Shown here piece after piece: positions 1-60,024 of a DNA stretch of 60,024 bases. This DNA comes from Dirinaria sp. TL-2023a (taxonomy: Eukaryota), in contig JAVEBF010000009.1 in assembly GCA_051941275.1 (NCBI GenBank), positions 1 through 60,024 of the forward strand. Direction: 5' to 3'. How positions within the stretch are numbered: position 1 is the stretch's first letter; each line of letters starts with the position of its first letter. The translations under genes were made by a program, and so were the position numbers. The notes below the pieces were generated by a model that saw only the letters and a program-made list of their open reading frames with translations, ran no database searches and had not been told where the DNA came from.

Positions 1-410
1 GAAGTTTGTTGCGCTGTTTAGGAGGAAGGCGGATCCGGCCTGGCCGGGGGAGGAGTGAGGGGCGGCTTTTTTGCTGTACTTTTTTGGAAGGTTGGGAAAA
101 CTGTCGAAATGGAAGAAGATTTGGTATGCGCATGACACAGACACAGGCTTTTGAAAGTAAATCTTGAGCTGAGATGTTGAGGGGATATGTGCAGTAATCA
201 GACATTTTCTTCCAAAGGTATCCCAGAAGTCGAATCACCGCTTAGACGAACTAATCGTTTCTAACCCGTAGGCTATGCTGAAATATCAAACTACCACACC
301 ATATAACACGCTATTTCGGGGATTTCTGTACACCGAGTCCTCCCTTCTCCCTAAGATATACATGAATAGATGGATGAATCCCAAAAGAGAGGGAAAAAAA
401 TTTAATGACA

Positions 411-3400
411 TCAGCCACTCGTAAGAAGCATATACTTCGTAATAGCATCCATGCGCTCACTCGTCAACTTGAGGCTGATCTTCAACAGCTCCCGAGCAAC
501 GGCAGGCTCTTCATCCTGCATCCTAATCCAGGATCCCTCGTCGAGAAGCCAGGTGACGCAGTCTCGTTCGGCGGTGGTCGTGCTGGTGCGCTCGGTGCCG
601 GAGAAGAAGGGCAATTCGCCGCATGTCGTGCGCTCGACCATCAGCTCGCTCAACTTGCCCTGCTCTAAATCGTACTCGGCCTTCAAGATCCCTTTCTCCA
701 GAAGGTAGAAGCCGTCCGGGGGATCTCCGCGGCGGTAGAGGACGCTCCCGGCGACGTAAGCCCTGCGCACAAAGTAGGGCGCGGTGCGGCGCCAGAAATC
801 CTCCGGTTGGGTGGAGATGGACGAGAAAGTCTGGAGGATGAGCTGAAGGGGCTGTTGATAATTCTGCCACTTGGAGACAGGCGCAGAAACGGCCTGCTCA
901 TTGAGCGTTGTTGTGGCGACTTGGTGGAGCTGACTGAGGCGCGGCGAGCTGAACATGATTTCTCGAGGGATGGATGGTTTGCGTTTAGGCACCTCGAGAG
1001 ATGGTGCTGTTGCTGATTCATGCTCGATTCGATGGTTCTGCTGCTGGTAGAAAGCTTTGAGGAGCTCGTTCTCGCAATACTCCAGCGCTGAGTTGAGTGT
1101 CTCGCAGTAGAGGACACCGTCCTCGTCGTCGAAGAGATCCACGTTGCAAAGACTTTTGCCCACATCGCTGTTCATTGCCGTGGCGCAAATGACAAGTTCC
1201 ACGTCTTTGGCCTTCAGTATTCTGTTGATGCGGGTGAAGGCTTCGGCCGCCGAAAAATCAACACCATCCACGTTGTAAAGATCCAGCACCAAAAAGCGCA
1301 TTGGCTTAGTTGGAAATCGATCTCTTAACAAGGTTCTAATCTGCTGCTCCATGCCAACAATGGTGCCGAAGAAAAGATAACCAGCAAGTTTCATGACATA
1401 GATCTGCTGCCCTGCCTCCTGCAAGAAGCGATGCTGCACTGGATGTCTGCGGACGGTCGAATTGGCAACACCGCCAGGAAGGGCGCCCCGAATGGCCGAT
1501 ATCTGCGATGTCTGGAGCACAAAGCTAACACAAGCTAAAACAATTCCAATAAGGATTCCGATAACGAAATCCCAAGCTCCCATTGTGACTATGATAATCA
1601 CAATCTACTCCCTATAAGCGAATGACAATCGATTTTGCCATTAAGGAATTACTCACCGTCGCATATTCCAGCCGGTGGACTCTGCGCCAAGTGTCAAGCA
1701 AAGCTTCGCGCATAAGGTCGAAGCCGAGAAAGAAGATGAGTGTGCCTACGACCATAATTGGAATGTACCCAATAATCGAGGGGCCTATGATGAGAACGCC
1801 GAAAGTGGCCGCTGCCAACATTACCCCTGCTACGCGGCTATTACCTCCGCTCCTGATAAAAAGCACCGTGTTCGTGTACACCAGGTAGTTCTGTGGGACC
1901 ATCAGTTGGATGTGCATTGAATTATTGTATTATTCAGCGAATACCTGAATACTCCCACAAAATCCAGAAATAGCGTTCGAGTAACCGTGTGCGCGAAGCT
2001 CACGATCAACGTCCACATTGTCTTCACCAGTCGTTAAACCCAAGGCCGGGATGTTAATCGGCACATGAAGGATTCCAAAGAAGGTCAGCGCCAGCATCGC
2101 AGGTATTGTCGATGCTAACGCTCCCCAGTCGACGATGCCAAAATCTAGAAACATTAGCTACCGTGCCCAAGAACTAGCACGCGGGCTTTACCATAGAGCG
2201 AGTAAAAATGATAGAACGGCACACCGGCTTCGGGCGCCTCGAAGATCCATCCTGTTTTTTGCAATTGAGAGAGACTCAAACCTGGCACTGCGGCCACGAC
2301 GAAATAAAACCCTGCTATTATGGACAGGAAGAAGGTTGCATCGGTCAATGGATGTTTAATCCAAATTTTGATAGTCAACAAAATAATGGCAAGGACCAAG
2401 GGTATGAGCCATAACAGAAGCGTATCCGCCTGTCCGAGCTTCCGCAGCGTGTGCAAATTGTATTCTAAATTACCAGGCAGTCTTGCGGAGACCTCCAGAC
2501 CGGTCGCCACAAGGAACCATCCAACGCCACCAATACAGCCGATCAAAATATGCCGAGGAAAGAAACCGATCAACGAGCCGAGCTTACACATCCCCATAAG
2601 GAAAAATACTGCCCCTGTAAGGATGGAGCTAAGGGAATATGAAAGAATTGTGGTAGCAAGGACAGCACCAGGTTTGCCTTCGCCAACTCGCTCCATGATT
2701 GTGAAAGCCATCTGATGGAAAAAAGGGACTACTTCTATCTGCGAGTTGTAAGTGACGGGACTTTATCACCATTTTGAAAAGCACCGTACCATTTCTGAGC
2801 CGATTCCTCCGCGGAAGATGCTCCCTCCGAGAGAATACACAAGCTGAGACACGATGCAAGAAACATAGAACATGGAAATCCCGTCTGCTCCGAGATCGGC
2901 GAAGATGGGCTGTCCTAGTGGAAACAAGATCATCCCTATGAATCTCAGCGAAGCACATGAGACATCTTCAGGGCATTTCTACCATATGACAGAGCGTCTA
3001 AGATATTCAGCAACAAGCCAAGTATGACTGGCGGTACATAGTTTGCCGGCTGGCGGATCATGTGGATCCATATAGCCCGTTTGTCCCATGACTTTGGACT
3101 TATCGCGGTCCGCCCGATTCTGGCTGCCTTCTCTCGCGCTTGTTGCAATGCACGTCGGGTTTTGATGATTGCACTCTCTTGGGCCACCTTTTGGTTCTCA
3201 AGGTCATGTACAGAGCCATAGGTTGGAGCATTCTCGGAACCGTATGCGGCTTTCTTTAGCAGCAACGTCGTTCGTTCGCTAGGTTGTGATATGATTCCTT
3301 CATTAACGACAGCAGGCTGCACAAATCCTCCGCCCAACGAAGATTCGGTCAAGGGCCCATCATCATCGTCGTCTTCAAAAATCTGGGGACCTTTCAGCAT

Positions 3401-4017
3401 TGCCGAGAGCACGGACGATGGAGGTGAATTTCGTTTGGAGCGAATACTCTTCGGGGAAGCCGGCTCAGAGACTTCTGCAATTGCTGCCGGACGCAATGGT
3501 TCATTCTGTCCTTTCGGACTATATAAGCCTTGATCCATCACATCACTTACAGCGGAGGTTGATTCTGAGATTCCCGAACTCGATTCACCTGGTGTTGCTT
3601 GTGTGAGGTGGGATTGATGGGTTCGAGCAGAAGCTGCTTCAGGGATTGCGAGTGACGCCAGCTCGGCTGTATCCTCACGTACATCGTGAGAAGAATTGTG
3701 TGTTATATCGATCGGAGCTACTACGGATTAGCTGGTTGTGTTGTCGCTCCACCTTCGCCCCTCTCACCGTTGTGTGAACCATGGAAGGAACTGTGGACGA
3801 AAGACCGGGCGGGGGTTTTTCGGTAGGAAGAGGAGGAGAAGGATCGATTGGAGGGTGAAGAGCTAGCCCTTAAACGAGATGTAAGATGTAGATTCGCCTC
3901 AGTATCCGGCGAATCGTCGTCGTCACCAGTATCGCCGGTCGACGGCAGATGCTGTTCTGGCAGGGGATGAGATATGGGGGCGGTCATGCTCGTCTTGCCG
4001 GTACGGAAAGAAGGCAT
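411..4017 (-). CDS. VSB1: SulP/SLC26-family transporter with STAS and C-terminal cNMP-binding domain (yeast Vsb1/Ygr125w-like), multi-exon
   Basis: ORF pieces join through GT-AG introns: [20 protein letters not shown] helices ([38 protein letters not shown]), STAS ([29 protein letters not shown]) and cNMP-like domain ([23 protein letters not shown]). Confidence 0.85.
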
Positions 4018-5501
4018 GATGGGTTATGGCAAAATGTGGGACTTAAGATCGTGCTCCGAACATGGGACTGGGGTGCTCCGTCTCCACGTAATGGCTGATG
4101 CTGGGTAGATTACTGGCGCATGATGTAGAAGCGCACAGGAAGCAACCGTTCTGTGGCAAGGATCCGAGGGGTGCATAGCAATGGATTGACGATAGAAAAG
4201 CAAAATCCGTATGTACAGAGGGAGTCAAGTAGGAAATTCGGAGCCACAATCGAACGGCGAAAATTTGTACATGGACAAAGTAATGATTTGGCCGGAAAGA
4301 ACATGGAAAAGTAAAAAAACCCCGCCGCGTCAAATCAAGCATTGAATTTTGACTTTTCCAAAGCTCTGCCGCTACGGAGATTAAGGTAAAGTACATACAC
4401 TAAGGTATCTAACGCCAAAAGTCCCCGGCGAGCGTCATGTACGCCAAGACTATTCGTCCCCAGGTGACTACCTAAAGGTACAGTACCTACATAAGGTAAG
4501 GTACCTTACCTGGTAACGTCTTGCTACATAGGTAAACCCCGCCGAGACCAGAAGACATGGGTTACGAGTATGTACGGAGTACTACTGTAGCCACCCCGAT
4601 AAGATACTGCAACTTCCCTTGCTCATTCACTCTGACGTGCCTGATCCTTTACCTGAGCTAGGTTGGCTCGCTCGCTTTCGCCTTCTGGTTTCATGCATAG
4701 TTACGGCGAGCTACGGTATTTGATCTTACTATTTGATTTTACCTCTAGCATCGGTGATGTGTCGGCCCGTCAGAGAACATCACGACTGGCAATAATGAAG
4801 CGAGGGAGCTACCATTCGAAGGAAGTTTTTGCCTTACACCTCTGTTCTGCGTGACAACTAAGGTCCACAATCATGTAGAGTACCGTAGTCCGTACGCCGT
4901 ACCTAATTCTCCTGAGTTCATCTCATTCCCCGCCCCCGTAATGCTAAGTTGTAGTCTAGCCGGGCAGCTTAGCTAGGCCCTGTTCGTAACAGTGAGTGTA
5001 TCTGGGGGAAAGACACTGGAACCCCCCCCCCCCCCAACCATTATCGTTGCTTTGCCCCACGGAAACGCCACTCATTATGCCAGTAAGGCTCGCAATGAGT
5101 CAGGGAGCGTGTGTCTTCGACATCCTCTGTCCTGGGAGGATCGATTGGCCACGTTTGACTTCCGAGAAGCGTTTCTTAAGCGCAAAAGGGAGCCTGCCCT
5201 ATGTAGTCTGAAAAGAGTCCGGCCCCAAGGACCAATGTAATGGCAATATGGGATGGGCTTCTGAGGCAAATTAATCCGAGCTCTATCGATGTCCTCTGCC
5301 TTTGATCACCCTATTCCCGAGGATCATTTCCATGAGCTGACAGCGTCTGCCTGCAATTTCGAAGGACTGACTTCTACTAATCAATGGTGGATATTCTGCC
5401 CCTTCAAAAATGTTTGGAACTTGAGCAGTCCCTTCCCATGAATGCCCGGCTCATCCCATCAGATCGAGCTTAATCTTAGTCCGAGTCGAGCTTGCCATCA
5501 T

Positions 5502-6273
5502 TCAGTTCAGCTTCTGTAGATAGCCTTGAGATATCAGACGCTCAACGTCACCCTGCCGAACGAAGAATTGGCTGTTCTTAGTCAAATTGATTGCGCTGTA
5601 AAGGATCCTTGATCAGTACACACGCTCAGTGATAAAACAATCCTCAACACTGAGCAAGTCTTACCCATACTCGGTCTGGATCTCTCCCGCGTCTTTCAGA
5701 ACACGCACATCGATAAACAGATCTCGAGGTAGTTCCAGACTCCCGGTCAAGTCAATATCTGTCCATTGGCCTTTGTAAGCCGCGAGCATATCGCTGTACT
5801 GGCGCACGTATTCTTCTTCTTCTGGGCTCAATGAACTTGTATCACCGAAGTTGGAGCTCGTGCCGGCTTTTCCAAAGTCATGCTGCCTCGGTCCATCGCG
5901 CGACTGCTGCACGTGCTCCAGAACATCCTCCCCACTCCAGCACATTTCCTCCAGCTTGTCCGATCGTACTCGGTGATAAGCGAGCAAGCAGCGCTTGTTG
6001 CGGCGCATGCAGATATGGTTGACTAGGAGGGCGCAGGCAGTAGCAGGCTCGGCGGAAGGGTTGAAGGAGCCCTTGTAAGGCGCCAGGATACTGGCAACAT
6101 CTTTGTCGAGATCCCTAACTTCGCGTGTTATCTCGCGAACGAGCTCGGTCTGATACGGAGGAAGATGGGCCAAAGCTTGCGTTCTCTTTGCATGTTGCGC
6201 CTGAATGTTTCAGCCAGCGACTATGGGTCAGATAGTGGATGCTCACAAGTTTATAACCCAAATCGCCGTACAT
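5502..6273 (-). CDS. PSF1: GINS complex subunit Psf1, 3 exons
   Basis: MYGDLGYKL / AQHAKRTQALAHLPPY..MRRNKRCLLAYHRVR..DLFIDVRVLKDAGEIQTEYG / AINLTKNSQFFVRQGDVERLISQGYLQKLN*; canonical introns. Confidence 0.95.
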
Positions 6274-7117
6274 TGATCACCTGGTCCTCGATGGCTTAGA
6301 AGATGGCAAAGGACATCATAGACCCACCAAGCTGACAAGTCATCGGCTATTGCGACTTGATCCCTTAGGACCCTTACCTTACCTCAAGGTAATCTTACTT
6401 AAATTAAGGCAGATGAATGGGAAGATTTGTGTGGGGTGGATGGAATGCATAAAGTACATGTAGCTAAGGCTTTGACCAATTAAAGATTAGCTCGCGGTTG
6501 CAGGTTGACTACCTAATGTACCTTATGTACAGTACTTATTAGTAATAAAGTACATGAGGTACGAAGTAACGAAATACAAGGATGGCTGGGAGACTGGGAG
6601 GGAAGCTCGGAAGCTAAGTAGCTAATATGGCTGGCTGTGGCTGGCTTTTGCTGGCCTGGCTTTGCTGGCGCTCCAGGCAAAGTCCACAGCAGTCTTGGTC
6701 TTGGCAGTCTCAGCAGGCTTCCTGCATGCTTTGTCCATCCCCAAGGTATACAAGTGCCTCTTGTCGGAGTCTGAAATACATGCCAGCGCCTTCTGCACGC
6801 TTCCGCAACTAGTCTTCCCATTGTCTCTTTGTCCAGATATTGATCGCACCAAGGTCCATTGAAGAAGCCATTCACACTGTCGCTAATTGTTCATGAATCG
6901 TTTTATCAGAATCAGCTGAAGCTTCCCAACTATCGTCGATATGTAACAATGCTCAAAGCGTTGCCTAGGTACCGTCAATTCGTGTGTATCTTGAAGCACA
7001 GTTGCCAGAGAAGCCCTCAGGCCATGTGTCAAACAGATAGAGGCTTATTCGAGCGGCGCAAAAGAAACGATCATCATCTTTTCCATCGTTCCAACTTCTT
7101 CGGCTCATCACACGACC

Positions 7118-8717
7118 CTATGCCCCTAGATTCGTGTCTTCCGCAAATTTCCACGCTTCCGCTCCTTGCGTGAAAGTGGGATCATCTTCGTATGTTATCG
7201 GCTCCATATTTGCTGTCTCAAACAGTTCAGAGTCATATTGAGTGGCAGGTAGGCCGCCAAATTCGTCGTCGTCCGCATTCAGCAAAAATGGATCTACTTG
7301 AGTATCATCAAGTGTGCTTGGGCTTTGCTCGACTGATGGCTCGTCTAAAAGCTCAAAATGCCGTCCTGGCATACCTACTAGCGGAGATTGCGTGCCATAT
7401 GACTGGTCCGGCATTTGATGCCGTTGAACAAAGACATCCTCGGTGAAAGGATGCCCGAAGTTTTGACGAACACTTGTTTGATAGTAGTGTCCGTACATCT
7501 CTTCATGGCTCGTTGGAGCCGGCAGAGGTTTCCCCGGGTTTGTATATTGATAAGACGACTTCAGCGGGTTTGCCGTTATGTTTGCAGGCCAGACCGCCTC
7601 TGGCATCCTTTGAACTTCTTTAAGTTTCGGGTTTCGTGCACGAGCCGGCTTCCACTCCGTGTCTAGGTCATCTAGATCACTCGGCTCCTCTTCCTCCTCT
7701 GATGTTTCTCGCCGCTTTCGAGCAGCGGCGCCAGCTTTGCTGGGCGAAAACTTGTACCCCGGATGGGCCTTTTGATGATTATCTCGTTCTATCCTTGCGT
7801 ACTCTGTATACAGGTCACGAATTTCCCTGGGTTCCATCGGCCAGCTTTCCCCAGACACAGAGGACACGACCTGGTGGTTATTCTGAAGGCACCAGACTTT
7901 CGTGCGTTCCGCGTATGCGGATCTGTATAGCATAAACGAGTTCATTGGCCTTGTTATTTTACCCTTCCTTTTCTCAACTTCACTTTGCCTGACCTCTGCA
8001 GACCGGTTCACCCAAGCATTCATGTCTTTAACGGGAATGTTTTCATAATCTTTTGTCAAGACACTAAGTGGTGCTTCGATCTGAGGCACTTTTGCTTTTT
8101 CCCCTTTGGCCTGCTTCGACCGTTTTGGTTTTGGAGAATGTGAGGTACGTGAAACAGAGCGGCTGGGTGCCAGAGAGCGTGCCTCTCTTTTCCTCTTGCC
8201 ATTGCTGCCTGGGTCTGAGGCTGCCGGAGTCGGAGGGGAGCTGGCATAGTAATTGTGGTAAGGCTGCTGCAAAGTAAGGACTTGTATTATCATCAGGCTT
8301 CCCGAAAGAGACTCACAGTCTGGTGGGCTGGCGGAGAAGCATAATATCCACTTGTGGGGTTGGGATAGAACATCGGTGTTCCATACTCATCCTACGTTTG
8401 TCAAACTTAAAGAACCAAGAAACCTCAAAGGAAGGATGTGAATTTACCGCTTGCCCTTCTGCTAAGACACTATACTGATGAGGATAGGAGCTCTTGTAGC
8501 CATAATGATGGATCAAGTGGTTGCTAGGCTCAGGGCTGCCGTATGTGGAATTCGTCCCCGAATGAATGTATCCACTGCCCTCGACAGCAAACTGCTCGTG
8601 AGGGAGCTGAGTCATATGTTGCTGCTGCTGCTGCTGCTGCTGCTGTATCATCTGTCGGAAATCATACTCACCATCTAGACCGTCCACGGAGACTGCTGGT
8701 GTTGTCGATGAGGCCAT
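7118..8717 (-). CDS. MATA_HMG-box transcription factor (Ste11/FMF-1/PaHMG5-like), probably 3 exons
   Basis: HMG box ITRPMNSFMLYRSAY..VSSVSGESWPMEP..ARIERDNHQKAHPGYKFSPSK; N-terminal exon with poly-Q; probable introns 8447-8392 and ~8316-8269. Orthology to FMF-1/PaHMG5 is inferred. Confidence 0.85.
8619..8645 (-). repeat. (CAG)8 CAA microsatellite encoding Q9 in the HMG protein
   Basis: ttg(ctg)8 on the + strand. Confidence 0.95.
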
Positions 8718-11700
8718 GTCAGGTGTTGAAGATCAGGATAGGGATTGGAGCAGCGTAGATGAGACGAGACTCTTCAGAGTATGGCTCGAGGTCTTCGCAA
8801 TTGCTAGGGTATGTTCGTTCCCGCTCTTTCGTCGTGAGAAAGCAAGATCAGGGGAATTTTCTTTCTAGGCTAGGTGGTTATGTTCCAAGCGATGGCCTTC
8901 GATCGATTTGCGATACTCCAGTACGAAGACTAACTAATTGATGCCCTGGATCTTGTCGGATGGTCCAGGGGAGATCTCAGCAGTCTTCTAGAAGGATTGA
9001 GCTCGTTTGCTCCACCTACTGTCTGAGTTCTTAGATCAGATCTATGCTGGTAGACGATAAGAACAAGACGGGTTTGCTTCCTTGTAGGAGAAGGGCTGCA
9101 GAGCTGCGGACAGGGTATAAGGCCTTCCTGTTGCGGATACCCGTCTTGCAGACCGAACCTGGAAGGTTGCGATGAGGAATCCGGAACGCTTGAGCAGCTA
9201 CTGTGAGCAAAACGCTACGCCTCTACAGCACAGCAGCTCATCCCACAGCTCATTGGCTTTTGAGCTGTTCCTAATGCAGCCTCAGAGTAAATACGTCCCT
9301 TTGTCTCGCTGACGAGGTTGGCTAGAGGATGAGTGCACGGAACATCTATAGGGGCTCCAATCCAGGTCTTTGTCTGCTGCTCTCTGTCTACCGAATCGAG
9401 AAGATCTGGTCATAGACAGGCAAGCACATACACAGTGGGGATAATCTGTACTGCCCTGAGAAGACGTGACCTGAGATGAAGGATGGAAATCGACTTGTTA
9501 TGTGAGTGTGGGTGTAAGAGAAAGAAGAAGAGGGAGAGGCAGAGAAGGACCAAAATTACTCCGATACAGGACCCATTCATACGGCATCCACTTTTCTATT
9601 GGCAAGCCAGATCCTTGAATTCAGTCCCAGGCTCCATTACAATGCATTACAGCGGTCAAAAGTCATGTTCTCAGGAAATCTACATGGATTGGGAAGATGG
9701 TACGCTTGCAGACGGAGGCTTGCTCGGTTAGTGTTCACGCTAATTGGCTGTCTTGTCTTGCTCTGGGCATGGTCTCCATCAGTTCTCTATCCATGAAGCC
9801 TGCCTTAGTGACCCGCAACTGGTCCCACCTGTTCACGGCTTACTTCAGCTACTGGAGTATGTCAAATCGGTCTGCCAGGCTCCTATCACCGCCTGCTGGG
9901 TCTTCATCATCCTGCTTCCGGCCTCGAATCAGGGCAAGCGAGTTGGGAATCAGCTTGCACGTGAGTCTCCACATTCCTCGCTTCAGTGCACGGCTTTTTC
10001 TTCTTCCGAAGAAGCCCTCTGGCTCTGCAAGGTCGGGGAGTCCACTAGAGCGCCTGAGAAAATCTTCCGGTACGCTCTCTAGACCGCAAATTCTACGTCC
10101 ATCGATGGCCCGCTCATCATCAACCCCTGTCAGTTCGCGACCGCAACAGGGACCGAGCGGATAATTGCAGCATCTCCTTAGCTCCTTTCAGGGGTATTCG
10201 CTACCGCTGAAGTATATGGTACTTAGATGGCTGAATCCTAATTGTACTTGTGATTCTGACTCTTTTTCCCTCCACGAGCAAGCCAGTAAGGTTACAAGTC
10301 ATCCTGAGAAGAATGAACCAAGTACTGGCAGTTCGATCTGTGTTTGGTTGTTGGATGCATAAGGAGCGAATGAGATTCTGGATTATTACTTGCTCTCCTA
10401 AGGCGTACATGCATCATAGATTTACAAGACCCACATTCGTCCAATTCTTCCTGCTTGCGGAACGATTTCTCGCCTCAAACTACTTCGGAAAATTATGTGA
10501 GGAGTGAGAGGAAGGATGATCGGCCATCGGCCTAGGAAACTAGCGCGGAATGTGACAACTGATGAAAACGGCTCCCTCGGCCACTAGCCGCTCTATTGGA
10601 GCCAACTGAAGCCGTCCGAAAAGCTTACCTTACTTCACCCTTAACGAAGCTTCACGTTCAAGAGCCTCAAGATCTTATTCCACCTGCGAAAAATACAAAT
10701 CTGAACAGCACGCAAGTGGCATGAGCTTCAGATCACCATTGATTGGCTCAGTCCAACAAGCACAAACACGCTTCAATTGCTCGATTAAGTTCCTGTTTTA
10801 ATACTTGATTATGTGCGGGGCTGCTGCTCTGTTCCCAGAGCCATGGTCAACTCCGGATACTGGACTTCAGCGAGGCCTCAAGTCCGAACAGACATCACAT
10901 GCAAATATGAAGCTCAAGGGTCTGCTGACCCAATTCTTTGCAAGTCGTATCGTATCGCTTTCAGACACAGCTCCTGAAAGTGAAGTTGGCTAGCAAGTGC
11001 GGTGCAATCATAGCCGACTTTGTAGCACACGGAACACCTTCCCTGATGGTTTTGGGCCCTAATGGTGTAAATGGATGGAGGGGGCCGCTGGAATGAAAGA
11101 TCTGTCGCTCGTATTGCCAGCACCGCCGTTGTGTTTACGCCCTTGAACCTTGCTTAGAGAAGTGAATCATCACTCAGGCACTGGATATGTACACTGCATG
11201 GAACGCCATTAAAAACTACCAAAAGGCACTGACTATGTACACAAGAGTATGGTTCTGTTAAACTACAGTACGAGAATTGCAGGCTATCATTCATTTCTGT
11301 CCAACAGCCTTTCAGTCACTATAGCAACGGTCTACTATTTATTTCAAGTGGCTTCGATTACTTTCGGAAATCATCATACTTATTTATGAATTTTAGTAGC
11401 TCTCAGGCTTTACTCGAAAACCATCTAAGTTATTCTTCTCCGCTTGCTTTTTTTCTTTTTTTTGTGTGTGTGGCTCGGCCGTTGTGATCGTTGCCTCCTC
11501 AATTCCTGATCTCATTACAGTAGGCATCTGTGTGCATTAGATAAGCTGTGCATTAGATAACGTAAGCTATTAGTTCTGGCATTAGTGTCTTGGCATGACG
11601 CTCGCCCCAACTCCATTCGGCTTACATAAGATAATGTAAGGTACAGTGAGGTATTACCTTGAGCTTACCTACATGATGTGCATGTGCATTTCAATGTGTA

Positions 11701-11964
11701 TTGAACTTTCATTGAAAAACTGGGTCACCTTCTGATATTTTCGATTGCTAGTACTCTAGTGAAGACTTTTTGTCTCTCAGAACCGACATATGAGGTCTTG
11801 GATTCATCTTCGTTTTGCACAAGAAGAACTCTATTGACGGTCTTACTTCACACTTTATATTCCTCAATCACACAAAAGCTGACATAACGACATCTGGTGC
11901 CGGGGATTGATACAATATTCAAGCTTATCTGTGGATATCGCCAGTTCCTCCTACGTGGTTTGAC

Positions 11965-13858
11965 ATGGCAACCCAAGCGGCGCTTACAGCTGAGGCTATA
12001 GCCGGTCTGCGACGAGTGACCAACAAAGATCACGACTGTGCGTCCCCGTTTCCGTGCATTTGATCTGTGCCTGATAGTCAGCTACAGCATCGGATTCTGG
12101 TGACTCGATCCAACGACCTACGAACCGAGGGTACAAGTTGAAGCGCAAAGCGGAGTATGTGCATGAAGGGCAATTAGATAGACCAAATGGACTGAAGGTT
12201 TATAAAAAGGTAAATAGTCTCCGAAATCTAAGAGACTGGATTGACGGGTTTTTGGCAGAGGATTACACACGCTGGGTTTGAGAGAGCCATCCTGAAACGG
12301 AATCCAAGACGATACGATGAGGACGGTGACGAGTTGGAAGACGATGACGTTGACGAGCAAGCCGATTTAGACGCGGCAGCACACAATCCGTATAGTCATA
12401 TCAAACTTGAAGGTTCGTGACCAAACATATTTCAGGCCATTACCCTCGATCTGACTAGCCGCAGAGCTCCTTGCACCTTTGACATCCGCAGCCGATCTAC
12501 CCACACATCCTTCCTTGTCTATACCATATCGTTCGAATACTATGACCGACATGACCCAACAAGCATGCAAAATGGTACACCGTGAGAAGAAATCACTATG
12601 GGCAGTGAAGAATCTATTGACCAAATTCCGCGGTGACGACGCATTTATCTCTTGCGGCTCGTTGAACGCAGATATTGATGATGTCTTGTTCAACACTCAA
12701 GACATATACAACAAACTTTCCACTGTCAGAGCGCGCCTACGGACCAATTACAGCTCTAGCGCAAGGCAACAAAACGAAAGCGCTGTAAGCGGTGTTTCGG
12801 AGGATCGAACGAACGGCATTAATCATATCGGAGATCCCCACCAATCGCAGCGCAAGGTCCAATCCGGCAATATCCGTGATGCTGTTGAGCACGTCAATAG
12901 CAACAAAGATGTAGAGGACAAGCGAGAGACTTCAGAGTTGCGGCCAGAAGGCCCAGCAACCTCAGAGACTTCGCAAACCGCGGGAATCGATGATCTGCGC
13001 GAAATGGAACATGAGCTTAATGAATCTATGGAAGGCATAGACGCGAACGATGCTGCCATAGGTATTGCATCTGTTAATGCATCAAACACCCCACTGGGCG
13101 GCAGCGACCAGGCTGATGTCTCTACCGAGGCACTGGCAAGTTTCCCTCGTGGGCATGCAAATCATGGGTCGTCCTGCATAACAATGCCGGAGTCGAGCGA
13201 AGCACCCATCATAGATATGGAAAGCCCAAAAGACGGAATTTTACCAAGTCCAGAGAGTTTAAAGAATGAGGATGATGCCGATCATAGCCGGACAGCAGAC
13301 GAGGTCATATCTCCAAAGACCAATGCATCTTCGGATCGAAATGAGGAGACGATGGCGAACGGTAACGCTGCAGCGGATGTCGAGGACGAATCTAAGGCCG
13401 CTCCGCATCGTATGACGACGCGAGCGCAGGCACAGGCTGTATCCGATAATTCAGGCTCTTCTCGAACACGAACACCGTCTCCAGCATCATGGACTCCACC
13501 GGTCATACATCCACTCTTTCTGATACCAGAAGCAGCTCGCCCGGATCGAGACTTCGGGCTACCATCCAACGAGGCAGAAGAGACTCGCCGGCTGTTGATG
13601 GCGTACGTACAGAAGCAGGAGGAAGTCGTTCGAGGAGTTGAAACGCTGTATGAGGGGTCGCTACGTGCGGACCGTATGAGGCAAACCGTCTTCAAGTGGT
13701 GCAAAGCCGAAGGCCATGTTGGGGAGATGAGCGATGGTGAGGACTGGTACGATAAAGAGGAGTGGGGCCTGGAAGAAGATCTGAAGAAAGGTCATGATGA
13801 TGAGGAAGAAGATACGACGACCCAAGGTAAGAAAACGAGAAAGACTCGGCAGCAATGA
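11965..13858 (+). CDS. RXT2: Rpd3L histone deacetylase complex subunit Rxt2, 4 exons
   Basis: MATQAALTAEAIAGL.. / ..TNRGYKLKRKAEYV.. / HAGFERAILKRNPRRYDEDGDE..NPYSHIKLE / ELLAPLTSAADLPTHPSLS.. C-terminal KAEGHVGEMSDGEDWYDKEEWGL. Confidence 0.88.
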
Positions 13859-14233
13859 TGGGGTCATTGGATATGGATTGTCGAGGACGTGATGATACTG
13901 AGATACCCTTTTTGTAACTTCTGCAACACCATCTTTCCCCAACCACTTGGGAATCGAAAGTCGATCTCTGAAGCCGATATCTAATTTGTAATCTATGAAA
14001 CCTGAAATGCCTGAAAGTTCTTTAGTATCAGCAAGTACCTTCACAAGGTAAGACTTCCCCAAGGCAAGGCAAATAATAATTCTGCTGCAGCCGAGGCAGC
14101 CGACGTCATTGTTTGCTGATCTTCGAACATTATCGTAATTATTGTTGAATCTGAAAGCAAAAATAATCCTGGAACAATCTTGACCAAATTACTCTTCTCT
14201 GCTGATGCTTCACAACGAGAAAGCAAATCGGCC

Positions 14234-15091
14234 ATGGATCAATTCATAGATTTCTCACCCACATCTTTGTATCGTAAGCTCATACAGCTACTGCCCTACG
14301 CCAAAGTTAGCATAATAACCCTCTAACATCAAAGCCAGTTTCTGCCCTGACCATCGCGTTCAATCCTACGTTCTGGAAGTAAGCTTTAAAACCCAGTGAA
14401 ACGGCATCCTTCTCCTCGATCTATAGAGAGTGGCTAACGTCCAATCGCTCACACAGCACTGTCGCACGTCAAGGTAAAAGCCTCCATTCCTCACCCAAAG
14501 ATTCGACGCAATTTTCCCTGATCAACTGCTCCCAGAATATCACTACCAAACCCTCACACGCCTCTTCAACGGCAATTCTCTGCGAGCATGCTACGCGCTT
14601 GCCGTGACAATCTTCTCTCTCGGCCTCTTCCGTGACTATGTGTACTTTGCTCCCACCTCTCCCCGAACCTCCACCTCCCTGACCAAATCTTCCATCCTAG
14701 CTATAAAACCGCGCTGGCCTCCCAACCCTACAACAGCACCTTCCATCAGCCGTTGCTCGCCTACATCCTGCTCGCAGCAGGCAACACGCTTGTCCTCACC
14801 TCGACCTGGGCCCTCGGGATCACCGGCACGTACCTGGGCGATTACTTCGGGATCCTGATGGACGAGCCGGTGACCGGGTTCCCGTTCAACATCACCGGCG
14901 CACCCATGTACTACGGTTCGGTGATGAGTTTCTTGGGGACGGCGCTGTATTATGGGAAGCCCGCGGGAGTGATGTTGACCGGGGAAGTGCTGGCGGTGTA
15001 TTTGGCCGCGCTGCAGTTCGAGGATCCGTTCACGGAGGAGATTTATAAGAAGAGAGATAGGGAGAGGAGGGAGGGGAAGAAAGAGAAGTAA
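14234..15091 (+). CDS. OPI3: Phosphatidyl-N-methylethanolamine N-methyltransferase, 5 exons
   Basis: IAFNPTFWN/TVARQ/EY..; LGITGTYLGDYFGILMDEPVTGFPFNITGAPMYYGS..FEDPFTEEIY. Confidence 0.95.
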
Positions 15092-15395
15092 GCTTCTAGA
15101 TCGAAGGGGGGGTTGATCGGGTGAGGGAATTTAAGGAAGGGAGACGGCTCGATGATGACCGGTTTGGAGGGCCGGTTTGGAGCGTTCGTTTCAACTCTCA
15201 TCCGTGAATGGTAGGTAGGTACCTGCACATAAGAAAATGGGGTGAATGGGGCCATTCAGAATCACTCAATCTTTTTGAAGGCACGGTTACAGCAATTGAA
15301 TACGTTGTCGACTGAAAAAAAAATTTGCTACCCTTTCTTTCTTCCTAGTCCAGCATAGTTGTCTCCCAGTGGGGCACAAGAACTGTGGCAAGATC

Positions 15396-16600
15396 CTACC
15401 TCCGGCTCTTCCTCTCAAGTCTCGGCCTTGGTCCCTGCCGCCTAGGTTGGGCAACGTAACGGTTGGGCTTCTTCGGACTCCTGGTCTTAAACCCGCCTTT
15501 CGCCTGTCATCGTATCAGCATAGTGAAGCACCAAAACAGTAGAAAGAAGATTAACGTACCAGAGTCCCCCATATACTCTGGCTGACAGTATTCCCTTTAC
15601 TCTTCCCTCGCCCCCCACCATGAGGATGCTCATTTGCATTCATAGCTACACCCCTCACCGTGGGCCGGATGCCCAACCAGCGGCTCCTGCCAGCTTTTCC
15701 CAATTGAGCCCGGCCATGAAGGTTGTTGCTCGCGACCCCGATAGTCGCACACGCATCCCTGTGGATCTTCCGCACTTCTCCGCTCCTCAGCCTCACATCG
15801 ACGTACAACGACCTCTTCCGGTTCTCCGGTTGGTCCTCGTTTTTGTTCAAGACCATGGCCCAAGTACCTGCCGAGCGGCAGATCTGACCCCCCTTTTTCG
15901 GATCGAGACCGACATTAAACACGACGGTCCCGGTCGGTATCATGTGTAAGGGAAGACAATTACCCCGCCATGCCGTTCTCGCAGCAAGCAGCCCTATATC
16001 CAGCGTGCCGCCCACGCCGTCCACCAGATCCCGCGGTATGCCTTGCCGGAACGACTCGACCACCTCGCCGGCACGCATGCCTTGCGGAGCGACAATGTAG
16101 CTGAGTTTCCCCGTCGCGTTGTTCTTCAGGAGCGCGATATGCGCCGACCTGCCCGGGTCATGTTCGATCCGCTCCACCGTCTGCTTCCCTCCCTCCATGC
16201 GACTGAAATCCACCATCCGGATCCGTCTTTTGTGCCCACCTCCCCGGTGCCGCACGGTGATTTTCCCGGTGTGGTTCCGACCACCGATATGATGGCCTTT
16301 TCTGGGGAAGGTGAGAGGATAGTAGGGTCGGCCTTTCCATAGATGATCGTTGATGGGACGTTTGAGATGGCGCAATCCAGGGGTTCGGGGCTTGTATGTA
16401 CGGAGGCCGGCACCTACGTCGGGCCTTTTAAAGCCCTCAGAGCTCTGACTAGCAATGAGTGCAATGGCTTCGAGGGGAGGTGGAGGAGGGTCGGAATGGT
16501 CAGGGTTCCCTTGAGAAGCATAGGTGCGTGATGAGAAGGAAGGATATAGGAACGGCAGGCGGTTTACATAGCAGCAGACCCGTAATCTTGGCTGAAGCAT
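15396..16600 (-). CDS. RML2: Mitochondrial ribosomal protein uL2m
   Basis: [70 protein letters not shown]; one intron before last exon AKGGFKTR..; ATG 16600 gives a basic presequence. Confidence 0.93.
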
Positions 16601-16922
16601 TGTGCACTCGCTATGCTTTGTAGTAGTAGTAGTCCCCAGACAGTTTAAGCATAGATGACCGAGGAGGCCTTGGTAGCGGACTGTTGCTGTTGTTGCGTTC
16701 GAGCTTTGAGCCTTTGCCAAGGCCGAGGATGAGATATGCAATTACTCCGTATGCATGGCACAACTCTACCTTACATAATGCATGAAATCCTGCCTTTCCT
16801 TACCTACTTTATTCTATCTTGGTGCTTGAGGTCATCCTCGTGCGAACGCATTAGCTTCGACAACATGCATGGTTCTCAATTATATTTCCTCTACCTCTGA
16901 GACATCGCCCGCGATAGACTCT

Positions 16923-17516
16923 ATGGCGTCGCGCGCTATCACTGGACTTGGCCTCCTCTTGCTTGCACATGCGTACGCTTCAGCGATTTATCGTCCATAC
17001 AATGTTCATTAACCCTTCGCTAGCTGCTACTCCGCTTACGAGCACTCGACTTTGACGTCTCAGATCAAGATTTCTCCGCCTACCTCGTCGTCTTCGATAG
17101 CTTCAACTCCTCCTACCACAAGCCTACCGTTGGACATATCACTCGAAACAATCATATCTGTTGCCCTAATTTGCGTTGGACTTGTAAGCAGTGTCGAGGA
17201 ACTGCAGCCGATCGAATGGAGGGTATGGGCGGGGAAAGTCGAGAGAGAGCGGAAAGGTGGACCGTACATGGGCCTTGAGGACAGGATGGGATTTGTCAAT
17301 ATCAGAGTACGTGGCCACACCACCACAAAGGTCCCTCATCCCCCGGGCTCCAGACATCGAAAATTCCATCTTTCAGTACCGATAATGCGTACTGTGTAAG
17401 AGCGTTCACCAACAACACCGTGTGTGGTTTGAATAGAGTGACGCTAACTGCAGCAGGCCAAAAGGAAAGAGTTTGCAGATTGGGTGCGAGATCAAGCCAA
17501 AGACGGGAAGTCCTAG
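16923..17516 (+). CDS. EMC5: ER membrane protein complex subunit 5 (MMgT family), 3 exons
   Basis: MASRAITGLGLLLLAHA / CYSAYEHS..LPLDISLETIISVALICVGLV..LEDRMGFVNIR / AKRKEFADWVR..*. Confidence 0.88.
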
Positions 17517-18186
17517 CGTTCGTTGTATCCTTTAAACCTGAGGCGCTTCACACATTGCACTAAAGTGCTACAGGTAGCACTGGGTTTGGACTACAGGCTT
17601 TACATCTCTTGCAGGTGGATCTGTGAAGATATCCAAGGAAGAGCATTAGCACCGAGCCCAAGATATGGCAATGCTCGCAGGAATGTTAGGACCTTTGATC
17701 TTAGGTCCTTCTCGCACCACCGCTCATGCTGAAGACTCATGAGACCCGAACACCTATATGAGTTGCTCTTTTCGTAGCAAGTCCCAGACGATCCGAGTAA
17801 TCGGATAGACTTATCCCACCTGCGACTGCCAAGCAATCACAAATTGGAGGGCACGTTAGTAGTTCACCGTCCACCAGACCCGAGTTCAAATTTTGCTTGG
17901 TGGCAAGTTGCCCATCCCAGACTCGGAACCTTGCAAGGGAAGAAGAGGGTTGAAATTCGTGCTGTGGACGGAGATCGTTGTCATCATTGCGAGCTCAGTG
18001 AAGACTAGATTGGGAAAACATACGTCTTCAGGACAACCGTCTTTCTTCGAACCCGACTGAAGCCCCTTTTTCCGAGGTCTCCTTCCGCCCCTTCCATAAT
18101 CCTTGATAGAGCGTCCACGTGTGCTGTGGCATACCATGCAAGCCACTGCCAGCGCAACGTCTGATTCGGCGCTCCTTTTTTTTCAC

Positions 18187-18541
18187 TCACACATGCTTCA
18201 CTCCACCAATGGCATTTCCCTTGACTTGCGCCCAATCAATCTGACTATCGAGCTGCTCATCCACCAGTCCACAAACGACGACATTCTCCCCCCGGACAAG
18301 GTAAAGCCCATGGCTTACGACCCCACTCGGCTCTTCATCGTCTGAAGATCTGATAACGCGTTCTATGGTTTCGGACAGAACCACGTTGGTGACTTGATCG
18401 CACGACAGGAGTTTACCGAGTAAGGTCCGACCGTCGGCGGTAATCATGAGAACTGTTTCTGTAAGGGGAACATGTTGGTTGGGCATAATTTCCCTTCATG
18501 GATGACGTAAACTTACTGTTTACATACGCGTGCAGCGACAT
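18187..18541 (-). CDS. LSM8: U6 snRNA-associated Sm-like protein Lsm8, 2 exons
   Basis: MSLHAYVN / VLMITADGRTLLGKLLSCDQVTNVVL..GLYLVRGENVVVCGLVDEQLDSQIDWAQVKG. Confidence 0.93.
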
Positions 18542-18822
18542 CTTACTGATTGTTTGTTGGTGGTCATGTAGGTAAAAGGTGGTTCGTTCGTTTTTCTCAC
18601 CATTTCCAGGCGGGAGCCGTGCGGCCAATCACGGCTCCGGGATCAGATTAGATATCATAGATCCGTCGGTTTCCGAGATCCGAGGTTCTTGTTATCAAGG
18701 AATCATGTTACTTAACTTCTTCAACCGCAGCAAAGTATTCCATTCACTGGATCCCAGTGGAATACTAGGTACTTGCCACTAACTTTTCGAAGCAGGCCGC
18801 CGGATACAAATACAGTATTTTC

Positions 18823-20076
18823 ATGAAGATGCAAGCTGCCAACAGATTACGAAAGGTCTTAAAAGCCGGGTCAAGTGCGTCTTTTGGGGCATGGCAGATG
18901 CTCCCCGGAACAAACCATAGCCGGACTATTGCTCGCTGCGGCTACGACTGGATGTGTGTAGATACTGAACACGGCAACATCGACGGTATAGCATTGAGAA
19001 CCCGAAGATCGTTGTATTGAAGACGTCAAACCCCGCACAAAAATGCTGACCTTCATCCAGACGGCAGTATGCACGAGGCTGTTGCTGCAATCGCTGCTTG
19101 TGGAGTCAGTCCAATCGTGAGGGTCGCAGCAAATGAAGGCTGGATGATCAAGCGTATGCATTGCATAATGTCTCATGATCGTCGCTGATCCACTCAGGTG
19201 CTCTTGACTCTGGCGGTAAGCTCTAGCCGATTTCGCAACGGCCGTGTCTCCAATGACTCTTGTATGCTCAGCCCATGGCATTATCGTACCGCTTCTGCGT
19301 ACTGCACAGGACGCCAGAGATCTTGTTCAATCTGCAAAGTTCCCTCCAATTGGCCAACGAGGGTTTGGGTCCCTTTTGTCGATGGAGAAGTTTGGCGGCA
19401 TCACGCTGGCAGAGTATTTGCAACAGGCCAATGATAGCCTGTTGACAATTGTTCAGATCGAGACCAAGGAAGCTCTGCAAAATGTACGCAGCTTGGCTTT
19501 CGAACTGTGGGTCAATTATATGCTGAATGTACACATAGCTCGACGCTATTGCACAAGTACCAGGGATCGATGTCCTTTTCGTAGGGTAGACGCTTATTTT
19601 CCATTCATGTATCCCCAATGTTGGCAATTGTGAAAGGAATTGGCTTCCCTGAGCCTTGTTCCACCGCAAGCTAATAATGCATCAGAAGAATATGCTAACT
19701 CGTAGACTATAAGGCCCTTCGATCTAGGCAACAGCATTGGGCATCCGATTCTTGATGGCACAATGCATGAAGAGCTGAAGGACGCTATCGTGAAAGTGCA
19801 GGAGGCGGCTAAACAGCACAACAAACAAACAGGCATCTATGCAACAGGGGGCGACCAAGCCAGAGAGTTTGTAGATCAAGGATTCCACATGGTAAATTAC
19901 CCTTTAAATATGCTTTTTCTCTCAGCTTTAACCGGACCCATTAGGTATCTGTAGTAACGGACATGATAGCGCTCCCAATGGCCATGAGCTCGGCACTCGC
20001 AACTGCGAAAGGCTCGTATGCGCATTCTGCTCTGAATCTGGCAAAGGGAGCTGCGTCGAAAGTGACAGGTCGGTAG
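18823..20076 (+). CDS. HpcH/HpaI aldolase family protein, multi-exon
   Basis: FGAWQMLPG..DWMCVDTEHGNID, IVRV, micro-exon ALDSG, AKFPPIGQRGFG, IVQIET, VPGIDVLFVG/PFDLGNSIG. Confidence 0.9.
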
Positions 20077-20178
20077 CGACAACTTGTGCGCTTCTTTCAA
20101 CGGAGCAATGCATTGAAACAGGCACTTCCAATTTACATGTAGATAGCGGAGTGCACAGCAGCGGCATAAATAGACCAT

Positions 20179-20566
20179 CTACGAATGGCCTTCAGCTTCT
20201 TCGATCAAACCCTTCAGCTGCTCTTCGGTGAAACGATGAAATAATTTCTTCGGTTCGGTGACAATGTCCGGCTTCGAGTATGTGTGGTGTACGCGTTGGA
20301 CATGGACCTTGTTGCGCGTCAAACACTACGATGTTGTATCATCTGACAGATTCAACTGAAAGACATACAACAGGAGTATCGAATTCATAGATATCTCTCC
20401 ACTGTTCTTGATTCGTAGCGATGACATCAACAACGCTGTAATCGAAAGAACGCTTCTGGGCTAGTTGATCGATTGTTGATTTCGCAGTATCACACAGTGA
20501 GCAATTCGGGCGAGAGAACAGGGTTATACGTGCTGTGTGCTGTAGTAGGAGGCGTGTACGGCGCAT
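20179..20566 (-). CDS. Glutaredoxin-like protein (DUF836, yeast YDR286C-like), 2 exons
   Basis: ITLFSRPNCSLCDTAK (CxxC)..WRDIYEFDTPV / VHVQRV..KKLFHRFTEEQLKGLIEEAEGHS*. Confidence 0.85.
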
Positions 20567-20998
20567 TTTCGCGATTTGGCATTACAGCCAAAAATCAGAG
20601 GGAAATCCCAAAAGGACTGCTGTCATTATGAATTAAAGAAAGATCAAATTTGGGCTCGTCGCTGGCAATGCGTGGATGACTGCCATCTTAGGGTCTATTC
20701 AGGGGTAGCTGTCTACCAGACAACCCAAGGTACTTAATGTAAACTTACCTTCTGGGGTGATATCCAGGTAAGATTATATGTAGCTAAGGTACTTGAGGAG
20801 TATATCTACATGTACCTTGTATTTACGTTTGGCATGGCCTTGATTAGGGTTTTGGTAGGAATGGGATGATGAAACTAGGCATGGGAGCCTTTACCAGACA
20901 TTTCACCGACAATAAGTAGTGATGATGGCTCAAATTATTCCAGCTAGGTTGGAATAATTGATTCCCGTCTATCTTGTATTGCAGCTGCATATGGTCAC

Positions 20999-23424
20999 TC
21001 ACTCCTCGACTGCCTCCTCAGTGTGGGCATCAAGGCCGACACTATTGAGACCATCGCCTAATTCCGGCACACCCATTGCCGTGCCCCTTTTGGTCTTTCC
21101 CTTCTTAATCCCTTTTTTTGTTTTGCTGATTGCGCCTTCCACTGTTAATGGTGCTTCTTTGACCCACCGCGCGACAGCTTCTGCCCTCTCTGTGCTAATC
21201 GGATACTCTTTCCCATCTTCCTGCGCCCAACGCTTTGGACCATTGTTCTGTCCAGTTTCCTCCTGTCTTAGCTCCTCAGCTCTTCGTTCTCGCGCCGTTA
21301 CAGCGGCCTGGAAGCTGGCTTCATCATGCACGCGCTCATCGGCTAAGGCTTCCATGATCGCCTCCTGCTTTCGACGTTCCCTGGCTTGCTCCTCACTTTC
21401 CTCCTTCTTGTTGCCTGCAGCATGCCCTAGCAGAGGAGCAGGAGCGCAGAGCGTTTCCCATGACTGCTGCAGGCCAATCCAATTATTGGCGCGGCGCACA
21501 ACTTCTATCCAGTCAGCGCGACTAGGAGAGCGCGCTGCAAGAAATATTGGATAGCCGTCGCAGACTCGGGCTAGGCGAGCAACCATGTGCGCGTGACGCA
21601 GATGCTCTTTTGGCGAGGTCTGCATGAGCGCGTGACAAAGCAAGAGGGAATGCAAAGCGTCAGTAAGTAAGGGATGATACGTAACCGCTTCGTGATGATC
21701 AGCCTGCGCTAGAAATTTTTGAGCGAAATGGTTGGCTTCATTGGGTGGGTTCGCGCCTTTACGAGAAACCAACGCCTGCGAGTCCGCCGGGTAGGGAGGC
21801 AGGTTTGATGGCGGAGAAGGAGAGAATAAGTTAGAGACGAGGTATATCTCTGGAGCCGGTAGCGCTGGATATGAAGTCATATCCATATAGGGGTATGTAC
21901 CACGTCTATGGCTGTCACCAGACTTATGAGGGACTAGAGCATCAGACAAGTGCCCGTTGCTAAGACTAGAGTTGCTAGACACTTCCAGCAGCCGATTTGC
22001 TGGAGGTGCCTTAGATCTTGTGAAACCGTTGGCTGCCGCATTCACTTTACGGAAAAACTCCTCGGTGATTTTGGCTGGTAATCCTGGAGTGTACTCAAAG
22101 CTCGAAAGGAAACTAACATAGTCGCGAAGCGCTCGTTTGGCATTGGTCTTGACCAGTTTGCGGGCCTCTAAACGGTGTTTCTGAGCATCTCTGATAACGC
22201 GGTTCTGATCTATATTATGCCAGTGATCCAAAGGCGCGACATGTTCGCTAATTGAATCATCCAAAGCAGCATCGACATGCTGGCACGCGAGGGTAAGATA
22301 GACGCCCGCGCGATGGAACAGCAGCTGCGATTCCAGGCTACTAGGCTGGCCTTCTTCCTTGACAATAGGCTCAGACTTCCAATCGCGGGCACCACTGTTC
22401 TTCCGCTCAGTACCACTCGTTGCATACGATGGCTCTAGCTCTCCCCTTCCCACTCGATGCTGTGCGATCGTATATCGACATACCGCAAGACCTTCAGTGA
22501 GATCCCGGACTGCACCATGGTAGTCGTCTTTAAATACTCGAGTCACTGCTCGTGTACGCAAGGGGGCTCCGTCCGTAGGTCGGTCGTGTATAATCTCATC
22601 CAAAGGCATTAAGCTGGTGCACTGCGCAAGCATTCTCGAAGGGATCTTCTCGTGGAAGAAATGAACATACTTGGCGTCACTATCGGTGCTGCTCCGCTGC
22701 AGGACAAACTTGGCCACTTCCTCTAGTGCAGAAGCGGATTGCATAGTAGCAACGCTTGCTGCAATTTCATCAAGGTAGTATGCGTGGGAGAGCTTCTGTG
22801 TCGCAAGTTCTCGCATCCTATGTTTCCGTTCCTTGCTCAACTTTGCGTTTCCACCTCCACCTCCGATACCGAGACCGAGAGCAGCGGCTCCTCCGCCACC
22901 CAGCATGCCACTGCCTGCATTCAACGCGTTACTGAGCGAGGACGAGGTAGTGCCATTGGCTGCTCTTACGGCGAGATCGGTAGCGTCCTCAACAAGCCTT
23001 CGAACTTTGACCAGGTCAAAGAACACTGCAGGGTCAATGGGCCGCGGGCGCAGAGATGCATGATTGCTATATGCAAGAGTCTCCAGTACCTCTGGTGGCA
23101 ATTGGAGCCACGGTCCGTGAAAAGATGATATATAACGCCAGTGTCTGCGAAAGACCAGAACTAGATTAGATTGGACTTTTCATGCTACGCAAGGTAATTA
23201 GAGTGTGCAGTAGCCATGGAAAATGCGTACTTGTTGCGGCATATGATGAGAGCAGATGTAGAAGGTTCTGCGAGTTTGGCTTTGTTTGTAAATTGTGTAG
23301 GCTTGTCGGGCATGGCTAGGGATGGCGACGCAGGTGATGGGCTGCTAGGGTTTAAAGGGGAATTGCCTGTGGTGTCGTCTCTGCCCGCGACTATACCAGC
23401 GCGAGGCCTCTTCTTTTTGGTCAT
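20999..23424 (-). CDS. Uncharacterised alpha-helical (TPR-like) fungal protein, 2 exons
   Basis: Short exon ending ..ALIICRNK spliced to HWRYISSFHGPWLQLPPEVLE and a 700-codon open exon with TPR-like segments (AVRDLTEGLA, LLFHRAGVYLTLA). Confidence 0.8.
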
Positions 23425-25598
23425 GCCTCGAATGAGCGACGAGCATCAACGAGGAATATCTTTCTCAAAATATCATCCTCTTGACGGCGAATTTGAACTG
23501 CTGGCTCGTTTGGGTTTAGCGGGGATCTCCTTCCGAGGAGCCAAGGAAACGCGGAGGACCCCCTTCGGACTTCATTGTCGAGTATGTCTTCCAGGGTCGC
23601 TATCTTCTACGATGATACCGGTTGCGATTTGTGCTGTCTGAATTTTGGCAGACCAGATCGACGACCGGGTCATTCAAGATATGGCTGGGTTGAGGACCGC
23701 AAGTAATTGAACCTTGAAAAGGTTGGCAAAGACTTGAGCTTATGATATGTGTTGCTCTGTATAGCAAACGCTTACTAATGCTATTTCTTCATAAGATAGG
23801 TACTGCAGTCACGATCAAGTCTTCATCTTCCACTCTCTTGAATGGAGTCTCATTGCAATCCTGGTCTCTGAATATGTTCGGTAGCTAGCATATAAAATCA
23901 TTGGTCCACTTTTGGTCTGATGTTACGTGGTCCTAGATTTCCTTTCGTAAGTGTCCGTATTAAATTCGATGACATTTCAACGGCAGGTAGAGTATTGCCT
24001 TATGAACACGTGACTTTGGCATGTCCAAGGGCTGGGTAAAGCGTTGGTCGTAGCAATCATGGAAAGTGTGAAGAATGCTGTACCATCTAGCGTGATGAAC
24101 GCCGTTAATGACATCTGATGGATTGATAACGCAAGGTCTGGTCATACGAATAAGCTGGACTTTTGCCAATCTCTCCAGCTAATTTCCTGACGAGACTTTT
24201 GATGGATTCTCGAAAGGGACTCCGTTGGTCAGCTGGCCACAAATCGCCAATAATAATGAGTCGGATCCCTCCTACCCTACGGAAGAGCAGCTTCATCCGC
24301 CTAGGTACCTTACCTTAGGGTACACGAGACCGTTTAAGGTAAGGGTAGTGCCGAGGCTGCCACAAAAATCATAATAAGGGTTGCCTCATTCCCGTCCAAT
24401 TAAGTGGCGTCCCGTCATCCCCGTTATCAAGACGACAAAAGTCCTAGCTTACGCCATCAGCGTTTTTAAGTAGTGATATGTAGTGGCCATGTGGAGATTA
24501 GCGTGTTCAGAACTAAGTTATGATACTACCTATCACCTAGACAATCTAATCTGCTACATGTCAGGAGCTCGACGCAATAAGTCCTAGCTAGCGCCATGTA
24601 CGCCAACGGAACACTGTACAACTGGACCTTGGCTTGCACAGGCACGCTATTTTACCGAGCTTACTCAGGTAGGAATTCTGACTCGTCCGAGTGATAAGTT
24701 TGGGTGGTCAACCGGGCGACTTTCGTTTGATGTCACTGGTGGCCCTGACCGCGTTGGCTAGGACTCCACTATATCAAGGTATACGGGCGTAAAAAGGCGA
24801 TGTACGCTCGATATCGACCTTCTAAAGTGCAACCTAATTTTAGGGCACCGCACGCATGCTAGGACTTTTCTTACCACATCACTATGAATAATATTAATAA
24901 CGGCGGCATAGGACAGAGCAACGTCATTTGGTTAGCCGTACCTTAGGTACCTAATGTCATGTACGCCAAGGCTGTTGTTTAGGTACAGGTAGTTTACCTC
25001 CGTAGGTACCCACGAGTGCCCTTTGGCGGGCGCGGGTGCGACCCAGGTAACCAGCTTCGGTGGTCCCCGGGGCGACTTTCAATTAGTCGCATCGGTTGCG
25101 TCGTCTTCCATTGCGCCTCGCTCTCCGTACGGACGTACTCCGTTGGTACTCCTACTGTAAGGTATGAAGTCCCTTAAAACCCAAGTACCTTGTTTAGACG
25201 TCAGATAAGCTGCAGCAGAAAGGTAAAAGGTGAAACAATTATCTATGTATTGTGTATCCGTTGCAACGCCAATCTGCGTAAGTTCCTGCTATTATATGTC
25301 TGAAGACTTCCTAGCCAAACTGCCTGGGAAACCTGACCTCCTTTCCATCTTGCCATCCAGAAATCCCTCGGTCAGAGAAGAGCGAGATCGTCTCTCTAAT
25401 TTGGAGTGGCTATCAATCTCACCACGCGATCTTATACTCTGAAATTTAGGTATCCTGTCGGAATGATGCAAGATAAGGCCATATTGCAAAATAACTGAAG
25501 TTGTTTGTGGATTGTCACGAGAATAAAATCCAAAATTCCAAAATTAAGTTGGAGTCCTAATATAAGAGCTTGACTTTGATTCAGCTAAGGTTCGATCA

Positions 25599-27464
25599 CT
25601 ACTCTGCTATTGCATTGTGGGCGCACAATTGTTGAAGCGGTCCCGCAGATCTCAATCGAAAAGCAGCCAACAGCTCCGGATACTCGTATTGACCGCAAAG
25701 GTACTCCAAAACGCTGTCTAAGCGTACTATGCATTTTGTAGTCCGTTTCAACGCATCTTCGAGAGTCTTGGGCCGGATTTGCGCAAGCGGCGGGCCGCTC
25801 GATGAGATGTCGGGATGCTTCGGTGGTACGGTGCCGAAGACGTAAGGATTTCTTTGCTCAACAACGTCCATTAGCCTCTCTCCCACGTAACACGCACGGA
25901 GAACATCGTGCGAGGTGTATAACACCGCCTCTTCAAAGTTCTGCGTGACATAGTACATCTGGTCAGCGTATCTGGCAGCAGAGTCAAGTATAATTGCACC
26001 AGCGTATGCTTTTGAAGAATCCAACGCGTTCGGAGCAGAAACCATGATTATATAGCCGTATAGCAGCTCGGATAAGAAAAGCGCTCTCATTATTGGTGTT
26101 ATTGATGCAGACAAATTTACTGCCCAGGAGTGCATTTCAGTTAAAGAGGCAGATAACGTTGTCCATTCATTCCCGGTACTCTGAGCGCTGGACCAGTACA
26201 GTTGCTGGTAGGTGGAGGACTGTAATTGTCGCAGGCGTAGGAGCTGCTGAGCTGGTATCACGGTATGAGTGAGTGTGCCCTCATTGAATGATATCTCCGA
26301 ATCGACGTTGGCTGAGTCGTCTGTGAACGAGAAGGCGCGGCGATGCACCATGCTTATAGCCCTGCGACTGATCAGCTCTGCTTCGTCCATTCTGATCTCG
26401 ACTTGGTCGATCGTACCTATCAAGTATGTAGGCGCTATGGTAGACACGCCGGCGCGTAGCAATATGAGGTTTGGAATCCTGTGTATCCACGGGAAGATCT
26501 TGGTGAAGACCCAGGTCTACCATGACACGCGTTGCGAGACCGATAAGATACCAGCTGTTAAAGTGGTGAGGGTCCAGCATTGCATAGATAACCAAGAGCA
26601 ATAATGATTGGATTCCGTGAATTGAGCCCGGTTGCACCACTGCCTCCATCCAGTATAAAGCCTCAGTGGCGTGACTTACAGCGTCCTGGTAGTACTGATC
26701 CCCTCGCTTCTTGGACAGTGAAGCAAGTGAGATAGCGACAACCATGCGTACGGTCCAATGGGCCACTGGGCTAGCATAATTTTGTCCTTCATGCTCAGCA
26801 AGAGATGCAAAGATGACCGTTTCTGAGAGAAAAGGGTAAAGAACCAGCACATTATCGACATAGTACTGAATAAGGGGAGTGAGCACATATCGGGGCGGCA
26901 GCGCTGATCTAGTGGGTTGTGGCAAGGGTTCGAGTACTGATGTCGATAAAGCTAATTTGGCAAAGGACATTTCTTTGGTAAAGCCATGGAAGTCTCTTGC
27001 CGTGGCATTCACGGACCTATATTTGACAGTCATCAAGCAGTGTTCCAGCCATTGGTTGCCAGCCGCACGACTTACAGAAAGCCAAAATCAGAAACCAAAT
27101 CATCCATATGCGATGATTCCTTCCCCTGATTCGTGGGTCTTTCAGTACCTGTATGCGCCCCTGCGGTCTGAGTAGGCCTTGTGTCGAGCACGTTCAACGA
27201 AGTCCTTCGCCCTCTGGCTTCTTCGAGCTGTCTTTCAAGTTTCTCCAGCCGAGTCTCTAGAGAGGAGACGTAGTTACGCTCCTTTCCCCTGGCGAATTCT
27301 TCGTTGGTGCTCGAACACTCATCGGCCTTGCCCGACCTCTCACATGCCGAACAGGCCGGCAGCTTGCCATCACACTTAATCTTTGCCGTTCGACACCTGG
27401 AGCAAGCGGAGATCGGTCGACTGACCCGTAATGGCGGTGTCTGGAACGTATTTGGATTCAACAT
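25599..27464 (-). CDS. Zn(II)2Cys6 transcription factor with fungal TF middle-homology domain (Ppr1/UaY-like)
   Basis: ACSRCRTAKIKCDGKLPACSACERSGKADEC; SWYLIGLATRVMVDLGLHQD..RRRVYHSAYILDR; two introns. Confidence 0.92.
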
Positions 27465-28637
27465 CGTGAGGCATGAGCTAGAAGCCTGCTTTCTGCGATG
27501 AGATGGACTCGTCCGTTCAGCAGGGTCTCTTCAATGGCCAGACACATACAATGCGGCCCCTCTGGCCGGGGTTGCTCTTAATGAGAGATCGTTACAAGTG
27601 TGAGATGACAAGATTCAGGAGACTGAAAGAAAGATTCACGAGCTGGGCCTACCCATCGTAGGACATGCGCTCATGTACGGCTACGTTTATACGATGCAGA
27701 CTTAGGAATTGAGAACGACATATATATCACTCTTACCGTGATACAGATGCAGACGTGAATGAGGGCGACACGGAGACCCCGAGTTCGTTTCCGCTGCCTG
27801 AGGATCTTCGAAAGGGGGCTGAACGAGTTTGGCCAAGCTCAGAGCCCTACCTTAGTTTGGAGGATAGGGGAGGATAGGGGAGTTCAGGGAGTCTGCACAA
27901 GGAATACAGTAATAATGAACAGTGTATGTCGATAATGAAGTCGTAGTGCATGGCCTATTGTAGAACTAGGTGGCGCTTGAACCTACTGCAAGTGGCAACC
28001 GGATGCGACCCAAATCCACGTCCAGTAGGGCCGGGCTTGACCGAACTGGGGGAACAGGCGAACGAGACGACGAGAATTGATAGAGCATTAAGCGCGTAAC
28101 TTGTAACCTTGGAAGGCTTAATTGCGCACTAACTAGTCTGACCCGCCCGCTGTTTAGTTAGTTCCCAGCAATGATCGCCAACGCCAATGATGAAGAACCG
28201 CCAATACGCCATGAGTAGAGACCCGGGGATCTGGCTCGACATGTGTTTTCTTGCCCTTTCCCCCACCCCAGAACCAATACTACCCCTATCATGTACAATG
28301 GCGAACACCGACGCAGCTCAGCATTGCACCGTCACCAAATGAGAGCGGCTTGAAACTGCGAAAGCTGAGCTCTAGTGGACCCGACTGACAGACACGCCTA
28401 GCCTAGACCATGGGTCGTCTGCGACGTGCATGACGTCTACAGTACATTGGACATAGTTTTGGTACGACTCCTGATTTTTTTTTGCTTTGCGATCGGTGAT
28501 GGGCCTCGAGCTTACTGCGAAATATAACATTCCCATTTTCTGCGTGCGCTCATATTTTGTGATGGCGAAGCAGTCAGATCGCATCAGTGGTAGGACAAGG
28601 TACGACGACGGAGAATCAAGATCCAATTGCGAGTAGA

Positions 28638-31322
28638 ATGGACTCAACATCGTCCTCTTCGACTGGCGTAGTCGAGCCAAGCGGAGCCAGCCGTCACAAA
28701 CAAGATGGGCCGCATGCGAACATAGCTTATACCCTCACAGCTTGCGTACGATGTAGGAATGTAAGTTAGGTCCCCTTCAACAGCCTGCGCAGGACGGACG
28801 ACAGGTACTCGCTGCGACCGAAGCTGACCTTGGGATTAGCGGAAGACACGATGCGATGCTGGATTGCCGCGATGCGGCCCATGCGAACGCACGAATAAGC
28901 CCTGCGAATATTTTGACACGGCCAAAGGTAGAAACATGCCGCGAACGTACGTCATATTTCTACAGAACCGGGTTCAAGAACTGGAGGACGAGCTGGCACG
29001 CGTCAGTAAGCAACGGCATGCCAGCCTGGATGCCGAGGTCATGATGCGCAGTGCTGGGCTCGTTCGGTTTAAAGAGCATGACGATTGCAGATTTCTGGGT
29101 GCATCAAGCGGCATCGCTATGACGCGATTGGTCATGGAATTGGCGAAACAAGGCACTGAGAGCAGGACGATCAAAGAGGTTGTTCCCGACACAAAAGTGA
29201 GACAGATCAAGGATCGCTCCGAGAAAGAGAGCTCCAAACCAACATCCAAAGTTTACCCATTAATTAGCGATGTTGCTGCACCGTGCCTCCCAACCAGGGA
29301 ATTGACGGGGAAGTTAGTCGAGATCTTCAACCGTACAGGTACTTTCGATTTAGGGTAGCGAAGTGCATCGGCTGACAATTGTAGCTCAATACCTACTGCC
29401 AACACTCCATGAGCCATCGTTTCTTCAGGTCGTCGACAATGTGTATTGCGGCTCCTCCGACCCCTACGAGAATTTTACCTTACGCATGGTAATCGCTATC
29501 AGCATGCAGAAATTGGATACTTTCTACGCCGGCTTAGCCGACAGTTACTATCTCGCAGCTTTACCATACCTGGAACGTGCGGTACGCTTGATGAACCTAC
29601 AAACCTTACAATGCTTTATTTTGATTGCTCAATATTCCATGGTGACCCCAACGAGAACCGCGTCGTACTGGGTTGTCGGTCTAGCAACGAGACTTTGCCA
29701 AGAGCTCGGTATCACCGAAGAAGCAGGCATCATACAGCATAATGTTCCGACGGAGCTTGATGCCATTGAGGTAGATATGCGTCGACGTCTTTACTGGATC
29801 ATCACCTCAATGGAACTAGGCCTAGCACACGGTTTAGGGAGACCGAGCGCCTTCGGCACAGGCCCGGATCGCATTGATGTGCAGTTCTTCGAAGCCGTAG
29901 ACGATTGCTTCATCACTGAAAACGGTGTAGTCCCAGGTAGCCCAGTGTCTAGGAAGAAGCAGATCGCCATCCACTTTTTCAAGATGAGGCTGCATCAGGC
30001 TGAAATCAGACGTACATTGTATCTAAAGAAAAGAGCTGAACCCCAAGACGATCAGGATCCGTGGTTTCGCTCGATGGAACGGACGCTTAAGGCGTGGCTT
30101 GCGTCATGTCCGAAAGACGACGAAGGGAGCGGCATGAGCGAGACGTGGTTCGTCACAAATCTAATTGCTCCTTCCCCCTTCCTCCTGTGACTTGTGGTTT
30201 CGGAGGCACCGATGTTTTGCGCATGGTGGCAGATCCATGTCTGAACCACGATCGCTTCCAAGCCTAAAACTGACTAGCGGTGACTCTAGGTTCCAGGTCA
30301 GGTACAACACGATGACGATCTTCTTGCATCGCCCTTCTCCGCAAATTCCAGAACCGTCTTCCGCTGCTGCACGCAACTGTATCGAAGCCGCCTTATGCAG
30401 CATTCGGCTGCAAAGAGAGCAAATGGCCAATCGATCAGTCGACATCACCTGGATCTTCACCCAAATGCTGTTCATGCATCTCAACACGGTCCTGTGGGCT
30501 TTATCTTACCCCGATATCCGGCAGGTCAAATCTAAGGAAGAGATTCAAGAGTATGTGCAAATGGCGCAGGACAGTATACGCTTGGCTTCCGAGCGCTGGC
30601 CAGGCGTGGAGTCGGCGCTGGAGCTGTACGAGCATCTGGTCCACTCATGTCTCAAGGCGTATGATGGCAACAAATCGTATGTCATCAGGTCGCCGTCGAA
30701 CAAATCTCGAGCAACAATCCAAAATGGATTGTTGACGCCCCCGTCGGTATCACACCCTTCAGCCATTGCGAGTTCAGTGGGCTCCCGTAGTGACCTTCGA
30801 ACAGCTCGATCGGTCCCCCTCTTACATGTAGATGGCCGCCGCTCGTCACGTCGACGGCACCCACGCTCACCTGCGCGTTCACCCACACGCTCAGAGTTCC
30901 GCCGCGCAGGCTCTCCAAGCCCCGATCCCTACTACTCCAGCCAATCCTCGCAGCGTTCTAATAGTCCATTCACAACGGCTAACCACCAAAGTGGCCCTTT
31001 CGATCCTGCTTCGATGTACAATACGTTGCCAGAAGCCGTACCAAACGAGCATTCTTGGAATCTAGATTTTACAGCTCTGGCTAGAGCATGGCCTATCGAT
31101 CCCTATATCGTGCCACATGAAAACCCGGAATTCGTTCTGGACGCCATCGACGATCAATACTCCCAGTACCTTCACGCACCATACGTTCCGCAACAGCCAC
31201 TGCAGAGTCTCAACCAGGAGCAGCAGGTCGAACTGATGACGACCCTGGAGAACAACCCACCCACGATCCTGGGACACGTGGATCAAATGCTGCCTATTGT
31301 TGAACGTTCATATGAATACTGA
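28638..31322 (+). CDS. Zn(II)2Cys6 transcription factor with fungal TF middle-homology domain (Ppr1/UaY-like)
   Basis: TACVRCRN / RKTRCDAGLPRCGPCERTNKPCEY; SYWVVGLATRLCQELGI..DMRRRLYW; three introns. Confidence 0.92.
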
Positions 31323-31778
31323 AGTCGGTGGCAAAGACTAGTCAGAACACACGCCGGCAGTTGCGTTTTTGGTAGGTCTGTTGCAGCGATCGCATAATCG
31401 AAAGTACACGAAAGTACACGAAAGTGATGTTTCCACCTATTGTGGATGTCGCTGGTATATTGCATCTTCTGGGTAGCGCCACATGAATCTCTTATAAATA
31501 TGTCGAATGAACTATCAACCTTAACGTCGGGTACGACTCAGACTTGCCTTTTACGGCTTCAGCGTTGTCTTGCTATATTTGACGCGTATCTCATCCGACC
31601 AATCGGTTATGTCAGCCCAAAAAGGCTTCAAAAACACAGAGCGCCAGATGTGAACACATACGCCAGAGTAGCAACTCAGCAGTATCTGAAGAGCCCCAAG
31701 GAAACTTGAAGACTCGGTCATCATCGTCGACCTGGATTTTAATCTTGCACTTGGTTTCATTCAAAACCTGCGCGCGGA

Positions 31779-33618
31779 TCACGCAAGAACTGTCTCGGTC
31801 CCTTTCTTCTTTCCAGCCTCCATCTTTGCTGTCCGTGTACCGAATTGAATCGCTCGCTTCTTCTCCACCGCTGTGCGTCCCATACCCAAGCGCCATGCCA
31901 ACAGCCTCAAGGTCAACTTCGACGGCTCAAAGGAGGGTACTTTGCTGTCTGAATTATGCTCGTCGATGCCAATCTGTCCGAAACCGCACTTCTCCCAGAC
32001 AGGACTTTGAAGCGCCCAAGTCACTAGAGCCTCATCCAAGTACGGGTATCGAGCTTCTTTTCCCCAGTGCGAGATAACTCGATCATCACGACCAAGGTTG
32101 CGTTTCCCCAATCGCGAGAAGTCCAGCTCGAGTTCTGCAGAGAGTCCTTCGAACCCCTTCCTGGCAAAAGCATTTCTGTGGCGGGCATACCCAGCGAATA
32201 ATTCATCCGCTCCAAGGCCGGATAGTAAAACACGAGCAGGAGTTGCGTAGGGGCTATTAAATCCCGTAGAGCTATCACGAACAATGCCGACCCCCCTAGC
32301 GGCAAAATAAAAGGCACAGGCTATGGAAAGGTCCATCTCAGTGTTGTTTGGATGGATTAGTGATACGATAGTCGAGCGGTGAGCAAGTGTTTCATGGTAA
32401 GGAACGTCAACCGAAACAAAACGCCAAGTTCGGCCAGGACACACTTGGAGGAGCTCTGCATGTGAAGAGATGCCAGTGATGCGGTCAGGACATGCTGAGT
32501 ATGAACCAGGAGACTGAAGGGGGTTTTTCGCGCCAGCTTTAATCACCCTTGGGTTCTCGAAAGCCACATTCAGAAGATCAATCTCCTGCTCAAGGGGCAA
32601 AAGCTCGTGGCAAAGGCGCGCCAATAAGGTACAATCCAGACCACCAGAGTAAAGGATTGCCAACGACGTTGGATTGGTAGCTCCGGAAGGCGGAACGGGT
32701 ATGCACTTAATTCGAGCACGTAGTGATTTAACGAGGAGATCATGTATGGCACTCACGGTTGGCGAGCCAATGTCCAGCTTTGGCACTGAGCCGCTTGGTG
32801 TGTCTCGGTTGAACCTCCCGAAAGCTAGATGCTGTGAATCAATGAGATGTATTAGCATGAACGACTAGTATTCAGAGGGTGGATCGCACTGGGAATCTTG
32901 TTGAAACGATCATGCTTTCGTCATCTGGCCATGTTGCTTGCTCGGTGTCCCTAGACTCATCTCTATAATGCGATCTACGGTCTGATAGTCCAGCAAGAAG
33001 GCCATGTTGGGCTCTGATGGCGAACATGTATATCCCGTCAGCATCCACGTCATTCCATGTCGACACCTGGGAATTGTGGGAAAGACTTGAGAACACCAGA
33101 GAACCATCCCGTCCAGCCATCCATAGTAGTGAACGCCTGCCGAGACAGTCTCTGGCGAAATACACGTTTTGCCTTGCTGCATCAAAGAAAACAAATGCGT
33201 AAGGACCTCTGATGGACCGTATGACATCGACGATGCGATTACAGCGAAGCTCATCAACTTCGCATGACTCAGACTTTATACTAGCATGCCTTCGAGTAGC
33301 AATCATCAGTGACTTGAATATTTTTTCTGCATCATTATCTTCAATAGTGTGGCCGTTCAGGTTCCAGCCTTCGCCATTCCAAGCGAACACGGAACCTGAC
33401 GCTGGATCTTCGAGCGGCTGCTCCGTGATTCCATGACCGCGCAGCGAGAGCACTGATGCACATATTGTAAGGTAGATAGTCGTAGTGCCGGACTCGGATT
33501 GAAGTTTGCGCCGTATGATGTTGTGAGAATCGGGGCCTCTTCGCTTGAGCTGCAGTAATTCTTCGGGTGAGGGAGCGATGTACGACCTCTGGCTCAAAGC
33601 GAAAAATATACCGCACAT
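31779..33618 (-). CDS. Asparagine synthetase domain-containing protein (ASNSD1/YML096W-like)
   Basis: N-terminal MCGIF Ntn-glutaminase with RRGPD and WNGE; AILYSGGLDC, VLLSGLGADELFAGY, RLGKRNLGRDDRV, KKRAIQFG. Confidence 0.92.
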
Positions 33619-33891
33619 AGCTTTAGTAGCGGTCGTTTCACGTTGGTGACCGGCCGCCCATATTCTGCTCTTAATGCATTCAAGAGGTCATTATTAATGG
33701 TGGTGTTTGTGTTGTAGCCACCGGCTTAGCCCAGCAGTGTCGGAAAAAATCGCTCAGCCTCCCCCACGCGCCCCGAAACACTCTTCACTGTCTAAGCCAA
33801 CCAATTGAGTCAATCTGAAACCATGAGCTTTGACTAGCATTTTCGAACAGATCACGGATCGTTTTTTACATCTTCAAATGCAAACATATAT

Positions 33892-36658
33892 ATGTCGTCC
33901 ACGGACAAACCACATCTTCCAGATCCATCTTCTGGTCAAGTCATAACAGCCCAAGATGACAGTCCCACCATCGGGCTTCGTGATGTGTTGGAAAAACCAG
34001 TCTCTGACAATGAAAAGCAAGTAGATCTAGGAGACACCGCTCCACCTCAGAGATGTCCTGAAGCACCAACCATCGGGTCAAATGGGGATATCAAGCCAGT
34101 TCCCATAGAGGTTCTGCTCTCTCCTACGCAACAAGTCCCAGTGGAGGATGGAAGTACAGTGCATGTAGTTTCACAGAAAACCCCCGCCCTTTCCCTTCCA
34201 GACAGGCGGAAATCTGCAGAATCTTCCAGTGTAGCCAATTCAACCACCACGCAGCCGACGCCCGCCCCCAAGGACTCAACTTTCCAACCATCACATAGGA
34301 TGGAATACTCAGTCCCTACGCCGAAAACTTCCCGTACCTCGCAATCCCCACCTCGCGGCCCCAAAGATCAGCCTTCTTTAGCCAAGCGCAATCGAAGGCT
34401 TATGTCTGCCACTGGAAACCAAAGCGTGACTGGATCGGACGTCGCTAGCAAGACCGAGCACGACGAGATTAGAGAAGTGCAGAGGGATGAAGGTTCACAG
34501 TCAGAGATACAGAGCATAATGGAGCAATTCGACGGTGAAGGCAAATTGCATGAGGAGGGAATCGCGTCCCCTAAGCAGGAGACTGGAAGTCCCAGGGAGC
34601 AAGTGTCTTTGAAGTTCCCCCTTCGAACTTCCAGCCTAGACCCCATGGGATCTGTGAGCTCCGGCTCGGGGGAAGCTCCTACCAGTACAGCGTCAAAGTC
34701 GAACTATCCGAGCGATATGGACAACGCTCAGACAAGTCCAAGCGGCACAGCTTATTTTGAGAGCTCTTCGATACAACGTCGTACGTCTCCACGATCGGCC
34801 CACTTCGCTGCCTCCGAAGCCCTTATACCACCTTCACCACAGTCCTCGCGCTCCCTCCCTACGGCGCTCCCACCGGAACCTGACCCCGAACCAGATCTTC
34901 CATTCGATTTTCACCGATTTCTCGAGCAGCTTCGTCATCGAACCGCTGACCCAGTTGCAAAATTTTTGCGCTCATTTCTGATTGAATTTGGGAAGAAACA
35001 ATGGATGGTGCATGAACAAGTTAAGATTATTTGTGATTTTCTTGCCTTCATTACTAATAAGATGGCTCAATGTGAAGTATGGCGTGGGGTCTCGGATGCC
35101 GAATTTGATAACGCCAAAGAAGGTATGGAGAAGCTGGTGATGAACCGATTGTATACACAAACGTTTTCACCCGCGATCCCACCTCCAACACCGGTACAGG
35201 ACGGCAAAGGGAAAGCGAAAGACTTGGAAAAGTTGCGAGGCCCTTCCCGACGCGGTCAGCATCAGGAAGACATTGAACGAGATGAGATTCTAGGCCAGAA
35301 GGTCAGGATATATAGATGGGTACAGGAAGAGCACTTAGACATTGCGCCTGTCGGCGAAAGCGGGAGACGCTTCCTGAGTCTAGCCCAACAAGGTAATTGC
35401 AACTCCTCTATCATGGTTGCGGTAACTGAAAAATTAGTAGAGCTTCTAAAAATTAAGACATATCGCGCGCCAAGAGACAAAGTCATCTGCGTTTTGAATT
35501 GCTGCAAAGTGATATTTGGTACGCTTCTTCTCTAGGTAATAGTCCAAAGGAAGTGACCGCTCATTGTAGAAGGTCTTCTGCGCAATGCAAAATTCGCCGA
35601 CACCTCGGCCGATTCATTTGTACCTCTTTTAATTTACGTGGTCTTGCGAGCCAATCCCGAACATCTGGTTTCCAACATTCAATATATTTTGAGGTTTAGG
35701 AACCAGGAAAAACTGTCTGGGGAAGCAGGCTATTACCTCTCCTCGTTAGTAAGTGCGGGCAATGTCACTAGCTAGCAAGGCTGTCGCGACTAATCAGTGA
35801 CAAGATGGGAGCAATCCAGTTTATTGAGAACCTCGATAGAACGTCACTGACGATATCCGACCAAGATTTTGAAAAGAACGTCGAGCAAGCTGTTTCAGTC
35901 ATAGCAGAAAAGCACAAGGAGGCCGCGCCTCGTCCGCCTCACTTGTCGGAGAAATCAGCTTTGAGCGAGCCAGAGATAATTCCACGTAATTCTACAGAAG
36001 TGGAGTATGCAACCCCTCGACGGCCGCTTGCATTATCCGATTCTAAGGAGCAGTATGGGTTGATGGATGGTTCTGAGGAGAGCTCTGCCGTGAACGGTCT
36101 TCTACGCACGATCCAGAAACCGCTGTCAAGCATTGGGCGCATGTTCTCCGAAGAATCTGCAACGGCACGTAAGCCAGGTGATAGAGGTCGTCTGGAATCT
36201 GCTGTAGCGCCGGAGCCCCCACCACGACTTTCTCCAGCAGTGTTCCAACCGCCGAGGAATAGTGGTGAATCGTGCCGTACAGAGGATGAGCACCGACAGG
36301 ACCATATACCGGAGCAAGCTCAGACGCACAAAATCAGTGCTGAAGATGCGGCAGCGCGTCAGGCGAGTGCGGAGGCCGCCGAGGCCCAGCGCATCCAGAG
36401 GACAGAGCATAGCGATGTAGTAGAGTATGGATGCTAGCATGCAAATTTTACATGGGACTTTATTGATCAATGCTTGGACAGAACGCTTGCGGGCATGTTC
36501 CCCGATCTGGATCGAGATGTCATTGACGATGTCGTCCGCATAAAACAAGGCCGGTATGATGGGTTCACCATCTGCGTGCGATGGAAAAGACCCGGGTGCT
36601 AACATACTTGAGCAGGGTGGGCGTAGCAGTGGATGCTTGCCTGGCGCTCAGTTCTTGA
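33892..36658 (+). CDS. VPS9: Vps9 Rab5/Vps21 guanine nucleotide exchange factor with C-terminal CUE domain
   Basis: FDFHRFLEQLRHRTADPVAKFLRSFL, YRAPRDKVICVLNCCKVIF, SADSFVPLLIYVVLRANP, GEAGYYLSSL, CUE GMFPDLDRDVIDDV..AVDACLALSS*. Confidence 0.95.
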
Positions 36659-37445
36659 GCGGCAACCCTACACCGAACTATTTACCAGCCTGCGTCCAGT
36701 TGATACGCTTATGTCGACTATCTATCGATTTGCGCCAAACACGCTATTCGCCTGAGGGCCGTGTCACCTGCTTCCGCTGAAGACCCAATCGTGACCTTCG
36801 GGAAAGAGAGTAGCTCGGCTACAAGACTGAGAATGGAGAACGCCAGCGTGTAGATGTAGCTGACCCATTTGTGAAGCCGCAAAGGGGAAGGGGGAAAGAG
36901 AGCTCACACACGTATCGTGCATCTGAACAATGATTGCAACGAATAGGTTAGAGCCAGATCAGGACTGCCACCCAAAGGTGTGGATTCAGTAGGCTACAGC
37001 CAGGGCTAACGCCCGATCCTGGACGTCAGGCGCAGAATTGTCCTAACAGAATGTTGTATAAAGAGGTCGAGCCTACTCAATATAATGGTGATCGTCTGGG
37101 CAGGGCAGCGTCTCGATCGTACAGTGCGTTGCTTATGTACGGTACGCTAAGAGGCTCTCGAAGCTGCCTTGGAAATTAATCCTGACAAAATAATTTTGAG
37201 GCATAAGGTAGGTATTGCATCCGACGTTGGGTCCTCGACATGTACTGTAACTCCGCCTTCACTACGTGAAGGTACTGTACTCAGGTACTGAGGAACCTAC
37301 CTCACTGTAGGTAAGATCTTGTGTACCTTTACCTTCCATAGATGTACTGTAGGTAAGGTATTGTAAACAGACCTTACTGACAATTCTGAGTCCGATTGGC
37401 TCGGGTAGGATCTACTCTCAGCCACTCTCTTTTCGCTGAAAATGT

Positions 37446-37485
37446 CGGATCTCGGATGACGGAGGACGGAGGACGGCTCGGACGG
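37446..37485. promoter_or_regulatory. Array of seven CGG triplets (candidate Zn2Cys6 binding sites) upstream of the MFS pump
   Basis: CGG at 37446, 37453, 37460, 37467, 37474 (7-nt period), 37479 and 37483. Confidence 0.45.
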
Positions 37486-37718
37486 AGGTACTGGCCGTCG
37501 ATCTCCCTCGTCATCGACAAATTTTGGACGTTCTCTCCAAGGTACCTTAGAGAGGGGCCTAAGATAGGTATCTAAGGTACTTGACGTATTGCATCATCTT
37601 AGTTCGGGAAAATGACGAAACCATCATGCGCGATCCTTGCCAGTCGTGATTTTATTTCATCTCATCTTCACCCTGTGCAGGACACCGCAAACAATTCGCA
37701 ATTTGACGTCCGGAAGCC

Positions 37719-39982
37719 ATGTCGGAGCTCATTCGCGACACAGTCTTCGGCCACTGTGTCCGATTCATAACCAGGGCAAATGTTCTGCGGTACGCGGAAG
37801 AAAAGGATCCCTCGCTCTGGAAACGGTATCTCCATGAAGAGAAAACAAATCACATGGCCCACCATGGCCATCTTGGGGAAGAGACCATCAAATCAGACGA
37901 GTCCGACGAGGGTAATGGAGGCCTGGCAGATACCGAACCCCCATTCAACGACAGCTCTAGCACTCAATTCGAGAGAACTCGAACCACCAACACGGTTGGG
38001 CAGAAGATCGACCAAGAAAAGGGAAGGGATGTCAACATCGTCGAATGGTTTGGTGATGATGATCCGGAGAATCCTATGAACTGGAGCCTCTTTAAGAAGG
38101 TATTTGTGACTGCCGAAATCTGTCTCCTGACCACCTCCGTCTACATTGGTAGTGCCATCTACAGCGCAGGCACAGAAAGCGTGTCGATGAACTTCGGTGT
38201 CAGTGAGGTGGCTGCGACTTTGGGTCTCACGCTCTTCGTCGCTGGATACGGCGTCGGGCCAATGTTATGGTAGGTCGTGCTATGCTCTTTGTATCGTACT
38301 CAATAGGTCTCTGAAGCGTTATGGCATATTTACTTGACAACGTCATTTCCCTTCCTTGACGTCAAAGGCTATCCCTGCATGGCGGAGACTGTTTTACACA
38401 ACTTGCATCGCAGTACCGGTGCAGAGAACCACCAACCTGTACGGTTGGACGTTTTATTGCTGGGCCCGCTTGGGTTCAATTTCCAAAACGCAACCAACGT
38501 CACATTGGCAGGTCGTAGCATGCTGCTGGTGGGTACTTGAAAGCGGGTTATCAAGAGCCGACAAAGATGTAGTTTCGGAGAGGAATTTGAGCCCAATGCC
38601 GGATAGCGAGCTAACGCTCAAAAATTCTGCAGGGCGCCGATGAGCGAGATCCCCCAGATTGGTAGAAATCCGGTCTACATTGGCACACTCATTGTCTTCG
38701 TCGTCCTTCAGGTTCCAACGGCGTTAGCCGTCAACTTCGGCATGCTGCTTGCTTTTCGCTTCCTAACCGGCTTCATTGGATCGCCAGTGCTTGCAACGGG
38801 TGGCGCAAGTATTGGAGACATGTATAAGCCTTCGAAACGAGCTTATGGTATTGGTATTTGGGGCATTTCAGCCGTCTGTGGTCCGGTCCTCGGACCATTG
38901 GTTGGTGGTTTTGCCGTACAGGCAAAGGACTGGAGTTGGGCGATATGGGAGCTGATGTGGCTCTCCGGGTTTTGCCTCATAATAATCGTCTTCTTTCTTC
39001 CCGAGACATCCAGCTCAAATATCCTGTATCGGCGGTCAAGGAGATTGCGCAAGCTTACGAACAGAACCAATCTGAGAACTGAAGGAGAGATTATGAGTGA
39101 ACAAATGACACCTAAGGACGTAATTCTTCCCAGTGTTTGCACGATATGAGGTAGCACCACACGGTATGCTAACGATGCATCAGGTCGCACTCATGACGCT
39201 AGTTCGACCAATAACCCTTAACTTCCTCGAACCAATGGTTTTCCTTTTGAACCTTTACATAGCCTTGATTTACGGGCTTCTCTACATCTGGTTCGAATCC
39301 TTCCCAATCGTATTCGAAGGCATTTATAAATTCAATCTTGGAGAAGAAGGTCTCGCTTTTGTTGGCATTTTGCTTGGCGCAGCCATAGTCATGTTCGCTC
39401 CGCTCCAGTTCCCTGCATATGTCAGCCCACTAACAAGAATCTGTCTTGCAGTCCTCCTTTCTTCTGGTTCCTGCACAGATACACCGAGCCCCAATTCAAT
39501 GAAAACGGCGAGATCAAGCCCGAAAAGCGACTCCCGCCTGCTTTCTTTGGCGCCTTCTGCATTCCTGTCTGCCTTTTCTGGTTTGGCTGGTCTGCTCGCC
39601 CTTCGATTCATTGGATCATGCCCATCGTAGGCTCTGCCTTCTTCAGCGTGGGGACCTTCTTGCTTTTTAACAGTGTGTTGAATTACTTGCCTGACGCTTA
39701 TCCCGAGGTCGCTGCCAGTGTACTTGCAGGCAACGACTTCATGAGGAGCTCATTCGGGGCTGGGTTTCCTCTTTTCGCTAGCGCAATGTATCGAAATCTT
39801 GGGGTCAATTGGGCGAGTTCGACGCTTGCATTCTTGTCAATTGCCTTTATACCCATTCCATTTGTTCTTTTCAAGGTAATTAGCCATCGTTTCATGAATT
39901 CGGCCAATGCTCTTGCTGATAGTGTTCACAGTACGGCGAAAAGTTAAGGAGGATAAGTAGATACGCGAGGAAAGATTTTTGA
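37719..39982 (+). CDS. MFS drug:H+ antiporter, DHA1 family (Mdr1/Flr1-like)
   Basis: WFGDDDPENPMNWS, LGLTLFVAGYGVGPMLW / APMSEIPQIGRNPVY, FRFLTGFIGSP, LPETS, PEKRL, YLPDAYP..ASVLAGNDFMRS; four introns. Confidence 0.93.
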
Positions 39983-40668
39983 TACCTTCAGAAAACTGAT
40001 GGCAAAGGACCCCGTAGACTCGAACATGTTCCCTTTTCGGACGAGAGAAGCAATTGTATTAGATGCGGCGCATTAGATATAGAAGCAGCATTGTAGCATT
40101 ATAGAATCAAGGCGTTCGGTATTGACATCAGTTGCCTTGCTGCTGACAAGGGACTAGACTTCGCTGATTGAAAGAGGGCAGAAGTCCTTCTCAAGCTCAA
40201 CGAGAATGATTTGTGTGTTTCGAGTATCTTATCAATGGGTGTGTTCTGGATCGAATGGCCTCGAGATATCAAGTTTTTGTTATTATGGGTGAGTTCCGTG
40301 GTTGGAGCGAGGTCATGTGCTGCTTACGTTCCCACAGCTCAACCGTGGTCGAAAGTTGGGGTAATCTATTATTGCATATCAGTCATCAAATTTCAAATCC
40401 GCAACGACTATCAATCTTACCTTTGGCTAGAGAGGTGCAGGGCGACTGCGAAAATCATGTATGGTATAGGAATGTACGAGCTAGATTGCAGAAGCCAAGG
40501 ACTAGCAAACTTCCTCCAATCGTTGAGGGAAAATGGCAACTCTGAAAGTTATTCTATTCTACTTCCGAGCATAATACAAGTGTGTCAAGCACGAATGCGT
40601 TGGTCTGGCTGGCTTGGGTACATCACCCTGCCGACCAAAACTGAAGCAGCGGAAGCCAGAGATTTATT

Positions 40669-43600
40669 TCAAGAGAGCTGTGTAAGTCTTTTGAGGAGTT
40701 GCCGAAGATCGTTCTGTTGTCCATCAGTACAACCAGCTGGATCAAGGTTGCGGAAGTCTTGAGCAAGGAAGTCTCGGGCCGCTTTTTCCTGGCACTACAT
40801 CAGCCCAGCGTTCTGCTAAGCTTGCTACGATTGTCTCTCACAGCGATTTTGAGCTCCAACTCTTCTTTTTCCGAAAGCACCGCGCATTCAGCCACAAGAT
40901 CTTCTCCTTTCGCACTTAATATGACAAGCTCGTCCGCGCGATCAATAATCGCTTGATCTACCCCATTTACCAAAGCGCACCTTTTAAGGAAAGTGGTCAG
41001 AAATGCGCAGCGCCCGCTGATTTACACTTACAAGCTTCCATGACTGCTGCAGCTCCTGCCGACTTGGAAGCTTCTCCCTGTCAGTCATATGCCAGCACTG
41101 CAGCGGGCTCTTACTTGTAAAGATAAGTGAACTGATCCTCGATCTCCGCTGCCTTCCCGTCTGCTCGTACTTCCATGTGCCCAAACTGAAGGGTTGACCT
41201 GGGGAGAAGAAAGCCGCTCTCGAATATTTCGTGGAAATGTGTCGCACCGAGTACCTTCGGCCTCTCATCTCCTAGGTTGAGGAAGTGCTCAAAGACAGCG
41301 CAAGCTAAACCTGCGCCATCTGCTAACCTCTCAGAACTGAAAGCACCGCTCTCTGCATTCACGGATCCTACCATTTGAATCGGTGCCCTTGCCAAACTCA
41401 TCGATGATGACAAGGCTCCTCCTCGTCGCCAATGTCATAGCTAAGGTAACTTGCTGAAGGTCGATCATGAATGCACTTTGCGTTCTTGACACGGTTTCAC
41501 GTGTACCAATACGCGTCAGGATTTTGTCCGTAAGACCAATAGTCGCAGCATCAGCCGGGACAAAGCAGCCGACATGAGCCATGTACACAATGATGGCTAC
41601 TTGCTTTAGGTATATACTCTTTCCTGAATAGTTCGGTCCTGTGAGTATGAGCGTGCTAGGATGAACCAGGGCATCCGAAGCGGGTGTCACTCTTGAAACG
41701 TATAGCTCAGAGCTGTCGTATTCAAAATCACGGGAGGCTGCCACGTGACCATCATGAGCTCCCTCAAGCAACGTGTCGTTGGCCACATAAGATGGCACAG
41801 TGAGCTCTTGCAATGGATGTCTACCACGAATCAGCCTTCAATCCCAGTCATGATCACGAGATAGCTTACCGGCCGCCTTTGATGCAAATAACGTTTTGGC
41901 TTGTAAGACGAGGCCTCGATAGCTTATAATCCTTCGCTCCTTGGGCTAAAGCAAGAAGGCTCTTGTGCGTTAGGGCATTTGAATGCTAGTGAATTGTGTA
42001 CTCCTTACCAATCTATTTCTCCGCAAATGTCAGATGCATGTTTAAGCATCTCTTCGTGCTTGAGCACAGACTGGCTCAATTCGTGCACGATCTCAATCTC
42101 TTTATCTGTATATATATCGACGTCAACGAGGAACATGTTCATAAAGCTTTGTGGAGCATCTACCGCAAATAATGGCATACATATCGCCAAGAGTGTCGTC
42201 TAGTTCTTTCATGCGAAAGTCTTTGTAATATACCCTTGTTGCAGTAGAAAAAATCCGATCCCATTGCTGATCTGCCGTATCACCTCCTTCATAGTTGGCC
42301 CTACCTGTCACACCATTGACAGGCATAGAAATAAGGAACCCTATCTGTGGGAAAAATATAACATTAAGGTCAAGACTGTACTGAGCCGGTACTGAGGAAG
42401 CAATCGCCTGCGAGCTCTGGTTAAGAAGATCCTCGATGCCGTCATAGGTCCTTTTCATATCGTCTAATTCAGCATCAACGCCAGGATTCACTACAGTCCG
42501 ATGCATCTCTGCAGAAGATGGAAAATCGACCTTAAACACATAAGTCAACATGCAACGTCCAGACTAGAGTCAGATCACATAGGCGCTTACAATGTGGCTA
42601 ATGTTAGCTCCAATGTTGGCAAGTTGGCGGTTGGTGAAATTTTCCAAGACCTGCACCGTCAATCTGATATACAACATGTCTCGACGCCAGTTAGTACTCA
42701 CTTTAGCTTTAATGGCTAGTTGCTCTGCACCTACGACCTCAGTCATGGCTTCGCGTATCTGCATTGCGTGGAATGCAAACTGTCGCAAACATTATGAGGG
42801 AGCCGGCGTTGTGACTGGATACATTTCCTTACCGAACGAAGCGTAGCCCAGATGCCATTCTTGATTCCGCCGCTGGTTCCTTTCGAGAGGCTGCTCATGA
42901 CAACTCTCATATTCTTGATTTGACCAAGGCTTTTCGTTATATCAGTTAAGGGGTCATGATTGTCGGGCCTGAGAAAGACACTAGCGGTATCCAGCCTGTC
43001 TTTGATCGTGGCATGATCAGTGCTGGGCCGTAGAAAGTATTGACGCAAGAGTTTCTTCCCCTGCGGAGTTCGTGCGAGATGGTGGAAGAGACCGTACACT
43101 GACAGACCCTCTTTCGATGACGACGACGCTGCAGTGGGCCCCTGATTATGGAGATAAGGGTGTGACTCTGTTTGCAATATTTGAAGAGAGGACAGAGTGT
43201 TCGCATTGACGAACCTTTGTAACAACATGAAACGTTATTGTGAGTATTTGATCAGTGGGGACTGTGATCTCACATGGCATCGCGTAGATTGAACGACTCT
43301 ATCATTGAGATTCTGAAAGCAGAATCACCGCTCGAATCAGCAGGGAGGTATTCCACCGCTTTTTTGCGGGCCAAATAGGAGATTACAGCGCAAGCGCAGC
43401 TAACGGACAGGCAGCTTTCCAGGTCTATCCGTCCAGCCAGCCTAAGCAATTTTCCTTGGTGGTCTGTGTAGCCAGCTTCGTGTCGGTCTGCATAGTCGTC
43501 GTAGTTAATCGCACTTCCTGGGGTTACGAATGATGCTTCATCCTTATCGCTTGAGATTTGGATCTGTGCAAGCTTGTTTTTGCCCGCTTCATAGCTGAAT

Positions 43601-44274
43601 TCGGCAGAAGGGCGTATTTCAACGATATACGGTGTGCGAAACCCGATTACTGCAGATATATTCGTGAGCTTTATGTTATTAAGAAGGCCCGAGTCACTAA
43701 CCGCCCCCTTCAACTGGCTCTTGACTGCGAGTACCCGGGTTTAGAAGTGCATCAACGCGTTCGTCTACCCTTGTAGAAAGCAGTATAACTGTAGGCTCGA
43801 TGCGTAGCTTTACTAAAAGGTCGCGATCAATGGCGAGCCCCACCGCCGTATGATTCAAAACTTACAGAGCTCCACTATATCGAGACCCGCTGACTTGATA
43901 TCAGCCATCAAGAAGATCGTCTCCCGAGCGGCAAGGTAGTAGCAACATCCCATTGTTTCCTTGTCTCTCATATCGACAGCCATCACAATTTGATCAACCA
44001 ATTCATTCTCGACCTGCTCTTGACCCTCTACCTCTCGATCACGGGCGTGTTCAATGTCGGGTGTCGCCGAAGAAGTGGATAGAGGAACCTCCATAGTAGA
44101 GCTCTCCTGGACATTATCCGGTGCCGGTACTGCGTTCTTTGGGGCACGGCCTGAAAGCTGATGTATTGGTGAGGAACGAACGAGAGACGACGGGCGACCA
44201 CGTCTTCTTGGATCAATTATAGGCGTGCTATTAGGATGATTCCTGCGACGCTTAGATGGGATCTTAAATGCCAT
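40669..44274 (-). CDS. MSH5: Meiotic MutS homolog 5, multi-exon
   Basis: [75 protein letters not shown]. Confidence 0.93.
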
Positions 44275-45740
44275 AACTGAAAATGGCTACTATATCCAGA
44301 AGAAGGAACAGGGCCCCTTTGGAGGTTAATGTAGGATGGATGATTGAGGCAAACAGGACTTTAAGCGAGCTTGACTTCCACCAAACCTCCACCTAGTACA
44401 ACGGCAAGATTACATTAATGGCTACCCGAAACTCGAATTTCAAAGTTTCGGTTGTCTGAGTCTTGCAACAAGCGGAATGGGAAATGCTTCACGTAGTCCA
44501 TTCAATCGCCTATTATGTATGACCCTTTTCTGGCCATGAGGCCGATAAGAAAAGCAGCGTCCTGAGATCCAATGATCGGCGCATTTTTGCTGATTACGTG
44601 GACCTCAACCCACGCATGAGAGTATGGGCAAAAGAGAGTTATTTTACGACAAGATTTGCGGTTAGGAAGGAGTCTTAACCCAATATGAAGGACTGGAATT
44701 GGACAGTAAAGAAGAATGCTTAGAAGAGCGATCTTCGGCATACATTTCATATGCATTACGAAGCGCACAATGAGTCTGCTGATGCTGGCATCGCTTCATC
44801 CACATCCATCATAGCACCACTTCTACGGGCTTACGAGCATAGTCAACGATGGCTTTCGCGGTTTCTCAGCTATTTGTATGTCCTTCGAAGATACAGTCAG
44901 CGAGTGAATTAGAACAAGCTTTGCGGATCAACCCTTTAGCCATCATACGCATTTTCTCAATTTCCAGCCTTAACTACAGTGACACGGCGATTGTCCGATC
45001 CGGCACACGGTAGGCCTAATTACCATTGGGAAAAAACCCAAAGGGCCATTCGGAAAATAGCCCAAGATGAACGGACTTGTCAACCCTAGCGAGCATATCA
45101 ATAGGGAAAGAGCATGCGTTCATATCATTCATGGCAGGCTACCTACCTCTACTTTTCCGTATCGTCGTCATCTGCTCGATTTAGTCTCACACCGTGCAAG
45201 GTGAAGCGGATCAGAAGCTCTGTGGTGAGGTCAGGTCCTCAAAGCTATATATACATGCTAGAGACTCGACGATAATAGCACAGAGGCGTTCACGTGCGGG
45301 TCCTTGGAATGTAGAAAAGGGTTGGCTTTCCAAGATCGTTCTATGAGCCAATGACTTATGTGTGCTTTTGACCTTTAGCTTTCCTTATCGAAAAAACACC
45401 AGTCCCTTATTCATATGAAGAAGCAGCCTTTGCAAGAGAAGTATCTAGTCTTGATCACATACCCAGTGATGCACGCAACCTTAAGACTCAAAGCCCTTGT
45501 CCCATAGAGCGACGGGGCCAAATTGCCAAGGCTCGAACAACGAATAAGCTTTGCGCCGGGCCGGTGTTCCTTCGCTTATTAGATCCCTCGGACAGAGTAA
45601 ATGTTTCAGCGCTGCTCTTGTCAAAAAAGAACTTTCGATGCTTCACTCGTAATCATTCGCTACGCTCTACAGCTTCTCTTGTTTTTCCAGGATCGTCCTC
45701 ACTAGATTATACATCCCTAATTCTATTACCTGCTGCCAAT

Positions 45741-46742
45741 ATGGGTTTCGGCGATCTCGTCAGTGATGCTGGCCTGACTATGCTTAACAATTGGGTCACC
45801 ACACGTTCTTATATCGCAGGGTAAGCCCAATGCTTAATCGTCAGATTTTCACGGACCGAAAGTGTTTAATCTGATGTTACTATCGTTGGTCCGTGTTGAT
45901 GAAGCGGCTTAAGACACCGCTGCATGATTATGCCCAACGGTGCTTCGAGCACACTTCTGAAAAACACCCCACCACACATGACCCATGTGCATTCGCTCGC
46001 GCCCTCTATCCTGTTTTAGCTAACAATGTCGAAAGTTTTGGCCCCTCTCAGGCAGACGTAGCTTCGTACAAGGCTCTTAAAGGCCAGCCCGATCCAGCAA
46101 ATTATCCGCACGCCTTCCGCTGGTACCGCCACATCACCTCGTACAGCCTGGAATTTTCTTCTCTCCCAGGAGATCCATCCAAAGCTTACTCAGCGTATGG
46201 GCCAGAACAGAGTGAGGTGTCTATCAACGCCAAGGACGGACCCAAAACTGCAGACGATGATGAAGAAGACTTGTTCGCGAGCGATGACGAGTCAGAGGAT
46301 GAGGAAGCGAAGCAGAAGAAAGAGGCGAACCTCGCCGCCTACAGAAAGAAAAAGGAAGGCAAAGAGAAGCCCGCCGCGAAGAGTTTAGTAACGATGGACG
46401 TAAAGCCATGGGGTGCGTGGGTTGATGCGCATTAAAAAGCGAGACTGACAAGGTGCCTAGACGATGAGACTGACATGAAGGAGCTTGAAAGCACAATGCG
46501 CAGCATTGAGATGGAGGGCCTTGTGTGGGGCGCTTCGAAACTCGTTCCTCTTGCATTCGGAATCAAGAAGCTGCAGGTGAACCTCGTGGTGGAGGATGAG
46601 AAAGTCTCCATCGACGAGCTCCAGGCGAAGATTGAGGAAGACGAGGACCATGTTCAATCTACTGATGTAGTAAGTCCGCTGATTGTTTGTGATTGCCCGA
46701 AGAGTTGGCTAATTCGGGCAGGCTGCAATGCAGAAATTGTAG
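45741..46742 (+). CDS. EFB1: Translation elongation factor 1-beta, 4 exons
   Basis: MGFGDL..RSYIAG / [23 protein letters not shown] / [36 protein letters not shown] / AAMQKL*. Confidence 0.96.
45862..45967 (+). ncRNA. SNR18: Box C/D snoRNA snR18/U18 in EFB1 intron 1
   Basis: Terminal stem GTGTTT/AAACAC; variant box C CTGATGT (45871); guide TTGGTCCGTGTT complementary to LSU rRNA AACACGGACCAA; D' ATGA (45899); C' ATGATT; box D CTGA (45957-45960). Yeast snR18 is known to lie in the EFB1 intron. Confidence 0.9.
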
Positions 46743-49700
46743 AAATAGAATCAGGGCGGAATAGCCACTAGCAGCCATGCATGCTATCTAATTGCGAGCG
46801 CTTCCAAAGACTACAAAGTGCACGGTAAACAGATATGTGAACTATCATGAGAATGTTCACTGAATCAAGCTCGACAAGGTCAACCGCCGTTGTGCTCATT
46901 CTACCGTGATCCTGATACTAATACTACTGTGGTGCCTCATCACCCCTCGCCACAACACTAAGCATGCACTCCAAGCAGGGTTCATAAGACTATGTCATGT
47001 TGCCTTGTTAATAAGCTACATCAGCATTTGGCGATGGTTGCATATTGCTCAATGTCCCCTACCCCCAAGACCTAGATGATTGAGGTGCTATTTGGACTAT
47101 GACCCGGGTTGTACCGGGTCCCATGATTGTCGCTCTAGCTATCACCGAAATGTAGGAGGTAAGTCCGCCATTAAGTTTGAAAGAGCGCATTCATGATATA
47201 CGTTTCGTATGAGCAACCAGAATGTGTTTATGAGGGTACAAATCCTTGATTTTCCACAATTGGAAATTGCGCAATTGGTCTCCCTTGACTTTACCAGCTA
47301 GAGCAAGCTTTCATAAGGTACTTAGCGTTGCTAGCTGTGCCGGACATTGATATCGCGTTTTTCCTATTAAAGGCGGCGCTACTGTGTCAGACTACAGTAG
47401 GCGGAAATGCTTACATGGTGCTGGTCAAGAAATAGTAATAGAATTGGTGGTGAGACTGTGCCATTCTGCCGGATACAACTCGGCTTCACAAGTTAAGCGG
47501 CAGCCACTGGCTACCAGAAAGATTTCAAGAATGTCCAAGATCTAATGGTAGTCCGACGTAATTCATGGTAGTCGATAAAAGTAAAGTAGCAAAGATTAGA
47601 ATGCCACGTGCAAAAATCGGACCAATGCATCCCAAGTTCCCAACGTCGATACTGTCATACCTTAATTCGAACCGTTAGTGCGCTGTGGACTACCTAAGGT
47701 AAGGTATGCTGAGTAACGCAATCCACGATGGGAGAGTCCAGGCTCAACCTAGCTAGGGGCATTTGCATTCTCTTTCTCGGCCAGCTCAATCATGGTGGCC
47801 GTACCATTGTCAAGTGGCGGGAAGACAGAATAATGCTCTTTGGAAATTTCAGGTGGACGTATACCCGACACTGCAATAGAGCAGTCTTCTTTCGTAAAAG
47901 CGCAGACGCGACCAAATGTTGATTGTTTTCAATCAAGGACAAATATCATTTTTCAGAATCTCAGAAAAAGCCCAGCCTCACTCCACAACTTAATCAAAAT
48001 CAAGTCTTGAAGGCGACTGTAGGCAGTATCTACCGCCATCTGTAAAAGACCTTGAAGAAAGATAGTCAGAAAACATATCTCAGTATTTGTCGATACTTTA
48101 TTCAGCCTTGCAAATTGAGATTTGCGCCCCTAGGAGCGGGGGGCACCGGTACCGGAGACCACGGATGATTTTGCCTAGAGTAGCTCCAGACGCAGGCAAA
48201 GGCTACGGGTTAGCTTTGGCCTTTGGATATCACAAATCCGAAAGATATCCCGGGAATGACGACAGACTGACTACTGCCCGTTGTCTAGTCATCCCCATTG
48301 AGGAAGCGCTCACCGGCGTCGGCAAATCTGCGACCTTACACTGCGCTCAGCTAAAAAGAAAAGAAATGACAAAAACCTCCACTGAAAGCTGGTTCAACGG
48401 GATAAAGCGGTAAGTGGTAAAAGGAAATACCAAGGTACGTGGAGGCTGGGGTCAGGTTTCCTTAGATGGCGGAGCGACTACTGCATGGGGAATAGGTTGG
48501 TCAAGGCTGCAGATTACGCAGTCCAGCTTGGCTTGTATCAATACGGCTGGGGGAAAGAGGGAGAAGCGATTGGAGGAAGAGGCGAATAAACAGCATTATT
48601 ATCAAGATTCGAGGGTAAGGTACCAAACAGCCAGTCGAAAAATAGAGTGCTTGTGTCAGCACTCAGCAGCAAGCGAACGGGCTCTAAAATCGACTATTCG
48701 GGGCGCCAGGGGTCCCCAGCATGACCGTTTACCGCTCCGGGTAAAGCACGGCCTACCGGAGCCTTGTCACAGGAGGATGAATCAACTTACCTACCTTACC
48801 TCCGTACATGATTAGTCCAAACCATACCGAACACTCGTACTCGTACCTTACGACCCCGAGCAGCTCCAAACAGGTTGGGTTCGTTCCACACTGCTGGAAA
48901 GCAGCGGTGACTTTTGTCAGCAGCTGCGTGCAATCGAAAGTTCTATGAGCCTTCCACGAGACCGCCACATGTTTTTCTGCCCACGCGCCAAGCGCGCATT
49001 GGTAGGCATCAGTCCAAACACCCGGTAAGGTAGGTCGTGTGTTCCGTCTATCTTGCTGAAGAGGTTGGATTCTTCAGGCGTTCCTCGCGAATTGCACTGC
49101 CGGTTGATTAGAGATCATCTGTGCCTTACACTTTTCAGCCGCACCGCGAAAACGTCATTCATCCATTCGACCTAGGCCCTGAAAGTTGAAACAAGCTGCC
49201 GAGGAAGCCGTACACGCAATTGTGACCCTTAAAAAGTCGGTGCATTTTAGAAAGACATGATTAAATGGCGTAAAGACCTCCACCGGTCGTTTCGTGCACC
49301 GATGAACGCCCGAGCGAGCACTGAAAACCCCATGATCGGCCGAAACTGTTCTCTGACTCTTCAAGCTTGATGGCACTTGATGGCGTAAGCCACTGGGAAT
49401 ACCCGTTTGAAGCTTTTCGCAGCGTTCACCGCGATAACGATCGGTAGGCTGGATTCATGTGTTCGTTGGTTATTATTCTTCTGACCGCCATTCCATGGGG
49501 TTAAGGATGCACTGCCTCGATAGGCCTTGGCTTGATCCCCCTGGTCATGCACCCTACCTTATCTCCGACTTACTTAGAATATGTGCGTTTGCACGACCCA
49601 ACTGGTGCAGTGAAAGCTGATAATAGACTCTATCAAGGACATTTAATATGTATTTTGCTCTTGAACCTAGGCGAATCCAATCGGTGGTGTGCGCTTTCGC

Positions 49701-50497
49701 TACCTTTCCATATGCGGTATATAGAGCGAAAAATGCCCTGCAGCTTGCTGCGCCATTGAGCGCGATGCCATGGGGCATGGATGGCGGATAGGGCTGGCTA
49801 ATGTGGAGTACTTTCACTTCATGCTAGCGGTTCTGCAAGAAGCTCTATTATGGTCATTTTGGGGGTCAAAATGCTACTAATAGCACCAGAAACGGGAGAA
49901 CTAGGTAAGTATCGGTGCCACCTACATTTTTGCTAAAGTCGGCAGCATCAGACGTTACGCAGTTAGCCTTTAAGGCTACCCAGATAATTGATTGGACACT
50001 AAGATCCTCCAAAAAGCAACTGCACCCAGCATCCTACTCTAACGCTACAACCGTACCACATGCGCGAAGCAACCCTCCCAATTTTGGACACAGATGCCGT
50101 CGAATCGTCCGTCGGTAGCCCTGGTTTACCAAGCCCTGGACCCCACCGTAACGAAACGGTGGGCGGAACGGTGTGAACTGACACCCTGTAGCTCGCATGG
50201 GATGCATGCAATGTTGCGAACCCTTGATCCCATGTGTTCGACAGGGTTGTTTAGTCACGACCCCGAATGTAGGTCAAGCTGCGCAATATACGAGTCCCGT
50301 GCTTCGTGAAGTACGGCTCCTCCGGAATACTTCGATCATGTATTAAAGTGCTCCACCGCCCCGAGGCTCGGGGCTCTGGTCTCAGGAGTTGAATCCTGTT
50401 TCTCGCGCTTCTCCTCTCTCCCTGTGCAGACTCGTCTTCAATCAATATCGTGCCCCTTCCCAACTCCCATACAGCTGGGCGTCTCTCATTCACCATA

Positions 50498-51589
50498 ATG
50501 CAGCGCCATAACAGTAATTCGAATGCCCAGCCGGGACATTCGACTCCTCATTCAAAATACCCTTCCACTCAAAGCACGAGTAGTGCTTTCAGTGCCAGTG
50601 CAAATCCAAATGAAGATTGGACCAAGGTATCAGACTTGGCAGAAAGGCGTCGTATACAGAACCGAATTGCTCAGCGCAACTATCGTACGTCGTGAGATTC
50701 CACATGTTTGGCATGAGCAGAGTTGCACGTAAACTTAAGCATCAAACTAACAATATCCAAAGGCAAAAAGATAAAAAGACGCTTGGAAGATCTCGAGCGC
50801 AGGGCTGGATCATCCTCGGCATCTCCCGAGCAATTACCCGCAGAGCTAGTACGACCGAGTCAACCTCGCCAAAATAGTGACGATAGCATCAAGAGAAGGA
50901 AATCGAAAGGCGGGCAGCATAGATCGACTCGAAAGGATTCCCCCCCCCACCCATCGCTGCAATATTCGACTTTAGAAGGCGATCAACCACCCGCATTTTC
51001 CTATCCATATTCCAGGGATATATCCAGCTCCCCTCCGCCATCTTTCTCCTACACGTACTCGCCCACAGATATTGTTCAACACCCACCCCATTCAACTCCG
51101 CCGTTTCACAGTCTGCCCGCTCCTGTCTCAGATTATCATGGACATCCCCTTTGCTTGCCCCCCTTACCCGCGACCTTACCAAGTATGTCACCGTATGAGT
51201 TCGGCACAGCCAAGGAAGGAGCCTGGTTCGATGATGAAGACATGCTTAGCCATTACAACATGACCTATCCACCTTTGGCGGGTATTGATATGGCCAATGC
51301 TCATGTAAGTCACCCAATTTCTTGCAAAGCTTTCCACAAGACACCCAAACCGAAGCAGGAATGGATAAATTCGCTCTATTTTATGTTCTTACTTACGGCT
51401 TCGGCGCTGATATTACCCCTTTCCTCTTTTCCTCAGTTTTGAGAACATTGTGACTTACAAGGTACTTTATAGACACCACCATTATCTCATTCTCATTCAT
51501 TTGAGTGCTCAAGAGGCGGTTCTCCTTCAACAATGTTTCCTGGAACACCAGTATCCATACCCGATTCACCTCGTCTAGTAATCCGATGA
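50498..51589 (+). CDS. bZIP transcription factor (probably ADA-1-like), 3 exons
   Basis: SASANPNEDWTKVSDLAERRRIQNRIAQRNYR / KKIKRRLEDLERRA; probable last exon 51473-51589 TPPLSHSHSF..PGTPVSIPDSPRLVIR*. Confidence 0.88.
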
Positions 51590-52079
51590 GGATTTGAAAC
51601 TTACCGTTTGGCCGGTGGCTGGGACGGAGTTGACGGGGGGCACGGACGCCTAATTCATTTTTGCTAGGCTCTGGGGAGCCTGATGTTTTGTCTTAGCTTG
51701 TAAAAAGTCATTTAAGGATCAGGATGAGTGCTGATTAGAATGCATGGTAGCTGTGGGTTTGGTGGGAATTAAAGTAGACATCGCAAGATAGAACCGACAC
51801 CTAGGTACGAACCGACTTGTGCGCTTCTACATCCTTCCAAACCTGCCTTCACCCGCTGGCTACGAAACTGGCGTGTGGCTAGGAAGCAAATATGACAGTC
51901 GTGTGGCTTGTGTGGCTTGTGGGTTCGATGGTAGCCTTTAATACAGGACCTTATTAATGTTAACCATAAATCAAGGACCATTGATAAAATCTCGATTTTA
52001 GCGAAGAGCATGTCTAGAAGGTGTATATTCCTTGATAACAACTTCGAGACTAAAGAGATGATCATTGCCTTCAGTCGCG

Positions 52080-54317
52080 ATGTCAAGGAGAAAAAGACAG
52101 CGGCTCACGATTGATGGCCCAGATTTCGTCACACTGTCTGAACCTGCGGAGGCCCAAATAGAGCCTTCAATTGTATCAGAAAGAACGCGGAAGCCGAACG
52201 CCACGTCGAAAACGCTGTTCGTGCATTCTCTGGGGGTTGACACAACCACAAAGACTCTGACTGAGCACTTCTCTCAGCGTTATCCTCTGAAACATGCTAC
52301 TGTGGTGATAGACCCTGTCACAAAGAAAAGCAAGGGTTATGGATTTGTCACTTTCGCCGATGCTGATGACGCTCGAGATGCAAAAGACTCATTGAAAGCC
52401 TCAATAATTGACGATAGGGAGATCAAGCTTGATTTGGCAGAGGCAAGGCACCGGCGATTGGGAGACCACACTGGCACGCTAAATGATGGCGGTTCCATTT
52501 CCAAGACTTCGCAAGATCGGCAGAAGATAGGATTCCAAAACCCTACAAAGCTTATCATCAGGAATCTACCATGGTCTGTGAATAATTCAAACAAGCTAGC
52601 AAACTTGTTTAAAATCTACGGAAAGATTAAGTTTGCTACTATTCCTAAGAAGCGCTCTGGGCTCTCTGCCGGCTTCGGGTTTGTGACCTTTCGTAGTAGA
52701 AAAAATGCGGAAAAGGCCTTACAGCAGGTTAATGGGAAGGAGACTGAAGGGAGGACATTGGCTGTCGACTGGGCTGTGGAGAAAAATGCATGGAACATAT
52801 TGCAGCATCAGCAGATCCCTGAAGTGGGCAGCGCCGGCACTTCTGTAGCAGAAAGCGATAATGCGGAAGATCTCAGTGTTGCATCGAGAGGCAGTCAAAA
52901 CTCGGTCACATCAAGCGACAGTATATCTGATCTTTACAAGGAGCGCCTGGATAGACAGTACTCAATTGGGCAGCATTCCACTTTCGGAGCTGAAGCGCTT
53001 TCCTTCCTCGACGATACGAAGATTGAAAATGCTGACGGCCGCAAAGCCTGTGACAACTCGTCAACTCTGTTTATCCGGAATGTACCATTTAGTGCCACTG
53101 ATGCGGTTTTGCAAGGTCATTTCTCCTCATTTGGTCCTGTACGCTATGCACGAGTTGTGCTAGACTCAGCAACTGGCAGGTCTAGAGGGAGTGCATTCGT
53201 AGCTTTTTATAAGTCTCCCGACGCCGACATCTGTCTTCGTGGTTCTCCTAGGGTTTCGGCGTCTGGCAATGGGAATGCCACTTCCAAAACTAAACCTTCG
53301 ATTCTTGAGGACAGTCAGCTGGATCCAGGAGGCCGATACACTCTGGAAGGACGTGTGCTTTCGGTGTCTCGAGCTGTGGATCGAAGCGAGGCTCATCGGC
53401 TTATGATGGTGGGAAGCTTACTACGCGAAGAACGAGAGAATGACAAACGGCATTTGTATCTGTTGTCTGAAGGAACTGTGTCACCTGAAACCGCACTCTA
53501 CAACAAGTTATCTCCAATGGAACGTAAGTTGAGGGAAGACAGCGCGCAGCAAAGACAGGCGTTGATTAAGAGTAATCCCACTCTGCACGTAAGCTTGACC
53601 CGACTGAGCGTCCGCAACCTTCCTCGAACTGTGACCTCAAAGGACTTGAAGGGAGTAGCGAGGAAGGCAGTCGTAGGTTTCGCTGAAGATGTCAAAGCTG
53701 GCAAGCGGCAACAACTCTCAAAAGAGGAGCTTGCTCGAGGCGGCGAGGCATCGAGGCTTGCTGAAAAGGCCAGAAAAGCGAAAGGGAAGGGAATAGTCAG
53801 GCAAGCAAAAATTGTGTTCGAAGGGGTAGAGGGCAGCAAAGTCCAAGAGAGCAGTGGAGCAGGGAGGAGTAGGGGTTATGGCTTCGTCGAATACACCTCT
53901 CATCGATGGGCGCTCATGGGCCTTCGTTGGCTGAATGGACATATCTTCAACTCCCAGAACCCTGGGCAGGGCTCTCAAGAACAGAAGAAGCGACTTGTCG
54001 TCGAGTTTGCCATCGAAAACGCCCAAGTGGTTGCTCGAAGGCAGGACAGAGAAGCCAAAGCTCAGAATACTCCGGAATTTCCCGAAGGGAACGGAAAGCA
54101 CCCAAGGTCACCTGTGCATGCATCAAAAAACGCTAAGAGACTAAATGTAGCTGCAGGTTGGAAAGAAAGGCAGGTTCCCGTGGCAAAAGCCCATCAAAGC
54201 TTTCCCAACCATACTGGCCCGGGCCGCAGCAACGCTCTGTATTCTCATGAGCTCACCAAGCGGCAGCATGTCATCGGAAGAAAGCGAATGATGCGGAAGG
54301 CTAGAAAACGAGAGTAG
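52080..54317 (+). CDS. NOP4: Nucleolar four-RRM ribosome biogenesis protein Nop4/RBM28, intronless
   Basis: RNP motifs KSKGYGFVTF, KLIIRNLPW, TLFIRNVPF..RGSAFVAF, RLSVRNLP..RSRGYGFVEY; RLVVEFAIEN. Confidence 0.93.
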   Translation: MSRRKRQRLTIDGPDFVTLSEPAEAQIEPSIVSERTRKPNATSKTLFVHSLGVDTTTKTLTEHFSQRYPLKHATVVIDPVTKKSKGYGFVTFADADDARDAKDSLKASIIDDREIKLDLAEARHRRLGDHTGTLNDGGSISKTSQDRQKIGFQNPTKLIIRNLPWSVNNSNKLANLFKIYGKIKFATIPKKRSGLSAGFGFVTFRSRKNAEKALQQVNGKETEGRTLAVDWAVEKNAWNILQHQQIPEVGSAGTSVAESDNAEDLSVASRGSQNSVTSSDSISDLYKERLDRQYSIGQHSTFGAEALSFLDDTKIENADGRKACDNSSTLFIRNVPFSATDAVLQGHFSSFGPVRYARVVLDSATGRSRGSAFVAFYKSPDADICLRGSPRVSASGNGNATSKTKPSILEDSQLDPGGRYTLEGRVLSVSRAVDRSEAHRLMMVGSLLREERENDKRHLYLLSEGTVSPETALYNKLSPMERKLREDSAQQRQALIKSNPTLHVSLTRLSVRNLPRTVTSKDLKGVARKAVVGFAEDVKAGKRQQLSKEELARGGEASRLAEKARKAKGKGIVRQAKIVFEGVEGSKVQESSGAGRSRGYGFVEYTSHRWALMGLRWLNGHIFNSQNPGQGSQEQKKRLVVEFAIENAQVVARRQDREAKAQNTPEFPEGNGKHPRSPVHASKNAKRLNVAAGWKERQVPVAKAHQSFPNHTGPGRSNALYSHELTKRQHVIGRKRMMRKARKRE

Positions 54318-55011
54318 CTGGATAACAGCTGCAGCAGCTGTTCCGATCATCTTAATCTCACCCCTCGATAAGAGCGAAGAACAAAGGCATTACCGCCAAA
54401 CAATCCCACAATATGCTTAAGATGATAGCCTTTTCTCTTTTCTGCAGAGAGAGAGCAGTGACTCAAGGGTCTCCTAAATCCCAGCTATGCGAACAAGACC
54501 CCATCCTTGTCTCTTTGTCAGTGCGTGACCATGAGGTACGGAGATATCAATTTGGCCTTCTGCGTGCTTAGCGTGCATCTGCTTCCTGATCGAAACGGTA
54601 TTCATCTCGCTTCGCCGCATTCTTTTCGTCATTCCGCAGTGTTCTCTAGCCATTTTGCGGGCGGTTGGACTTGTCCCGCTGTGCTCCTATTGCTTTCGCC
54701 TTGCATTTCTGAGGGGATTTGGTCTATGCACCAAAGACAAGAAATGGCATAGCCAGCCTACGGCAGTGAGGACTCGTAAGATATATAATCAGACTCTCAA
54801 TCTAAAATTCGGTCCATCCCAAGAAGAGTGGCATTCGAGGTTATATTTTCGCAAATTGAGGGCCTGGAAGAGCTTTGTTAATCGAAAAATCATTTGTTCT
54901 CGTCTCTGTCCCTCATAGTGTGGTCCTTGGATCGGGCATCTGTTGTACGCCTTGCCGAACGTTACTCTACGATGAAGCGGTCAGGCTGACCTCGATCATA
55001 GATCAAGCACC

Positions 55012-55242
55012 ATGTGTTACTTCGAACTGGTAACCTACCATTGCCAGCATCAGGTTCACCGCCGCTGCTCATACTGCCACTTCGCCCGCAATGACCCTTG
55101 CCACGCGTGCTTTGGGGTCAAAGTGCTGAAGCGAACGGCTTACGTACCCGAGGAGTGCGATGCTTGCTTACGGCAACGAGAAAGACAACAACAACAACAG
55201 AAGCAACAGCAAGGGTCTATTTCCGTCCACCGGCAACGCTAA
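55012..55242 (+). CDS. Small Cys/His-rich putative zinc-binding protein (76 aa)
   Basis: Good start context (caccATG); MC-x8-CxH-x5-CxxCH-x6-CHxC-x15-CxxC followed by a Gln-rich tail. Confidence 0.7.
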   Translation: MCYFELVTYHCQHQVHRRCSYCHFARNDPCHACFGVKVLKRTAYVPEECDACLRQRERQQQQQKQQQGSISVHRQR

Positions 55243-55990
55243 TCTTCGATGACGCGGGCGGTCTCGGGTTTTAGAGAAGGGCTGATGACGCCGAGATTAA
55301 CTCCTTGGAGGAATATCAAGAAACTACACATGCGAGTCTTGAGAACGGTACTTTCTGGCTCATCAAAAACCAGGGGCGGAGGGCAGGCTTGTTAAGTACA
55401 TGGGGTGGTGCTTGAACTTGGCCTGAGGATGTATTGATGTGCGGTTCCCTCTGCATTGGCTTTGAGCAATCTCGTTATCGCGAATTCAAAACTCTTCATA
55501 GCATATTGCTCTCCACAACAGCATATTCTCAAGATGTGAGTACAAGTGGTGAGTACAAGTGAATTAAGATGCAATAGGCACTAGAATTTGCACACGGCTT
55601 TTGTCCGGTAAATTCAATGATGATTGCGTATTCCATCTACGCGAGCGATCGACGATTTGCAGAAACGCTGGGCGGCTGCATGGAAAACAACCTACGCCCG
55701 TGAGACTTGTGAATAACTATCCCACAGCGACCCATTTTCAGTATTTGAGATCTCCGTACTATCATGGGTCCCAGATTGACGATGGACAGTGTGATGTTCG
55801 GCATGGCTGCATCTTTGTGGGAGCGCAGAGACGGGTTTGTGCTCAGTCTAAAGATGGAAAAGAGATCTCGAGATACTTGGCAACTGCACCTCGGATAGTT
55901 GAATATCAACCGCCTGCGTGCATAATGAAATTAAGGTTATGGCCACCGGAGAATTGATACACGAATCAATCCATGCCGCCCTTCATCATT

Positions 55991-56505
55991 TCATGGCCCT
56001 TGCACCTTCCCTACGACGTTGTATCGCTTGCTGAAGAACGTAAACCACTCGTTAAGGACGGTCTTCTCCTTATCTCCCAGGTCATCATACTCGGGTCTAC
56101 AATCCTCGAGCTTGAGAGAGGATTGAGCAAGGGCGCGAGAGGCATCTTTGCCAGCAAAGACTACAAAGATATTGATGCAGAGATTAGTCTGATCGAGAGG
56201 TCGGATGATCACAGCTGGTTTAGTGAGGGGCTCACCGTGATACGCGCCTTTTGGGCCATAAGCATCATTGCCGGAGACATCAAAGACGGTGCCCTTGATA
56301 GCTACATAGGTAGGGTGATCTGAACTGGTGCCTGGGGAAAGTTTGATATGTCAGACCTGAATGTTGCCGGTGCCATTGCATGTGTCATACCATCACACTG
56401 AGCCAGGTCTGTGAGGCTGATCGGGTCGTCCTTAGGAGGATTGAGGTTGGGCGGATTGCGGGGCGCGAAATTCTTTGGTTCCGGCTCGTGGTGGGCTTCA
56501 GCCAT
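55991..56505 (-). CDS. Cytochrome b5-like heme/steroid-binding protein (MAPR, Dap1/PGRMC family), 3 exons
   Basis: ISLTDLAQCD / G..TYVAIKGTVFDVS..YGPKGAYH / VFAGKDASRALA..LNEWFTFFSKRYNVVGKV. Confidence 0.92.
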
Positions 56506-58037
56506 GACAAATTTGAGATGTCAGATATCAGCTGTGATGGTGTTGATAGGCGTGAAGAAACTACAGGTTCGCTAAATGGCAGGAGATGAGATGAGTCGTA
56601 GTCTGAGATGTGACACGAGGTTGTTTACCGGGAACCCTGTATAAATGCGCTACCTCGGAAAAGCAGTGCTAGTACCTGCCTAAGGTAGTAGCATTTACGG
56701 AGTACTACCGAGGTGCTGTACTGGGTAAGGTAGGTAGTTTTCGCTACCCCCGAGGACTCCGAGTCACTAAGTAAATACCGGGGGTGGGGGTCGAATGGGC
56801 GGGGGTCGAGCATGGACATAACTAAGGGTACTGAGGTAGCCACTTTCTAGTGTGCTGCGCATGAGTCAAAGAGTCATTCATCATATTGTTTTGTTACCAA
56901 ATCGCACAAGCTCCACCAGCGGTCATCGGCATTTGCGCATCGGTGCAACCGTAGCCGATATTGTATACCAAGGACTTCTCCATCTTCAGCTAGAGTATGC
57001 TAGGTATCTCGAGCGTGAAAATACATTGCTTGACGATAAAACTCTGTAAATACACGCCTCAATTGAGTTAAATTAGTCTGATCGCGTCGAGTCGATACTC
57101 GATTCAAAATTCGATGAATCGAGAATTTCGAGTCAATTCGATCTCAAAATATTGACCCGAATAAACGAGTCGATTTTTAAATATAAGATCGAGCATTCGA
57201 TTCGATTTCTAATTTTGAAATCGAGTATCGTATCGAAGTATCGACTCGAATCGAAAATAAACTGATATGAAAAAAGAGACAATCGTCTGAAAAATGATCT
57301 AATGAGCATAATATAATGATAATAAGATGAATGATCCTCTAGTCAGATCTCTCTGAGCGAGTTTATATACTCGCTCAGAGCTAAACTAGTTTTTATCAAA
57401 CTAGTCGTCGTACTAATTCTAATTAATAAATTATTTATCTTTATATCGTCTAATTTTTATCAATTGATAGCATCAATAAACGTCGACGCTCTCGTCGAGA
57501 TATTTTTCGTGATACTCGTTGATCGTCAGTGTCATGATACTTTGACTATTACGGTCTAGTGACTTATTACGTGAGATGGGTGAAAGCTTTTTCCAAAGTT
57601 CTCTGAGATTAGTAAAACTCAAACGAGTACTCGAAAACTTTTATATAGTTTGATGTTATCGCTTTATTAACGCTACGTAAATTTTAGTACGATATACTCG
57701 CAATACTGTCAAGTGATTGCGAGATCGTATAAAATAAAAAGATCATTCTCATCTCGAGAACTTGAGTTTCTCAGTAATTAGTTTTGATAATAATAAATTT
57801 CTTGTTTCTCATACTGTTGCACATTGTCACATAATTTAATTAATATTTGATTTTTATAAAAAACTTTTTATTAGTATAACAATTCTAATTACTTTTTTTC
57901 TAAAAGTGATAATTCGTATACAGTATAATAAAAACAACTTAACAAAAACGTGTCGCGTCGCGATTTATAAATGTGCGCGATCTAAGTGATGAATTAAACG
58001 AGAATCAACAACATAAAAATGTTTTAAACGAGATAAT

Positions 58038-58262
58038 TGTTACGAGCATGCACCTGGTATACTACCTGGGGCAACACCTCCCAGGGTTCTCAGGGGTAAT
58101 GCGCTAACCCGATCGGGGTGTTTACCCGACACCCGCACACACGCATATATACCCGGGACTCCCTATTGTATCTAGTTTTCCTTCTTCTTCTTCTTTCCTT
58201 CCTTAGTGATAATATCTTAGTTAACTATACCTGCATTGACTTGCTCTGCACCGGTCCTAACA
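58038..58262 (+). mobile_element. LTR family A, copy 1 (225 bp)
   Basis: TGTTA...TAACA termini; homologous inverted copy at 58697-58910. Confidence 0.88.
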
Positions 58263-58375
58263 TGATTAGATAGATTTCTCAATGATAAAAGTTCCGGCAT
58301 GACCAAAAGACTAACTAAATCAAGTCAAAGAACTTGATGCCTATCTTACTACTTAGGTGTTCCAGGGTCGTAACA
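58263..58375 (-). mobile_element. LTR family B, 5' part (its 3' tail lies at 58911-58932)
   Basis: Reverse complement aligns to 59188-59298 with 10 transitions and one small indel. Confidence 0.85.
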
Positions 58376-58696
58376 GCAGCAACATTTGTCACATTTTCAT
58401 CGACGTCATCAGTTTTCAGAACGTGAGTTACAGTGACGACGAACGTAGCAGCGACGTCGTCGACATCTAAACTCTTTATCAACAAAATTACAGAGATTGT
58501 AGTTCGTCTGAACGATAACAATGCGAAACAAAAGCTCAGAAATCAAAGCGCGCAGCAAATTGTAAACAAAATCAATGCGAGCATCGAGCAAAACGATTTC
58601 ACGACAAAAACTATTAAAGCGATTAAAAAATTACTCAATGACGACATCGTCATTCACACGATTGACAAAAAAAAAACAACAACGAAATTTAAAAAC
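58376..58696 (+). pseudogene. Degraded fragment resembling LINE (Tad1-like) ORF1/gag
   Basis: EIVVRL..QQIVNKIN..IKAIKKLLNDDIVIHT resembles a mutated KLPSGDI-type motif; no CC or GG in 58381-58700. Confidence 0.5.
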
Positions 58697-58910
58697 TATT
58701 AGAACCGGTGCAGAGCAAGTCAATGCAGATATAGTTAACTAAGATATTATCACTAAGGAAGGAAAGAAGAAGAAGAGAAGCTAGATACAATGGGGGTCCC
58801 AGATATATACGCGTGCGGGTGTCGCGTACCCCGATCAGGTTAGAGCATTATCCCTGAGAACCATGAGAGGTATTGCCCCAGGTAGTATACCTAGGTGCAT
58901 GCTCGTAACA
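58697..58910 (-). mobile_element. LTR family A, copy 2 (inverted)
   Basis: Reverse complement TGTTACGAGCATGCACC...CCGGTTCTAATA aligns end to end with 58038-58262. Confidence 0.88.
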
Positions 58911-59187
58911 AATCAAGGTTGAGTCTTTGACATTAAATCAAGTCAACACGATCGCAAGATTCTGAGTTCGAATCTCAGCTCGAACGTTTGAAAAGTTATT
59001 TTTCGACGAGATCTATCGACTGAGAGTTTATCTAAACTCGAGACGACTACTTGTTTCGATAAACGTGCATTGATTTCTGAGCGTTATGAGTCACTCTGAT
59101 TAGCTAGCATTCTTTACAGAATCTTGAATCTTCTTACTTCTCTCAACGCTAGCTTCGAAACGAAACTAAATCGAGAGATCGAGATAA

Positions 59188-59315
59188 TGTTACGATTCTG
59201 AAACATAAGTAATAAGATAGACATTAAGTTCTTTGACTTGATTTAGTTAGTCTTTTGGTCATGCCGGGACTTTTACCATTGGGAAATCTATCTAACCAAG
59301 ATTGGATCTTTGACA
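59188..59315 (+). mobile_element. LTR family B, probable solo LTR (128 bp)
   Basis: TGTTA...TGACA termini flanked by GATAA / GATAG, a possible 5-bp TSD with one transition. Confidence 0.75.
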
Positions 59316-59320
59316 GATAG

Positions 59321-59758
59321 ATCTTATCTCTCTCTTTTAACTAAGATGTCATTTTTCTCTTCTTGTTTAAATATAAGAATCATCGATTCTATATCTTAAC
59401 AATATTTTCGTGTATTTTTTTAAATATTTCGATTCTCTTTTTCGTCGCATTCGCAAACACATTTGTTTTTTGATGTTCGAATAAGTTTGATTCTCTGTCA
59501 TAATTCGTAAAGAATGAAGTCGTTTTCGTAATATCGAAGTGCTTTGAGTTTAGTATCAATTGTGTCATAAACAACAATGATACTCAATTACTATGTGTAC
59601 TGTTGACATAGTGTCGTAAATACTGTTTCAAACTCTGATTCGTTCTTTTTGTTTGTTTATCGATCTCTGAGTGATATGTCGTTGACAATCGAAGTTTCGT
59701 TCTCAATAATAATATAAAAGTTCTTTAATAATTTGAACAAAATAATTTGTCTCGATCG
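59321..59758 (-). pseudogene. Degraded Ty3/Gypsy integrase fragment
   Basis: DRDKLF.SNY, LSTTYH, NQSLKQYLRHYVN..N*VSLLFMTQLILN, SFFTNY, L.ERDKIYL, with stops and a frameshift. Confidence 0.85.
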
Positions 59759-60024
59759 TGTTACGAGTCTGGTTCTCACTGTTGTTACTCGGGTCATTTT
59801 CTACAAGGTTTTTGTGTGTGGTGTTGAGTTTTGACCTGATCGGGGCTAGCGCATCCGAAGTGGTGATCGATTCGACCGATCAGGGTTCAACGCTCACACA
59901 TTCATATTATGCCCGATTCTAGTTCATAGATTTTTTTTCTTCTTCATGCTTTGTGTATTTAGTTGATAGTATCTGCATAGATTATATCTTCTGCATCGAT
60001 CCTGATATTACACAAAGTATCAAA
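59759..60024 (+). mobile_element. Probable third LTR (family C) interrupting the integrase remnant
   Basis: Begins TGTTACGAG like families A and B, with a composition shift; right end not established. Confidence 0.45.

Follow-up and report, generated by a model that had tools for sequence, protein, structure and literature searches.

A RIP-like, CpC-preferring C-to-T signature in retrotransposon relics of a lichen-forming Dirinaria

Composition and content of the contig end

The window (60,024 nucleotides) is one whole contig of Dirinaria sp. TL-2023a, a lichen-forming fungus of the Caliciales. Its genic 57 kb have a normal composition, and the last ~3 kb form an AT-rich 3′ end (~32% GC) with retrotransposon relics, in which the following features were distinguished (O/E, observed/expected ratio):

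57004..58037, no strand: left AT-rich block depleted of CC/GG (O/E of CG 2.5, TC 1.57, GA 1.43)
57080..57260, no strand: TCGA-dense stretch, read as YCGR words turned into TCGA (16 TCGA in 181 bases)
58038..58375, plus strand: 338-base LTR-like unit (LTR-A copy 1 and LTR-B copy 1) with ends TGTTACGA...TCGTAACA
58381..58698, plus strand: CC/GG-free gag/ORF1-like retrotransposon gene fragment, assigned through protein relatives
58699..58911, minus strand: second copy of the A repeat, inverted, from the repeat alignment
58918..59187, no strand: CC/GG-free block (0 CC/GG in 58918–59256)
59188..59306, minus strand: second copy of the B repeat, inverted, in which homology stops at ~120 bases
59307..59770, minus strand: CC/GG-free block, homologue of a Ty3/gypsy integrase region, from a match to locus L002
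59771..59913, no strand: GC-normal island at the contig end, with a GATCGGGG..TAGCGCAT word common to the A repeat, read by eye

The composition border is narrow (~50 bases, at 57003/57058), and the onset of the left block is sharp, with the last genic CC/GG at 57003 and then only 8 across 57004–58052. The genic 57 kb have a CC+GG O/E of 0.94, the AT-rich blocks one of 0–0.2. Equal depletion in single-copy DNA, which would have spoken against a repeat-targeted process, was not observed (CC O/E 0.95 and GG O/E 0.93 in 1–56900). The initial annotation had described 58381–58700 as lacking CC and GG while rich in CA, TG and CG, and the recount agrees: 0 CC/GG against 21.0 expected (minimum over 2000 shuffles, 9), with 33 CA, 10 TG and 24 CG retained. 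CC/GG is likewise absent from 58918–59256 (21.6 expected) and 59305–59770 (19.8 expected), the minimum over 2000 shuffles being 8–9 for the three zones, and 57058–58036 contains 7 against 45.7 expected. In the depleted zones CG is kept and TC/GA is in excess, and each CC-containing trinucleotide is found in the blocks at 0.02–0.07 of its genic frequency. Relative to the contig's own genic DNA, the window blocks retain 0.09 of CpC, 0.65 of CpA, 0.90 of CpG and 0.82 of CpT. CG O/E is 1.7–3 across these blocks and the AT-rich blocks of other assemblies, and TpA is not enriched in the window (O/E 0.47–0.86). The abundance of TCGA reported earlier for 57080–57260 is borne out by the 16 occurrences, against 0.59 expected; in the blocks the frequency of TCGA is 0.019, and the genic sum of CCGG, TCGG, CCGA and TCGA is 0.015.

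The open reading frame at 58427–58702 encodes 91 amino acids with no Pro, Gly or Trp. The gag/ORF1-like fragment has 15 relatives at E ≤ 1e-3, and the intact ones contain 9.5–11.8% Pro+Gly, of which the window ORF has none; its KKLLNDDIVIHT aligns with KKLPSGDIAIHT of the intact relatives (Pro to CTC, Gly to GAC). Pfam gave no match at E ≤ 0.01 for 12 ORFs of the AT-rich block and none for 3 intact gag relatives, a protein atlas provided no more than a lead to CCHC/ORF1-type proteins (scores 0.87–0.94), and of the 304 pattern matches in a gag-alignment search of viral contigs, 0 were confirmed. Positions 59315–59736 align with positions 15598–16019 of L002 (66.7% over 429 bases), a locus that contains a Ty3/gypsy element with RVT_1 and Tf2-1 SH3 domains. 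A tandem-repeat search of 56900–60024 returned minor arrays only, and no RID/DIM-2-type gene was found among the 9 of 14 long ORFs of the window that were scanned.

Sequence context of the changes

The window contains two repeat pairs only, both inverted and both with 87.6% identity: pair A (58037–58260 and 58699–58911) and pair B (58255–58375 and 59188–59306). The initial annotation had called them LTR copies; they lie in inverted rather than direct orientation and form short, little-mutated islands amid mutated zones. A reading of A and B on the right side as one interrupted LTR copy was dropped, as a transition-tolerant alignment stops B at ~120 bases. The 338-base unit has a normal CC/GG density and differs from its partners by ~12%, mainly through transitions. 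The 338-, 213- and 119-base repeats are lightly mutated (14 of 92 CpC copy-sites) amid saturated zones; they may have escaped as short repeats, given the length and identity threshold of RIP, or could equally be younger insertions. In the core of pair B the ratio of transitions to transversions is 10:0, and all 10 transitions reported earlier were found again, eight of them CC>TC or GG>GA, one in CpT and one in CpA context. Pair A, for which further changes of this kind had been noted among mixed ones, has by manual reading ~13 transitions (~7 in CpC, 3 in CpG, 2 in CpA and 1 in CpT context) and 3–4 transversions. Per copy-site, C>T changes in both pairs amount to 14/92 for CpC, 2/66 for CpA, 3/40 for CpG and 2/80 for CpT (CpC 14/92 versus other contexts 7/186, Fisher odds ratio 4.6, p = 0.0013), the alignment evidence within the window being 21 transitions in total.

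Seven loci were fetched from other lichen-fungus assemblies, two of them exact duplicates, and the remaining five, which may stem from just two or three closely related species, carry an ascertainment bias since they were retrieved by peptide patterns from already mutated ORFs. CC/GG loss is seen in all of their AT-rich blocks, with apparent retention relative to the flanks of 0.01–0.07 for CpC, 0.48–0.71 for CpA, 0.25–0.63 for CpG and 0.63–0.85 for CpT (the flank of L003 served as a proxy for L001, which is AT-rich throughout). A repeat-restricted signature with spared flanks is present in L002, L003, L005 and L007, and in independent assemblies CC/GG-poor blocks adjoin genes of fungi; for one locus, the closest match of the flank is Heterodermia (Physciaceae). 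In two Ty3/gypsy LTR pairs, 11–12% diverged, the copies are distinguished by 47 and 48 transitions, and transversions and gaps are absent. C>T and G>A are both present in copy 1 and in copy 2 in 4/4 pairs, and same-strand, same-copy runs reach 9 consecutive changes in the LTR pairs. With the higher-GC state taken as ancestral, so that apparent CpT sites may conceal former CpC, the per-copy mutated fraction in the LTR pairs is ~0.73 for CpC, 0.21 for CpT, 0.16 for CpA and 0.05 for CpG (CpC versus the rest, odds ratio 18.9, p = 3e-8). Tabulation by all four CpN contexts, proposed as a genome-wide check in the initial annotation, gave for copy alignments a per-copy CpC estimate of 0.70–1.00 in 10/10 copy pairs from other assemblies; the pooled values are 0.76 for CpC, 0.42 for CpT, 0.30 for CpA and 0.23 for CpG (CpC versus CpA, odds ratio 7.3, p = 3e-37). 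A 3′ C increases mutability under every 5′ base (0.50–0.65). Ancestral CC became TC in 165 cases and CT in 120, which indicates that the 3′ C of CC is often lost as well.

The direction of change was assessed at codons for residues that are invariant in 3 intact relatives. All 26 Gly GGN codons became GAN or AAN, with GGN kept in 0 and AGN found in 0, and position 1 of Pro CCN became T in 16/18. Pooled, 48/52 CpC and 53/74 CpA sites were mutated. CpC saturation is 92–100%, and in the most degraded copies ~70% of CpA is mutated, so a canonical component exists. The earlier proposal of a repeat-targeting, CpC-specific C-to-T system is thus upheld in its strong 3′-C preference, and its claim of CpC instead of CpA is not, CpA and CpT being ~5–8-fold lower rather than spared.

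Forward simulations with Neurospora-order, uniform or all-but-CpC rates gave a CC+GG O/E of 0.9–2.1, never a depletion; these three models, together with CpA-only, CpT-only and CpG-only, were ruled out by simulation. The rates of the LTR pairs from other assemblies predict, at a GC content of 0.31, O/E values of 0.14 for CC+GG, 1.99 for CG, 0.71 for TA and 1.44 for TC+GA, in agreement with the window blocks; the GpC O/E of ~2 in deep loci is a feature that the simple model fails to reproduce. As had been anticipated, TpA/ApT-type RIP indices under-call the mutated blocks and are near neutral there (TpA/ApT 0.58–1.10, substrate index 0.80–1.05, composite −0.37 to +0.23), and (CpC+GpG)/(TpC+GpA) falls from 0.72–1.0 to 0–0.10. 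Four independent lines, namely composition, copy alignments, the codon test and simulation, support a C>T process that is restricted to repeats and strongly prefers CpC, and in which the changes follow integration, affect both strands and both copies and have a defined context order.

Relation to RIP and to other explanations

RIP is a classic fungal genome defence. As in the RID- and DIM-2-dependent RIP of Neurospora crassa, the changes described here are overwhelmingly C:G>T:A transitions, confined to repeats and transposable elements (TEs) with sharp borders, which leave AT-rich relics and alter both copies and both strands. Unlike in N. crassa, the context order is CpC >> CpT ~ CpA > CpG and TpA is not enriched: the CpA preference, the rise in TpA/ApT and the fall in (CpA+TpG)/(ApC+GpT) that mark RIP are not seen, and CpC exceeds CpA 5–8-fold. 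The excerpted text of PMC5496416 gives the N. crassa order as CpA>CpT>CpG>CpC and that of Trichoderma reesei, in which RIP is experimentally shown, as CpA~CpG>CpT>CpC; the latter also departs from the Neurospora order and disfavours CpC most, which is the opposite of the lichen-fungus pattern. Lineage-specific RIP-like context shifts are likewise described, in the excerpts of PMC2621366 and PMC3318451, for Aspergillus nidulans MATE (CpG and CpA) and for Microbotryum/Pucciniomycotina (TpCpG hypermutation). These shifts are toward CpG, the context that is best protected here (mutated fraction 0.04–0.05 in LTR pairs). RIP has been reported in the lichen fungi Cladonia rangiformis, Xanthoria spp. 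and Endocarpon pusillum (excerpts of PMC12542154, bioRxiv 10.1101/2025.11.25.690456 and PMC3897900), with AT-rich TE compartments beside GC-normal genes as in the window, and RID and DIM-2 homologues in Cladonia, another Lecanoromycete (PMC12542154); in the available portions of these papers the evidence is GC content or TpA/ApT-type indices, and CpN context was not found. A 2025 kingdom-wide survey concludes that a preference for CpA is common to RIP-like defences, and Lecanoromycetes are absent there from the classes with strong recent signatures (PMC12543289, section 9). No report of CpC-preferring RIP or of the context of lichen RIP was found in the open-access literature searched.

Slow deamination of 5-methylcytosine in permanently methylated TE DNA, set by a CpC-preferring methylase, either maintenance or de novo, and with no dedicated premeiotic step of repeat mutation, would equally yield transitions only, restriction to silenced repeats, changes on both strands and sharp borders, and enzyme-driven deamination and deamination of methyl marks look alike in sequence. 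This explanation is unlikely in view of the LTR pairs, in which all 95 substitutions are transitions and gaps are absent at 11–12% divergence, so that the process must have been very many times faster than ordinary mutation; the near-complete saturation of CpC and the runs of up to 9 changes, which suggest processive events, also speak against it.

Considerably less probable is that an AID/APOBEC-like deaminase acting on single strands, with CC as its motif, edited retrotransposon cDNA during reverse transcription, a reading that the retrotransposon origin of the mutated material would favour. Deaminases with CC context are known in animals, and APOBEC3G edits the 3′ C on single-stranded cDNA, with GG>AG on one strand. 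The CC context is common to both, whereas the changes here are GG>GA, on both strands and post-integration. LTRs are identical at integration, yet those of the two pairs lie 47–48 transitions apart with changes in both copies and strands, and none of the 26 GGN codons became AGN, the change to GAN involving the opposite G; the one-strand bias and the persistent LTR identity by which cDNA editing would be recognized are thus absent from the LTR pairs. The least probable explanation, with hardly any weight, involves no mutation process at all: the blocks would be poor in CC/GG by nature, or would come from a chimeric join or from an artefact of composition or assembly. The genome was assembled from a metagenome, and the block does lie where its contig ends, with a mere 3 kb of it in the window. 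Three zones, however, have 0 CC/GG where 20–22 are expected and shuffles never fell below 8–9, the Pro and Gly of the intact relatives have vanished from the window ORF, and the signature recurs beside fungal genes in independent assemblies. The native or artefactual reading is already contradicted by the codon test, the copy alignments and the zero counts.

Proposed process and its implications

The contig end thus very probably consists of retrotransposon relics left by RIP-like, repeat-targeted, CpC-preferring C-to-T hypermutation. The last 3 kb are, on this reading, nested relics, made up of parts of a gag/ORF1-like gene and of a Ty3/gypsy integrase together with short LTR-like pieces, the latter only lightly mutated, perhaps because they are short or younger. 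Hypermutation struck genomic DNA after integration, and in this lichen-fungus lineage its context order is CpC >> CpT ~ CpA > CpG, with a 5′ pyrimidine favouring mutation and a 5′ G protecting. CpC reaches saturation before the remaining contexts, which are converted more slowly, the products being CC>TC, GG>GA and TCGA from CCGG-type words; in proteins, Pro turns into Ser, Leu or Phe, and Gly into Asp, Glu, Asn or Lys. A homologue of the RID/DIM-2-type cytosine methyltransferases is a candidate for the agent; it would act premeiotically and with a changed preference for flanking bases. Tentatively, at a little under even chances, the Caliciales, perhaps Lecanoromycetes at large, have either a RIP enzyme switched to a 3′ C or a second, CpC-specific pathway over the CpA one.

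Judged by its sequence pattern, the lichen-fungus signature would represent a RIP variant with a context preference reversed relative to the textbook Neurospora one. The favouring of CpC, the least favoured context in Neurospora and Trichoderma, would mean that RIP context is evolvable, and would explain the weak TpA-index scores of large AT-rich lichen-mycobiont compartments. A CpC lineage would also help to approach, by comparison, the deamination chemistry of RID/DIM-2, which is still unproven. In practice, the detector suited to binning and annotating lichen metagenomes would be (CpC+GpG)/(TpC+GpA), and a lack of Pro and Gly can serve to flag predicted proteins as ORFs of mutated transposons. 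CpC>TpC creates stops solely through TGG>TGA, so that if the switch is true, heavily mutated transposons would stay open-reading and enter annotations as ‘hypothetical proteins’ free of Pro and Gly. Surveys based on CpA would then systematically under-call RIP in lichen fungi, and natural enzyme variants would be available to map the determinants of RIP context specificity.

Retrotransposon relics at the contig end

The window is an entire contig of the lichen-forming fungus Dirinaria (Caliciaceae, Caliciales, Lecanoromycetes). Positions 1–56900 are gene-dense with ~50% GC, and from ~57004 through the window end the GC content drops to 31–41%. Self-comparison of the window revealed two repeats only, both inverted and each with 87.6% identity within the pair. 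The mutated zones are sharp-edged and are broken by islands with normal CC/GG density, which are the repeats themselves.

15551–16741, mitochondrial ribosomal protein L2 gene, 99% identity with a protein of a metagenome-assembled Dirinaria genome
58037–58260 and 58699–58911, A repeat pair, inverted (self-comparison)
58255–58375 and 59188–59306, B repeat pair, inverted (self-comparison)
58038–58375, LTR-like unit of 338 bases with ends TGTTACGA...TCGTAACA, island with normal CC/GG density
58699–58911 and 59188–59306, partial inverted copies of the 338-base unit, islands
59771–59913, further island with normal CC/GG density

The last island, GC-normal and located at the contig end, has a GATCGGGG.TAGCGCAT word in common with the A repeat (58100–58125 and 58830–58850) and may be a third LTR-like fragment, one more distantly related. 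The LTR-like starts at 58038 and 59188 (TGTTACGA in both) each follow a similar purine-rich CGAGATAA(T) word (within 58026–58045 and 59176–59195); read from the sequence, these words are reminiscent of a polypurine tract.

The ORF at 58427–58702 encodes 91 aa with zero Pro, Gly and Trp, and a representative protein library contained 15 relatives at E ≤ 1e-3. Three of them, 507–529 aa long and with CCHC knuckles, appear intact; their motif KKLPSGDIAIHT corresponds to KKLLNDDIVIHT in the window, with Pro changed to CTC and Gly to GAC. A Pfam search with these three proteins gave no family name for the gag-like family, and its affinity to retrotransposon ORF1/CCHC proteins, taken from a protein atlas, is only a lead. 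A locus fetched from another assembly contains a Ty3/gypsy element whose integrase region shows homology with window segment 59315–59736. This makes the mutated blocks nested retrotransposon relics.

The initial annotation had described 58381–58700 as devoid of CC and GG, and this is borne out by a count of 0, where 21.0 are expected and none of 2000 shuffles had fewer than 9. Observed and expected counts are 0 and 21.6 in 58918–59256, 0 and 19.8 in 59305–59770, and 7 and 45.7 in 57058–58036. All CC-containing trinucleotides of the mutated blocks are at 0.02–0.07 of their genic frequency, CG is 1.7–2.5-fold and TC and GA are 1.4–1.6-fold above expectation, and TA is below 1. The abundance of TCGA noted earlier in 57080–57260 amounts to 16 occurrences versus 0.59 expected. 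In keeping with the repeat targeting proposed there, single-copy DNA is not equally depleted: the observed/expected ratios (O/E) in the genic 57 kb are 0.95 for CC and 0.93 for GG.

Sequence context of the mutations

All 10 substitutions in the B pair are transitions: eight CC>TC or GG>GA changes, one change in CpT and one in CpA. This agrees with the first description, as do the mixed substitutions of the A pair. With the C/G state assumed ancestral and normalization by available sites, the per-copy-site rates in the window pairs are 14/92 for CpC, 2/66 for CpA, 3/40 for CpG and 2/80 for CpT (CpC versus the rest: odds ratio 4.6, p = 0.0013). Composition is much stronger evidence than these substitutions.

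An alignment built from the closest ORFs was used to scan metagenome contigs and gave seven loci from other lichen-fungus assemblies (L001–L007); two were exact duplicates of two others and were removed from all counts, leaving five. L003/L004 are identical over 16,211 bases and L005/L006 over 20,213 bases between two differently named assemblies; the two do not sample the CpC signature independently. Ordinary fungal genes occupy the flanks of L002, L003, L005 and L007, and a flanking gene of L002 shares 88% identity with a Heterodermia protein, the next best named matches being other Lecanoromycetes. In these four of the five loci, genic DNA with 50% GC adjoins AT-rich blocks with 15–35% GC; L001 is AT-rich throughout its 2,277 bases. 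A caveat is that the loci were retrieved by peptide patterns from ORFs already mutated; the signal nevertheless spans blocks of 6–11 kb, with an unrelated Ty3/gypsy element and also a separate AT island (L007, 4726–6041) among them. O/E in the foreign blocks is mostly 0–0.3 for CC+GG, ~1.3–3 for CG and ~1.2–4 for GpC. Apparent retention relative to the flanks, with the L003 flank as a proxy for L001, which has none, is 0.01–0.07 for CpC, 0.48–0.71 for CpA, 0.25–0.63 for CpG and 0.63–0.85 for CpT; for window blocks relative to window genic DNA the values are 0.09, 0.65, 0.90 and 0.82, respectively. In L002, L003, L005 and L007, GpC O/E of the blocks with the heaviest degradation is ~2, with a maximum of 4.2; window blocks show no such excess (0.53–1.18).

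For a directional codon test, the three intact proteins were aligned by tblastn with the window and the five loci, and transition-compatible codons were scored in the 177 columns without variation among the three, which left out 2/28 Gly, 1/19 Pro and 6/14 Trp codons. Gly GGN had become GAN or AAN in 26/26 cases and was GGN or AGN in none; position 1 of Pro CCN was T in 16 of 18, the remaining two having lost position 2, and Trp position 3 was mutated in 6/8. Among CpA contexts, mutation affected position 1 of His/Gln in 19/28, position 2 of Cys in 20/31, position 3 of Met in 7/7 and position 2 of Trp in 7/8. The pooled values are 48/52 for CpC and 53/74 for CpA (p = 0.006). The claim that CpC is targeted instead of CpA therefore stands in its first part only: CpC mutation is complete everywhere, and the changed G is a G preceded by G, but canonical CpA mutation is also present and is strong in the most degraded copies. 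For Arg, an approximate hand tally, since the codon family is ambiguous, gave 6/23 mutated at position 1 and 9/23 at position 2 of CGN, and AGR>AAR in 14/28.

Ten long pairs, with some copies used repeatedly, were chosen from 43 BLAST pairs, and the per-copy mutated fraction was calculated as n1/(n1 + 2n2), where n1 sites are mutated in one copy and n2 retained in both. The CpC fraction was 0.70–1.00 in 10/10 pairs; pooled fractions were 0.76 for CpC, 0.42 for CpT (probably an overestimate, as former CpC sites would be concealed among these), 0.30 for CpA and 0.23 for CpG (CpC versus CpA: odds ratio 7.3, p = 3e-37). The cleanest alignment data come from two Ty3/gypsy LTR pairs.

L002, 14308–14729 with 19190–19611, Ty3/gypsy LTR pair
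L007, 10484–10896 with 16394–16806, Ty3/gypsy LTR pair

These pairs contain 47 and 48 transitions, respectively, with 0 transversions and 0 gaps, and mutated fractions of 0.71/0.75 for CpC, 0.23/0.19 for CpT, 0.17/0.14 for CpA and 0.05/0.04 for CpG (CpC versus the rest: odds ratio 18.9, p = 3e-8). Both LTRs carry C>T plus G>A changes, in same-strand runs of up to nine. Since an element integrates with two identical LTRs and these now differ, the mutation process acted afterwards, on genomic DNA. When tabulated by 5′ and 3′ neighbor, the effect of a 3′ C is present with every 5′ base (0.50–0.65); a 5′ pyrimidine has a weaker effect (CCA 0.33 and TCA 0.36 versus ACA 0.17 and GCA 0.10), and a 5′ G is protective (GCA 0.10, GCG 0.04). 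Ancestral CC became TC in 165, CT in 120 and TT in 32 cases.

Simulation and RIP indices

The genic DNA of the window served as the substrate to which context rates were applied. With rates of 0.95 for CpC, 0.3 for CpA, 0.15 for CpT and 0 for CpG, a one-step model reproduces block k-mers with r = 0.99, 0.94 and 0.89 (k = 2, 3 and 4; for dinucleotides the agreement is in part built in) and a GC content of 0.325 versus 0.321 observed. For a CpA-only model r was 0.49, 0.39 and 0.33, and iterative Neurospora-order, uniform or all-but-CpC weights gave CC+GG O/E of 0.9–2.1 at a GC of 0.31 or 0.22. Rates from the foreign LTR pairs, iterated to a GC of 0.31, yielded 0.14 for CC+GG, 1.99 for CG, 0.71 for TA and 1.44 for TC+GA, close to the window block values. 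The simple 3′-neighbor model did not reproduce the high GpC of deep foreign loci.

Standard indices under-call the CpC process, as predicted by the initial annotation: in the blocks TpA/ApT is 0.58–1.10, the composite index ranges from −0.37 to +0.23 and (CpA+TpG)/(ApC+GpT) is 0.80–1.05, and the blocks would presumably fail stringent RIPper thresholds. RIPCAL's (CpC+GpG)/(TpC+GpA) is 0–0.10 in the blocks versus 0.72–1.00 in genic DNA.

TAAGGTA is over-represented in the window, with 36 occurrences versus 3.8 expected that cluster in GTAC/GGTACC-rich intergenic stretches.

4251–4750, 24251–25000, 37001–37500, 47300–49600 and 56680–56740, TAAGGTA-bearing stretches

With TpA/ApT of 1.4–1.7, a composite index of 0.6–1.07 and normal GC (0.46–0.49), these stretches, which may represent a promoter or intergenic motif family, would be false RIP positives on canonical indices. 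An intergenic homopolymer C run of ~14–15 bases lies at 5018–5038.

A probable RIP-like process and its consequences

The best reading is a RIP-like deamination that is restricted to repeats and acts after integration, with the context order CpC>>CpT~CpA>CpG. An artefactual origin of the CC/GG depletion is contradicted by the codon test, the copy-pair alignments and the shuffle-tested absence of CC/GG. Editing of cDNA as the source of the CpC signature is likewise contradicted, here by the LTR–LTR differences, the strand symmetry and the GG>GA changes, and slow decay of 5mC, though conceivable from sequence alone, fits less well than a RIP-like process, given 95:0 transitions to transversions, saturation and strand runs. 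From the RIP literature and Cladonia genes, the agent of CpC mutation may be a RID/DIM-2-type methyltransferase acting before meiosis; RID and DIM-2 are both reported in Cladonia (PMC12542154).

CpC is last in the RIP orders given for N. crassa (CpA>CpT>CpG>CpC) and T. reesei (CpA~CpG>CpT>CpC) in PMC5496416, whereas it is first in Dirinaria and the foreign loci. The contexts listed by RIPCAL are CpG/CpA in A. nidulans and TpCpG in Microbotryum (PMC2621366). RIP-like defences are said to have a CpA preference in common in PMC12543289, whose passage naming four classes with strong recent RIP signatures does not include Lecanoromycetes. RIP in lichens has been called from GC or TpA-type indices, with no context given in the accessible text (PMC12542154, 10.1101/2025.11.25.690456, PMC3897900, PMC9907504); that of PMC7882544 and PMC4943192 likewise yielded no lichen RIP context. 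The open-access literature searched contained no report of CpC-preferring RIP.

Among 64 relatives of the gag-like ORF, nine lack both Pro and Gly (one of 405 aa) and a further 12 have ≤3% Pro+Gly. The 405-aa relative P0125 has no Pro and no Gly, yet the alignment shows several Trp; should GG>GA be saturating, the gene caller may have translated TGA codons as Trp at these positions. CpC>TpC gives stop codons only via TGG>TGA, so heavily mutated transposon ORFs would stay open.
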